Of a stretch of DNA of 32,000 nucleotides, positions 1 through 32,000 are shown in pieces. The stretch is taken from contig NZ_CP010341.1 in NCBI RefSeq assembly GCF_000940845.1, positions 2,580,001 to 2,612,000 of the forward strand, read 5' to 3'. The position numbers were made by a program, and so were the translations under genes. Source of the DNA: Propionibacterium freudenreichii subsp. freudenreichii. Its GTDB lineage: Bacteria; Actinomycetota; Actinomycetes; Propionibacteriales; Propionibacteriaceae. Every line of letters starts with the position of its first letter. Position 1 is the stretch's first letter. Under the pieces are notes generated by a model. The model saw only the letters and a list, made by a program, of their open reading frames with translations, made no database searches and was not told where the DNA came from.

Positions 1-73
1 ACCCCACACCGGGATCGGCGGCCAGACTCCCTCAGCCCGCGTTCACAACGTCACGGGGAAGTACAGCTAGACC

Positions 74-1099
74 CTAGAACGGTGCCTCGTCGCGTGTCGC
101 CCACGGGTTCGGGGGCGACGGCGGCAAGGCTCCCCCGGGCAGCGGCAGGTTGGTGACGACGTAGAGGTTCAAGATGTCGTCGCGGTCCATGAACATGATC
201 TGGCTCCGCTTGCTGGCATCGAGAGCGTTGCCGAGCCAGTTGCGAGCCGCCTTGGTGATCTCCCCGCCCGCCACGATGAAGGCGTGGTCAACCAAGACCC
301 GGCGGTTGGTCTCAGGATCGAAGATCTCGTGTGCCAGCATCATGAGCGCTTGGTTGTGGATCTCGGCCATGTTGGCGTTGCCGGTCTTGGTGACGCCTGA
401 GGCGTCGAGCTTGCCCTTCTTAGCCTGGATGCCGAAGTAGAGGATGTGCTGGGTCGGCAAGGTGTAGCGCATCCAGATGTCCTTGCCGTACTCCAGCGCC
501 TTGTCCTTGTGCCCGGCTGCCGTGATGCGGTGGTAGCCCAACTGTCTGAACAGCGGGAGGAGCACTTCCTCGATGAGATCATCCTCGCTGCACTGGTCGA
601 GGTAGGCCGTCAAGAGCTGCCGCCGCTCCAGTTCAGCCTTGCTGAAGGGGCGGTGCGGATTGGCGGCAAGGACAGTGACGGTCTGTGTGCCGACGTGGCG
701 GAGGTAGCAGTGGTTGTCTTCGCCGTAGAACGCCTCGAAACCTTCGCGACCGAGTACCTCGTTGAGTTGTGCCAGCGCACGAGGACGGTCGGGGCCTTCG
801 TTGAGCCGATCGGCTGGACTCATGAGTTGGTCAATGAGACGGCAGAAGACATCCGGGGGACGTGTGGGGCCGTCATGGGGTTCGGCCAGCATCTGTTCCA
901 ACACGTCCGCAACCCAGCGATGGCGGGTCGAGCCGTCGTGGTGGAACTCGGTCTCCAACTCTTGAAAGAACTCGGTGATGTACATGCTGGAGCGATACGG
1001 GAAGTACTTGGCTTCGTCCTCGTTTTCGGCGTCGTCACGACCCACGTTGCCCACGATGAGTGACCCGAGGGCTTCGAGGTTGCGGCGACGGAACTTCAC
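74..1099 (-). CDS. Mrr-like restriction-endonuclease-domain protein (D...QxK variant of PD-(D/E)xK) with an unassigned ~160-aa N-terminal domain
   Basis: 341-aa ORF with a GTG start at 1097-1099. The C-terminal half has the helix 'DDLIEEVLLPLFRQLGY', then 'YGKDIWMRY' (Asp codon 479-481) and 'YFGIQAKKGK' (Q-A-K codons 419-427). This is the D...IQAK(R/K) layout I recall for the E. coli Mrr catalytic domain. It is followed by 'FIVAGGEITKAA'. The N-terminal half is not recognised. Confidence 0.6.
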   Translation of the reverse strand: MKFRRRNLEALGSLIVGNVGRDDAENEDEAKYFPYRSSMYITEFFQELETEFHHDGSTRHRWVADVLEQMLAEPHDGPTRPPDVFCRLIDQLMSPADRLNEGPDRPRALAQLNEVLGREGFEAFYGEDNHCYLRHVGTQTVTVLAANPHRPFSKAELERRQLLTAYLDQCSEDDLIEEVLLPLFRQLGYHRITAAGHKDKALEYGKDIWMRYTLPTQHILYFGIQAKKGKLDASGVTKTGNANMAEIHNQALMMLAHEIFDPETNRRVLVDHAFIVAGGEITKAARNWLGNALDASKRSQIMFMDRDDILNLYVVTNLPLPGGALPPSPPNPWATRDEAPF

Positions 1100-1221
1100 G
1101 GGACCATTGTTGCAAGCGGGACCGACAAACGACCGGACTCCGTGGGCTGCGGCTGCACCGTCTGCCCCGGCATGCGGTGCCGCATCGGCTGAGTGTCAGT
1201 GTCACGTGCTCGAATAGACCC
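1100..1221. promoter_or_regulatory. Divergent intergenic region between the Mrr-like gene and the HEPN-led cluster; probable bidirectional promoter/operator
   Basis: 122-bp gap between two divergent start codons. It contains the inverted repeat ATGCGG-TG-CCGCAT (1172-1185) and the tandem GTGTCAGTGTCA followed by CACGTG (1193-1208). No confident -10/-35 assignment was possible. Confidence 0.3.
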
Positions 1222-1983
1222 ATGACTGTGGACGTGCGGCGCGCTGTTCTTGACCGCCTCGGCACTGGAGGTGCCTCGCGCTTTGGCCGCCCATACCTCG
1301 TGGCAACCCTTCACCGGGAAGTTGGCTGTTCCGAGACGGAAGTGTGGGAGGCCTTCTGGGGTCTGGTCGGTGAGGGACTGGTCTACCTCGACACCGCCGG
1401 CCAGGGATCAGGCACTGACAACTGGCAGTGGCACCTATCGACAGATGGCCGAAGGGTGGCTGAGGGCGGCTCCTGGGAGCCACGCGACCCCGACGGCTAC
1501 ATGGATCGGGTTCGACGAGACATCCCCGACTTGGACGAACTCGTGGAACTTTACCTGACAGAGGCGTTGCAGTCGTTCAACGGGCGATGCTACCTCGCCA
1601 CCTCCGTCATGCTTGGAGTCGCCGCAGAACGTGCCTTCCTGGTCATGGCTGCGTCCTACGCCGCCTCTACTGTCTCGGGCGCGCCGGCTATGGCCAAGGA
1701 GTTAGCGCGGCCGCGAAGCAACTACTTCGCCTTGTGGACGGAGTTCCGAAAGCGCATCGAGCCGATCCGCCAGGATCTGCCGGATGGGCTCGCCGACTCT
1801 CTCACGCTGGATGCCATCGCTGACCTGATCCGCCTGACCCGCAACGAGGTTGGCCACCCCACTGGCCGCCAGATTGACGAGGACACCGCTCGAGTTCACC
1901 TGACGATTGCTCCGACATACATGCGGAAGATGCGTGCGCTGACCGTCCACTTCGCCCAGAGGCCGGCGGAGGTGAACGAATGA
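1222..1983 (+). CDS. HEPN-domain protein (Rx4H motif) with a possible N-terminal winged-helix module
   Basis: ATG at 1222 inside the 1060-1983 ORF; the upstream GTG extension overlaps the divergent gene and reads as nonsense. The motif 'LTRNEVGHP' (R-N-E-V-G-H, nt 1840-1857) matches the HEPN R[polar]xxxH signature near the C-terminus of an all-helical region ('LTEALQSFNGRCYLATSVMLGVAAERAF'). The N-terminal ~90 aa ('VWEAFWGLVGEGLVYLD...WQWHLSTDGRRVA') looks wHTH-like; this part is inference only. Confidence 0.6.
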   Translation: MTVDVRRAVLDRLGTGGASRFGRPYLVATLHREVGCSETEVWEAFWGLVGEGLVYLDTAGQGSGTDNWQWHLSTDGRRVAEGGSWEPRDPDGYMDRVRRDIPDLDELVELYLTEALQSFNGRCYLATSVMLGVAAERAFLVMAASYAASTVSGAPAMAKELARPRSNYFALWTEFRKRIEPIRQDLPDGLADSLTLDAIADLIRLTRNEVGHPTGRQIDEDTARVHLTIAPTYMRKMRALTVHFAQRPAEVNE

Positions 1984-3440
1984 CGCAACTGCCGATGCCG
2001 GTCCACGTCGGATCCGAACCACCTGAGCATTGGGACGACATAGAGGCGCGACAACAGCAGTATGGCGACGATGCGGCACCATACCTGCGTGACAAACAAC
2101 GGCCGTCCATCGCCAGGCCAGACATTGACTGGGGTGCGCTTGGATTCGAGCCACGTTGGGTGGGTTTCGACGCCGCAGACTGCGCGGCTGCGTTGCAGCC
2201 GAGCATTTTCTCTGGTCAAGGCGCCGACGAGTTCAACCGCTTCCGTCAAGGTGCTGAGCGGCGGGGCGAGACAGCTCTAGTGATCAGCCCGATCGGTGAG
2301 ACCGAAGGCGCGTCTCGCAACGTGCACAACGTCTTCGATCCACCTGTCAGCTCGGTCTCGATTGGGCAGACCTACACGAGCATCGACGGTCGCACAATCG
2401 GCAAGGGCGCGCGGGTTCGGGCCGCCTCCGACCTCGATGATGCGGACGGCCAGCTCGCGCTCCGACTACTCAGCGCCACGCAGGCACCTACGTGGCGCAG
2501 CCTGTCGCTCAGCGGTGCAGTGTTGGAGTCCGTGTACGGCCGCGAGGACCACCCTCCCGAAGGAACGCTGCTGCCTATCTTGGAGACGGAGCTGGGCGAA
2601 CCAGTTGTGGCGGTCTGGATATCGCCGGATGGTGTGGAGCGACGCTACGTCGTTCCGGTCGAGACTTCCTGGACGCTGTTGCTTCCGTGGCTACTGGAAC
2701 AAGCGCTCCCGGCGTTCGTTCCTGGGGCGATGCGCCGTGCGCGGCGTCCGTTGACCTCAGACAGGGATCTGATGACTCGGCGTGAACGGGACGCCCATGC
2801 CGCGCTGGCCGATCTGGAGCTGGACTACGCCGCGCGCCGCATCGAACTTGAGCGCCAGATCGAGGACGCACAGGATGCCGCCGTGGCGACCCGCGAGGGA
2901 CTTCTTTACGGTACTGGCCAGCAACTGGTCAGCGCCGTTCGCGCCGTCTTCGAGACCGCTGGAATCGAGGTTGTTGACCTTGACGAGAAGCTCGGAGACA
3001 CCAAGAACGCCGACCTGCTCTGTACCTACGGAGGCTTGTCGCGATTGGTCGAGGTGAAGTCAGCGAACGGGAGCGCTCCCGAACGTGCCTACCAAGACTT
3101 GATCCGGCACCTACGTGAGTGGCCGAGCTTGCCGGGCGCTTCTCCGATCGACGGAGGCGCGCTTGTGATCAGTCATGATCTCCGCAAGGTGCCTCTTGAT
3201 CGGAGGCCGACGCCATACGCGAGGCCGGAGTTTTTGTTGGCGCAGACCGAGCCGGTGATCTCCGCGCTGGAACTCTTCGCGGCCTGGCGCGACGAGGACG
3301 TGGAAGCGATTCGTCAGCTGCTGTTCGGCTCAAGTGCCGCACCTGTGGGTAACTCGGCGGGGCAGGCCGGTGCCGCGGTTGTCGACGTCGATGCCGCCTC
3401 ATCCAGTCGCATCCTGCGACACTGGTTTGGGCGGCGCTGA
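1980..3440 (+). CDS. Coiled-coil protein with a C-terminal PD-(D/E)xK (restriction-endonuclease-fold) motif; N-terminal ~270 aa unassigned
   Basis: The ATG at 1980 overlaps the upstream TGA (ATGA) and has GGAGGTG 7 nt upstream, indicating translational coupling. The helical, charged segment 'RERDAHAALADLELDYAARRIELERQIEDAQDAA' is followed by 'AVRAVFETAGIEV...NADLLCTYGGLSRLVEVKS' (Asp codon 3012-3014; E-V-K 3051-3059), a classic D-x(n)-ExK arrangement. Confidence 0.6.
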   Translation: MTQLPMPVHVGSEPPEHWDDIEARQQQYGDDAAPYLRDKQRPSIARPDIDWGALGFEPRWVGFDAADCAAALQPSIFSGQGADEFNRFRQGAERRGETALVISPIGETEGASRNVHNVFDPPVSSVSIGQTYTSIDGRTIGKGARVRAASDLDDADGQLALRLLSATQAPTWRSLSLSGAVLESVYGREDHPPEGTLLPILETELGEPVVAVWISPDGVERRYVVPVETSWTLLLPWLLEQALPAFVPGAMRRARRPLTSDRDLMTRRERDAHAALADLELDYAARRIELERQIEDAQDAAVATREGLLYGTGQQLVSAVRAVFETAGIEVVDLDEKLGDTKNADLLCTYGGLSRLVEVKSANGSAPERAYQDLIRHLREWPSLPGASPIDGGALVISHDLRKVPLDRRPTPYARPEFLLAQTEPVISALELFAAWRDEDVEAIRQLLFGSSAAPVGNSAGQAGAAVVDVDAASSSRILRHWFGRR

Positions 3441-3718
3441 GTCAGGACCCGCTCAGCGCGGCCAATCCGAGCAGGGCCAGACAAGCGCCTACCGGGCAGG
3501 TGGGGTCTTCTGTGCGTAAGACATAACACTGCCGGACAACCTCGCCACCGAGGCCGAGAACCTCCATGAGTATGTCGTCGTCCCCGAACTGCTCCGCCTC
3601 AAGTACCGTTAACGCTGCAAGCAGTTCAAGGCCGTGATGACCTCCCTAGTTCCGAACCGGCGGGAGTTGGAGTAGAGCAGCAAGCACTCGGCGCAACAAC
3701 AGGCAGGCATTGACGCAC

Positions 3719-6292
3719 ATGGCATTTCTGGGCAAGACGAAGCGGGCGGTCCAACAGTTTCCGTCGCCGGAGGAGCTGTACCTCAGCGGGACTCTGCCAC
3801 GCACCACGGACGCTGTCGACTCTCTCTGGCTGCATCAGGGCGACGTCATCCGTGCCTACGCCGAGAACCACGTGGACACCCCGGACCTCGCGCTGGAGCT
3901 ACCGACGGGAACCGGCAAGACCCTGCCAGGTCTGCTCGTCGGGGAGTGGGTGCGACGTAAGGCCGAAGGTCCTGTTATCTACGCCACACCGACCAAGCAG
4001 CTCGCGCGTCAGGTGGCGGCGACCGCTGAGCGCGAGGGCATTGCGGCCGCGCTCCTGATCGGAAGTGCCAAGTACTGGGATCCGGCGGATGAGGCATCGG
4101 TCGAGGGTGGCGAGGCAATTGGGATCACGACTTACAGTGCGGTCTTCAACAGCAGTCCCAAGCTGCCCGAGCCCAGGCTCCTGATCTTCGACGATGCTCA
4201 CGCTGGCGAGCAGTTCGTGGGCAATGAGTATGGCATCAGCATCCGTCGCCACGACGATGAGGACGCATACCTCGAGGTCCTGGAAGGGCTGAAGCCGTTC
4301 CTGTCTGGACTCCTCATCCAGCGACTTGAAGGCGACCCCGATCCCGGCGCTCACCACCAAGTGCGCCTAATCCTGCCTGCGGTCGACCAGACGGCGCTGA
4401 CGAAGCTCGACGCCGTTTTGGCAGGTCTGCCCAAGCCTCACTCGTACAAGCTCGCTATGATCCGGCCGGGCCTGGCAGCCTGCTGTGTCTACCTGTCCTA
4501 CGGCGGTATCCAGATCCGCCCGATGATCCCGCCGACGTACGAGAACCGTGTCTTCGCTCGCGCCAAGCAGCGCATCTACCTGTCGGCGACTCTAGGCTCT
4601 GGCGGGGAACTGGAGCGCGCCTTCGGTCGGCGTGAGATCGTGCGAATGCCGCTTCCGACCAAGACACCTCCTCGCTCTGGCCGGAGGCTGTTCGTCTTCC
4701 CTGACTTGGTCAAGGACGGAGACGCAGTGGAGCTGACGAAGCAGATAGTCGGCCTCACCGACAAGGCGCTCGTGCTCAGCCAGGAGACCATCGCCAACAC
4801 CGAGGCGACAGCGAAGGCACTGGCCGGCAACGACGTGCCGGTCATGGGACGGGACGATCTAGAACGGAACGGCTTGGAGTCATTCGCGAAGGCTTCGAGT
4901 GGAGTACTCGGGCTGGCCAATCGTTATGACGGACTCGATCTGCCCGGCAAAGCCTGCCGGATTGTTGTCCTTGACGGGAGACCGGACGCAGTCGGGCTAC
5001 AGGAGCGATTCCTGAGTGAGCGGGCAGAGGCCAACGCAGCCCTCGCAGAGCGCCTCCGTACCCGCATCGTGCAGGGCGCCGGGCGCTGCACCCGTGGCCC
5101 GAACGACTACGCCGTGGTCGTCGTGCTCGGTTCGGACATCATGAAGTACTTCTCTAGGCCCGAGAACCTCAAGGCACTCGAACCGGAGCTACAGGCCGAG
5201 GTTGAGTTCGGTTGGCAGAACAGCAGGGGCACCGATCCCGACGAGATAATCGAGAACGTCGGAGTGTTCCTCGAACACGGTGCCGACTGGCGTAAGCAGG
5301 GTGAGCCCATGGTGGCCGAGTTCCGGCAGGACGCCGTCAAAGTCGAGGCTCCTGGAACAGATGCTCTCGGCAAGGCCGCGGCGCTTGAGGTTGAGGCCTG
5401 GCAGCTGGCATTCGGGGGCGACTGGATAGGTGCCAGCGAGAAGATGCAGGAAGCGGTGCCCCATGTCGGCCCTGAGGCAACGCGCGGCTACCGCGGTCTG
5501 CTGCTGTACATCGCAGGTGTGTGGCTGCACCTTGGAGCCCAGGATGAAACCCAGCGATCACGTGCCCGACAGCTCGTTCGAGAGGCCGCTCTCGCGGCCA
5601 ATCGCGGCACCTGGCTCAAGGAGATGCGAGAACTGCCTGGCGCCGAGGAGGTTCCGCTTGTCCTCGAGGACATCGTGGCTGTGAACCAGGTGGTCGCCCG
5701 CCTGCGTGGACAGATCAAGCCGAAGCGGATCAACACAGCCCTCACCGAGATGCAGGAATCACTCGACCAGGATGAAGCCATCAGGTATGAACGCGGTTTG
5801 ACGACTCTCGGGTCGTTCCTCGGGGCGGAGGCTTCTAAGCCGAAGGGCCAGGGCCGCTGCGACTCCGCCTGGGTATGGGGCACCGCTATGTGGATGACCA
5901 TCGAGGCGAAGTCGGAGGAGCACAACGGCGGCCTGCTTCCGCTGAAGGACGTTCGCCAGGCCAACACTCAGCTCGACCAGCTGGCGGCGGACAGAGGGAT
6001 GGATCACCCGCCGGCGGGTAGTCCAGCGATCATCGTGTCGGACAAACTGTCGGTGGACCCGCAGCATGCTCAAGCGGCGAACCCCAACGTCTACCTGACA
6101 TCGACCAGGGTCGTGGGGGAGATAGCCAGTGACGTTGCCGTCGTCTGGGCGGACCTGCTTACGACCGCCATCGGTATTGCCTCCGAGCATGCCCAGAAGC
6201 AGCACGTCCGGTCTGTCATGACCGAGAACGGCTGTCTGCCGAGTCAGGTGATTGATCGGCTCGCGCAGAACCGGATCAGGCCCGGCCACTGA
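3719..6292 (+). CDS. SF2 helicase of DinG/XPD (Rad3)-like type lacking Fe-S cysteines, fused to a C-terminal PD-(D/E)xK-like module
   Basis: The ORF track starts at TTG 3710; the first ATG is at 3719. Helicase motifs seen: motif I 'LPTGTGKT' (GTGKT at 3908-3922), Ia 'YATPTKQLARQV', II 'LLIFDDAH' (DDAH at 4190-4201), III 'SAT' (4583-4591). 'GLANRYDGLDLPGKACRIVVLDGRP' and motif VI 'QGAGRCTR...DYAVVVVLGSD' (5072-5095) resemble the DinG Helicase_C_2 pattern. There are no Cys residues between motifs I and II. The C-terminal ~150 aa carry 'GRCDSAWVWGTAMWMTIEAKSEE' (Asp 5861-5863; E-A-K 5903-5911). Confidence 0.8.
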   Translation: MAFLGKTKRAVQQFPSPEELYLSGTLPRTTDAVDSLWLHQGDVIRAYAENHVDTPDLALELPTGTGKTLPGLLVGEWVRRKAEGPVIYATPTKQLARQVAATAEREGIAAALLIGSAKYWDPADEASVEGGEAIGITTYSAVFNSSPKLPEPRLLIFDDAHAGEQFVGNEYGISIRRHDDEDAYLEVLEGLKPFLSGLLIQRLEGDPDPGAHHQVRLILPAVDQTALTKLDAVLAGLPKPHSYKLAMIRPGLAACCVYLSYGGIQIRPMIPPTYENRVFARAKQRIYLSATLGSGGELERAFGRREIVRMPLPTKTPPRSGRRLFVFPDLVKDGDAVELTKQIVGLTDKALVLSQETIANTEATAKALAGNDVPVMGRDDLERNGLESFAKASSGVLGLANRYDGLDLPGKACRIVVLDGRPDAVGLQERFLSERAEANAALAERLRTRIVQGAGRCTRGPNDYAVVVVLGSDIMKYFSRPENLKALEPELQAEVEFGWQNSRGTDPDEIIENVGVFLEHGADWRKQGEPMVAEFRQDAVKVEAPGTDALGKAAALEVEAWQLAFGGDWIGASEKMQEAVPHVGPEATRGYRGLLLYIAGVWLHLGAQDETQRSRARQLVREAALAANRGTWLKEMRELPGAEEVPLVLEDIVAVNQVVARLRGQIKPKRINTALTEMQESLDQDEAIRYERGLTTLGSFLGAEASKPKGQGRCDSAWVWGTAMWMTIEAKSEEHNGGLLPLKDVRQANTQLDQLAADRGMDHPPAGSPAIIVSDKLSVDPQHAQAANPNVYLTSTRVVGEIASDVAVVWADLLTTAIGIASEHAQKQHVRSVMTENGCLPSQVIDRLAQNRIRPGH

Positions 6293-6320
6293 GGGGGAGC
6301 GGCAAGTCCTCCCAGCGTGA

Positions 6321-6605
6321 TCACAGCAAGTCCTTCGTGTGCGTCCACACGGTCATCCGGTGCACGCCGAACCGCCGGGAGATCGACACCACGCTCTCGC
6401 CGTTCGCTCGGGCAGTTCGGATAGCGTCCACTTGGCTCTCCGTCAGCGGTGTTCTAGCTCGTCTCCTAGGGTTCGCCACGACGCCGAGGTCGTCCTCGAC
6501 GGCAGCTTCCGGCTCATCGCCGAGACCGAGTTTCGCCTGCTTCCACGCGGAACCAAGCCGCTCGAACCTCTGCCAGGTGTTCGGTTTGAGTCCACTCGCG
6601 TCCAC
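6321..6605 (-). CDS. Small helix-turn-helix protein (resolvase/Hin-type HTH); possibly a relic of a recombinase or mobile-element gene
   Basis: 94-aa ORF with a GTG start and no internal ATG before the HTH. 'RRRARTPLTESQVDAIRTARANGESVVSISRRFGVHRMTVWTHTKD' fits the GRP..L...q...i....G.s...ia...gv.r.TvyR pattern of serine-recombinase C-terminal HTH domains. No resolvase catalytic domain is present. Confidence 0.45.
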   Translation of the reverse strand: MDASGLKPNTWQRFERLGSAWKQAKLGLGDEPEAAVEDDLGVVANPRRRARTPLTESQVDAIRTARANGESVVSISRRFGVHRMTVWTHTKDLL

Positions 6606-6697
6606 AATTCTTGAGGTGCACGGGGCCCGTTGTGCGAGGGCCGGTGCACATGGCTTCCCCGGATCCCCCGCTCACTCTGTGCGCCCCCGCCCAGTTC

Positions 6698-6731
6698 ATG
6701 GTTGTGGTGGTGGGACGCGTCGAAACCAACC
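6698..6731. repeat. Interspersed repeat family 3, copy 1 (ATGGTTGTGGTG..GACGCGTCGAAACCA.CC)
   Basis: 30 of 34 positions are identical to 26315-26348. It contains the 8-bp palindrome GACGCGTC. Confidence 0.7.
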
Positions 6732-6750
6732 GGGACGCGCTGATCCCGCA

Positions 6751-6800
6751 GGATAGGTGCGGATAAAGCACCGTCTTTGGTGCCTAATCCGCACCTATCC
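6751..6800. repeat. Interspersed palindromic repeat family 1, copy a (imperfect hairpin)
   Basis: GGATAGGTGCGGATAAAGCACC-gtcttt-GGTGCCTAATCCGCACCTATCC. The arms are 22 nt with 2 mismatches. It is homologous to 17696-17743 and 26079-26126. Confidence 0.8.
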
Positions 6801-6840
6801 TCGAGTCCCCGGCCATGGCACCGCACGCCGGGCAGGCCCG

Positions 6841-6890
6841 GGATGGGGAGGACCTTTACGTCGTCTAACCTGCAAAGGTCCTCCCCATCC
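6841..6890 (-). terminator. Perfect 17-bp-stem hairpin immediately downstream of the ltrA-family gene; putative intrinsic terminator
   Basis: GGATGGGGAGGACCTTT (6841-6857) and AAAGGTCCTCCCCATCC (6874-6890) are exact reverse complements, with a 16-nt loop. It begins 10 nt past the stop at 6901-6903. There is no U-tract, so terminator function is inferred only. Confidence 0.5.
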
Positions 6891-6900
6891 GCCGGTCCAC

Positions 6901-8102
6901 CTATGCGTCGCGCGACTGGCGCCGCAGCTCGGCGAAGTACAGGCGCTCGAAGACCACGAGTACGACGAGCACCATCGTCACCGCCGCCAGTCCCCCGAGG
7001 GCGGGCAGCCTGATGATCGCGGGCGCGAGCCCCACCAGGATGACCAGGGCACAGGCACGCGCGACGTTCCTGGCGCGCTGCACGCGGAGGTCAAAGATTA
7101 GGTGCCCGATGAGGTGGAGCGCCACGCCACCCACGAGGCACAGGCCGTAGAACGCACCGAGGGACTCGTCCGTGCCGGCCAGGCGCAGGGCACCCTCCAC
7201 GCCGACCGCCGCGAGGAGGACCCCGCAACCAGGGGAAAGTGGCCATAGACGTAGGCCTCAAAGGCGATGCGGATACGTTCGGTGCCCGCCAACTCGGCAA
7301 CGCGTCGCCCCGTGGCCGCCGCCACGAGATCGAAGTAGAGCCACCACAGGCAGATCGCGAGCACGACACCCAGCCCGGCCGCCAGCAGCAGCGGGATCGT
7401 GAGCGGATGCTCCCCGGCCCCGACCCCGACGGCCACCAGCGATTCGCCCAGGACGATCAGCACGAACAGCTCGAAGCGCTCCGTCCAATGGGAGGCGCTG
7501 TAGATGCGCCAACTCCCGTGCCGCGACGTGAGGTAGACCGACAGCCACTCCCCCAGCATTGCGATGGCGAACAATGCGGTCTGCGCCTGCCCGCCCACCA
7601 CGACGCCGATCACCAGCAGCACGGCCTGCACGAGCAGTGGCAACCGGGAAATGGCGATCTGCCGGCGCAGTCCGGCGTCATCCCGGGCGGCGATCGTGTA
7701 GACGACGAGATGAACCAGCCGCACGAACAGATACGCACTCACCAGGACGACGGGCCCGGGCAGCCCCTCGCCGGCGCTGTCCCATGCCGACGGAATCGCC
7801 AGGGCTATGACGAAGACGCCGACGAGTGCGAGGCCGAACCCGACCGCGCCGAGTCCGACATCGGCGCGCAGCTGGTTCCCCAGCCAGACGAACGTGCACC
7901 AGGTCCACCACAGCATCCCGAACAGGATCAGGCCGTGCGGCACCCCCTCGGCACCGTGCTCGTGGGAGATGAGGTCGGTGACCTGGGTGACGGCGAACAC
8001 GTACACGAGGTCGAAGAACAGCTCGAAGGTCGTGGCCCCCTCACCCGCGTGTGGACGAGCGTGCCGCAGCCCCCGCGCCCGGGCAGGTAATGCACCATCC
8101 AT
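6901..8102 (-). pseudogene. ltrA: Low-temperature-requirement protein A (LtrA) family membrane protein, interrupted by a 1-nt frameshift
   Basis: The 7098-8102 ORF carries the LtrA-type N-terminus 'FELFFDLVYVFAVTQ' and multiple TM segments, but turns into non-hydrophobic nonsense after 'AYVYGHFPLVAG'. The hydrophobic continuation ('VLLAAVGVEGALRLAG...LVVLVVFERLYFAELRRQ') lies in the frame of ORF 6901-7200. The frames join if one base is added to the C4/G4 run at 7221-7224, giving about 400 aa. Confidence 0.7.
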
Positions 8103-8468
8103 GCTCGAATCCCCTCATCCAGATGAACACTCGATCGCCGGCCGTTCAATTTCCGGTAACAAGAATAATCGGGGCCCAGAATGGCGCTCGGGCAATACCA
8201 GCCGACGAGAACCCGATCACCTTGATGAAGGCGCTCATTGGTTGCACGCAATTCACCCCCGGACCGACAATGTGCGCCCGGCGCCGGGGCTGGTTCCCCG
8301 TCCGCGCCTGGCACATGCAGCACCAACAGGCTCGTGGCTACGCGTTACACCACCGCCCCGGGCGCCCCCCATGCCACCCTGAGTGACGGCATTGCCGCCC
8401 GCGTGCCACGGCGGGAAGGCCACCACCCGGGCATTCCGGGCGCATCCATCGCATGGCATAATCGCCGC

Positions 8469-8705
8469 ATGAATGACATCGTGGCAAACCTCACGGCACA
8501 ACCGATCCTCGGGGTCGGCACCGTGCTGTTCGTTATTGGCCTCGGGTTTGCCGTGCTCTTCGGATTGTCCTTCCGAATTCGGGCGGTGCTCAACAAGCGG
8601 GCGTGGAACGGGCCGACGCGTCCCTTCTTCTTCCTCATGTTGCTGACGCTGATTCCGGGCATCGCCCTCATCGGGCTCCAGCTCTGGCTGAACCAGGGCC
8701 ACTAG
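8469..8705 (+). CDS. Small two-TM membrane protein (hypothetical)
   Basis: ATG at 8469 within ORF 8238-8705. 'MNDIVANLTAQPILGVGTVLFVIGLGFAVLFGL...FFFLMLLTLIPGIALIGLQLWL' gives two clear hydrophobic helices. The region upstream in the ORF is R/P/A-rich nonsense. Confidence 0.4.
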   Translation: MNDIVANLTAQPILGVGTVLFVIGLGFAVLFGLSFRIRAVLNKRAWNGPTRPFFFLMLLTLIPGIALIGLQLWLNQGH

Positions 8706-8760
8706 CCGCCGCCACATCGGGCGGCGCCCACCATGGGCGCTCGGCACGCGGCCGCGCAGT

Positions 8761-8797
8761 GGGCGGGTCGCGCGCCACCCGGGCGCGCAACCCGCCC
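8761..8797. terminator. GC-rich hairpin between convergent genes (putative bidirectional terminator)
   Basis: GGGCGGGTCGCGCGCC (8761-8776) pairs with GGCGCGCAACCCGCCC (8782-8797): a 16-bp stem with one mismatch. It lies between the stops at 8705 (+) and 8806 (-). Confidence 0.4.
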
Positions 8798-8805
8798 CAC
8801 ATGCG

Positions 8806-10020
8806 TCAGCCCTCGGTCACCGAACCCAGGATCACCGACAGTTCGGCGAAGCCACTGGCCGGATAGCTGGCGTACTGCGACGTGGCCGCACGGTCGGGCG
8901 TGATCGTGCCGGTTGCCGCCAGCAATTCCTGGGTGAGCATGCGCAGCTCGAGGCGCGCCAACGGCGCACCCGGGCAGACGTGGATCCCGGCCCCGTAGAG
9001 CAGGTTGTCCTCGCGCGGACGATCAAGGCGGAACTCATTGGGATCGCCGAACACGTCCTCGTCGCGGTTGGCCGATGCCCACAGGATCGTCAAGCGCTCC
9101 CCCGGCTCAAACTGGCGTCCGCCGATCTCGGTGGGCTCGGCCACCACGCGACGGTTCGAGATGAGTGGCGGATGAATGCGCAGGATCTCGTCCACCGCAT
9201 CGTCGAGCGTGGCAGGCGAGCCGGCCTTGGCACGCATCAGGCTCTGCACATCGGGATGTTCGGCAAGGTGGTCGACGACGATGCCCGCGGCGGCCGAGAT
9301 GGTGCTCAGCTCGCCCACCGTCCAGTTGCGCAGGATCGACACCAACTCGCCGTCATTCAGCACTCGGCCGTCGACCTGCTCCTTCATCAGGCGGGTGGTC
9401 AGGTCGTCCGGGGCGGCGTCGCCCATGGCGCGTCGCTTGTCGAGCAGGCCGGTGATGTAGCCATCGAACTGCTCGGCCACGGCGGCGGTGGCGGCCCGGT
9501 CGCCGGACGCGGTGGCCCGGCGGTTGCTCAGCGTCCACTCACGCAACGGTTCGCGCAGGCGCTCCGGCCATCCCAGGTAGGCCGACTGCACCTGCAGGGC
9601 GAAGGGCTCGGCCAGGTCGTTGACGATGTCGGCCGGCTTGTCGCGGGGCAGCGCGGCGATCAGGTCCGCGGCGATCGCCCGGCAGGCCGGCTCGAACGCA
9701 TCCACGACCTCCTGGGTGAAGTAGCGGTCGACGATCGTGCGGTACACGGTGTGTTCAGGCGGGTCCATGCCGTTGGGCACCGCGACGTGCTTCGAGACGA
9801 CCGCGGAGAAGGTGCGGGTCTGGGTGGCGGCGCGCAACACATCGTCGTGGCGCAACAACGACCAGCCCATCTGCTCGCTGTGGGCCACGGGGCACCGGGC
9901 GCGCAGCGCGTCGTAGGCGGCGATCTGGTTGTCCAGCACCTCGGGGGCGCGAGGATCCCATTCGTACGACTGCGGTTCGTGCGGGGCGGGGTTGTCGCGA
10001 GAGGGAGTGTCGGAAGTCAT
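8806..10020 (-). CDS. Cytochrome P450
   Basis: Heme-thiolate loop 'YGAGIHVCPGAPLARLE' (FxxGxxxCxG type), 'ILRIHPP' (ExxR region) and an overall length of ~400 aa. The ATG at 10020 ('MTSDTPSRD') is preferred over the ORF-track start at 10068. Confidence 0.9.
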   Translation of the reverse strand: MTSDTPSRDNPAPHEPQSYEWDPRAPEVLDNQIAAYDALRARCPVAHSEQMGWSLLRHDDVLRAATQTRTFSAVVSKHVAVPNGMDPPEHTVYRTIVDRYFTQEVVDAFEPACRAIAADLIAALPRDKPADIVNDLAEPFALQVQSAYLGWPERLREPLREWTLSNRRATASGDRAATAAVAEQFDGYITGLLDKRRAMGDAAPDDLTTRLMKEQVDGRVLNDGELVSILRNWTVGELSTISAAAGIVVDHLAEHPDVQSLMRAKAGSPATLDDAVDEILRIHPPLISNRRVVAEPTEIGGRQFEPGERLTILWASANRDEDVFGDPNEFRLDRPREDNLLYGAGIHVCPGAPLARLELRMLTQELLAATGTITPDRAATSQYASYPASGFAELSVILGSVTEG

Positions 10021-10278
10021 TGCCGGGCCTTTCGGGGTGGAGGTGAACAGGCACAGGTCGTATGTCACCCGCCACGTGGGGTCGCCCAGCTAGCGCGACG
10101 GGCCGGGCTTCCGGCCACGCGTGCTCCCATGGCGCCCCCACGTCGCGGCGACACATCTACTGGGACGCTATAGCGGCGTTGGGGCAGCGTCAACGGATGG
10201 ACGACGCCCGTCGGCAGATCAGCCGCGGGGACTCTCCGGGCACCCGGCGCCTCGGCCTCCCCAGGAAAGCTGTTGGGT

Positions 10279-10314
10279 GGTCAGTTGTGCGGCTATGACG
10301 CCGCACAACTGACC
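10279..10314. repeat. Hairpin repeat family 2, perfect copy (also a likely terminator for the aldo/keto reductase gene)
   Basis: GGTCAGTTGTGCGGC-tatgac-GCCGCACAACTGACC forms a perfect 15-bp stem. The core CAGTTGTGCGGC.ATGACGCCGCACA is shared with 26187-26239 and 26401-26453. It sits 39 nt downstream of the minus-strand stop at 10353. Confidence 0.75.
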
Positions 10315-10352
10315 AGCTTGGGGGTTCCCCAGCCGGCGCCCGGGCGCGACGC

Positions 10353-11216
10353 TTACTTGCCGCTGTACACGGGGAACTTGGTGTACTTGCCGTAGTCCGT
10401 CTGGTCGAGCCCGCGCAGCGTGGCCATGTCGTCGTCCGAGATCACGAAGTCGACCTGCGCGTTGGCGCGCATGTGGTCGGGGTTGGCGGTCTTCGGCAGC
10501 GGCACGGTGCCCAGCTGCAGGGCGTAGCGGATCGACAGCTGCGGCACGGTGACGTGGTTGTCCTCGGCGATGTCGCGCACGCGCTCGTTGCCCATCATCT
10601 CGCCGTGGGCCATGGGCGAATAGGCCTCCACGAGGATGTCCTTCGACGTGCAGTAGTCGATGAGTTCCTGGGGCGTATTGCCGATGTGCACCAACAGCTG
10701 GTTCACCTGCGGCGCCACCTGGGCCGAACCCAGGATGTTGTCGACGTCCTCCTTCAGGAAGTTCGAGATGCCGATCGAGCGAACCTTGCCCTCGTGGTGG
10801 GCCTTCTCCAGCGCACGCCATGCCTCCCGGTTGCCCTCGTCGTAGTTGCCGCCGCGGAAGTCGTTCCAGGGCTGCGGGCTGTGGATCATCATGAGGTCGA
10901 CGTAGTCCAGGCCGAGCTTGGCCAGCGAGCCGTCGATCGCGGCAACCGCCTGGTCGAAGTCCTTGATCTCGGCGGCCAGCTTGGTGGAGACGAACAGTTG
11001 GTCACGGGCGACATCGGCGGTGCGCACGCCCTCGCCGACGCCCTGCTCGTTGCCGTAGGCCTGGGCGGTATCGATATTGCGGTAGCCGATCTGCACGGCA
11101 TCACGCACCGCCTGGGCGGCCCGGTCATCGTCGATGAACCATGTGCCCAATCCGAGCTTGGGGATCTTCTCGCCATTGGACAGGTCAAATGTCTCGTTCA
11201 GGATCATGGTTCGCAT
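10353..11216 (-). CDS. Aldo/keto reductase (2,5-diketo-D-gluconate reductase-like)
   Basis: 'IPKLGLGTWF', 'IDTAQAYGNEQGVG', 'LFVSTKL', 'VRSIGISNF' and 'LPKTANPDHMRAN' are typical AKR motifs. The start is ATG 11216 ('MRTMILNE'), or ATG 11207, which has better spacing to the GAAGGA Shine-Dalgarno sequence. Confidence 0.9.
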   Translation of the reverse strand: MRTMILNETFDLSNGEKIPKLGLGTWFIDDDRAAQAVRDAVQIGYRNIDTAQAYGNEQGVGEGVRTADVARDQLFVSTKLAAEIKDFDQAVAAIDGSLAKLGLDYVDLMMIHSPQPWNDFRGGNYDEGNREAWRALEKAHHEGKVRSIGISNFLKEDVDNILGSAQVAPQVNQLLVHIGNTPQELIDYCTSKDILVEAYSPMAHGEMMGNERVRDIAEDNHVTVPQLSIRYALQLGTVPLPKTANPDHMRANAQVDFVISDDDMATLRGLDQTDYGKYTKFPVYSGK

Positions 11217-11414
11217 TCCTTCTTCTTGGGGTTTCTGGCTCGTGAGGGCGTATCTGGGCTTGTCAGGGTCTAGTTGGTCGGGGAACTGGCGGCGTGCCGG
11301 ACGCGACGAGTGCGCGCGTCGGCAGGTGCTCGCGTCGACTGGCAGGGACGTCACGGGGGTGCGCGCCTCCACCAGCATCAACCACGCGGACGCGCCACAT
11401 CATCCCCGGCGCGC

Positions 11415-12458
11415 TCACTGGGCCTGCCAATGGGGCAGGAACTCACCGTCGGCCTTGCGGCAGGTCACTGCCGTGCCGTCGCTGGCGGTGCCCGTGGAGC
11501 CCTCGTCCAAGCAGATGCCGCCCACCTTCGTGGACCCCACCTGGCTGGTGGCCTGCGACCAGGCGCTGCCGATCGGATTGCCGCCCGTGACGGTGACCGT
11601 CGGGCCGGGCGCGGTCGTGGTGGTGGTCACCGGGGGTGCCGTGACGGTGTTGGTCGTCGTGGTGGTGGCGGTCACCGTGGGCGAGGGCGACGACGATCCG
11701 CCCAGGCCCACCGCCCCCACGACGGTGCCGACGACCAATGCGAGGATCACGAGCAGCACCCACACGATGCGGCGTCCGGTCTTGTTGGACCCGCCGTTGC
11801 CCTGCGGCTCGGGGCCGGTGGGCTCCTGGTAGCCGGTGCCCGGATAGTTCGGTGGGCCGGGATAGTCGGGGCCCGACGGATAGCCGCCCCGGCCGGAGTA
11901 GTTCCCCCGGTCGGAATACTGTGCGCCGCCGTAACCCGCACCGGCCTCGACGCCGGGCAGCACCTTGGTGGGTTCCGGGCCGCCCTGCGAGGACGACGCC
12001 CGGTAACCCTCGGAATAGGGGTCATCGCGATAGCCACTGCGGTAGGGGTCACCCGGGTAGCCGGCGGCGCTGAGCGGGACGGTCGGATCGGCCGGTTGGC
12101 CATTGACCGGCCCGGAGAACGGACGCGTCGGCTCATCCGAAGGCAGGCTCACCGTCGGATCAGCCGGATAACCATTCACCGGCCCCGAAAACGGACGCGT
12201 CGGCTCATCCGAAGGCAGGCTCACCGTCGGATCAGCCGGATAACCATTCACCGGCCCCGAAAACGGACGCGTCGGCTCATCCGAAGGCAGGCTCACCGTC
12301 GGTTCGTTCGGCGCGGGGATGTACACCGTCGGCTCGGCATCGTCGTTCGACGGATCCCGTCCACCCACCGGCGGGAGCTGCATGGTGCGCTCCACGTCGG
12401 TCTCGTCATCGCGGCGACGATGACGCGGATCGTGATCCCGCGGCGTCCCCTGCGTCAT
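11415..12458 (-). CDS. Membrane-anchored Pro/Gly/Tyr-rich protein with three 24-aa tandem repeats and a Thr-rich linker
   Basis: ATG at 12458 ('MTQGTPRDH'). The unit 'PTVSLPSDEPTRPFSGPVNGYPAD' repeats 3 times. There is a single TM segment 'IVWVLLVILALVVGTVVGAV', then 'TVTATTTTTNTVTAPPVTTTTTAPGPTVTV' and a C-terminal Cys pair. No family was recognised. Confidence 0.6.
   Translation of the reverse strand: MTQGTPRDHDPRHRRRDDETDVERTMQLPPVGGRDPSNDDAEPTVYIPAPNEPTVSLPSDEPTRPFSGPVNGYPADPTVSLPSDEPTRPFSGPVNGYPADPTVSLPSDEPTRPFSGPVNGQPADPTVPLSAAGYPGDPYRSGYRDDPYSEGYRASSSQGGPEPTKVLPGVEAGAGYGGAQYSDRGNYSGRGGYPSGPDYPGPPNYPGTGYQEPTGPEPQGNGGSNKTGRRIVWVLLVILALVVGTVVGAVGLGGSSSPSPTVTATTTTTNTVTAPPVTTTTTAPGPTVTVTGGNPIGSAWSQATSQVGSTKVGGICLDEGSTGTASDGTAVTCRKADGEFLPHWQAQ
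12100..12302. repeat. 72-bp tandem repeat, ~2.8 copies, inside the Pro-rich protein gene
   Basis: Units start at 12100, 12172 and 12244. Units 2 and 3 are identical over the ~59 nt they share, and unit 1 differs at a few positions. The period is a multiple of 3, so the repeat is in-frame. Confidence 0.9.
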
Positions 12459-12767
12459 CGCGTTCCCCCATGTCTCGGATTGCCTGATGCCCTTCGCTGG
12501 CACTGCGCACCGCGGCGTGGCCTCCGCCCGTGGCGTGGCCCCTTGCGTGCGGTGCGCACCCCACCACTCTAGGGACGGCCGGGGAAGCCGCGCCTGTGGC
12601 GAGGGTCGCAGGAAACCCTGAAATGCCTTGATCCCGGGACCCGACCGGGGACGGCGGTGCACCGGACAAGACACGCGTTAGGGTGTGCCATCCACGATGC
12701 AGATGACTCATATGACGTGATGGACTGGGGATGAGCGGGTATCCGGGCCGCGCACCACGCCGCCCGC

Positions 12768-14561
12768 TCACCCAACCAGCAGCCACACGCAGCGATCGGG
12801 CTGCAGCTGGCCGTCGATCACCGATCCGGGGCTGCTCTCGAGCAGCAGGGCCCGGTCGCGCGTCGCCTGATCCCCCGACGCCTGGTCACCCAGCACGTGG
12901 TCTCCCAGCGGCTGGGGTGAGCGCGACATGTTCACCACCACGCGCACCTCGCCATTGGTGAAGTCGAGCACGCCCGGGTCCGCCTCGTTCCAGTGCATCC
13001 TGCCGGTACCCAGCCGATGGGTGCGCCGCAGGTCGATCGCCGCGCGGTACATCTCCAGCGTCGATCCGGGATGTCCGCGCTGCTCGTTGGCCGCGTAATC
13101 GGCGAAGCTGGCCGGTTGGGGCAGCCAACTCCTGCCCGAGGGGCTGAACCCGAAGGCGGGCGCCCCCGAGTCCCACGGCAACGGCACGCGGGCACCATCA
13201 CGTCCGATCACGGCACCGGCGGTGCGCAGGAACTCCGGGTCCTGGCGCACCTCGGGCGCAAGGTCGGTGACCTCCGGCAGGCCGAGCTCCTCGCCCTGGT
13301 AGAGATAGGCGCTGCCGGGCAGCGCAAGCATGCCCAGCGTGGCGGCCCGGGCGCGCGACAGGCCCAGTTCGTCGTCGGGCTTCGGGTCGTCGGGGCCGAT
13401 CCCATTGGTCCAGCTGGGGGCCGGGGCCCCCTGGTCGGACGCCGGCACGGGATATCCCAACCGGGATGCGTGGCGCACCACATCGTGGTTCGACAGCACC
13501 CACGTGGTCGTGGCGCCGACCGCATCATTGGCGCCCAAGGCGTCGTCGATCGCGTGGCGCACCGCCCCCGCGTCCCAACCGGCCATCAGGTAGCCGAAGC
13601 TGAATGCCTGCTGCATCTCGTCGGGACGCACGTACAGCGCGCGTCGCGTGGCGTCGGCCACCCAGGCCTCGGCCACGAGCATGCGGTCGCCGCCGAAGCC
13701 CTCGAGCACCCGGTGCCAGCCGCGGTAGATGTCGTGCACGCCGGGCTGGTCCCAGCGCGGATCATCAAGGCGCGACAGGGCGTCATGCTCGCCGGAGGCC
13801 ACATCGGGCAGGCCCTGCTGCTTCACCAGGCCGTGTGCCACGTCGACGCGGAAGCCGTCGACGCCACGGTTCAACCAGAAGCGCAGGATGTCCTGGAACT
13901 CGTCGATCACCTCGGGGTTGTCCCAGTTGAGGTCGGGCTGGCCGGCGTCGAACAGGTGCAGGTACCACTGGGGATTCGCCGTGCCGTCGTCGACGCGCGT
14001 CCAGGCCGGCCCGCCGAACTGCGAGGGCCAGTTGTTGGGCGACAACTCGCCGTGCTCGCCGCGTCCGTCACGGAAGACATAGCGGTTGCGCTCGCGGCTG
14101 CCGGGCGCCGCGGCGAGGGCCGCGGTGAACCACACGTGCTTGCTGCTGGTGTGGTTGGGCACCAGGTCGATCACCACCCGCAGTCCGCGTTGGTGCGCGC
14201 CGGCCAGCAGCGCGTCGAAGTCATCAAGGGTGCCGAACAGCGGATCGACGTCACGGTAATCGGCCACGTCATAGCCGGCGTCGGCCTGCGGCGAGGGGAA
14301 GAACGGACTCAGCCACACCGCGTCGACGCCCAGCGCCTCCAGGTCGCCCAGGTGTTCGCGCACACCACCCAGGTCGCCCATGCCGTCGCCATCCGAATCG
14401 GCGAAGGAACGCGGATAGACCTGGTAGATCACCGCGTCGCGCCACCACGCCTTCGATGGGTCCGCCACGGATTGCCGGGCCACGGGCTGCTTGCCCGCAG
14501 ATTGCCGGGCGGTGGGACGCCCGTTCGAACCTGCTGATGGAGTGGACATACTCACGGTCAC
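12768..14561 (-). CDS. GH13 alpha-glucosidase / oligo-1,6-glucosidase-type glycoside hydrolase
   Basis: 'WWRDAVIYQVYPRSFADSDGDGMGDLGG', 'VIDLVPNHTS', 'GVDGFRVDVAHG', 'LVAEAW' and 'VLSNHDVVR' correspond to GH13 conserved regions I-IV. The ORF-track start is GTG 14561; ATG 14549, with AGGAAG upstream, is an alternative. Confidence 0.9.
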   Translation of the reverse strand: MTVSMSTPSAGSNGRPTARQSAGKQPVARQSVADPSKAWWRDAVIYQVYPRSFADSDGDGMGDLGGVREHLGDLEALGVDAVWLSPFFPSPQADAGYDVADYRDVDPLFGTLDDFDALLAGAHQRGLRVVIDLVPNHTSSKHVWFTAALAAAPGSRERNRYVFRDGRGEHGELSPNNWPSQFGGPAWTRVDDGTANPQWYLHLFDAGQPDLNWDNPEVIDEFQDILRFWLNRGVDGFRVDVAHGLVKQQGLPDVASGEHDALSRLDDPRWDQPGVHDIYRGWHRVLEGFGGDRMLVAEAWVADATRRALYVRPDEMQQAFSFGYLMAGWDAGAVRHAIDDALGANDAVGATTTWVLSNHDVVRHASRLGYPVPASDQGAPAPSWTNGIGPDDPKPDDELGLSRARAATLGMLALPGSAYLYQGEELGLPEVTDLAPEVRQDPEFLRTAGAVIGRDGARVPLPWDSGAPAFGFSPSGRSWLPQPASFADYAANEQRGHPGSTLEMYRAAIDLRRTHRLGTGRMHWNEADPGVLDFTNGEVRVVVNMSRSPQPLGDHVLGDQASGDQATRDRALLLESSPGSVIDGQLQPDRCVWLLVG

Positions 14562-14613
14562 TTCCTGATGGACGCCTGGACAGCCACACTAGCCGCGGCA
14601 CCCAGCAGCAGCG

Positions 14614-15234
14614 TCAGGGCGTGGGCGAGGGGACGGCCGCAGAGGCCGGGGCACCCTTGGCGGGTGAGGATGCCGGCGCGGAGGGCTCGGCGTTCTCCTC
14701 GGGCGTGGGAGTGGGCGTCGGCGTCTCATCGACGTTGAGCGTGCCCATCACCTTCCACTCGCCACCCTGCTCGGCCATCACGGCGGCGTAGGGGGTGGCG
14801 GCAGCGCCCGGCGTGAGCACGTCAACGCGCATCACGGCGGTCTTGTCGTCGATCTTGCGCCACGACGAGGGGTCGGGCGAGATGGTGGCGTCCGGCGGCA
14901 GAGCCGTGCCCGGATCCACGTCGAAGTAATGGCGCACCTGCGCCGACACCTGGCCCTCGGCCGGTGAGGACGGCGTGTCCTGACCAGCCCTCGGAACCGG
15001 CGCCTGGCCGTTGCCACTGGCGTCGACGCTCTGGTCGCCGCCCGATGCGTTGCTCGCGGGCTCAAGGGTGAGCAGCTGCTCGGCGGTCATGCCGGCCGCC
15101 ACCGGACGCGATTGCGCCGTGCCGGGCCCCACGGATCCGGCAACCCAGGCGGCGGAGACCCCGACGACGGCAGCCACTGCCACGCCGGCCCACACGAACC
15201 TGGCCTTGAACTTCCTCATGACGCTCGCCCGCAT
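14614..15234 (-). CDS. Secreted or membrane-anchored hypothetical protein with a Pro/Thr-rich tail
   Basis: The N-terminal signal-anchor-like segment 'MRKFKARFVWAGVAVAAVVGVSAAWVAG' starts at ATG 15219 or ATG 15234. The C-terminal tail reads 'ETPTPTPTPEENAEPSAPASSPA'. No family was recognised. Confidence 0.5.
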   Translation of the reverse strand: MRASVMRKFKARFVWAGVAVAAVVGVSAAWVAGSVGPGTAQSRPVAAGMTAEQLLTLEPASNASGGDQSVDASGNGQAPVPRAGQDTPSSPAEGQVSAQVRHYFDVDPGTALPPDATISPDPSSWRKIDDKTAVMRVDVLTPGAAATPYAAVMAEQGGEWKVMGTLNVDETPTPTPTPEENAEPSAPASSPAKGAPASAAVPSPTP

Positions 15235-15698
15235 CGCGGGACCGGGCCCTCGGCGACGAGCTCCGTCACGGCATGCCCGACGCGCACAGCACCCACGCGG
15301 GACACGAGGTCACCGTGGAGGTTCTGGGAGCAAGGACACATGACACACAGCTTAATCCATTTTTGTGGGTTTATACTCGTCGACTTTGCGCTGACGGCCA
15401 TCCTGCGCCGGGCAGCTACATCCATCCTGATGCACCTGTGATCAGCGCGGGAACCCGTCCGCGGCACCCGGGCACCCCGAAAGATGCCGGATCAGGGCGC
15501 TGACAAGGCCGTCCACCCGGCCGGACGCTGCGTGGGCAAGCCTGCGGACACCTGGGTGAACACCCGGGTGAACAACTGTGCCACCCCCGTCACCGCCCAC
15601 TGCTTGATCTGCTGCGCCACCCTTACATGGCCCGCCATCGGCCGTCGGGGGTGCCCGTTTGGCAAGCGGGCGTGCACCCGGCGCGCGGTGGCGAGACA

Positions 15699-17678
15699 AT
15701 GACTCGTCCATTCGATCCAGGAGCCCTGTCCATGTCATTGACCGCCACCGCGCCAACCGTGAAAGATCCGGTTGACCGGGTGCCACCCATACCCAAACTC
15801 ACGATTCTCGGCCTGCAGCATGTGCTGGCCTTCTATGCCGGGGCGGTGATCGTTCCGCTGGTGATCGCCCAGGGCCTGGGGCTTGATTCGGCCACCACGA
15901 TTCACCTCATCAACGCCGACCTGTTCACCTGCGGCATCGCCTCCATCATCCAGTCGGCAGGACTGGGACCGAAGATCGGGGTGCGTATGCCCCTGCTGCA
16001 GGGCGTCACCTTCACCGCCGTGAGTCCATTGATCGCGATCGGGTTGGCGGGTGGCGGTGGGGTCGGCGGCCTGGCCACCATGTACGGATCGATCATCGTG
16101 GCCGGATTAGCCACCTTCTTCGTGGCACCCTTCTTCGCGAAGTTGCTGCGCTTCTTCCCGCCCGTGGTCACCGGCACCCTGCTGACCATCATGGGCACCA
16201 CGCTGCTGTCGGTGGCCGCCAACGACATCGTCTCGTGGGGCACCGCAGCCGCCAAGGCCGGCGGCAGCCCGGTCTCGGGCACCATGCGAGGGCTCATCTA
16301 CGCACTGGGCACGCTGGCCGTGATCGTGCTGGTGCAGTGGTTGTTCAAGGGCTTCATGGCCACCATCTCGGTGCTCATCGGCCTGGTCGCCGGCACCATC
16401 GTGGCCGTCTTCCTGGGCGACGCCGACTTCTCGGGCGTCGGCCAGGCCGCCGCGTTCGGCGTCACCACCCCCTTCTTCTTCGGCATGCCGAAGTTCTCGG
16501 TGGGCGCCATCATCTCGATGCTCATCGTGATGGCGATCACCGCCGTGGAGACCACCGGCGACGTCTTCGCCACCGGTGAGGTGGTGGGCAAGCGCATCAC
16601 CTCGAAGCACGTGGCCAATGCACTGCGGGCCGACGGCCTGGCCACCACCCTGGGCGGCGTGCTCAACTCGTTCCCCTACACCTGCTTCGCCCAGAACGTC
16701 GGCCTGGTGCGGCTCACCCGCGTGAAGTCGCGCTGGGTGGTCACGATGGCCGGCGCCATCATGATCGTGCTCGGCATCCTGCCCAAGGCAGGCGCCATCG
16801 TCGACGCGATCCCCACCCCGGTGATCGGCGGCGCGTCGCTGGCCATGTTCGCCTCGGTGGCCGTGGTCGGCATCCAGACCCTCGGCAAGGCCGACATGCA
16901 CGACAACCGCAATGCGGTGATCGTGTCCACCTCGATCGGACTGGCCCTGCTGGTGACCCTCAAGCCCGACCTGGCCGGCATGGTGCCCAGCTGGCTGTCG
17001 ATCTTCTTCGGCTCCGGCGTCACCTTCGGCTCGATCGTGGCGATCGTGCTCAACATCGCCTTCTTCCACATCGGCCCGCATCGCAGCCCCGACGTCGCCC
17101 GCTCGAAGAAGGGCCGCAATGTGAGCCTCGACCAGGTGAACCGGATGGGCAAGGACGAATTCGTCGACACCTTCGGTGAGCTGTTCAGCGGCACCACCTG
17201 GCCGGTGGAGAGCGCCTGGGAGCTGCGTCCGTTCAACTCCACCACCGAACTGCGCCAGGCCTTCGAGGACTCGGTGCTGACCGCCGAGCCGTCATGCCAG
17301 AAGGACCTGGTGCGCGGCTACTTCGACATTGCCGACCTGGTGAGCGACGAGAACGGCGACCTGCAGGCCCAGATCGACACCGGCTCGGTGGCGCTTGACC
17401 GCATGGACGATGTGCAGCGCCAGGAGGTGCGCGCCGCGTCGCACGCCTACCGCGACCGTTTCGACATGCCGATGGTGATCGCGGTGGAGAACCTGGCCAG
17501 CCGCGAACAGCTCGTGAAGGACGCCTGGCGTCGCGTCGAGCACTCGCCCGAGCTGGAGCGCCGCATCGCGGTGGCCCAGGTGGTGGCAATCGCCGACAAC
17601 CGCTTCACCAAGCTGGTGGCCGACGCCAACCCGATCCGCAATGCCTGGAGCCGCAAGTTCGAGCAGCTGGACGAATAG
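15699..17678 (+). CDS. NCS2/NAT-family purine (xanthine/urate-type) permease fused to a C-terminal OHCU-decarboxylase-like domain
   Basis: ATG at 15699. 'LGLQHVLAFYAGAVIVP' is an NAT N-terminal motif, and the NAT signature 'QNVGLVRLTR' is at 16692-16721. There are about 12-14 hydrophobic segments up to ~17090. The C-terminal ~185 aa (from ~17121) read 'LDQVNRMGKDEFVDTFGELF...WPVESAWELRPFNSTTELRQAF...YRDRFDMPMVIAVEN...RRVEHSPELERRIAVAQVVAIADNRFTKL', which follows the OHCU decarboxylase (UraD) pattern as I recall it. Confidence 0.85.
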   Translation: MTRPFDPGALSMSLTATAPTVKDPVDRVPPIPKLTILGLQHVLAFYAGAVIVPLVIAQGLGLDSATTIHLINADLFTCGIASIIQSAGLGPKIGVRMPLLQGVTFTAVSPLIAIGLAGGGGVGGLATMYGSIIVAGLATFFVAPFFAKLLRFFPPVVTGTLLTIMGTTLLSVAANDIVSWGTAAAKAGGSPVSGTMRGLIYALGTLAVIVLVQWLFKGFMATISVLIGLVAGTIVAVFLGDADFSGVGQAAAFGVTTPFFFGMPKFSVGAIISMLIVMAITAVETTGDVFATGEVVGKRITSKHVANALRADGLATTLGGVLNSFPYTCFAQNVGLVRLTRVKSRWVVTMAGAIMIVLGILPKAGAIVDAIPTPVIGGASLAMFASVAVVGIQTLGKADMHDNRNAVIVSTSIGLALLVTLKPDLAGMVPSWLSIFFGSGVTFGSIVAIVLNIAFFHIGPHRSPDVARSKKGRNVSLDQVNRMGKDEFVDTFGELFSGTTWPVESAWELRPFNSTTELRQAFEDSVLTAEPSCQKDLVRGYFDIADLVSDENGDLQAQIDTGSVALDRMDDVQRQEVRAASHAYRDRFDMPMVIAVENLASREQLVKDAWRRVEHSPELERRIAVAQVVAIADNRFTKLVADANPIRNAWSRKFEQLDE

Positions 17679-17695
17679 CCCACGCGCAGAGCAGG

Positions 17696-17743
17696 GATAG
17701 GGGCGGATGAGGCACCGAAGACGGTGCCTCATCCGCCCCTATC
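17696..17743. repeat. Interspersed palindromic repeat family 1, copy b (perfect 22-bp stem, 4-nt loop); likely bidirectional terminator
   Basis: GATAGGGGCGGATGAGGCACCG-aaga-CGGTGCCTCATCCGCCCCTATC; the arms are exact reverse complements. It lies between the convergent stops at 17678 (+) and 17777 (-). Confidence 0.85.
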
Positions 17744-17776
17744 GTCGTCCTGGGCAGAGCGCGCGGGTCGAACCGC

Positions 17777-18778
17777 TCAGTTCAGCTCGTCGAGGGACAC
17801 CTGCAACCTGTCGAGCGTCTCGCGGTCGATGAGGTCGGGGGACTGCTGGGCCACCTGTGCGGGGCTGACCAGCAGGGACAGTTCGCCGTCCTGCACGGCC
17901 AGGGTCAGGGCCGGGGCGGCGGCGGCCATCACGTGCACGGCTCGCTCGTCGGCCACCAGGTTGCGCAACGGCATGTGCACCCCGAGGCGGCGTCGCAGCA
18001 GCAGGGTGTCGTAGCCGGGCTGGCTGCCGGCCAGTTCGACGTCCACGAACACCGTGTGCAGGAAGCGCACCGAATCGGCGAACCATTCGGCGGCGCCGGG
18101 CTCCACATTGTGGGCCTGTCCGCCCGAGCTGGCAGGCCTGGCCAGCGACAGCCCGTGGCCGCCCAACAGGTAGACGTGCGACTCGAAGGGCACCAGGTGT
18201 GAGTCGAGCTCGGCGATGAGGTCGAGGGTGTTGCGCACCGGCACCATCGGGTCGCCGCAGGTGGCGAAGACGAAGATCGGCGGGGTGTCGGGCGTGATGG
18301 CGCCCACCAGGTCGGGGATGCGCTGGCCCAGCGGACGCCCCATCTGCGCCATCGTCACCGGGTAGCCGAGCACCAGCGCATCGGGGGCCTCCTCGGCAAT
18401 CGTGCCCAGCGCGAGCGCCAGGTGGCCGCCGGCCGAGAAGCCCGCACAGGCGATGCGGTGCGGGTTGATGCCGAACTCCTCGGCACCCGAGCGGATGCGC
18501 AGCAGGGCGGCGGTGGCGTCGGCAAGGCTCGCCTCGAAGGGGACGTCGGCACCCACCGCATAGCGCAGCACGAACGCATTGAAGCCCTCCGCCAGGTAGG
18601 CGGTGGCCACCGGCTCGGCCTCTCGTTCGGCGATCTCGAGATAGGCGCCGCCGGGCAGCACGAGCACCGCGGGGCGTGGCGGCATCGTCGGGTCCACCGC
18701 ATGGGTGGTGGGGGCGTCGTCGAGGAGGTAACTGGTGAGGGTCGCGGTGTCGCTGAGGCTCTCGGTGGTCACGCGCAT
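17777..18778 (-). CDS. Alpha/beta hydrolase (esterase/lipase-type) with an extra ~90-aa C-terminal extension
   Basis: 'VLVLPGGAY', the nucleophile elbow 'GFSAGGHLA' (GxSxG) and 'HVYLLGGHGL' are present. A good Shine-Dalgarno sequence (AAGGAG) lies 5 nt upstream of ATG 18778. Confidence 0.8.
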   Translation of the reverse strand: MRVTTESLSDTATLTSYLLDDAPTTHAVDPTMPPRPAVLVLPGGAYLEIAEREAEPVATAYLAEGFNAFVLRYAVGADVPFEASLADATAALLRIRSGAEEFGINPHRIACAGFSAGGHLALALGTIAEEAPDALVLGYPVTMAQMGRPLGQRIPDLVGAITPDTPPIFVFATCGDPMVPVRNTLDLIAELDSHLVPFESHVYLLGGHGLSLARPASSGGQAHNVEPGAAEWFADSVRFLHTVFVDVELAGSQPGYDTLLLRRRLGVHMPLRNLVADERAVHVMAAAAPALTLAVQDGELSLLVSPAQVAQQSPDLIDRETLDRLQVSLDELN

Positions 18779-19255
18779 TTTCGCTCCTTGTTCAACAGCC
18801 GGGGGTTCGTCGTACCCGTCATTCTCACAACCGGTGATCCTGCGGGGGCCCGTGGTGGTGAATGCGCTTGCCAGCGTTCATCCCTCCGGTGCGCGCCCCC
18901 GGCCCGACGGCGGGCGGATCAGCAGCCCACCGGCAGAACTTTACCGGGATTTCGCCGCCAGCAGAGCTGGCGGATCACCGCTGTGTGAGCGTCGCAGGAG
19001 GTTCCGCGGCGGAGGTCCATGCCACGAGTGCAACCCCACCGTGCGCCCTTCGCGGACGATGGACAGCTGCTCGTCGAAACCTACGTTCGCGTAACTTGGA
19101 TGTCGGGACCGCCACCTGTGGCGACCACCCCGATGATGACGACAACACGACGCAAACCAGGCCATGCTGCCCGCCCGGCCCGCCGCGACCCAGCGGGCCG
19201 GGCGGGCGATGAGCGCCGGGACGCCTCCCGGCAGCGGCTGGCCAAGGAGATCCCC

Positions 19256-20923
19256 ATGAACGAAAGCCTCGACGCACTGCAACCCACCATGTTCCGCGAG
19301 GTGTTCGAGCACCACTTCACCTGGGCGTCCGGATTCGAGCGCAATATCCACCGCTATGCCGATCGCCCTGCCATGACCGACCTGCCCAGCGGGCGCCACT
19401 GGACCTACGCCGAGCTGGGACGCGACACCGGCCGGCTGGTCGCGGGGCTCGCGGCGCGCGGCGTCGGCAAGGGCGACCTGGTGGCCTACCAGCTGTACAA
19501 CTGCCCCGAGTTCGCGATGCTCTACATTGCCGCCCAGGGCCTGCGCGCGGTGAGCTCGCCGTCCAACTTCCGGTTGGCGGCCGGCGAGCTCGCCCACGTG
19601 TTCGACCAGACCCGGCCCAAGGTGTTCGTCTACGACGTGAGGCTGGCCGATCAGGTGGCCCACGCGCTGGAACTGGCCGACTTCAACCCGCAGACGTTGG
19701 CCGGCGTCGGCTCCGGTGAGCTGCTGCCCGGCGCGATCCGCTTCGACGAACTGCTCGCTGACGAGGCGCCCAGCTTCCACGCCCCCGACGACGCGTCCAC
19801 CTGGGACTGGACCAGCCTGTTGTTCACCTCGGGCACCACCGGCATGCCGAAGCCGGTGCCGCTGACCAGCCTCAACGAAGTGCTCACCGCCCACGACGTG
19901 ATCATGCACTTCCCGCTGAATGCCCACGAATCGACGCTCAATATGTCACCGTGGTTCCACCGCGGCGGCAACTACTGCGCCGGACCCAACACGATGTTCT
20001 ACCTGGGCGGCGAGGTGGTGATCATGCCGAAGTTCGACGCGGACGCGGTGCTCGACACCATCGCCGAGCGCGGACTCGCCTATGTGGTCGGCGCCCCCAC
20101 GAACCTCGAGCGACTGGCCGACGCCCAGGAACGCAGGCCGCGCGACCTCAGCTCGCTGTCGGGCATCGTCACCATGGGCGCCCCACTGGAGAGGGCCGCC
20201 GCCCTGCGCTACCAGCGCGTGCTCAGCCCCCGCATCGCCAACGGGTACGGCACCACCGAGGGCTTCTGGAACACCTACCTGCGTCCCTACGACCTGCCGG
20301 AGGGCTCCGGCACCGCCGGGCATGCCTGCCTCGACGACGATGTGGCGGTGGTCAGGCTGTTCGACGACCGCACCGCCGCCCCCGATGAGTTGGCCGCCAA
20401 GGACAACAAGGAGGTGGGTGAGGTGGTGATGCGCACTCCGAAGGCCGGTTACACGTACCTCGGTCACGACGCCGAAGCGGCTGAGAAGTTCCGCGACGGC
20501 TGGATCTATCCCGGCGACCTGGCCACCTGGGACGAGACCGAGACACTGACCATCGTCGGACGCAAGGACGACATGGTGATCTCGGGCGGCGAGAACGTGC
20601 ATCCCGTGCAGGTGGAGGAGATCCTGGACGCCGACGATCAGGTGGTCGACAGCCTGGTCACGGGCCTGCCCGACAAGGAATGGGGCCAGGTCGTGGTGGC
20701 CTATGTGGTGCCCGAGCCCGGTGCCTTCACCGACCACCAGCAGGCCGCGCGCCACCTCGACCGGCTGTGCCGTGACGCCGCCACCCTGGCCAACTACAAG
20801 CGTCCGCGCCTGTATGCCTTCGTTGACGCATTGCCGATGACCGCCACTGGCAAGAAGCAGCACTACAAGCTGCACGAGCGCACCACCGCCGACGCCGCGA
20901 AGGGATTGTTCGTGCGCCCATAG
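19256..20923 (+). CDS. AMP-dependent synthetase/ligase (acyl-CoA synthetase family)
   Basis: ATG at 19256 is preceded by AAGGAGA. The AMP-binding motif 'LLFTSGTTGMPKPV' is present, along with 'NGYGTTE', 'YPGDLATWDE...LTIVGRKDDMVISGGENV' and a terminal 'TATGKKQ'. The upstream part of the ORF-track call (19019-19255) is R/P-rich and unlikely to be coding. Confidence 0.9.
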   Translation: MNESLDALQPTMFREVFEHHFTWASGFERNIHRYADRPAMTDLPSGRHWTYAELGRDTGRLVAGLAARGVGKGDLVAYQLYNCPEFAMLYIAAQGLRAVSSPSNFRLAAGELAHVFDQTRPKVFVYDVRLADQVAHALELADFNPQTLAGVGSGELLPGAIRFDELLADEAPSFHAPDDASTWDWTSLLFTSGTTGMPKPVPLTSLNEVLTAHDVIMHFPLNAHESTLNMSPWFHRGGNYCAGPNTMFYLGGEVVIMPKFDADAVLDTIAERGLAYVVGAPTNLERLADAQERRPRDLSSLSGIVTMGAPLERAAALRYQRVLSPRIANGYGTTEGFWNTYLRPYDLPEGSGTAGHACLDDDVAVVRLFDDRTAAPDELAAKDNKEVGEVVMRTPKAGYTYLGHDAEAAEKFRDGWIYPGDLATWDETETLTIVGRKDDMVISGGENVHPVQVEEILDADDQVVDSLVTGLPDKEWGQVVVAYVVPEPGAFTDHQQAARHLDRLCRDAATLANYKRPRLYAFVDALPMTATGKKQHYKLHERTTADAAKGLFVRP

Positions 20924-20973
20924 CCCTCGCCGGCGTGAAACTGGTGGCACCCACCACCACTCGGGCAATAAAG

Positions 20974-21014
20974 CAGTCCCGCCCACCGATCACGTGGATC
21001 GGCCGGCGGGACTG
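20974..21014. terminator. Nested hairpin between convergent genes (putative bidirectional terminator)
   Basis: CAGTCCCGCC (20974-20983) pairs with GGCGGGACTG (21005-21014). An inner stem CCGATC / GATCGG surrounds ACGTG. It lies between the stops at 20923 (+) and 21064 (-). Confidence 0.5.
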
Positions 21015-21063
21015 TTGTGTCACATCAGCTCAGGCCATCGCGGGCACATGCCCTTGGGCGTGC

Positions 21064-22512
21064 TCAGATGCGTCCGGCGATATCGGCACCCACTTCGGCG
21101 TCGATCTTCGTCCAGTATTCGACGATGCGGCTGCGCACCGGCTCCACCACATCGGTATTCACGATCTGGTCGACGATCGTATTCACCAATTGGGCCCGGT
21201 CCTCCTCGCTGAACACATCGCGCACCAGCGCATGGGCCTGGCCGAAGTCGTCGTCCGACGAATGCAGCGTGGCCGAGGCACGCACCAGGTCGCCATCGGA
21301 CTCCCACGAGTCCTCGGCCCGGCCGCCACCCTCGGCCCACGGACGTCCCGCCGAGTTGGGCGCATAGACCGGCGCTGCCCCCGAATGGTCGAAGCGCATG
21401 TGGCCGTCGAAGGTGTACGCGTTGGTCGGGATGACCGGGCGGTTCACCGGCAGCTGCTCGAAGTTCGCCCCGATGCGGTTGCGCGCCGCATCGTTGTAGG
21501 CGAACACGCGGCCCATGAGCATCTTGTCGGGCGAGATGCCGGTGCCCGGCACGTAGTTCGACGGTGAGAAGGCGGCCTGCTCGATCTCGGCGAAGAAGTT
21601 GTCGGGATTGCGGTCGAGCGTGAACCGACCCACATCGATCAGCGGGTAGTCGCCGTGCGGCCACACCTTCGTGAGGTCGAACGGATTGAACCGGTACTCG
21701 CGGGCATCGTCGTAGGGCATCACCTGCACCTTGACGTCCCAGCTGGGGAAATCACCATCGGCGATGGCGTCGAACAGGTCCTGACGATGGAAGTCGGCAT
21801 TATCGCCGGCGATCTCAGCAGCCTCCGCAGCCGTCATGTTCCGCACGCCCTGCGCGCTGATGAAGTGGTACTTCACCCAGAACAATTCGCCGCCAGCATT
21901 GATCCATGAATAGGTATGCGACGAATAGCCGTTCATTTCACGCCAGGTGGCCGGAAGGCCACGCGGCCCCATCAGATATGCCACCTGGTGGGCAGATTCG
22001 GGCGACAGCGTCCAGAAGTCCCACTGCATATTGGGGCTGCGCAGGCCAGAATCAGGAAGCCGCTTCTGCGACCGAATGAAATGCGGGAACTTCATCGGAT
22101 CGCGCATGAAGAACACCGGCGTGTTGTTGCCGACCATGTCGAAGTTTCCCTGCTGGGTGTAGAACTTCAACGCGAAGCCGCGCACATCGCGCCAGGTGTC
22201 GGGCGATCCCTGCTCGCCGGCCACGGTGCTGAACCGGGCCAGCATCGGGGTGCTGCGGCCCGGCTGCAGGAAGTCGGCCTTCGTATAGGCGGTGACGTCG
22301 CCGGTGACGGTGAAGGTGCCGAAGGCGCCGGAGCCCTTTGCATGGGGGCTGCGCTCGGGCACGCGTTCACGGTTGAAATGGGCCAGGGTCTCAACCAGAT
22401 GCACATCATGCAGTGCAATGGGGCCGTCCGCACCGACAGTGAGCGAGTGCTCCTCGCTCGCCGCCGGGGCACCGTTCTCCTGGGTGGGGCTGGCTTTCGG
22501 ATCGATAGGCAT
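21064..22512 (-). CDS. katA: Monofunctional heme catalase (small-subunit type)
   Basis: '[22 protein letters not shown]' is the distal His region and '[15 protein letters not shown]' the proximal Tyr region. The protein is 482 aa. The Shine-Dalgarno sequence GGAGAC precedes ATG 22512. Confidence 0.95.
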
Positions 22513-22616
22513 GGGTCTCCTTGCGACTCGGTGCTTCGATGGCTCGTTGCCATTGCCCCCATTCTTGCCGACAGCCTGTCGCGATCAGGTGGTGGGGCCG
22601 AAGAATCGCCGCAGTT

Positions 22617-23534
22617 TCACTCCTCGGATAAATCTGGACGGTAGGGGTCCAGCTGCTCCACCGAGGGCAGGTAGTAGTAGCCGCCGGTCTCAGGATGGCT
22701 GTAGAAGGTGAGCGCGTCGCGCAGGCCGTCGACGCCGGCCATCTGGTCGAGCATCTTCTGCATCACGTCCGAGCCGGCACCGATGCCGACGAACATCGTG
22801 CCGTGGGCGCTGGCGGTACCGAAGGCGGTGTTGCGACGCAGGATGTCACCCAGGTCATCCTGATCGGTGCGGGCAATGTGCGAGCTCGGGGGCTTCGGGT
22901 CAAATTCGGCGTCGGTCTCCTTGGTGCGTCCGATGACCCTTTCCTGGTCGGCCACCGGAAGGGACTCCCAGGCCTGCACGTCATGGGGCCAGCGCTGCAG
23001 CAGCAGCACACTGCCACCTGCGGCGGGGCCGTCGGGCACCTGCACGACGCCCGGCAGCTGCGACAGGTGCGGGTTCTCGGTGCCGTCGACGAAGCCGGTG
23101 AGGTCGCGGTGGTGGTGATAGACCCAACCCTCGGTTTCGTCGGCCAGCGTGGCCCACGTCGACACGGCGTTGATGAGCGTGCGGCTCAGGTCGAACACCG
23201 CGTCCTGCGCGCCGCCCTGCACCCAGATCGCCACATCATGCTGAGTGGCGGGCATCGTGAAGTCATCGAGACCGCGCAGCGGGCGGTTGAAGCCCGCCAG
23301 GCCGGGCAGCACGTGCTCGGGCACCAGCTTGGCCCACATCTCGGGTCGGAAGCCGACCACGGCCATGCTGCCGGCGCCGGTCACCAGGCTCTCATCAAGC
23401 GCGCCGACGACTCCCCTGAGCACCTCAGTTGAGGCGTCCACGGTGAGGTCGAACTCGAGATAGGCGTGATGGGTGGTGCCGAAGGCCAGGATTCCGGGCT
23501 GTGGCGCTCCGATGGGTGCAGATTCAGTGGGCAT
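22617..23534 (-). CDS. Dye-decolorizing (DyP-type) peroxidase, YfeX/EfeB-like
   Basis: 'LTGFVDGTENP' is the GxxDG motif, 'SSHIARTDQ' the proximal His and 'ILRRNTAFG' is also present. The protein is 305 aa with no signal peptide. Confidence 0.85.
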   Translation of the reverse strand: MPTESAPIGAPQPGILAFGTTHHAYLEFDLTVDASTEVLRGVVGALDESLVTGAGSMAVVGFRPEMWAKLVPEHVLPGLAGFNRPLRGLDDFTMPATQHDVAIWVQGGAQDAVFDLSRTLINAVSTWATLADETEGWVYHHHRDLTGFVDGTENPHLSQLPGVVQVPDGPAAGGSVLLLQRWPHDVQAWESLPVADQERVIGRTKETDAEFDPKPPSSHIARTDQDDLGDILRRNTAFGTASAHGTMFVGIGAGSDVMQKMLDQMAGVDGLRDALTFYSHPETGGYYYLPSVEQLDPYRPDLSEE

Positions 23535-24056
23535 GCACCCATCCTAGAAAAGACGCGGCCCCCGCGCTGCGGCGCAAGTCCGTGGAGCGACCACATCGGC
23601 CGGGCGGGCAACGCGACAGCCGGGGCCGGCGAGCACCGTCACCCGTTGTGGGGCGGTGCCACTTGCTGCGGAGGTTCTTTGCGCATCTGGGCTACCTTGC
23701 CGGAACCCATAAGCAGGGGGGTGCTTCTCCACGAGAAATGCCCCTCGCTAGGGTGTTCCCAGGATCACCAACCTGTGCACGCAATCGCCCGCGGACACAT
23801 CCTCGACGATCCCTGAACCCCCGGCATGAAGGTTTGGCTCGACTTTCGCGCCGGGACGATGGTTCTGGGGCGATGACCTGGAAAGTCGATCAGCGTCGAT
23901 CGGCCAAGGGAGGGGCGGGTCTTCACGATCCGCTCCTCCTGCAAGGCCCCTGCGTCAACCGGGCACGGTTTCCCGGCAGCCCACCGCGCGCCGGGACGGG
24001 GCGAACACCGACCCCACCAGCGGTTTTACCGCCCGTAACCCTGTTTTGATGGCAAT

Positions 24057-26018
24057 GTGTCCGATATGCCCGCACCCATCCTGGAACTGCTCGTCCTCGC
24101 GCTGCTGGCGGTGGCGATGGCGGAGGTGGCCAAGCGCATCATCACCGGAGTGAGCTTCGTGCGCCGCTTCGTGGCGTCGCTGTTGGTGTTCCTGCTGACG
24201 CTGCCGGCCGGCACCTGGGTGATGGAGCAGACCCGCATCGTGACGCCCGACGGCACCCTGCAGGTGAGCTGGCCCATCTTCCTGCTGGTGATGGTGCTGT
24301 GCTTCGTGTGGGTGTTCGCCGCGGCCCTCACCGGACTGGTGGTGCTCGAGATGGTGCTGCCCAGCGGGTCGATGCCGTCGCCGATCCAGTCGGCGCGCGA
24401 CATCCGGATGGCGCTGCGCCGTCACCGCCGCTACCTGCAGCTCGGCTGGATCGCCATGAGTTCCGGGCTGTGGAAGGCGCTGCGCAAGGGCCCCGATTCG
24501 CCCGGTTTCGGCGAGGCCCTGGTGAAGATGCTCAACCGCTCGGGCGTCACCTTCATCAAGCTCGGCCAGGTGCTGTCGACCCGTCCCGACGTGCTGCCGA
24601 ACACCGTGATGACCGCCCTCTCGTCGTTGTGGGACACCGCGGCCCCCGCCCCCGAGCAGAACATCCGCACCATGCTGCGCAGCCAGTGGGGCCGCGACCC
24701 GGAGGAGGTGCTCGGCAGCTTCGACGACACGCCCTTCGCCGCCGCGTCGATCGCCCAGGTGCACCGCGCCACCCTGAAGGACGGCACGGCAGTGGTGATC
24801 AAGGTGCAGCGTCCCGGCGCCACCGAGCAGGTGGTGGTCGATTCCGACATCCTGCTGCGCTTCACCCGGCTTGCCGAGCAGCGCTTCGCCTGGGCGCGCG
24901 CAATGGGCGTCGACGCCCTGGGACGCGGCATGACCAAGGCCCTCAAGGAGGAGCTCGACTACCGTCGCGAGGCACGCAACACGAAGGCGATCGCCGCCAC
25001 GCTGGCCGACAACCCGGCGATCACCACGCCGGTGGTGGACGAGGAGCTGACGCGCGAGAAGGTGCTCGTGATGAGCCCGGTGAACGGCTCGTCGCTGGTC
25101 TCGAAGGTGGACACGCTCGACGACGACACCCGCCACGAGCTGGCGCGCACGCTGATGACCGCCACGCTGCAGGGCATCCTGGTGCACGGCATCTTCCACG
25201 CCGACCTGCATCCCGGCAACATCCTGCTGCTCGACGACGGGCGCATCGGCCTGCTCGACTTCGGTTCGGTGGGCGTGATCGACGCCGAGACCCGCCAGTT
25301 GATCGCCGCCCTACTGGTGGCCTTCGTGGCCGACGACAACTCGGCCGCCACCACCGCCGTGACCGCCGCCTTCGACGTGGGCGACGAGGTCGACCGGATG
25401 GCGCTGCAGCGCGACCTCGGGCGCGCGTTGACGCTGCTGACGCACACCGGCGACGAATCCGCCGCCACCCTCAACGAGTTCTTCACGGTGATGCGCGACT
25501 ACCGCATCACCATTCCCGGTGACGTGGCAGGCGCCTTCCGCACCCTCACCTCGCTGGAGGGAACCCTCACCGCCCTGTCGGCCGACTACGGCCTGCTGGC
25601 CGGCGCCGAGGACGCCATGCCGTCGATCATCACCAAGTTGGCCGCCCCCAAGCAGCTGGCCATGATCGCGGCCACCACCACGATGACCTCGGCGCTGCTG
25701 GCGCGTCGCCTGCCCGCGCGCACCGAGCAGATCACCGACCTGCTGGCGCGTGGCCAGTACACGCTGAACACCCGGATGTTGTCGGATGACTCCGACCGGG
25801 AGTGGCTGCGTTCCCGCCTTGACGACGCGATGTCGTCACTGTTCGCGGCCGTGGCCGTGGTGCTCGCGGTGGTGTTCATCGTGATTCCCGGTGGGCCGGC
25901 CATCACGTCAACCCTCACCGGCTACGACCTGGCCGGTGCCGCCATCGGTTGCGTCGGGCTGGTGCTGATCCTGCGCCTGGTGGTGCGGCTATTCACCCGG
26001 TATTCGGGGCGCCCCTGA
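24057..26018 (+). CDS. ABC1/UbiB (AarF) atypical kinase family protein with N- and C-terminal TM segments
   Basis: 'TFIKLGQVLSTRPDVLP', 'FAAASIAQVHRATLKDGTAVVIKVQRPG' and 'HGIFHADLHPGNILLLDDGRIGLLDFGSVG' are present. Hydrophobic helices occupy the first ~125 aa and the last ~60 aa. The start is GTG 24057 or ATG 24066. Confidence 0.85.
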   Translation: MSDMPAPILELLVLALLAVAMAEVAKRIITGVSFVRRFVASLLVFLLTLPAGTWVMEQTRIVTPDGTLQVSWPIFLLVMVLCFVWVFAAALTGLVVLEMVLPSGSMPSPIQSARDIRMALRRHRRYLQLGWIAMSSGLWKALRKGPDSPGFGEALVKMLNRSGVTFIKLGQVLSTRPDVLPNTVMTALSSLWDTAAPAPEQNIRTMLRSQWGRDPEEVLGSFDDTPFAAASIAQVHRATLKDGTAVVIKVQRPGATEQVVVDSDILLRFTRLAEQRFAWARAMGVDALGRGMTKALKEELDYRREARNTKAIAATLADNPAITTPVVDEELTREKVLVMSPVNGSSLVSKVDTLDDDTRHELARTLMTATLQGILVHGIFHADLHPGNILLLDDGRIGLLDFGSVGVIDAETRQLIAALLVAFVADDNSAATTAVTAAFDVGDEVDRMALQRDLGRALTLLTHTGDESAATLNEFFTVMRDYRITIPGDVAGAFRTLTSLEGTLTALSADYGLLAGAEDAMPSIITKLAAPKQLAMIAATTTMTSALLARRLPARTEQITDLLARGQYTLNTRMLSDDSDREWLRSRLDDAMSSLFAAVAVVLAVVFIVIPGGPAITSTLTGYDLAGAAIGCVGLVLILRLVVRLFTRYSGRP

Positions 26019-26078
26019 TCGTTGCGGTGGATGTTGGCACCGCGCGCCTTCCGGGCCCGGGTCAGCGCAGATCCAGAA

Positions 26079-26126
26079 GATAGGGGCGGATAAAGCACGG
26101 TCTACGGTGCTTTATCCGCCCCTATC
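26079..26126. repeat. Interspersed palindromic repeat family 1, copy c
   Basis: GATAGGGGCGGATAAAGCACGG-tcta-CGGTGCTTTATCCGCCCCTATC has 22-nt arms with one mismatch. It starts 60 nt downstream of the ABC1 kinase stop. Confidence 0.85.
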
Positions 26127-26186
26127 TTTGCGTCCGATCACGTGGGGTGGACGCCGGGTGCCCATCCGGGGCCGGCACTTCCACCA

Positions 26187-26239
26187 CTAACTGGACAGTT
26201 GTGCGGCAATGACGCCGCACAGTTGCCCACCCAACGAGG
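26187..26239. repeat. Hairpin repeat family 2, copy Y1
   Basis: CTAACTGGACAGTTGTGCGGCAATGACGCCGCACAGTTGCCCACCCAACGAGG is near-identical to 26401-26453, a direct repeat 214 bp apart. Confidence 0.85.
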
Positions 26240-26309
26240 TTTCGGGCGGGACGCGTCATGGCGTCGGACGACATGTTCGTGGCGCCTGGTCCGGCGCAGT
26301 TCGTCACTC

Positions 26310-26351
26310 AGTGGATGGTTGTGGTGATTAGACGCGTCGAAACCATCCACT
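26310..26351. repeat. Interspersed repeat family 3, copy 2, embedded in an 11-bp-stem hairpin
   Basis: AGTGGATGGTT...AACCATCCACT are exact reverse complements. The core 26315-26348 matches 6698-6731 at 30 of 34 positions. Confidence 0.75.
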
Positions 26352-26400
26352 TAAGGCCCGATCGGGCCGCATCCGCCCGGGTTTCGCCACGATCTGCACG

Positions 26401-26453
26401 CTAAGTGGACAGTTGTGCGGCAATGACGCCGCACAGTTGCCCACCTAACGGGG
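26401..26453. repeat. Hairpin repeat family 2, copy Y2
   Basis: CTAAGTGGACAGTTGTGCGGCAATGACGCCGCACAGTTGCCCACCTAACGGGG. It forms a 17-position stem with 14 Watson-Crick pairs, 2 G:T(U) pairs and 1 mismatch when read on the plus strand. Confidence 0.85.
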
Positions 26454-26484
26454 GGTTCGGGGCCAGGACGGGGACCAGCAGGAA

Positions 26485-27240
26485 CTAGTTGGTGGTCTTG
26501 CCGGACGCGTCCGGCCCGTTGTCGGGCACCTGGGGGATGTCGGGGCGGGTGTCGCCGTCATCGGATGCCTCGTCGGCCCGGGGAGCAGCATCGGTCTGGG
26601 GAGCAGCTCCGCCCTGCGATGTCGGAACGATCGGCTCGGTCGGCTGATCGGCCGCGCCCTGCGCAGCCGCACTGTGGCCGGTGGCGTCCTGCGCGGACGC
26701 CTGACCAGCGCCGTCCTGACCCGCACTGTCCTGACCCGGCGCGAATCCCTGCGTTGCGCCATAGGCGGTGCCGGCGTCGAAGCGCTGGCCCTGGGTGGTC
26801 GCATACTTGGCGGCACCGGGCGCGGCCTGGCCGTCACCGAAGGCGCCGGTGCCATAGGGCGCCGCGTCGGCCGGCGGCTGCGCGGGAGCGGGTGCCGGCG
26901 CAGGGGCCGCGGGGGCCTGGGCCTGTTGCGGCTGGGTGGCGTAGGTGCCCGGAATCTGCTGCCCGTAGGGCGCCACCGCAGTGGGCAGCTGGCCGCCGTA
27001 GTACTCAATGGCGAGCTTGTTGCCCTCGGGGCGTCCCCACACAAACCAGCAGATCATGCCGATCAGGCCCGACGGCAACGCCGCCAGCGCCCACAGCGCC
27101 TTCATGCCGGGCGTCCAATTCCTTGAGGTGATGATGCTCACCAGGGTGATAACCCACAGGATTGCCGGGATCGCCAGGATGATGAGGAAGACACCGACGG
27201 AAATGCCGTCGAGGAAGTTCGTGTCCAAGGGAGTCAGCAT
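26485..27240 (-). CDS. PLDc_N-domain membrane protein with a long low-complexity Ala/Gln/Pro/Gly tail
   Basis: The N-terminus 'VFLIILAIPAILWVITLVSIITSRNWTPGMKALWALAALPSGLIGMICWFVWGRP' fits the two-TM W...P..G....Y/W..GR pattern of the cardiolipin-synthase N-terminal (PLDc_N) domain. The remainder is compositionally biased. Confidence 0.6.
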   Translation of the reverse strand: MLTPLDTNFLDGISVGVFLIILAIPAILWVITLVSIITSRNWTPGMKALWALAALPSGLIGMICWFVWGRPEGNKLAIEYYGGQLPTAVAPYGQQIPGTYATQPQQAQAPAAPAPAPAPAQPPADAAPYGTGAFGDGQAAPGAAKYATTQGQRFDAGTAYGATQGFAPGQDSAGQDGAGQASAQDATGHSAAAQGAADQPTEPIVPTSQGGAAPQTDAAPRADEASDDGDTRPDIPQVPDNGPDASGKTTN

Positions 27241-27323
27241 GCAAGTGACATTACTGGCATGCCCGCGCCCCGGGGCGCCGACTCCCGGATCATTGGTTGC
27301 CGAAGTGCATATTCAGCCGGCGA

Positions 27324-28628
27324 TCAGGCACCTGTCGGGCCCGGGCCGCGCCGACGAAGACGCCGCGCCAGACGCGGGAGCAACAGGTACAGCGCCCAGG
27401 TGAGTCCCACTCCCCAGGCCACCGCGCTGCTCGTGAACAGGCCCGAGCCGGTGAGTTCCAGGGCGAACATCGCCGAGAACATGGGGGAGCGTTGGGTGAG
27501 CGTCAGCACGCAGGCGGCGCCCACCACCGCCACCGTCACGCCCACCGCGGCGTCCACATGGCACCAGCCCATCAGCGCCATCGTGAGGGACGCACCCACC
27601 GCCAGCGACGGCGTCAGCACGCCACCGTTCGACCCGGCGCCGAAGCTCAGCAGGGTGGCGCCGAACTTGGCGACGCAGGCGATCAGCAGGGCGCCGGGCA
27701 GCAGACCACCCGTCAGCACGGTCTGCACGAGCACCTGGCCGTTGCCGGGGATCTGGGGATTCCACAGGCCGATGGCCGCCACCGCCACGGCCCCGATCGG
27801 CACCGTCCACCACAGCCGCCGGGTGTCGGGCTCGTGGGCCTTGATCCAGGCCAGCGCCCGCTGGAAGGCGAAGCCCACCACCAGCGCCACGACAGCGATC
27901 AGCGCCGCCCAGGCGTAGGCGTGCACATCGACGCGCACCTGCGGCATCACATAGGTGCGCGCCCGATGGTTGAACAGCCACGACACCGCGGTCGACAGTG
28001 CGGAGATGATGACGGCAACCGCCACCTGCCACCAGCCACGACGGGTGCGCAGGTTGGGCCGCACCACCTCCTCGAGTGCGTACAGGGCGCCAGCAAGCGG
28101 CACGTTGTACACCGAGGCCAGGCCGGCTCCTGCGGTGGCGGCGATCAACAGGCCGCGGGTGGCCACGTCCACGCGGAAGCGCCGGGCCAGGGCCTGGGCG
28201 GCGACGGCCGCGTACTGGCGGGGTGCCGGCTCGCGTCCCTGTGAGATGCCGGTGCCGACGATGAGCATCTGGGCGAAGGCGTCGAGCACCGTGGCCAGCG
28301 GCGGCAGGCGCTTGGTGCCGGTGGGGTCGGTGGAGGCGCCCTTGACCCCCACGAGGTTTCCGCCCGGACGTGGCCGGATGCGCATCCAGATGAGCCCGCA
28401 GGCCACTCCGCCGAGCAGGGCCACCAGCAGGCGACGCCACCATGGGGCGCCGGCCGGTCCGTTGGGTGATTTCGTGAAGTCGAAGCCGAATGCCAGGGTC
28501 TCGATGAGTCGGTTCGCCTCGGCGGTGAGTCCACCGATCACTCCCGCCACCACGCCGGCCACGACGATGAGCACCACCATCGTGGGCCACCGTGTGCGGT
28601 CGGTTCGGCCTGTCGACTCTCCGTTCAT
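27324..28628 (-). CDS. ClC-family ion channel/antiporter (no CBS domains), with non-canonical selectivity-filter motifs
   Basis: 'GTGISQGREPAPRQ' aligns to the ClC 'GREGP' Glu-ex motif, 'FGAGSNGGVLTPSLAVGA' to 'GxFxP', and 'PGGNLVGVKGA' to the 'GSGIP' position. There are multiple TM segments. The ORF-track start is TTG 28649; ATG 28628 ('MNGESTG') is preferred. Confidence 0.8.
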   Translation of the reverse strand: MNGESTGRTDRTRWPTMVVLIVVAGVVAGVIGGLTAEANRLIETLAFGFDFTKSPNGPAGAPWWRRLLVALLGGVACGLIWMRIRPRPGGNLVGVKGASTDPTGTKRLPPLATVLDAFAQMLIVGTGISQGREPAPRQYAAVAAQALARRFRVDVATRGLLIAATAGAGLASVYNVPLAGALYALEEVVRPNLRTRRGWWQVAVAVIISALSTAVSWLFNHRARTYVMPQVRVDVHAYAWAALIAVVALVVGFAFQRALAWIKAHEPDTRRLWWTVPIGAVAVAAIGLWNPQIPGNGQVLVQTVLTGGLLPGALLIACVAKFGATLLSFGAGSNGGVLTPSLAVGASLTMALMGWCHVDAAVGVTVAVVGAACVLTLTQRSPMFSAMFALELTGSGLFTSSAVAWGVGLTWALYLLLPRLARRLRRRGPGPTGA

Positions 28629-29487
28629 CGGGTTGCGGGTCCGCCACAACGGTGCCCGTCACGGCTGTGTTCATGCCGCCCGTGCCCGTGGCCACAGTGC
28701 GCATGACAACAGTCGGCAGCGCGCCAGCGGGGATCATCGCACCCGATGATGGATCCGGGCTGATCAGCGCTTGCGAGGCGACGCATCGGACCCCCTGTCG
28801 GGACGGGCGCGGCGATCACCACGCGACGGTTCCGCCCGGCACCTCGTGCCGGACACCATCATTGTGCCGCCGCAGGGGATTTCCTGCTGACCAGGGGTGC
28901 GCGAAAAGTTGCTCCCTCGAATGGGGGTCCCTTCTTAGAAATCGACCGCCGCGGATGGTCGGTGGTCGAGGGCCGGGGCAATTCACACCTCGATGGCGAG
29001 GACCAGCTCCCGGGCGTCTGAGCGGTCGGCGCCCGCGCCGCCGGGCACGCCGTGGGTCGGGCGGCGTGTGTGTGCCCGGGGACACCGGCGGCGATCCAGG
29101 CAGTGACCTCCCACAGTTCCGGTCCGGGCATGCCTCTGGTCTGTTTGGTGCGTCTACTCCGATCGCTGTGGCACCCACGCGCCACTGATCGCCCTCCACA
29201 ATCACCACCGTCGATGTACACGCCATGATTCCCGTGTCCTCGCAGACACACCACCGGACCTGCCGAGGCAGGCCGCTGTGCTCAGAGCTCCTCGTGTCGC
29301 TCACGAACAGCGACCAGAAACCTGAAGACATGGGACACGCCGTTTGCATGACACGGCTCGCGGCTGTGTGCATCGTCCGGACGAAATAAACTGAGCGCAT
29401 GACGGCGCTTGGCTCGGCCCATTCCTGTCCCCGGTGCGGTGCGCCGGTTCCGGTCTATGTCGGTCGCGGTCGCAGGAGGCGGTGACC

Positions 29488-29787
29488 ATGTCGACGCGCG
29501 ACGACTACGCCGGGCTGAGCGACACGGTGCTCTACGACGTGTTCTACGAGGCCGGGACCATGGTCGGCGGAGCTCTTGTGGCGTCCTGGCGGCGCGCTGA
29601 GGCGGCCGGCGACCAGGTGGCTGCGCAGCAGTTCCGGGATGAGCATTTTTCCGTTAACCATGAACGCAACGCGGTGGCGGCCCGGGATCGTGAGGGCCAG
29701 ATCGCGTGGATCCTTCGGTGGGAGGCCCGCCGTGAGGAGCTTCGGCGGGCCGCCGACGGCGATGACACCCGGCCCGCCAGTCACTGA
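29488..29787 (+). CDS. Hypothetical helical protein (99 aa)
   Basis: ATG at 29488 has AGGAGG 8 nt upstream. 'MSTRDDYAGLSDTVLYDVFYEAG...' has protein-like composition. No family was recognised. Confidence 0.4.
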   Translation: MSTRDDYAGLSDTVLYDVFYEAGTMVGGALVASWRRAEAAGDQVAAQQFRDEHFSVNHERNAVAARDREGQIAWILRWEARREELRRAADGDDTRPASH

Positions 29788-30282
29788 CTGAATCCCCCGC
29801 AAACAGCGCTGAGGGGCGCTCCAAGACCAGCTGACGGGCGCCCTGAAGCTCTCATCTCGCGTTGTAACCACATATTGATACGACACAACAAGACCGCGGG
29901 CCACCGCCGTTCTGTCATGCCGGAGCACGCTCTGCCCGGTGAAACAATGATGGCAAACCACCGGTGACTCAACCGGAGGGCCCGGACAACCATGCCCCTA
30001 TTTCGATGAAGAGGAAGAAACCAGTAGTAGCCCACAGGAGTTTTCGAGGAAGCCTCACGCGTCTTTCATAGAAGACCTAGCAATCTTGAGGCACTGGATG
30101 GGAAAATACTCCCAAAAACCTATTGCGCCAACAAACCTGCTGACAATGGTCTACGAGTAAAGACAATCCGAAGTAGTCCCTTGCGGGAACGACGCCGTTG
30201 CGCGGAACGTTATCGTCGCGCAGGGGTCAGGATGCTTCTGCTTTCGCCACCGATATAGGTGGCCGTCGTGCGGGCCGCCGGG

Positions 30283-30516
30283 TCAGTGGCAGCAGCAGGC
30301 GCCGCCGTCGTCGCAGGTCTTCACGGTGCGTCCGTCAGCGGTGACGACGACCTTCTTCTTGGGCCAGAAGTGCGACACCGCACCGAGCGCCGCGCCGGTG
30401 CCGATCGCCAGCACGATGGCCGATTGCACGTCGGTTGCGAACCAGCCGATGCCGAAGACGACGATGCATGCGGCGGCGATGATCACCAGACGCTGCCAGC
30501 TGGTCTGCTTGTTCAT
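30283..30516 (-). CDS. Small two-TM membrane protein with a C-terminal Cys cluster (…TCDDGGACCCH)
   Basis: 77-aa ORF with an ATG start. It has two hydrophobic helices ('LVIIAAACIVVFGIGWF' and 'AIVLAIGTGAALGAV'), a basic 'WPKKK' stop-transfer segment and a soluble tail ending in CCCH. It sits in a low-GC islet and has a weak RBS. Confidence 0.35.
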   Translation of the reverse strand: MNKQTSWQRLVIIAAACIVVFGIGWFATDVQSAIVLAIGTGAALGAVSHFWPKKKVVVTADGRTVKTCDDGGACCCH

Positions 30517-30742
30517 AAGGCAACCCTAAGTTCTCGGCCGGCGAACGTCCACCCCGTCCACGCGCGAGGACCATCCAGCGGTCACTTTGGACGCATTCCC
30601 AGCCGCATCTGCACGATTTCCCGACTGCCGAAGGCCTCACCCCCGGAACTGGGCCCCTAGCCAGCTGGGCAACTGAGCAGCACGCGCCGGACTCTCAACG
30701 CCCCCACGCATCCCACCCGGGAAACACCGTGACCAACGACCG

Positions 30743-31156
30743 CTAGTTGCCCATCGGCGAAAGGCCCTGGGGCGTGTCCACGGGTGTCGCTGTCCTGTTC
30801 GGAGAGGGGCGCTTGAGACTGGAGAGAATCGCCACGACGCATGCGAAGAGCCCCAGCAGTGGGATCTGCGACCAAGCGGTCATGCCTCCTCGGAGCAGCC
30901 CTCCGCTGCCCCAGATGAGGAACAGCACCACGATGCAGAAGCCCTTGATCCACGACCCTGCACTTTCCGAACCAGAGGCATACCGGACAAGCAATACCAA
31001 TCCTGCACAGACAAGTAACAATGCTGCCACCAGTGCAAGGATGAGCGGCCCCGACCACGATGCCTTCATATCAACCAGGTCGGCGACGATCGACCAGAAC
31101 ATGAAAGCCATGAAGGCAATCATGAGACCACACACCCGCTTTGTCCTCGTGTCCAT
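30743..31156 (-). CDS. Four-TM membrane protein (hypothetical)
   Basis: ATG at 31156 ('MDTRTKRV') has GAGGGAAAG upstream; the ORF-track GTG at 31222 is less likely. There are four hydrophobic segments. The gene is clearly less GC-rich than its surroundings. No family was recognised. Confidence 0.45.
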   Translation of the reverse strand: MDTRTKRVCGLMIAFMAFMFWSIVADLVDMKASWSGPLILALVAALLLVCAGLVLLVRYASGSESAGSWIKGFCIVVLFLIWGSGGLLRGGMTAWSQIPLLGLFACVVAILSSLKRPSPNRTATPVDTPQGLSPMGN

Positions 31157-31318
31157 AATGTTCTTTCCCTCTTCATCATCCCTTGTGGAACAGTTGTCCC
31201 CATGTCGTTGAATTACATGCACTAAACCGTGCAGTGTGCCCCAGCCGCGTCGGACAGCGCAGGGGCTGGACAGCCGGGGGTGGACCCGAAGACCCGCCCC
31301 CCGACTGTCGCGCGGCGA

Positions 31319-32000
31319 TCAGGTGAGCGAGGCCGCAGCGATCTTGTTGATCGACGCCTCGAGCTTGCCGTCGAAGTCCTCTGGGCTGTCGTCCACCGAC
31401 AGGCCCTCCGACAGGGCACGCGAGAAGCTGGCGATCAGGCCATGGTTGCGGGCCAGGCGCTCGCAGGCCTCGTCGCGGCTGAATCCGCCCGACAGCGCCA
31501 CGACGCGCAGCACCCGCGGGTCGGCGATCAGGTCGGCGTACAGATCGTCCTTCACCGGGATCGAGACCTTGAACATCACCTGCTGGCCCTCGGCCAGGCC
31601 GTCCAGGTGGCTGGCCAGCTGGTCATGCAGCACCTGCTCGCTGGCCTCGCGATCGGTGGCGGTGATGTCGGCCTCCGGCTCGAGGATCGGCACCAGGCCC
31701 TTTGCCAGGATCTGCGCGCCAAGCTCGAACTGCTGGTCGACAATCGCCTTGATTCCCTGCGCGTCGTGATGGGCGATCACCGAGCGCATCTTGGTGCCGA
31801 AGATGCCCTTGGCCACGGCACGGTCAAGCAGCTTGTCCAAGTCGGGAATCGGCTTCATGAGCTTGACGCCATGAGCTTCCTCGCCAAGGCCCTTGTCAAC
31901 CTTGAGGAACGGCACGATGCGCTTGCGCTCCCACAGGAACTGCGCGGTCGGCACGTCATCCACGGTGTTGTCCATGGTGCGCTCGAAGAGGATCGCGGCG
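31319..32000 (-). CDS. fda: Class I fructose-bisphosphate aldolase (Fda type), 5' end outside the window
   Basis: 'VPFLKVDKGL', 'GIFGTKMRS', 'AKGLVPILEPE', 'VVALSGGFSR' and 'LIASFSRAL' are collinear with the Staphylococcus-type class I Fda as I recall it. The reading frame stays open upstream of the listed Met to the window edge. Confidence 0.85.
   Translation of the reverse strand, partial: AAILFERTMDNTVDDVPTAQFLWERKRIVPFLKVDKGLGEEAHGVKLMKPIPDLDKLLDRAVAKGIFGTKMRSVIAHHDAQGIKAIVDQQFELGAQILAKGLVPILEPEADITATDREASEQVLHDQLASHLDGLAEGQQVMFKVSIPVKDDLYADLIADPRVLRVVALSGGFSRDEACERLARNHGLIASFSRALSEGLSVDDSPEDFDGKLEASINKIAAASLT

Follow-up and report, generated by a model that had tools for sequence, protein, structure and literature searches.

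Four adjacent genes at the start of the window, the 32,000-nucleotide stretch of Propionibacterium freudenreichii DNA analyzed here, raise the question of whether they constitute a single undescribed defense system, as the initial annotation had proposed. We found that positions 1–6614 hold a mobile-element tail of about 6 kb with three anti-phage-type modules. This region is probably where an integrated conjugative element ends, truncated by an IS, and its three nucleic-acid-targeting modules are in all likelihood independent rather than parts of one system. The features are as follows.

1..73, no strand: lead-in to an IS element just outside the window, placed from contig breaks
74..1099, minus strand: gene A, 341 aa, stand-alone; predicted AbiJ-NTD3-like N-terminal half and Mrr-like restriction endonuclease (REase) core
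1141..6320, no strand: indel block of 5,180 bp with exactly B, C and D, from comparison with Enemella
1222..1983, plus strand: gene B, 253 aa; predicted winged helix and HEPN-type domain
1840..1857, plus strand: codons 207–212 of B, the RNEVGH (Rx4H) HEPN motif as defined in PMC3710099
1980..3440, plus strand: gene C, 486 aa; new N-terminal domain, long helix and predicted D..ExK nuclease core
3488..3504, plus strand: terminator-like hairpin 48 nt 3' of the stop of C (six such sites against 3.4 expected)
3710..6292, plus strand: gene D, Hna-family helicase-nuclease by sequence comparison; 860 aa from TTG 3710, or 857 aa from ATG 3719, the start chosen by gene callers
6321..6614, minus strand: 3'-terminal remnant of a serine recombinase gene, its last ~97 codons with an HTH, from tblastn and a shared boundary

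All four reading frames are present, every motif coordinate quoted for them translates as given, and the proposed catalytic residues are conserved in family alignments of A, B, C and D. The earlier domain calls were also essentially correct, namely Mrr-like D..QxK for A, HEPN Rx4H for B, a helix followed by a D..ExK nuclease for C and, for D, an SF2 helicase of DinG type that carries a D..ExK nuclease at its C terminus. The region is horizontally acquired, defense-type DNA, as had been suggested, and its GC content is about 4–6 points below that of its surroundings (0.63–0.65 over positions 1–6500 vs 0.66–0.72 in the next 14 kb). Purifying selection acts on all five genes (dN/dS 0.11–0.21). 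The region was free of methyltransferase and cas genes, tRNAs and Rfam RNAs, in agreement with the earlier reading for the first two.

Conserved synteny was confined to B and C. The ATG of C overlaps the TGA of B (ATGA), and B was directly upstream of C in 10 of the 15 genome loci that carry C, with the 4-nt overlap wherever this was checked. Among metagenome loci with a B at least 67% identical, C was located just downstream in 18 of 22, vs 0 of 58 in loci with B at 33–61% identity, where B relatives are solo genes lacking a conserved partner. B and C are thus a conserved, translationally coupled pair, and the hairpin behind C gives a weak indication that their transcription unit is separate from D. 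Neither protein had a significant match in Pfam, NCBIfam, PADLOC-DB 2.0 or PHROGs; to this extent the earlier view that the locus fits no named system holds for B and C, but it fails for D. PADLOC-DB 2.0 is the 2023 version, and so a system named later could include B-C.

Gene B (336 homologs) has a winged-helix domain at approximately residues 1–80, followed by an all-alpha HEPN-type domain. R207, N208, G211 and H212 were invariant in 31 sequences with identity down to 36%. The AlphaFold model (pLDDT 86) matched MarR/PadR-type winged helices in Foldseek (probability 1.0, TM to target ≤0.66), and 4 of 31 members gave weak matches to the HEPN family DUF4145; matches to HEPN stayed below significance in both Foldseek and HMM searches. 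The invariant motif, the modeled topology and these sub-threshold matches together suggest a HEPN fold. For gene C (221 close homologs, 634 cluster representatives), an N-terminal domain of about residues 1–255 is family-specific and beta-rich at 125–226, and it recurs in P0506, fused to AbiTii. The coiled coil noted previously corresponds to a long helix at residues 267–310 of the AlphaFold model, after which comes a PD-(D/E)xK-type core (314–397) with E325, D345 and the EVK motif (E358-V-K360, residues 358–360); E325, D345, E358 and K360 were invariant in 20 sequences. This core is modeled as a helix, three strands, a helix and a strand, D345 opening strand 2 and ExK lying inside strand 3. 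Foldseek returned only weak REase-type matches, and neither it nor HMM searches gave a significant one; the REase fold is predicted from the invariant motifs, the topology and sub-threshold matches. The nuclease domain of Shedu (SduA) ranked second among structural matches to C, though not significantly (E 0.07, TM 0.17/0.35), and C differs from Shedu in having no SduA_C/DUF4263 match in Pfam or PADLOC.

Gene arrangements indicate that C is autonomous and B dependent. Three loci have an intact C behind decayed B remnants (L001, L122 and L124), with dN/dS of 0.16–0.18, that is, under purifying selection. In another (L125), a Shedu SduA_C gene occupies the slot of B upstream of C, with the ATGA junction and the last codons of B retained, and C homologs at 38–42% identity are solo on plasmids. 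Gabija, Azaca, MADS, Menshen NsnA, type I and II R-M, PDC-S53 and AriA are among the 123 neighbors of B-C or C at 21 loci, as are six integrases; the pair is widely conserved and resides in defense islands. An addiction module of mobile elements, with B as a HEPN RNase toxin and C as its neutralizer, is an unlikely account of these observations. In its favor, C is almost always present where the B of this clade is, and yet C survives on its own, the asymmetry that a toxin–antidote pair would show; HEPN toxins are a common type (PMC3710099), and the loci are found on plasmids and adjoining integrases. However, the large size of C, its invariant nuclease triad and purifying selection long after the loss of B are unlike an orphan antitoxin, most neighbors are defense systems, and the more distant B relatives are solo.

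Sequence comparison places gene D, over its full length, in the Hna family, which the initial annotation had dismissed because Hna is a single protein; D is just such a protein. D matched PADLOC PDC-S28, a single-gene candidate that is a computational label only, over its full length (E 3.7e-94; 13–856 against 13–841 of 846). As a single sequence it matched Hna of Sinorhizobium meliloti (PDB 9YHN/9YKJ/10UJ; Sather et al. 2023, as cited in PMC13381803) with E 2.5e-30, and its family profile did so with E 5e-74 (10–757 against 11–753). One of the four genes is thereby placed in an already-named system. The two proteins are close in length (845 aa for Hna, 860 for D). In both, the N-terminal part is an SF2 DinG-like helicase that has conserved ATP-binding motifs and lacks an Fe-S cluster, and the C-terminal part is a PD-(D/E)xK nuclease, the catalytic K729 of Hna aligning with K734 of D. 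They also share a single-gene distribution on plasmids and islands, although identity to the solved Hna is at most ~30% and the last ~100 residues are unaligned. The motifs of D are GTGKT (67–71), DDAH (161–164), D718 and EAK (E732-A-K734); G67, G69, K70, T71, D161, D162, A163, H164, D718, E732 and K734 were invariant in nine sequences of 27–70% identity, and D has no Cys from Walker A to DDAH. Hna is a known single-protein abortive-infection defense, with its mechanism established for the S. meliloti protein only (PMC13381803). By homology, D would need no partner: as an ATP-bound dimer it would be auto-inhibited until phage SSB releases its 3'-5' ssDNA exonuclease activity, leading to abortive infection; its activity and trigger in Actinomycetota are putative.

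D differs from Hna in being co-inherited with B-C here and in a single Nocardioides genome, and B-C-D might accordingly be a functional three-gene unit of this lineage, in which B-C modulates Hna or serves as its backup, for instance by providing another abortive arm set off when Hna is inhibited. We give this reading only a small chance. The indel holds exactly B, C and D; Nocardioides lijunqiniae has the same order with similar dS for the three genes (1.3–1.7); and among the four lineages in which a D of ≥67% identity was seen, two had B-C. On the other hand, just one of the 15 genome loci had D after C, and so did none of the further loci examined, including metagenome loci with downstream room and the four closest C relatives. 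Relatives of D at 27–70% identity are on plasmids in unrelated contexts with B and C not nearby, the closest homologs being alone on plasmids. Moreover, C and D are 270 nt apart with the hairpin between them, the ~100 nt in front of D, clearly alignable to those of Nocardioides, are only patchily similar to those of the Rhodococcus pLW3 copy, which lacks B and C, and Hna is sufficient by itself in S. meliloti (PMC13381803, PMC12445080).

A widespread conjugative element carries gene A as cargo at its end, and the gene is located outside the B-C-D block. In Enemella evansiae, contig positions 7613–7898 match window 6606–6321 (86%) and 7960–9036 match window 1140–64 (87.6%), and the two segments are only 61 bp apart. 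Eight more contigs showed this uninterrupted recombinase-A arrangement without B-C-D, and in the widespread element A lies 61–95 bp from the recombinase end. In the window, the 80-nt leader and 28-nt trailer of the indel block are flanked by A and the recombinase remnant, and B-C-D would have arrived as a single 5.2-kb piece between the recombinase 3' end and A. The remnant matches residues 619–715 of a 716-aa recombinase on another contig (window 6614–6324, 78%, tblastn), and its boundary, ~285 nt before the stop, is common to eight contigs with differing flanks. The mobile element ends with this remnant, at the same place as the GC shift; the previously described HTH relic (6321..6605, minus strand) is thus real but belongs to a serine recombinase gene, whose 3' end it forms, and its HTH Pfam matches are weak. 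On the other side, public P. freudenreichii contigs with A or C, among the matches listed, end 30–145 nt beyond the stop of A, and one has an rve_3 transposase fragment there.

Gene A has more than 3755 homologs, which among the matches listed are 75–94% identical and occur across Actinomycetota (dN/dS 0.11). Its C-terminal half has a predicted Mrr-like REase core (E178, D207, Q225-A-K227), with D207, Q225 and K227 invariant in 21 sequences; AbiJ_NTD3 was matched in 11 and Mrr_cat in 5 of these 21, in both cases under Pfam thresholds (best E 0.0056 and 0.01). A would be a stand-alone nuclease resembling the AbiJ-NTD-plus-REase-fold class of predicted abortive-infection proteins (Anantharaman et al. 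2013, PMC3710099). The exact combination is unlisted there, since in that paper AbiJ-NTD1 and NTD2 go with Mrr-type REases and NTD3 goes with DUF2726. A was absent from 15 of 15 genome loci carrying C and had no B, C or D company elsewhere in the other C or B loci examined. It is very improbable that the four genes, though adjacent, of common lower GC and all nucleic-acid-targeting, are one system coupling helicase sensing to several nucleases, as A is missing from every other C or B locus, is divergently transcribed and is part of another element that is spread very widely, D is a known system that suffices by itself (PMC13381803), and synteny contradicts such a unit, which we rejected.

The sole possibly new item is the B-C pair, which is worth testing. 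Its closest counterparts in domain logic (winged helix, Rx4H HEPN RNase and REase-fold DNase) are the EC042_2821 family of wHTH-HEPN-REase fusions, which overlaps DUF3644, and the DUF4145 HEPN-REase fusions, both found in defense or R-M neighborhoods with no methylase of their own (Anantharaman et al. 2013, PMC3710099). In contrast to these fusions, B-C divides the domains between two overlapping genes, and C has the additional ~255-aa domain and long helix and can occur without a HEPN partner; B and C had no significant Pfam match to DUF3644 or DUF4145. For A, B and C, guilt by association suggests that they may act against phage. We infer that C may be an autonomous core with a probably sensing N-terminal domain, a helix probably used for dimerization and a PD-(D/E)xK DNase, and that B, a putative winged-helix and HEPN RNase accessory, most likely gives C an RNA-cleaving (abortive) arm or regulatory control.

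Four adjacent ORFs (genes A–D) were present in the first 6.6 kb of the window, as the initial annotation had described, together with a short fifth one:

74..1099, minus strand: gene A
1222..1983, plus strand: gene B
1980..3440, plus strand: gene C, whose start overlaps the stop codon of B as ATGA
3710..6292, plus strand: gene D, for which gene callers place the start at ATG 3719
6321..6605, minus strand: 94-codon ORF

All motif coordinates given for these genes translated correctly, and the GC content of the locus was indeed lower (0.63–0.65 versus 0.66–0.72 over the next 14 kb). Identical proteins were present in Propionibacterium freudenreichii assemblies, and neither tRNA genes nor Rfam RNAs were found across the window. 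Further GC dips (0.62–0.64) were seen at 29500–32000, where several ORFs of 150–220 aa had no Pfam match, and at 21000–22500, where a catalase gene (21064–22512, minus strand) adjoins a Dyp-type peroxidase. The initial interpretation of A–D was only partly supported: we found a mobile-element remnant that carries a composite defence island, with an Hna-family protein (D), a predicted nuclease (A) and a candidate pair (B-C).

Gene D could be placed in a known family. Its helicase motifs, GTGKT (residues 67–71) and DDAH (161–164), were invariant in the family alignment, and Pfam returned DEAD and Helicase_C_2 matches. The PADLOC single-gene candidate PDC-S28 covered the protein end to end (E 3.7e-94). 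When the single D sequence was compared with PDB sequences, the sole strong match (E 2.5e-30) was the 845-aa chain of 10UJ, 9YHN and 9YKJ, which is Hna of Sinorhizobium meliloti (PMC13381803). A profile built from D and eight homologs (27–70% identity) matched this chain at E 5e-74, with residues 10–757 (of 860) of D aligned against 11–753 of Hna, including HEL1/HEL2. The alignment reached the nuclease domain, where D718 and E732-A-K734 fell on Hna D713 and E727-C-K729; D718, E732 and K734 were invariant in the 9-sequence alignment. In S. meliloti, K729 is the catalytic lysine, and its replacement in the published K729A mutant abolishes nuclease activity (PMC13381803). Besides, residues 71–161 of D contained no cysteines where DinG/XPD proteins carry a 4-Cys Fe-S insert, and Hna has been reported to be DinG/XPD-like but to lack the Fe-S cluster (PMC13381803). 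DinG-type matches in PADLOC, NCBIfam and PHROG were only partial, and those to the PADLOC models of DinG, Cas3 and PbeA were confined to helicase motifs. Judged by sequence, gene D is a new member of the Hna family, which the initial annotation had dismissed. Hna is a single-protein abortive-infection defence with 3'-5' ssDNA exonuclease activity, auto-inhibited as an ATP-bound dimer and activated by phage SSB (PMC13381803, PMC12445080). By homology, D may likewise act alone in abortive infection as an SSB-activated 3'-5' ssDNA exonuclease. Homologs of D occurred in 241 plasmid records. In the eight neighborhoods inspected, including those of the copies with 67–70% identity from Rhodococcus (pLW3) and Mycobacterium pseudoshottsii (a plasmid), they were solo or had unrelated neighbors, among them type I R-M, a PIN/HTH pair and ParB, with neither B nor C nearby.

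Synteny separated the remaining genes. A scan with a C profile, using one genome per species, yielded 15 loci: 10 had B directly upstream of C, one (Nocardioides lijunqiniae, L010) had D downstream, and none had A. A B-seeded scan of metagenomes yielded 80 loci; C lay directly downstream in 18 of the 22 with B at least 67% identical and in 0 of the 58 with B at 33–61% identity. None of the B-C loci among these 80 contigs, and none of four further C loci, carried D or A; a single A-B-C-D system can be rejected. The claim that no named system is present held for A, B and C, and failed for D. In PADLOC-DB 2.0, A, B and C had no match at E up to 1, including to markers of Hachiman, Gabija, Shedu, Mokosh, Zorya, type III R-M and CRISPR. 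Single-sequence searches with these three proteins in Pfam, NCBIfam, PADLOC, PHROG and PDB gave nothing significant; B and C had no significant family match in the first four libraries, C had no match in Pfam or PDB sequences, and A had none in PDB. Literature searches on PDC-S28 and on P. freudenreichii defence inventories yielded nothing specific to these genes.

Gene A has thousands of homologs in many actinobacterial genera, with 75–94% identity among the matches listed. Its D207...Q225-A-K227 motif was invariant and follows an E-rich helix, an arrangement also seen in Mrr-type enzymes. Family members gave sub-threshold Pfam matches only, to AbiJ_NTD3 (11 of 21) and Mrr_cat (5 of 21, best E 0.01). 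Abortive-infection proteins have been predicted to include an architectural class in which AbiJ-NTD is fused to a REase (PMC3710099), and gene A is best described as a stand-alone predicted Abi-type nuclease. In nine other loci (L106, L127–L134), a 94%-identical A lies 61–95 bp downstream of the stop codon of the 94-codon ORF and is followed by a convergent CTD10/DUF2326-MC6-CTD10 conflict cluster and a TrwC relaxase. Just past window position 1, an IS (rve_3) takes the place of the cluster and the relaxase in P. freudenreichii, and the contigs examined from this species end there, 30–145 nt past A. The 94-codon ORF, previously called an HTH relic, is a real ORF, but its product corresponds to residues 619–715 of a large serine recombinase (716 aa), whose gene is intact in L128. 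A second, different full-length recombinase ORF (666 aa) in L133 ends with the same segment, and no DNA-level alignment was obtained between the 5' parts of the two recombinase genes. Also, eight contigs with differing upstream flanks (L127–L134, around 3613–3906) shared an identical boundary ~285 nt before the recombinase stop. The element therefore seems to recombine at a site within the recombinase gene; integration would divide this gene and excision would restore it. The common boundary and the recombinase identity mark window 6321–6614 (minus strand) as the end of an integrated conjugative element, with A as its first cargo gene. Beyond this boundary, two strong hairpins were observed at 6750–6801 and 6841–6890 (23-nt arms with 91% complementarity and 17-nt perfect arms, respectively), in the interval from the element boundary to the 3' end of an LtrA-family gene (7098–8102, minus strand). 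They are probably terminators of this chromosomal gene, outside the island.

Gene A and the recombinase remnant belong to an entity separate from B-C-D. In DNA of Enemella evansiae, sequences matching window 6606–6321 (86%) and 1140–64 (87.6%) were separated by only 61 bp; from this spacing, window 1141–6320 is a 5,180-bp indel comprising exactly B, C and D. No direct repeats flanking this 5.2-kb block were found in a repeat scan. The identical B-C-D order occurs in the Nocardioides L010 locus at ~70% DNA identity, with comparable dS values for B, C and D. That B-C and D can move jointly rests mainly on the indel and this locus, and both could be taken to mean that the three genes form one functional unit. 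However, none of the other B-C or C loci examined contained D, and its closest plasmid relatives occur without B-C. Moreover, C and D are separated by a 270-nt gap with a terminator-like hairpin after C, scored as weak in the promoter/terminator scan, and the leader upstream of D shows patchy similarity to a Rhodococcus copy that lacks B-C. We consider a B-C-D functional unit improbable. A conventional R-M system with a methylase just upstream is unlikely for B-C-D, because the block is a self-contained insertion.

With D and A set apart, B-C remains as the candidate pair. The AlphaFold model of C was moderate (pLDDT 68) and showed a beta-rich N-terminal region, a 44-residue helix (267–310) and then a nuclease-like core. 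E325, D345, E358 and K360 were invariant in the family. According to DSSP, the core consists of H314–326, E330–333, E344–350, E353–360, H369–383 and E390–397. D345 opens strand 2 and E358-V-K360 lies in strand 3, which is the PD-(D/E)xK layout over residues ~314–397, so that the model carries a putative catalytic triad on a core of helix, three strands, helix and strand. Foldseek with the whole-protein model returned nuclease domains of Shedu, Cap4, XisH, FokI, Kpn2I and McrC, all weakly (E >0.05). We identified 221 close homologs of C and 634 representatives at 50% clustering; all those with names were from Actinomycetota, and none was found in phage genomes. The N-terminal domain was also observed in another setting: P0506, a 674-aa protein (L116 6001–8025) encoded between a transposase and a resolvase, has an AbiTii domain (E 1.6e-27) ahead of a C-like N-terminal domain of ~250 residues (36% identity, hhalign probability 99.8), and its C-terminal part differs.

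The closest relatives of the window's C (71–83% identity; L001, L122, L124, L125 and L126) were informative with regard to its dependence on B. Three of them, from Cellulomonas (L122), Citricoccus (L124) and Nesterenkonia (L001), have an intact C preceded by what is left of the 3' end of a degraded B; these pseudogene remnants of the B C-terminus, some with in-frame stops, were located at ~6960–7000, 6802–6974 and ~9900–10000, respectively. In L125, the slot of B is occupied by a 476-aa Shedu-type gene (5574–7004, plus strand; Pfam SduA_C, E 3.8e-12), followed by C at 7001, and the ATGA junction and the last codons of B (..PAEVEA*) are retained, which suggests cassette replacement via recombination near the 3' end of B. 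Agromyces (L126) has a solo C beside a type I R-M system, and plasmid homologs of C at 38–42% identity (Streptomyces, Rhodococcus and mycobacterial) were also solo. C genes without B showed purifying selection (dN/dS 0.16–0.18). The pattern indicates that B was lost repeatedly and C was kept; from the synteny and the selection on solo C, this clade of B is therefore dependent on C, and C is independent of B. At two related loci (L004 8829–10061 and L013 11187–12155), C without B is followed by a Hypoth_Ymh protein (PF09509, HEPN family), a second HEPN beside C that is unrelated to B. The two Ymh proteins were 88% identical over ~200 aligned residues and count as one evolutionary event.

Gene B gave a better model (pLDDT 86). 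Residues 1–80 form a winged helix matching MarR/PadR-type proteins in Foldseek (probability 1.0), and the protein is all-alpha after residue 90; with the whole-protein model, the winged helix alone was matched and dominated the list. It has been reported that the HEPN signature is Rx4-6H in which the position after R is polar (N, D or H) (PMC3710099). In B, R207-N208-E-V-G211-H212 has this form, including the polar residue, and lies between helices 193–204 and 220–245 of the model; none of R, N, G and H varied among 31 sequences, the most distant at 36% identity. Among upstream acidic residues, E114 and E136 were invariant, and E174-F-R-K-R178, conserved in at least 90% of sequences, fits Ex3R, the typical form of the second HEPN acidic residue being Ex3[KR]. 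Beyond the motif, DUF4145 gave only sub-threshold matches (4 of 31 members, best E 0.0035). A widened B-family profile found nothing significant in PDB, where a chain named 'Dandelion-hepn' appeared at a non-significant E of 0.6; a literature search on this name found nothing relevant. With hhalign, only the RNExxH segment of B aligned with the Ymh protein of L004 (probability 0.2). The assignment of residues ~100–250 to a HEPN-type domain is thus weakly supported outside the motif. In total, 336 homologs of B were found. The relatives at 33–61% identity (metagenome loci L045–L105) kept the invariant RNxxGH and were solo in varied contexts, with no conserved neighbor among the 58 loci, which points to a broader family of stand-alone wHTH-HEPN proteins.

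We also scanned 123 ORFs within 6 kb of B-C or C at 21 loci. At a PADLOC cut-off of E 1e-10, neighbors included Gabija (GajA, GajB), Azaca (ZacB, ZacC), MADS, Menshen NsnA, AriA, type I and type II R-M components, PDC-S53 and PDC-S28; Pfam identified six phage-type integrases, transposases and a relaxase. Because the surroundings are defence-island and mobile-element territory, a defence role for B-C is plausible. C might sense through its N-terminal domain and cut DNA, and B would contribute either an abortive arm, through a HEPN RNase, or regulation through the winged helix. We tentatively propose, as a possibility short of an even chance, that B-C is a new anti-phage system built around C as an autonomous sensor-DNase. 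Its adjoining, translationally coupled upstream slot would take interchangeable accessory nucleases, mostly the wHTH-HEPN RNase and in L125 a Shedu-type DNase, with a Ymh HEPN following C at L004 and L013; the pair would be packaged with Hna as a co-mobilized block in P. freudenreichii and one Nocardioides genome. The winged helix/HEPN/REase logic is known from computational surveys, and the B-C families, their split-gene form and the swappable upstream slot are not in these surveys; we regard B-C as an undescribed candidate.

These results suggest caution, as nuclease and helicase genes lying side by side in an island do not necessarily form one system, and one gene of this island is an already solved defence protein. 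The four-gene reading dissolves, and what remains is a compact (2.2 kb), testable candidate, widespread in Actinomycetota as judged by the C-family representatives and absent from current family and defence libraries. Its clear evolutionary asymmetry, in which B needs C and not vice versa, leads to directly testable predictions. For dairy propionibacteria, which are attacked by phages in cheese making, a mobile-element remnant thus appears to carry an Hna-type defence together with two candidate modules.

Follow-up and report, generated by a model that had tools for sequence, protein, structure and literature searches.

A coupled HEPN-like and PD-(D/E)xK nuclease gene pair in Propionibacterium freudenreichii as a candidate composite defence cassette

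Introduction

Why should a putative RNase and a putative DNase be encoded by two overlapping genes, and does either protein depend on the other? The question is raised by genes B and C of Propionibacterium freudenreichii subsp. freudenreichii, which lie in a stretch of 32,000 nucleotides (contig NZ_CP010341.1, positions 2,580,001 to 2,612,000) that was analysed as a whole and is referred to here as the window. An earlier note on this DNA had described a translationally coupled HEPN protein and a nuclease of the restriction endonuclease (REase) fold, had assumed that both probably form a complex, and had regarded the pairing as unfamiliar. That interpretation is upheld here in part.

Database searches did not name the pair. 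Neither protein gave a significant match in Pfam, NCBIfam, PADLOC or PHROGs, the PADLOC v2 models yielded no family for B or C at E <= 1, and nothing significant came up when the PDB was searched with single sequences and with profiles. The consensus sequences of the two families performed no better against Pfam than single sequences, and no described system of this composition was found in the literature. The B-C cassette has the appearance of a bacterial immune module not described before. The reading that we prefer, and to which we give about an even chance, is that of a small mobile defence cassette in which two modules, each working alone elsewhere, have been joined.

A conserved and translationally coupled gene pair

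Gene B extends on the forward strand from ATG 1222 to the TGA at 1981-1983 and encodes 253 amino acids (aa). A longer reading frame beginning at GTG-1060 was rejected because the homologs are 253 aa long and begin with MT.DVRR. Gene C, on the same strand, extends from ATG 1980 to the TGA at 3438-3440 and encodes 486 aa. The junction (1968-1983, forward strand) consists of a GGAGGTG stretch at 1968-1974 and an ATGA overlap of stop and start codon at 1980-1983, as the earlier note had reported. The arrangement is not restricted to the window. All 11 B-C loci compared at the junction, with proteins 56-88% identical to those of the window, carry a 4-bp overlap (ATGA or GTGA), and in most of them a purine-rich, Shine-Dalgarno-like stretch precedes the start of C. 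Translational coupling is therefore a conserved property of these loci, and the gene pair is confirmed as a real, conserved cassette.

A second conserved element, cTGTCrGTC-N5-TGrTCGAATrG, lies directly upstream of B (1192-1218, forward strand). It is kept in 12 of 12 aligned B-C loci, the remaining upstream DNA of which cannot be aligned; of 17 metagenomic B-C loci, 13 fit the strict pattern and four come close to it. Distant B lineages lack the block. Its TGnTCGAAT portion (1207-1215) looks like an extended -10 element and ends 6 nt ahead of ATG 1222, suggesting that the B-C transcript has no leader; a scan for sigma-70 consensus promoters gave no match. If the block acts as a promoter, one actinobacterial clade would produce B and C from a single, probably leaderless, transcript with coupled translation, so that both nucleases would be made together. 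About 40 nt upstream of the B start, an imperfect palindrome without strand assignment (1152-1183) has 15-nt arms with 80% complementarity, but is not conserved when the upstream regions of other loci are aligned, and is a weak candidate for an operator. Downstream, a hairpin spans the stop codon of C (3430-3463, forward strand; 12-nt arms, 92% complementary) and represents a candidate operon end. It is followed by a second terminator-like site at 3488-3504, and the gap between C and the next gene amounts to 270 bp.

Gene B combines a winged helix with a HEPN-like domain

The AF2 model of B has a mean pLDDT of 85.7. Its first 80 residues (1222-1461, forward strand) adopt a winged helix-turn-helix (wHTH) fold, matching MarR, ArsR, GntR, AspA and SSV1 F-93 in Foldseek with a probability of ~1.0 and small wHTH proteins with a TMt of 0.55-0.66; the Pfam matches of this region to HTH_20 and TrmB are sub-threshold. 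The wHTH-like N-terminus proposed before was thus borne out, with probability 1.0 to the MarR, ArsR, AspA and F-93 folds.

HEPN domains are characterized by an Rx4-6H motif, in which the arginine is mostly followed by a polar residue, and by an all-alpha core whose last helix begins with the motif. Metal-independent RNase activity is expected of members of the DUF4145-like clade of this superfamily. Residues 106-245 of B (1537-1956, forward strand) are all-helical (helices 106-120, 124-147, 193-204 and 220-245), with an RNxxGH motif in the loop before the last helix. This Rx4H catalytic-type motif, R207-N-E-V-G-H212 (1840-1857, forward strand), lies where the earlier note had located it. RNxx[G/A]H is carried by 118 of the 120 close B homologs and by 41 of the 42 distant ones; R207, N208, G211 and H212 are invariant in an alignment of homologs of 26-84% identity, and RNxxGH shows no variation down to 34% identity. 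Further invariant residues (Y111, E114, G132, A134, E136) belong to the first two helices of the domain. DUF4145 is the top Pfam family for B, detected sub-threshold in 9 of 39 members (best E 0.002) and, in a second member set, in 3 of 41 (best E 0.035). However, the gathering score of this profile (PF13643, 23.1 bits) was not reached by B or any homolog tested, including that of M. marseillense (13.1 bits). HEPN_Swt1 and Ribonuc_2-5A appeared as single weak Pfam matches among B members, and an hhalign comparison with a single Ymh HEPN protein aligned the motif on RNExxH without being significant. The top 50 matches of a whole-protein Foldseek search with B contained only wHTH proteins and no direct match to a HEPN fold, which was not seen because the wHTH matches fill the list. 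Of the proposed Rx4H HEPN assignment, the conserved motif, the all-helical architecture and the closest family hold, but every HEPN match in Pfam is sub-threshold. In these respects the C-terminal domain of B behaves like a DUF4145-type HEPN.

On these grounds B could be an accessory protein whose HEPN domain dimerises into an Rx4H RNase site. Alternatively, B might mainly be a regulator that represses the operon through its winged helix, bound at the upstream block or palindrome, while the HEPN-like domain dimerises or senses a ligand; B would then set the amount of the C nuclease. The wHTH fold, the clade-specific block directly upstream of B, the palindrome and the first place in the operon, which is typical of autoregulators, are all consistent with this possibility. 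We nevertheless consider it quite unlikely, since the Rx4H motif keeps its R, N and H without exception throughout the family, including many B lineages without a C to regulate, solo copies of C manage without B, and the palindrome is not conserved.

Gene C encodes a predicted DNase with a portable N-terminal domain

In the AF2 model of C (mean pLDDT 77.8), residues 1-255 (1980-2744, forward strand) form an alpha/beta domain with conserved C68, R87, R95, R162, R221, Y223 and W237, modelled with a pLDDT of 87-94 over residues 130-250 and lower values over 1-120. The nearest structures in Foldseek, class-I glutamine-amidotransferase-like domains, resemble it only weakly (3fij, E 2.8e-3, TMt 0.37), and the fold assignment of the domain is weak. 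P0389 carries this domain joined to AbiTii and a predicted transmembrane (TM) helix. The N-terminal region, which the earlier note had suggested as a possible sensor or DNA-binding module, is a distinct, portable domain. It is followed by a single 44-residue helix (residues 267-310; 2778-2909, forward strand), in agreement with the helix that had been predicted ahead of the nuclease. The helix gave weak matches to the coiled-coil family KfrA_N in 5 of 40 C members and is, judging from the model, a candidate coiled-coil oligomerisation element.

Residues 313-450 (2916-3329, forward strand) correspond to the PD-(D/E)xK domain, with D335, D345 (3012-3014), E358-V-K360 (3051-3059), H377 and W381. 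In the model D345 opens the strand 346-350 and E358-V-K360 lies within the strand 353-361, so that D...(D/E)xK occupies adjacent beta strands as in the alpha-beta-beta-beta-alpha-beta core of PD-(D/E)xK nucleases. Among C-family members at 27-50% identity to the window protein, D335, D345 and E358 are retained in 94-97% and K360 in 84%. Against the PDB, Foldseek matched C to the Holliday junction resolvases Hjc (2eo0, 1gef, 4tkd and 2wcz, probability 0.75-0.92) and also to EcoO109I; against BFVD, it matched restriction endonuclease, Mrr-like, VRR-NUC and resolvase folds (best E 9e-5 and 5e-4, probability 1.0). The modest E-values are due to the several domains of the query. Mrr_cat (PF04471) scored 17.5 and 14.6 bits in two divergent C members and 14.1 bits for the family consensus; its gathering score of 21 bits was not reached, and the window protein itself had no Mrr_cat match. 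The predicted fold and its catalytic residues are therefore upheld, and with RNxxGH and D...EVK both conserved among homologs, neither motif proved to be a peculiarity of the window. After a variable disordered linker, C ends with a basic, Trp-containing tail, RHWFGRR (residues 480-486; 3417-3437, forward strand; pLDDT <50), which is conserved in 99 of 118 close C members and recurs in many divergent relatives as well as in solo copies.

The C family comprises 671 clusters at 50% identity without Pfam, NCBIfam, PADLOC or PDB annotation. It is mainly actinobacterial, often plasmid-borne, and has an intact nuclease site; its hosts include Propionibacterium, Micromonospora, Streptomyces and mycobacterial plasmids. 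On some plasmids C is located near par/rep genes (ParA, replication-relaxation), a proximity that is compatible with a role in plasmid biology too. One homolog, P0172, is named 'DUF91 domain-containing' (NucS-like) by one source.

The architecture suggests that C is the core of the cassette, a self-contained immune-type DNase. Its N-terminal alpha/beta domain would respond to a trigger or keep the enzyme inactive, its long helix would oligomerise the protein, and the Mrr/Hjc-like domain would cut DNA. A housekeeping or plasmid-maintenance function has been weighed as well, with C as a structure-specific nuclease (resolvase- or NucS-like, for recombination, repair or multimer resolution) and B as a DNA-binding helper. 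The Hjc resolvases as best PDB fold matches, the NucS-like name of one homolog and the plasmid copies next to ParA and replication-relaxation genes would fit such a function. Its probability nonetheless appears very slight, given the patchy and sparse distribution (the close subfamily occurs in only 16 of 185,579 species genomes), the atypical composition, the variable flanks rich in defence genes, the fusion of the C N-domain to AbiTii and the missing Pfam match to NucS_C.

Pairing, independent loss and genomic context

Adjacency of B and C depends on the lineage. Of 20 loci whose B homologs have at least 75% identity, 18 carry C directly after B, so that the genes are adjacent well beyond the window, and none of the 58 loci with B homologs of at most 58% identity does; the pairing is clade-specific. 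Around distant B homologs, clustering of all neighbouring ORFs revealed no recurrent partner. Even close relatives are not always paired: two close B copies lack C (L029, L031), and solo C genes at four loci (L001, L004, L005, L012) are nested inside the B-C clade, within which B was thus lost repeatedly. Most C genes stand alone, among them those on 24 actinobacterial plasmids, and within the B-C clade C is less conserved than B.

Several candidates for additional or alternative components were rejected. The M. marseillense B homolog has a 295-aa partner, which is unrelated to C (hhalign with the C profile), and a 253-aa gene upstream of C on an S. anulatus plasmid is unrelated to B (BLASTP) and weakly HNH-like. 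A three-gene system with the PDC-S28 helicase was dismissed, as this gene follows C only in the window and at one other locus (L010), and the 341-aa gene upstream of the pair is never co-located with it elsewhere.

Since solo C is common and B was lost repeatedly within the clade, an obligate complex, as the earlier note had thought probable, is unlikely, and so is a toxin-antitoxin relation. B and C may touch, but neither would need its partner to be tolerated. For a toxin-antitoxin pair, in which C would neutralise a HEPN toxin B, or B a nuclease toxin C, one could argue from the HEPN toxins of HEPN-MNT systems (type II/VII), from the overlapping bicistronic genes typical of type II systems, and from the PIN/Phd and AbiE loci that occur as neighbours in some records. 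However, neither an MNT nor a small antitoxin is present, the partner of B being a 486-aa nuclease with an intact active site. Moreover, loss of the partner would be lethal in a true pair, and the intact solo forms of both genes, which are common, as well as the loss of either gene within the clade therefore count against this relation. The toxin reading behind the proposed comparison of B alone with B plus C fits the distribution poorly, and we regard it as very improbable.

The independent loss of either gene could also mean that B and C do not cooperate at all. They might be two single-gene defence modules that share an operon without interaction or dependence, the overlap reflecting compaction of the cassette. 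In favour of this, either gene is autonomous in most lineages and has been lost where its partner stayed, C is the less conserved of the two within the clade, and unrelated systems are routinely juxtaposed in defence islands. In contrast, the overlap, the Shine-Dalgarno-like stretch and the promoter-like block specific to the cassette persist at protein identities of 56-88%, C follows B with high regularity among close homologs, and chance neighbours are not expected to remain constant while all flanking genes change. Full independence is thus unlikely in our opinion.

The surroundings of the cassette support a defence context. Low GC and GC3 point to an acquired island. The pair is accompanied there by an AbiJ_NTD3-like protein and by PDC-S28, a DinG-like helicase encoded downstream at 3710-6292 (PADLOC E 3.7e-94) and the only PADLOC match in the comparison that included B and C. 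At other loci the neighbours comprise GmrSD_N/NsnA, a type II MTase, Ppl/LmuB-like ATPases, IrrE peptidase and DUF4238, as well as Ymh HEPN, integrases, PIN/Phd, AbiE and CBASS. All flanking genes change between loci while B-C is constant, and the neighbours of the pair are defence or mobility genes. A search for flanking repeats bounding a mobile cassette gave none that was convincing, and no tRNA that could serve as an integration site lies within the window. A tblastn search of 50,697 phage records returned no match to indicate a phage origin, and hence no pointer to a particular target.

Proposed role and significance

In the preferred reading of a joined defence cassette, C would act as the DNase and B would add an RNA-level, abortive-type arm. 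A more far-reaching version, which we find unlikely, regards C (sensor, coiled coil, REase) as a new class of autonomous immune nuclease and, within the B-C clade, B-C as a physical DNase-RNase complex. The N-domain of C would then be a new sensor domain common to AbiTii and TM proteins, and activation of one nuclease, or cleavage products read by the winged helix of B, would license the other, so that a two-tier DNA-then-RNA response would have been built from two independent single-gene systems.

If a defence role is confirmed, the cassette would extend the known immune repertoire of Actinobacteria, which has been studied less than that of E. coli. Because the C nuclease occurs both with and without a coupled HEPN RNase, B-C and solo C would then provide a clean natural experiment on what the RNA-level arm contributes. 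The reuse of the C N-domain in other abortive-infection-type proteins extends the relevance of the family beyond the pair.

Comparison with known systems

Shedu (SduA) acts on its own as an immune nuclease and combines a PD-(D/E)xK (DUF4263) core with N-terminal sensor domains that vary. C follows a similar logic, with a non-catalytic N-domain and a C-terminal NucS/Hjc-like PD-(D/E)xK domain, and both are patchily distributed single-gene systems on plasmids or in defence islands. C differs in its N-domain, long helix and basic tail, and it was rejected as a Shedu member by sequence, as C and 40 homologs gave no DUF4263 match in Pfam or PADLOC at E <= 1. With the Mrr/Hjc/NucS branch, C shares the core fold, D...E-x-K on consecutive strands and the weak Mrr_cat matches, but it remains under every family threshold, lacks an Mrr_N or NucS N-terminal domain and has another domain context. 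For NucS/EndoMS in particular, C has no Pfam match (PF01939), and its alpha/beta N-domain is of a different kind.

Regarding B, RAZR/PD-T7-4, which acts in defence, combines a zinc finger with a DUF4145 HEPN RNase (PMC13017515), and the anti-plasmid HEPN proteins named Ishtar carry a beta-rich domain (bioRxiv 10.64898/2026.07.06.735840). The HEPN R and H residues are required for defence in both (PMC13017515; bioRxiv 10.64898/2026.07.06.735840). They are small proteins that, like B, join a nucleic-acid- or partner-binding domain to a DUF4145-type HEPN, and they are single-gene and autonomous, as are most B lineages. Unlike RAZR and Ishtar, B carries a winged helix and has no PADLOC match, and compared with Ishtar its domain order is reversed.

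The CoCoNuT protein CnuE, from Type IV restriction superoperons, fuses an elongated wHTH to a HEPN RNase and in many cases also carries a coiled coil (PMC11090510). B shows the same order of wHTH and HEPN, and the general idea of tandem RNA and DNA nucleases with coiled coils is common to both. The defining partners of CoCoNuTs are, however, a McrB-type GTPase, McrC and a CnuH helicase (PMC11090510), homologs of which are absent from the window and not conserved in other loci; the DinG-like helicase accompanies the pair only in the window and at L010.

A close precedent is the association of DUF4145 HEPN domains with REase and helicase modules, by fusion and within restriction-modification operons, which was catalogued in 2013 together with HTH fusions of DUF4145 (Anantharaman et al., PMC3710099). 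The pairing of HEPN and REase that the earlier note did not recognise is thus not a new theme, and B-C likewise unites an Rx4H HEPN nearest to DUF4145 with an REase-fold nuclease in a defence context; the proposed RNA-level arm corresponds to that suggested for HEPN modules in restriction operons. In B-C, in contrast, the domains reside on two separate, translationally coupled proteins, B remains under the DUF4145 gathering score, and the REase partner has 486 aa with an N-domain and long helix of its own. A composite DNase and RNase defence cassette, as we interpret B-C, therefore belongs to a kind already known, and this composition of it is new.

Gene layout and operon control

Gene B, encoding a predicted HEPN protein of 253 aa, runs on the + strand from ATG 1222 to TGA 1983, and gene C, encoding a predicted PD-(D/E)xK protein of 486 aa, from ATG 1980 to TGA 3440 on the same strand of a window with 66.9% G+C. 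The C protein is 100% identical to a P. freudenreichii hypothetical protein. An alternative B start, GTG-1060, was rejected because it is unused by the homologs, which are 253 aa long and begin with MT.DVRR. As described in the earlier note, the two genes have an ATGA in common (1980-1983, +), with GGAGGTG at 1968-1974. A 4-bp overlap by itself is frequent in operons. The overlap of B and C is above chance because ATGA or GTGA was retained in 11 of 11 B-C junctions from other genomes, despite proteins only 56-88% identical to those of the window.

The regions upstream of B-C could not be aligned save for a block of approximately 27 nt, which stops 3-4 nt short of the start codon and is specific to the B-C clade (window 1192-1218, +; consensus cTGTCrGTC-N5-TGrTCGAATrG). 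A simple sigma-70 consensus scan for a promoter found nothing. Within the block, TGnTCGAAT (1207-1215) is similar to an extended -10 element and is placed for a transcript start at A1222, from which the B-C transcript would be leaderless. Leaderless mRNA is common in Actinobacteria. At the other end, a hairpin (3430-3463) overlaps the stop codon of C, and a gap of 270 bp separates C from the next gene.

Domains of B and C

The AlphaFold2 model of B, calculated from an alignment of 41 sequences (mean pLDDT 85.7), consists of a winged helix at residues 1-80 and an all-helical region at residues 106-245. Foldseek matched the former to MarR, ArsR, GntR, AspA and SSV1 F-93 with a probability of approximately 1.0, in agreement with weak HTH_20 and TrmB matches, which bears out the wHTH-like N-terminus proposed before. 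A protein with such a domain might be an autoregulator, a reading of B that we regard as unlikely; its helical region carries an RNxxGH motif in the loop separating helices 193-204 and 220-245. This Rx4H motif (R207-H212, nt 1840-1857, as previously positioned) is a conserved feature, with an RNxxGH-type sequence in 118 of 120 close and 41 of 42 distant homologs. Residues that are invariant among homologs of 26-84% identity include Y111, E114, G132, A134 and E136 in helices 1-2, and R204, R207, N208, G211, H212 and P213 near the motif. No significant Pfam match was found for B. The commonest sub-threshold Pfam family was DUF4145, a HEPN family (9 of 39 members, best E 0.002), isolated B-family matches pointed to two further HEPN-superfamily models, and one homolog is named "DUF4145 domain-containing" by its source. 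In the whole-protein Foldseek search the wHTH matches crowded the list, and structure comparison did not confirm the HEPN fold. Very probably, B joins a wHTH to a DUF4145-like HEPN domain.

The AlphaFold2 model of C (mean pLDDT 77.8) has four parts, namely an α/β domain (residues 1-255), a single long helix (267-310), a second α/β domain (313-450, with strands 330-333, 346-350 and 353-361) and a disordered tail (453-486). D345 (nt 3012-3014) stands at the start of the second strand and E358-V-K360 (nt 3051-3059) within the third, the classic layout of a PD-(D/E)xK domain. Foldseek matched this nuclease domain to Hjc resolvases and EcoO109I in the PDB, and to restriction endonucleases and Mrr-like, VRR-NUC and resolvase folds in BFVD (best E 9e-5 and 5e-4), and sub-threshold Mrr_cat matches were obtained for two divergent members and the family consensus. 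In members 27-50% identical to C of the window, D335, D345, E358, H377 and W381 are 91-97% and K360 is 84% conserved. Strand arrangement, structural matches and conservation thus uphold the REase fold with D...EVK read earlier from the sequence.

An exhaustive profile search of cluster representatives returned 671 C-family members at E ≤ 1e-3 and 197 at E ≤ 1e-30, and nearly all full-length matches have one architecture of approximately 450-500 aa. Sequence relatives of the N-terminal domain were found in none of the libraries searched. Its model weakly resembles class-I glutamine-amidotransferase-like domains (3fij, E 2.8e-3, TMt 0.37), which may serve as a lead only. The representatives search also yielded P0389, a protein of 674 aa without the nuclease domain, in which AbiTii (E 1.6e-27) is followed by the C N-domain, a disordered segment and, by prediction, a transmembrane helix; because it carries this domain together with AbiTii, we consider the N-domain a separable, portable module of conflict systems. 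The homologs (P0121-P0389) end, after a variable low-complexity linker, in a basic, tryptophan-containing RRWFxRR tail (window 3417-3437), which 99 of 118 close members share with many divergent members and with solo copies. This end could serve as a docking peptide, touch nucleic acid or a membrane, or have an autoinhibitory role.

Pairing of B and C across genomes

B and C are a pair only in one clade, as seen both from C (a genome scan, 16 loci) and from B (80 metagenomic loci). The close C subfamily occurred in just 16 of 185,579 species genomes and in no phage records. B lies directly upstream of C in 9 of the 16 loci, including L014, in which both genes are frameshifted, and L015 has a partial B adjoining a frameshifted C. 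Four loci (L001, L004, L005, L012) hold an intact C without B, L013 lacks B and has a frameshifted C, and a 70-aa C remnant is all that is left in L016, on a Kribbella chromosome. L013, L014 and L015 are long-read MAGs, whose frameshifts may be sequencing or assembly errors and not decay. Since the four loci with intact solo C nest among B-C loci in a neighbour-joining tree, B was lost repeatedly. Seen from the other side, C follows B in 18 of 20 metagenomic loci with B at ≥75% identity, which, with the 11 overlapping junctions, confirms that homologs of the two genes are adjacent elsewhere; it never follows at 67-71% (2 loci) or at 58% or less (58 loci). Clustering of all neighbouring ORFs revealed no alternative recurrent partner of B. 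One B relative on a Mycobacterium plasmid adjoins an unrelated 295-aa gene, another is solitary, flanked in an Agrobacterium island by an AddAB-like operon, AbiE and CBASS, and two distant homologs (L060, L073) contain in-frame stops.

B and C are thus autonomous modules that were coupled once and could each be lost afterwards. This argues against an obligate heteromer, so that the complex considered probable in the earlier note is not supported in that form, and against a toxin-antitoxin relation, which we find very unlikely for this coupled pair. Two merely co-resident systems, with B and C independent, would agree with such autonomy; the strictly retained overlap argues for selected co-expression, and we hold co-residence to be rather unlikely. 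A distant C clade (approximately 40% identity) is found on 24 actinobacterial plasmids; no B homolog adjoined C in the four plasmid records inspected, and the plasmid matches of B sit on four other records. That C, plasmid-borne in that clade and so rare in the close subfamily, is a housekeeping or plasmid-maintenance nuclease seems highly improbable to us. Close B-C homologs (56-81% identity) in two MAGs assigned outside Actinomycetota (L002, Armatimonadota; L015, Planctomycetaceae) reflect either recent horizontal transfer or mis-binned contigs.

Genomic surroundings

Outside the window, the flanks of B-C vary by locus and consist mostly of defence and mobility genes, among them GmrSD_N/NsnA, a type II methyltransferase, Ppl/LmuB-like ABC ATPases, an IrrE-type peptidase, DUF4238, Ymh HEPN, integrases and PIN/Phd. 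DUF4238 proteins of the PADLOC 'DUF4238-Pers' type adjoin C-family genes in three independent loci (L005 5599-7865, L011 5443-7593, L019 3827-4897), one of them a Streptomyces anulatus plasmid, and this may be an association that recurs. In two loci with C but no B, a conflict-type gene of another kind sits against C in the same orientation: a Ymh-family HEPN immediately after it (L004 8829-10061; PF09509, E 8e-13) and an SF1 helicase (AAA_30/UvrD_C_2) immediately before it (L012 5274-7967). Ymh being a second, unrelated HEPN family, the former is a hint that C may have been combined with a HEPN protein on more than one occasion. Distant solo B homologs (L053, L075, L076, L083) lie approximately 1-3 kb from a Dcm-type cytosine methyltransferase and a Vsr-like endonuclease, which fits the reported link of DUF4145 HEPN to restriction-modification loci.

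In the window, the first approximately 6.5 kb have a G+C content of 0.63-0.64 versus 0.67-0.70 further on, and GC3 is 0.71-0.77 in B, C and the following gene D versus 0.83-0.94 in the metabolic genes on the right (LtrA, P450, aldo-keto reductase, amylase, permease, catalase). The island comprises a 341-aa protein, B-C, a PDC-S28 DinG-like helicase (D) and a small HTH gene. The 341-aa protein (74-1099, -), divergent from B, has a weak AbiJ_NTD3 match (E 0.069) and a C-terminal DIW...GIQAKKGK resembling a D...QxK REase-type motif; it may be another defence gene and was never found beside B-C in other loci. D (3710-6292, +; 860 aa) matches that PADLOC candidate along its whole length (E 3.7e-94), and its C-terminal part bears a nuclease-like D...EAK motif. 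Its occurrence after B-C is limited to the window and Nocardioides lijunqiniae (L010 9663-12239; 70% identity), so it is probably a co-inherited island neighbour and not a third component. Two strong intergenic hairpins (6750-6801, 23-nt arms, 91% complementarity; 6841-6890, 17-nt arms, 100%) lie where GC and GC3 step up and could be terminators or the border of the acquired island. The LtrA-family gene (7098-8102, -) matches its profile just from position 2 to 264 of 356, and a 99-aa ORF (6901-7200, -) overlaps it, so that this region (6901-8102) may represent a frameshifted gene or a sequencing error.

Proposed function and comparison with known systems

The best-supported reading, to which we give about an even chance, is that B-C is a composite defence cassette; every step from its sequence to activity, target and trigger we infer. 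C would be a self-regulated, probably oligomeric DNase, whose N-domain might sense the trigger or keep the enzyme off. B would be a HEPN RNase that, like HEPN enzymes in general, probably forms dimers, with its winged helix tethering it to nucleic acid or a partner, and one transcript would ensure that both are produced together.

B-C fell below every curated membership threshold tried (DUF4145, Mrr_cat, DUF4263/Shedu, NucS, PADLOC, CoCoNuT partners). By analogy, it would nevertheless work like known things, with an RNase-HEPN arm beside a REase-fold arm. The pairing called unfamiliar in the earlier note is a known theme, as an analogous role has been proposed where DUF4145 HEPN modules are fused to REases or lie within R-M operons (PMC3710099), and the mechanism proposed here is alike. 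DUF4145-type RNases have since been shown to be active in defence, in RAZR (PMC13017515) and Ishtar (bioRxiv 10.64898/2026.07.06.735840), and the wHTH-HEPN CnuE effectors of CoCoNuTs (PMC11090510) echo B. What is new is the arrangement as separate but coupled genes with their own conserved, putative promoter block, the large, unannotated C family with its portable N-domain, and the natural occurrence of the same nuclease with and without B.
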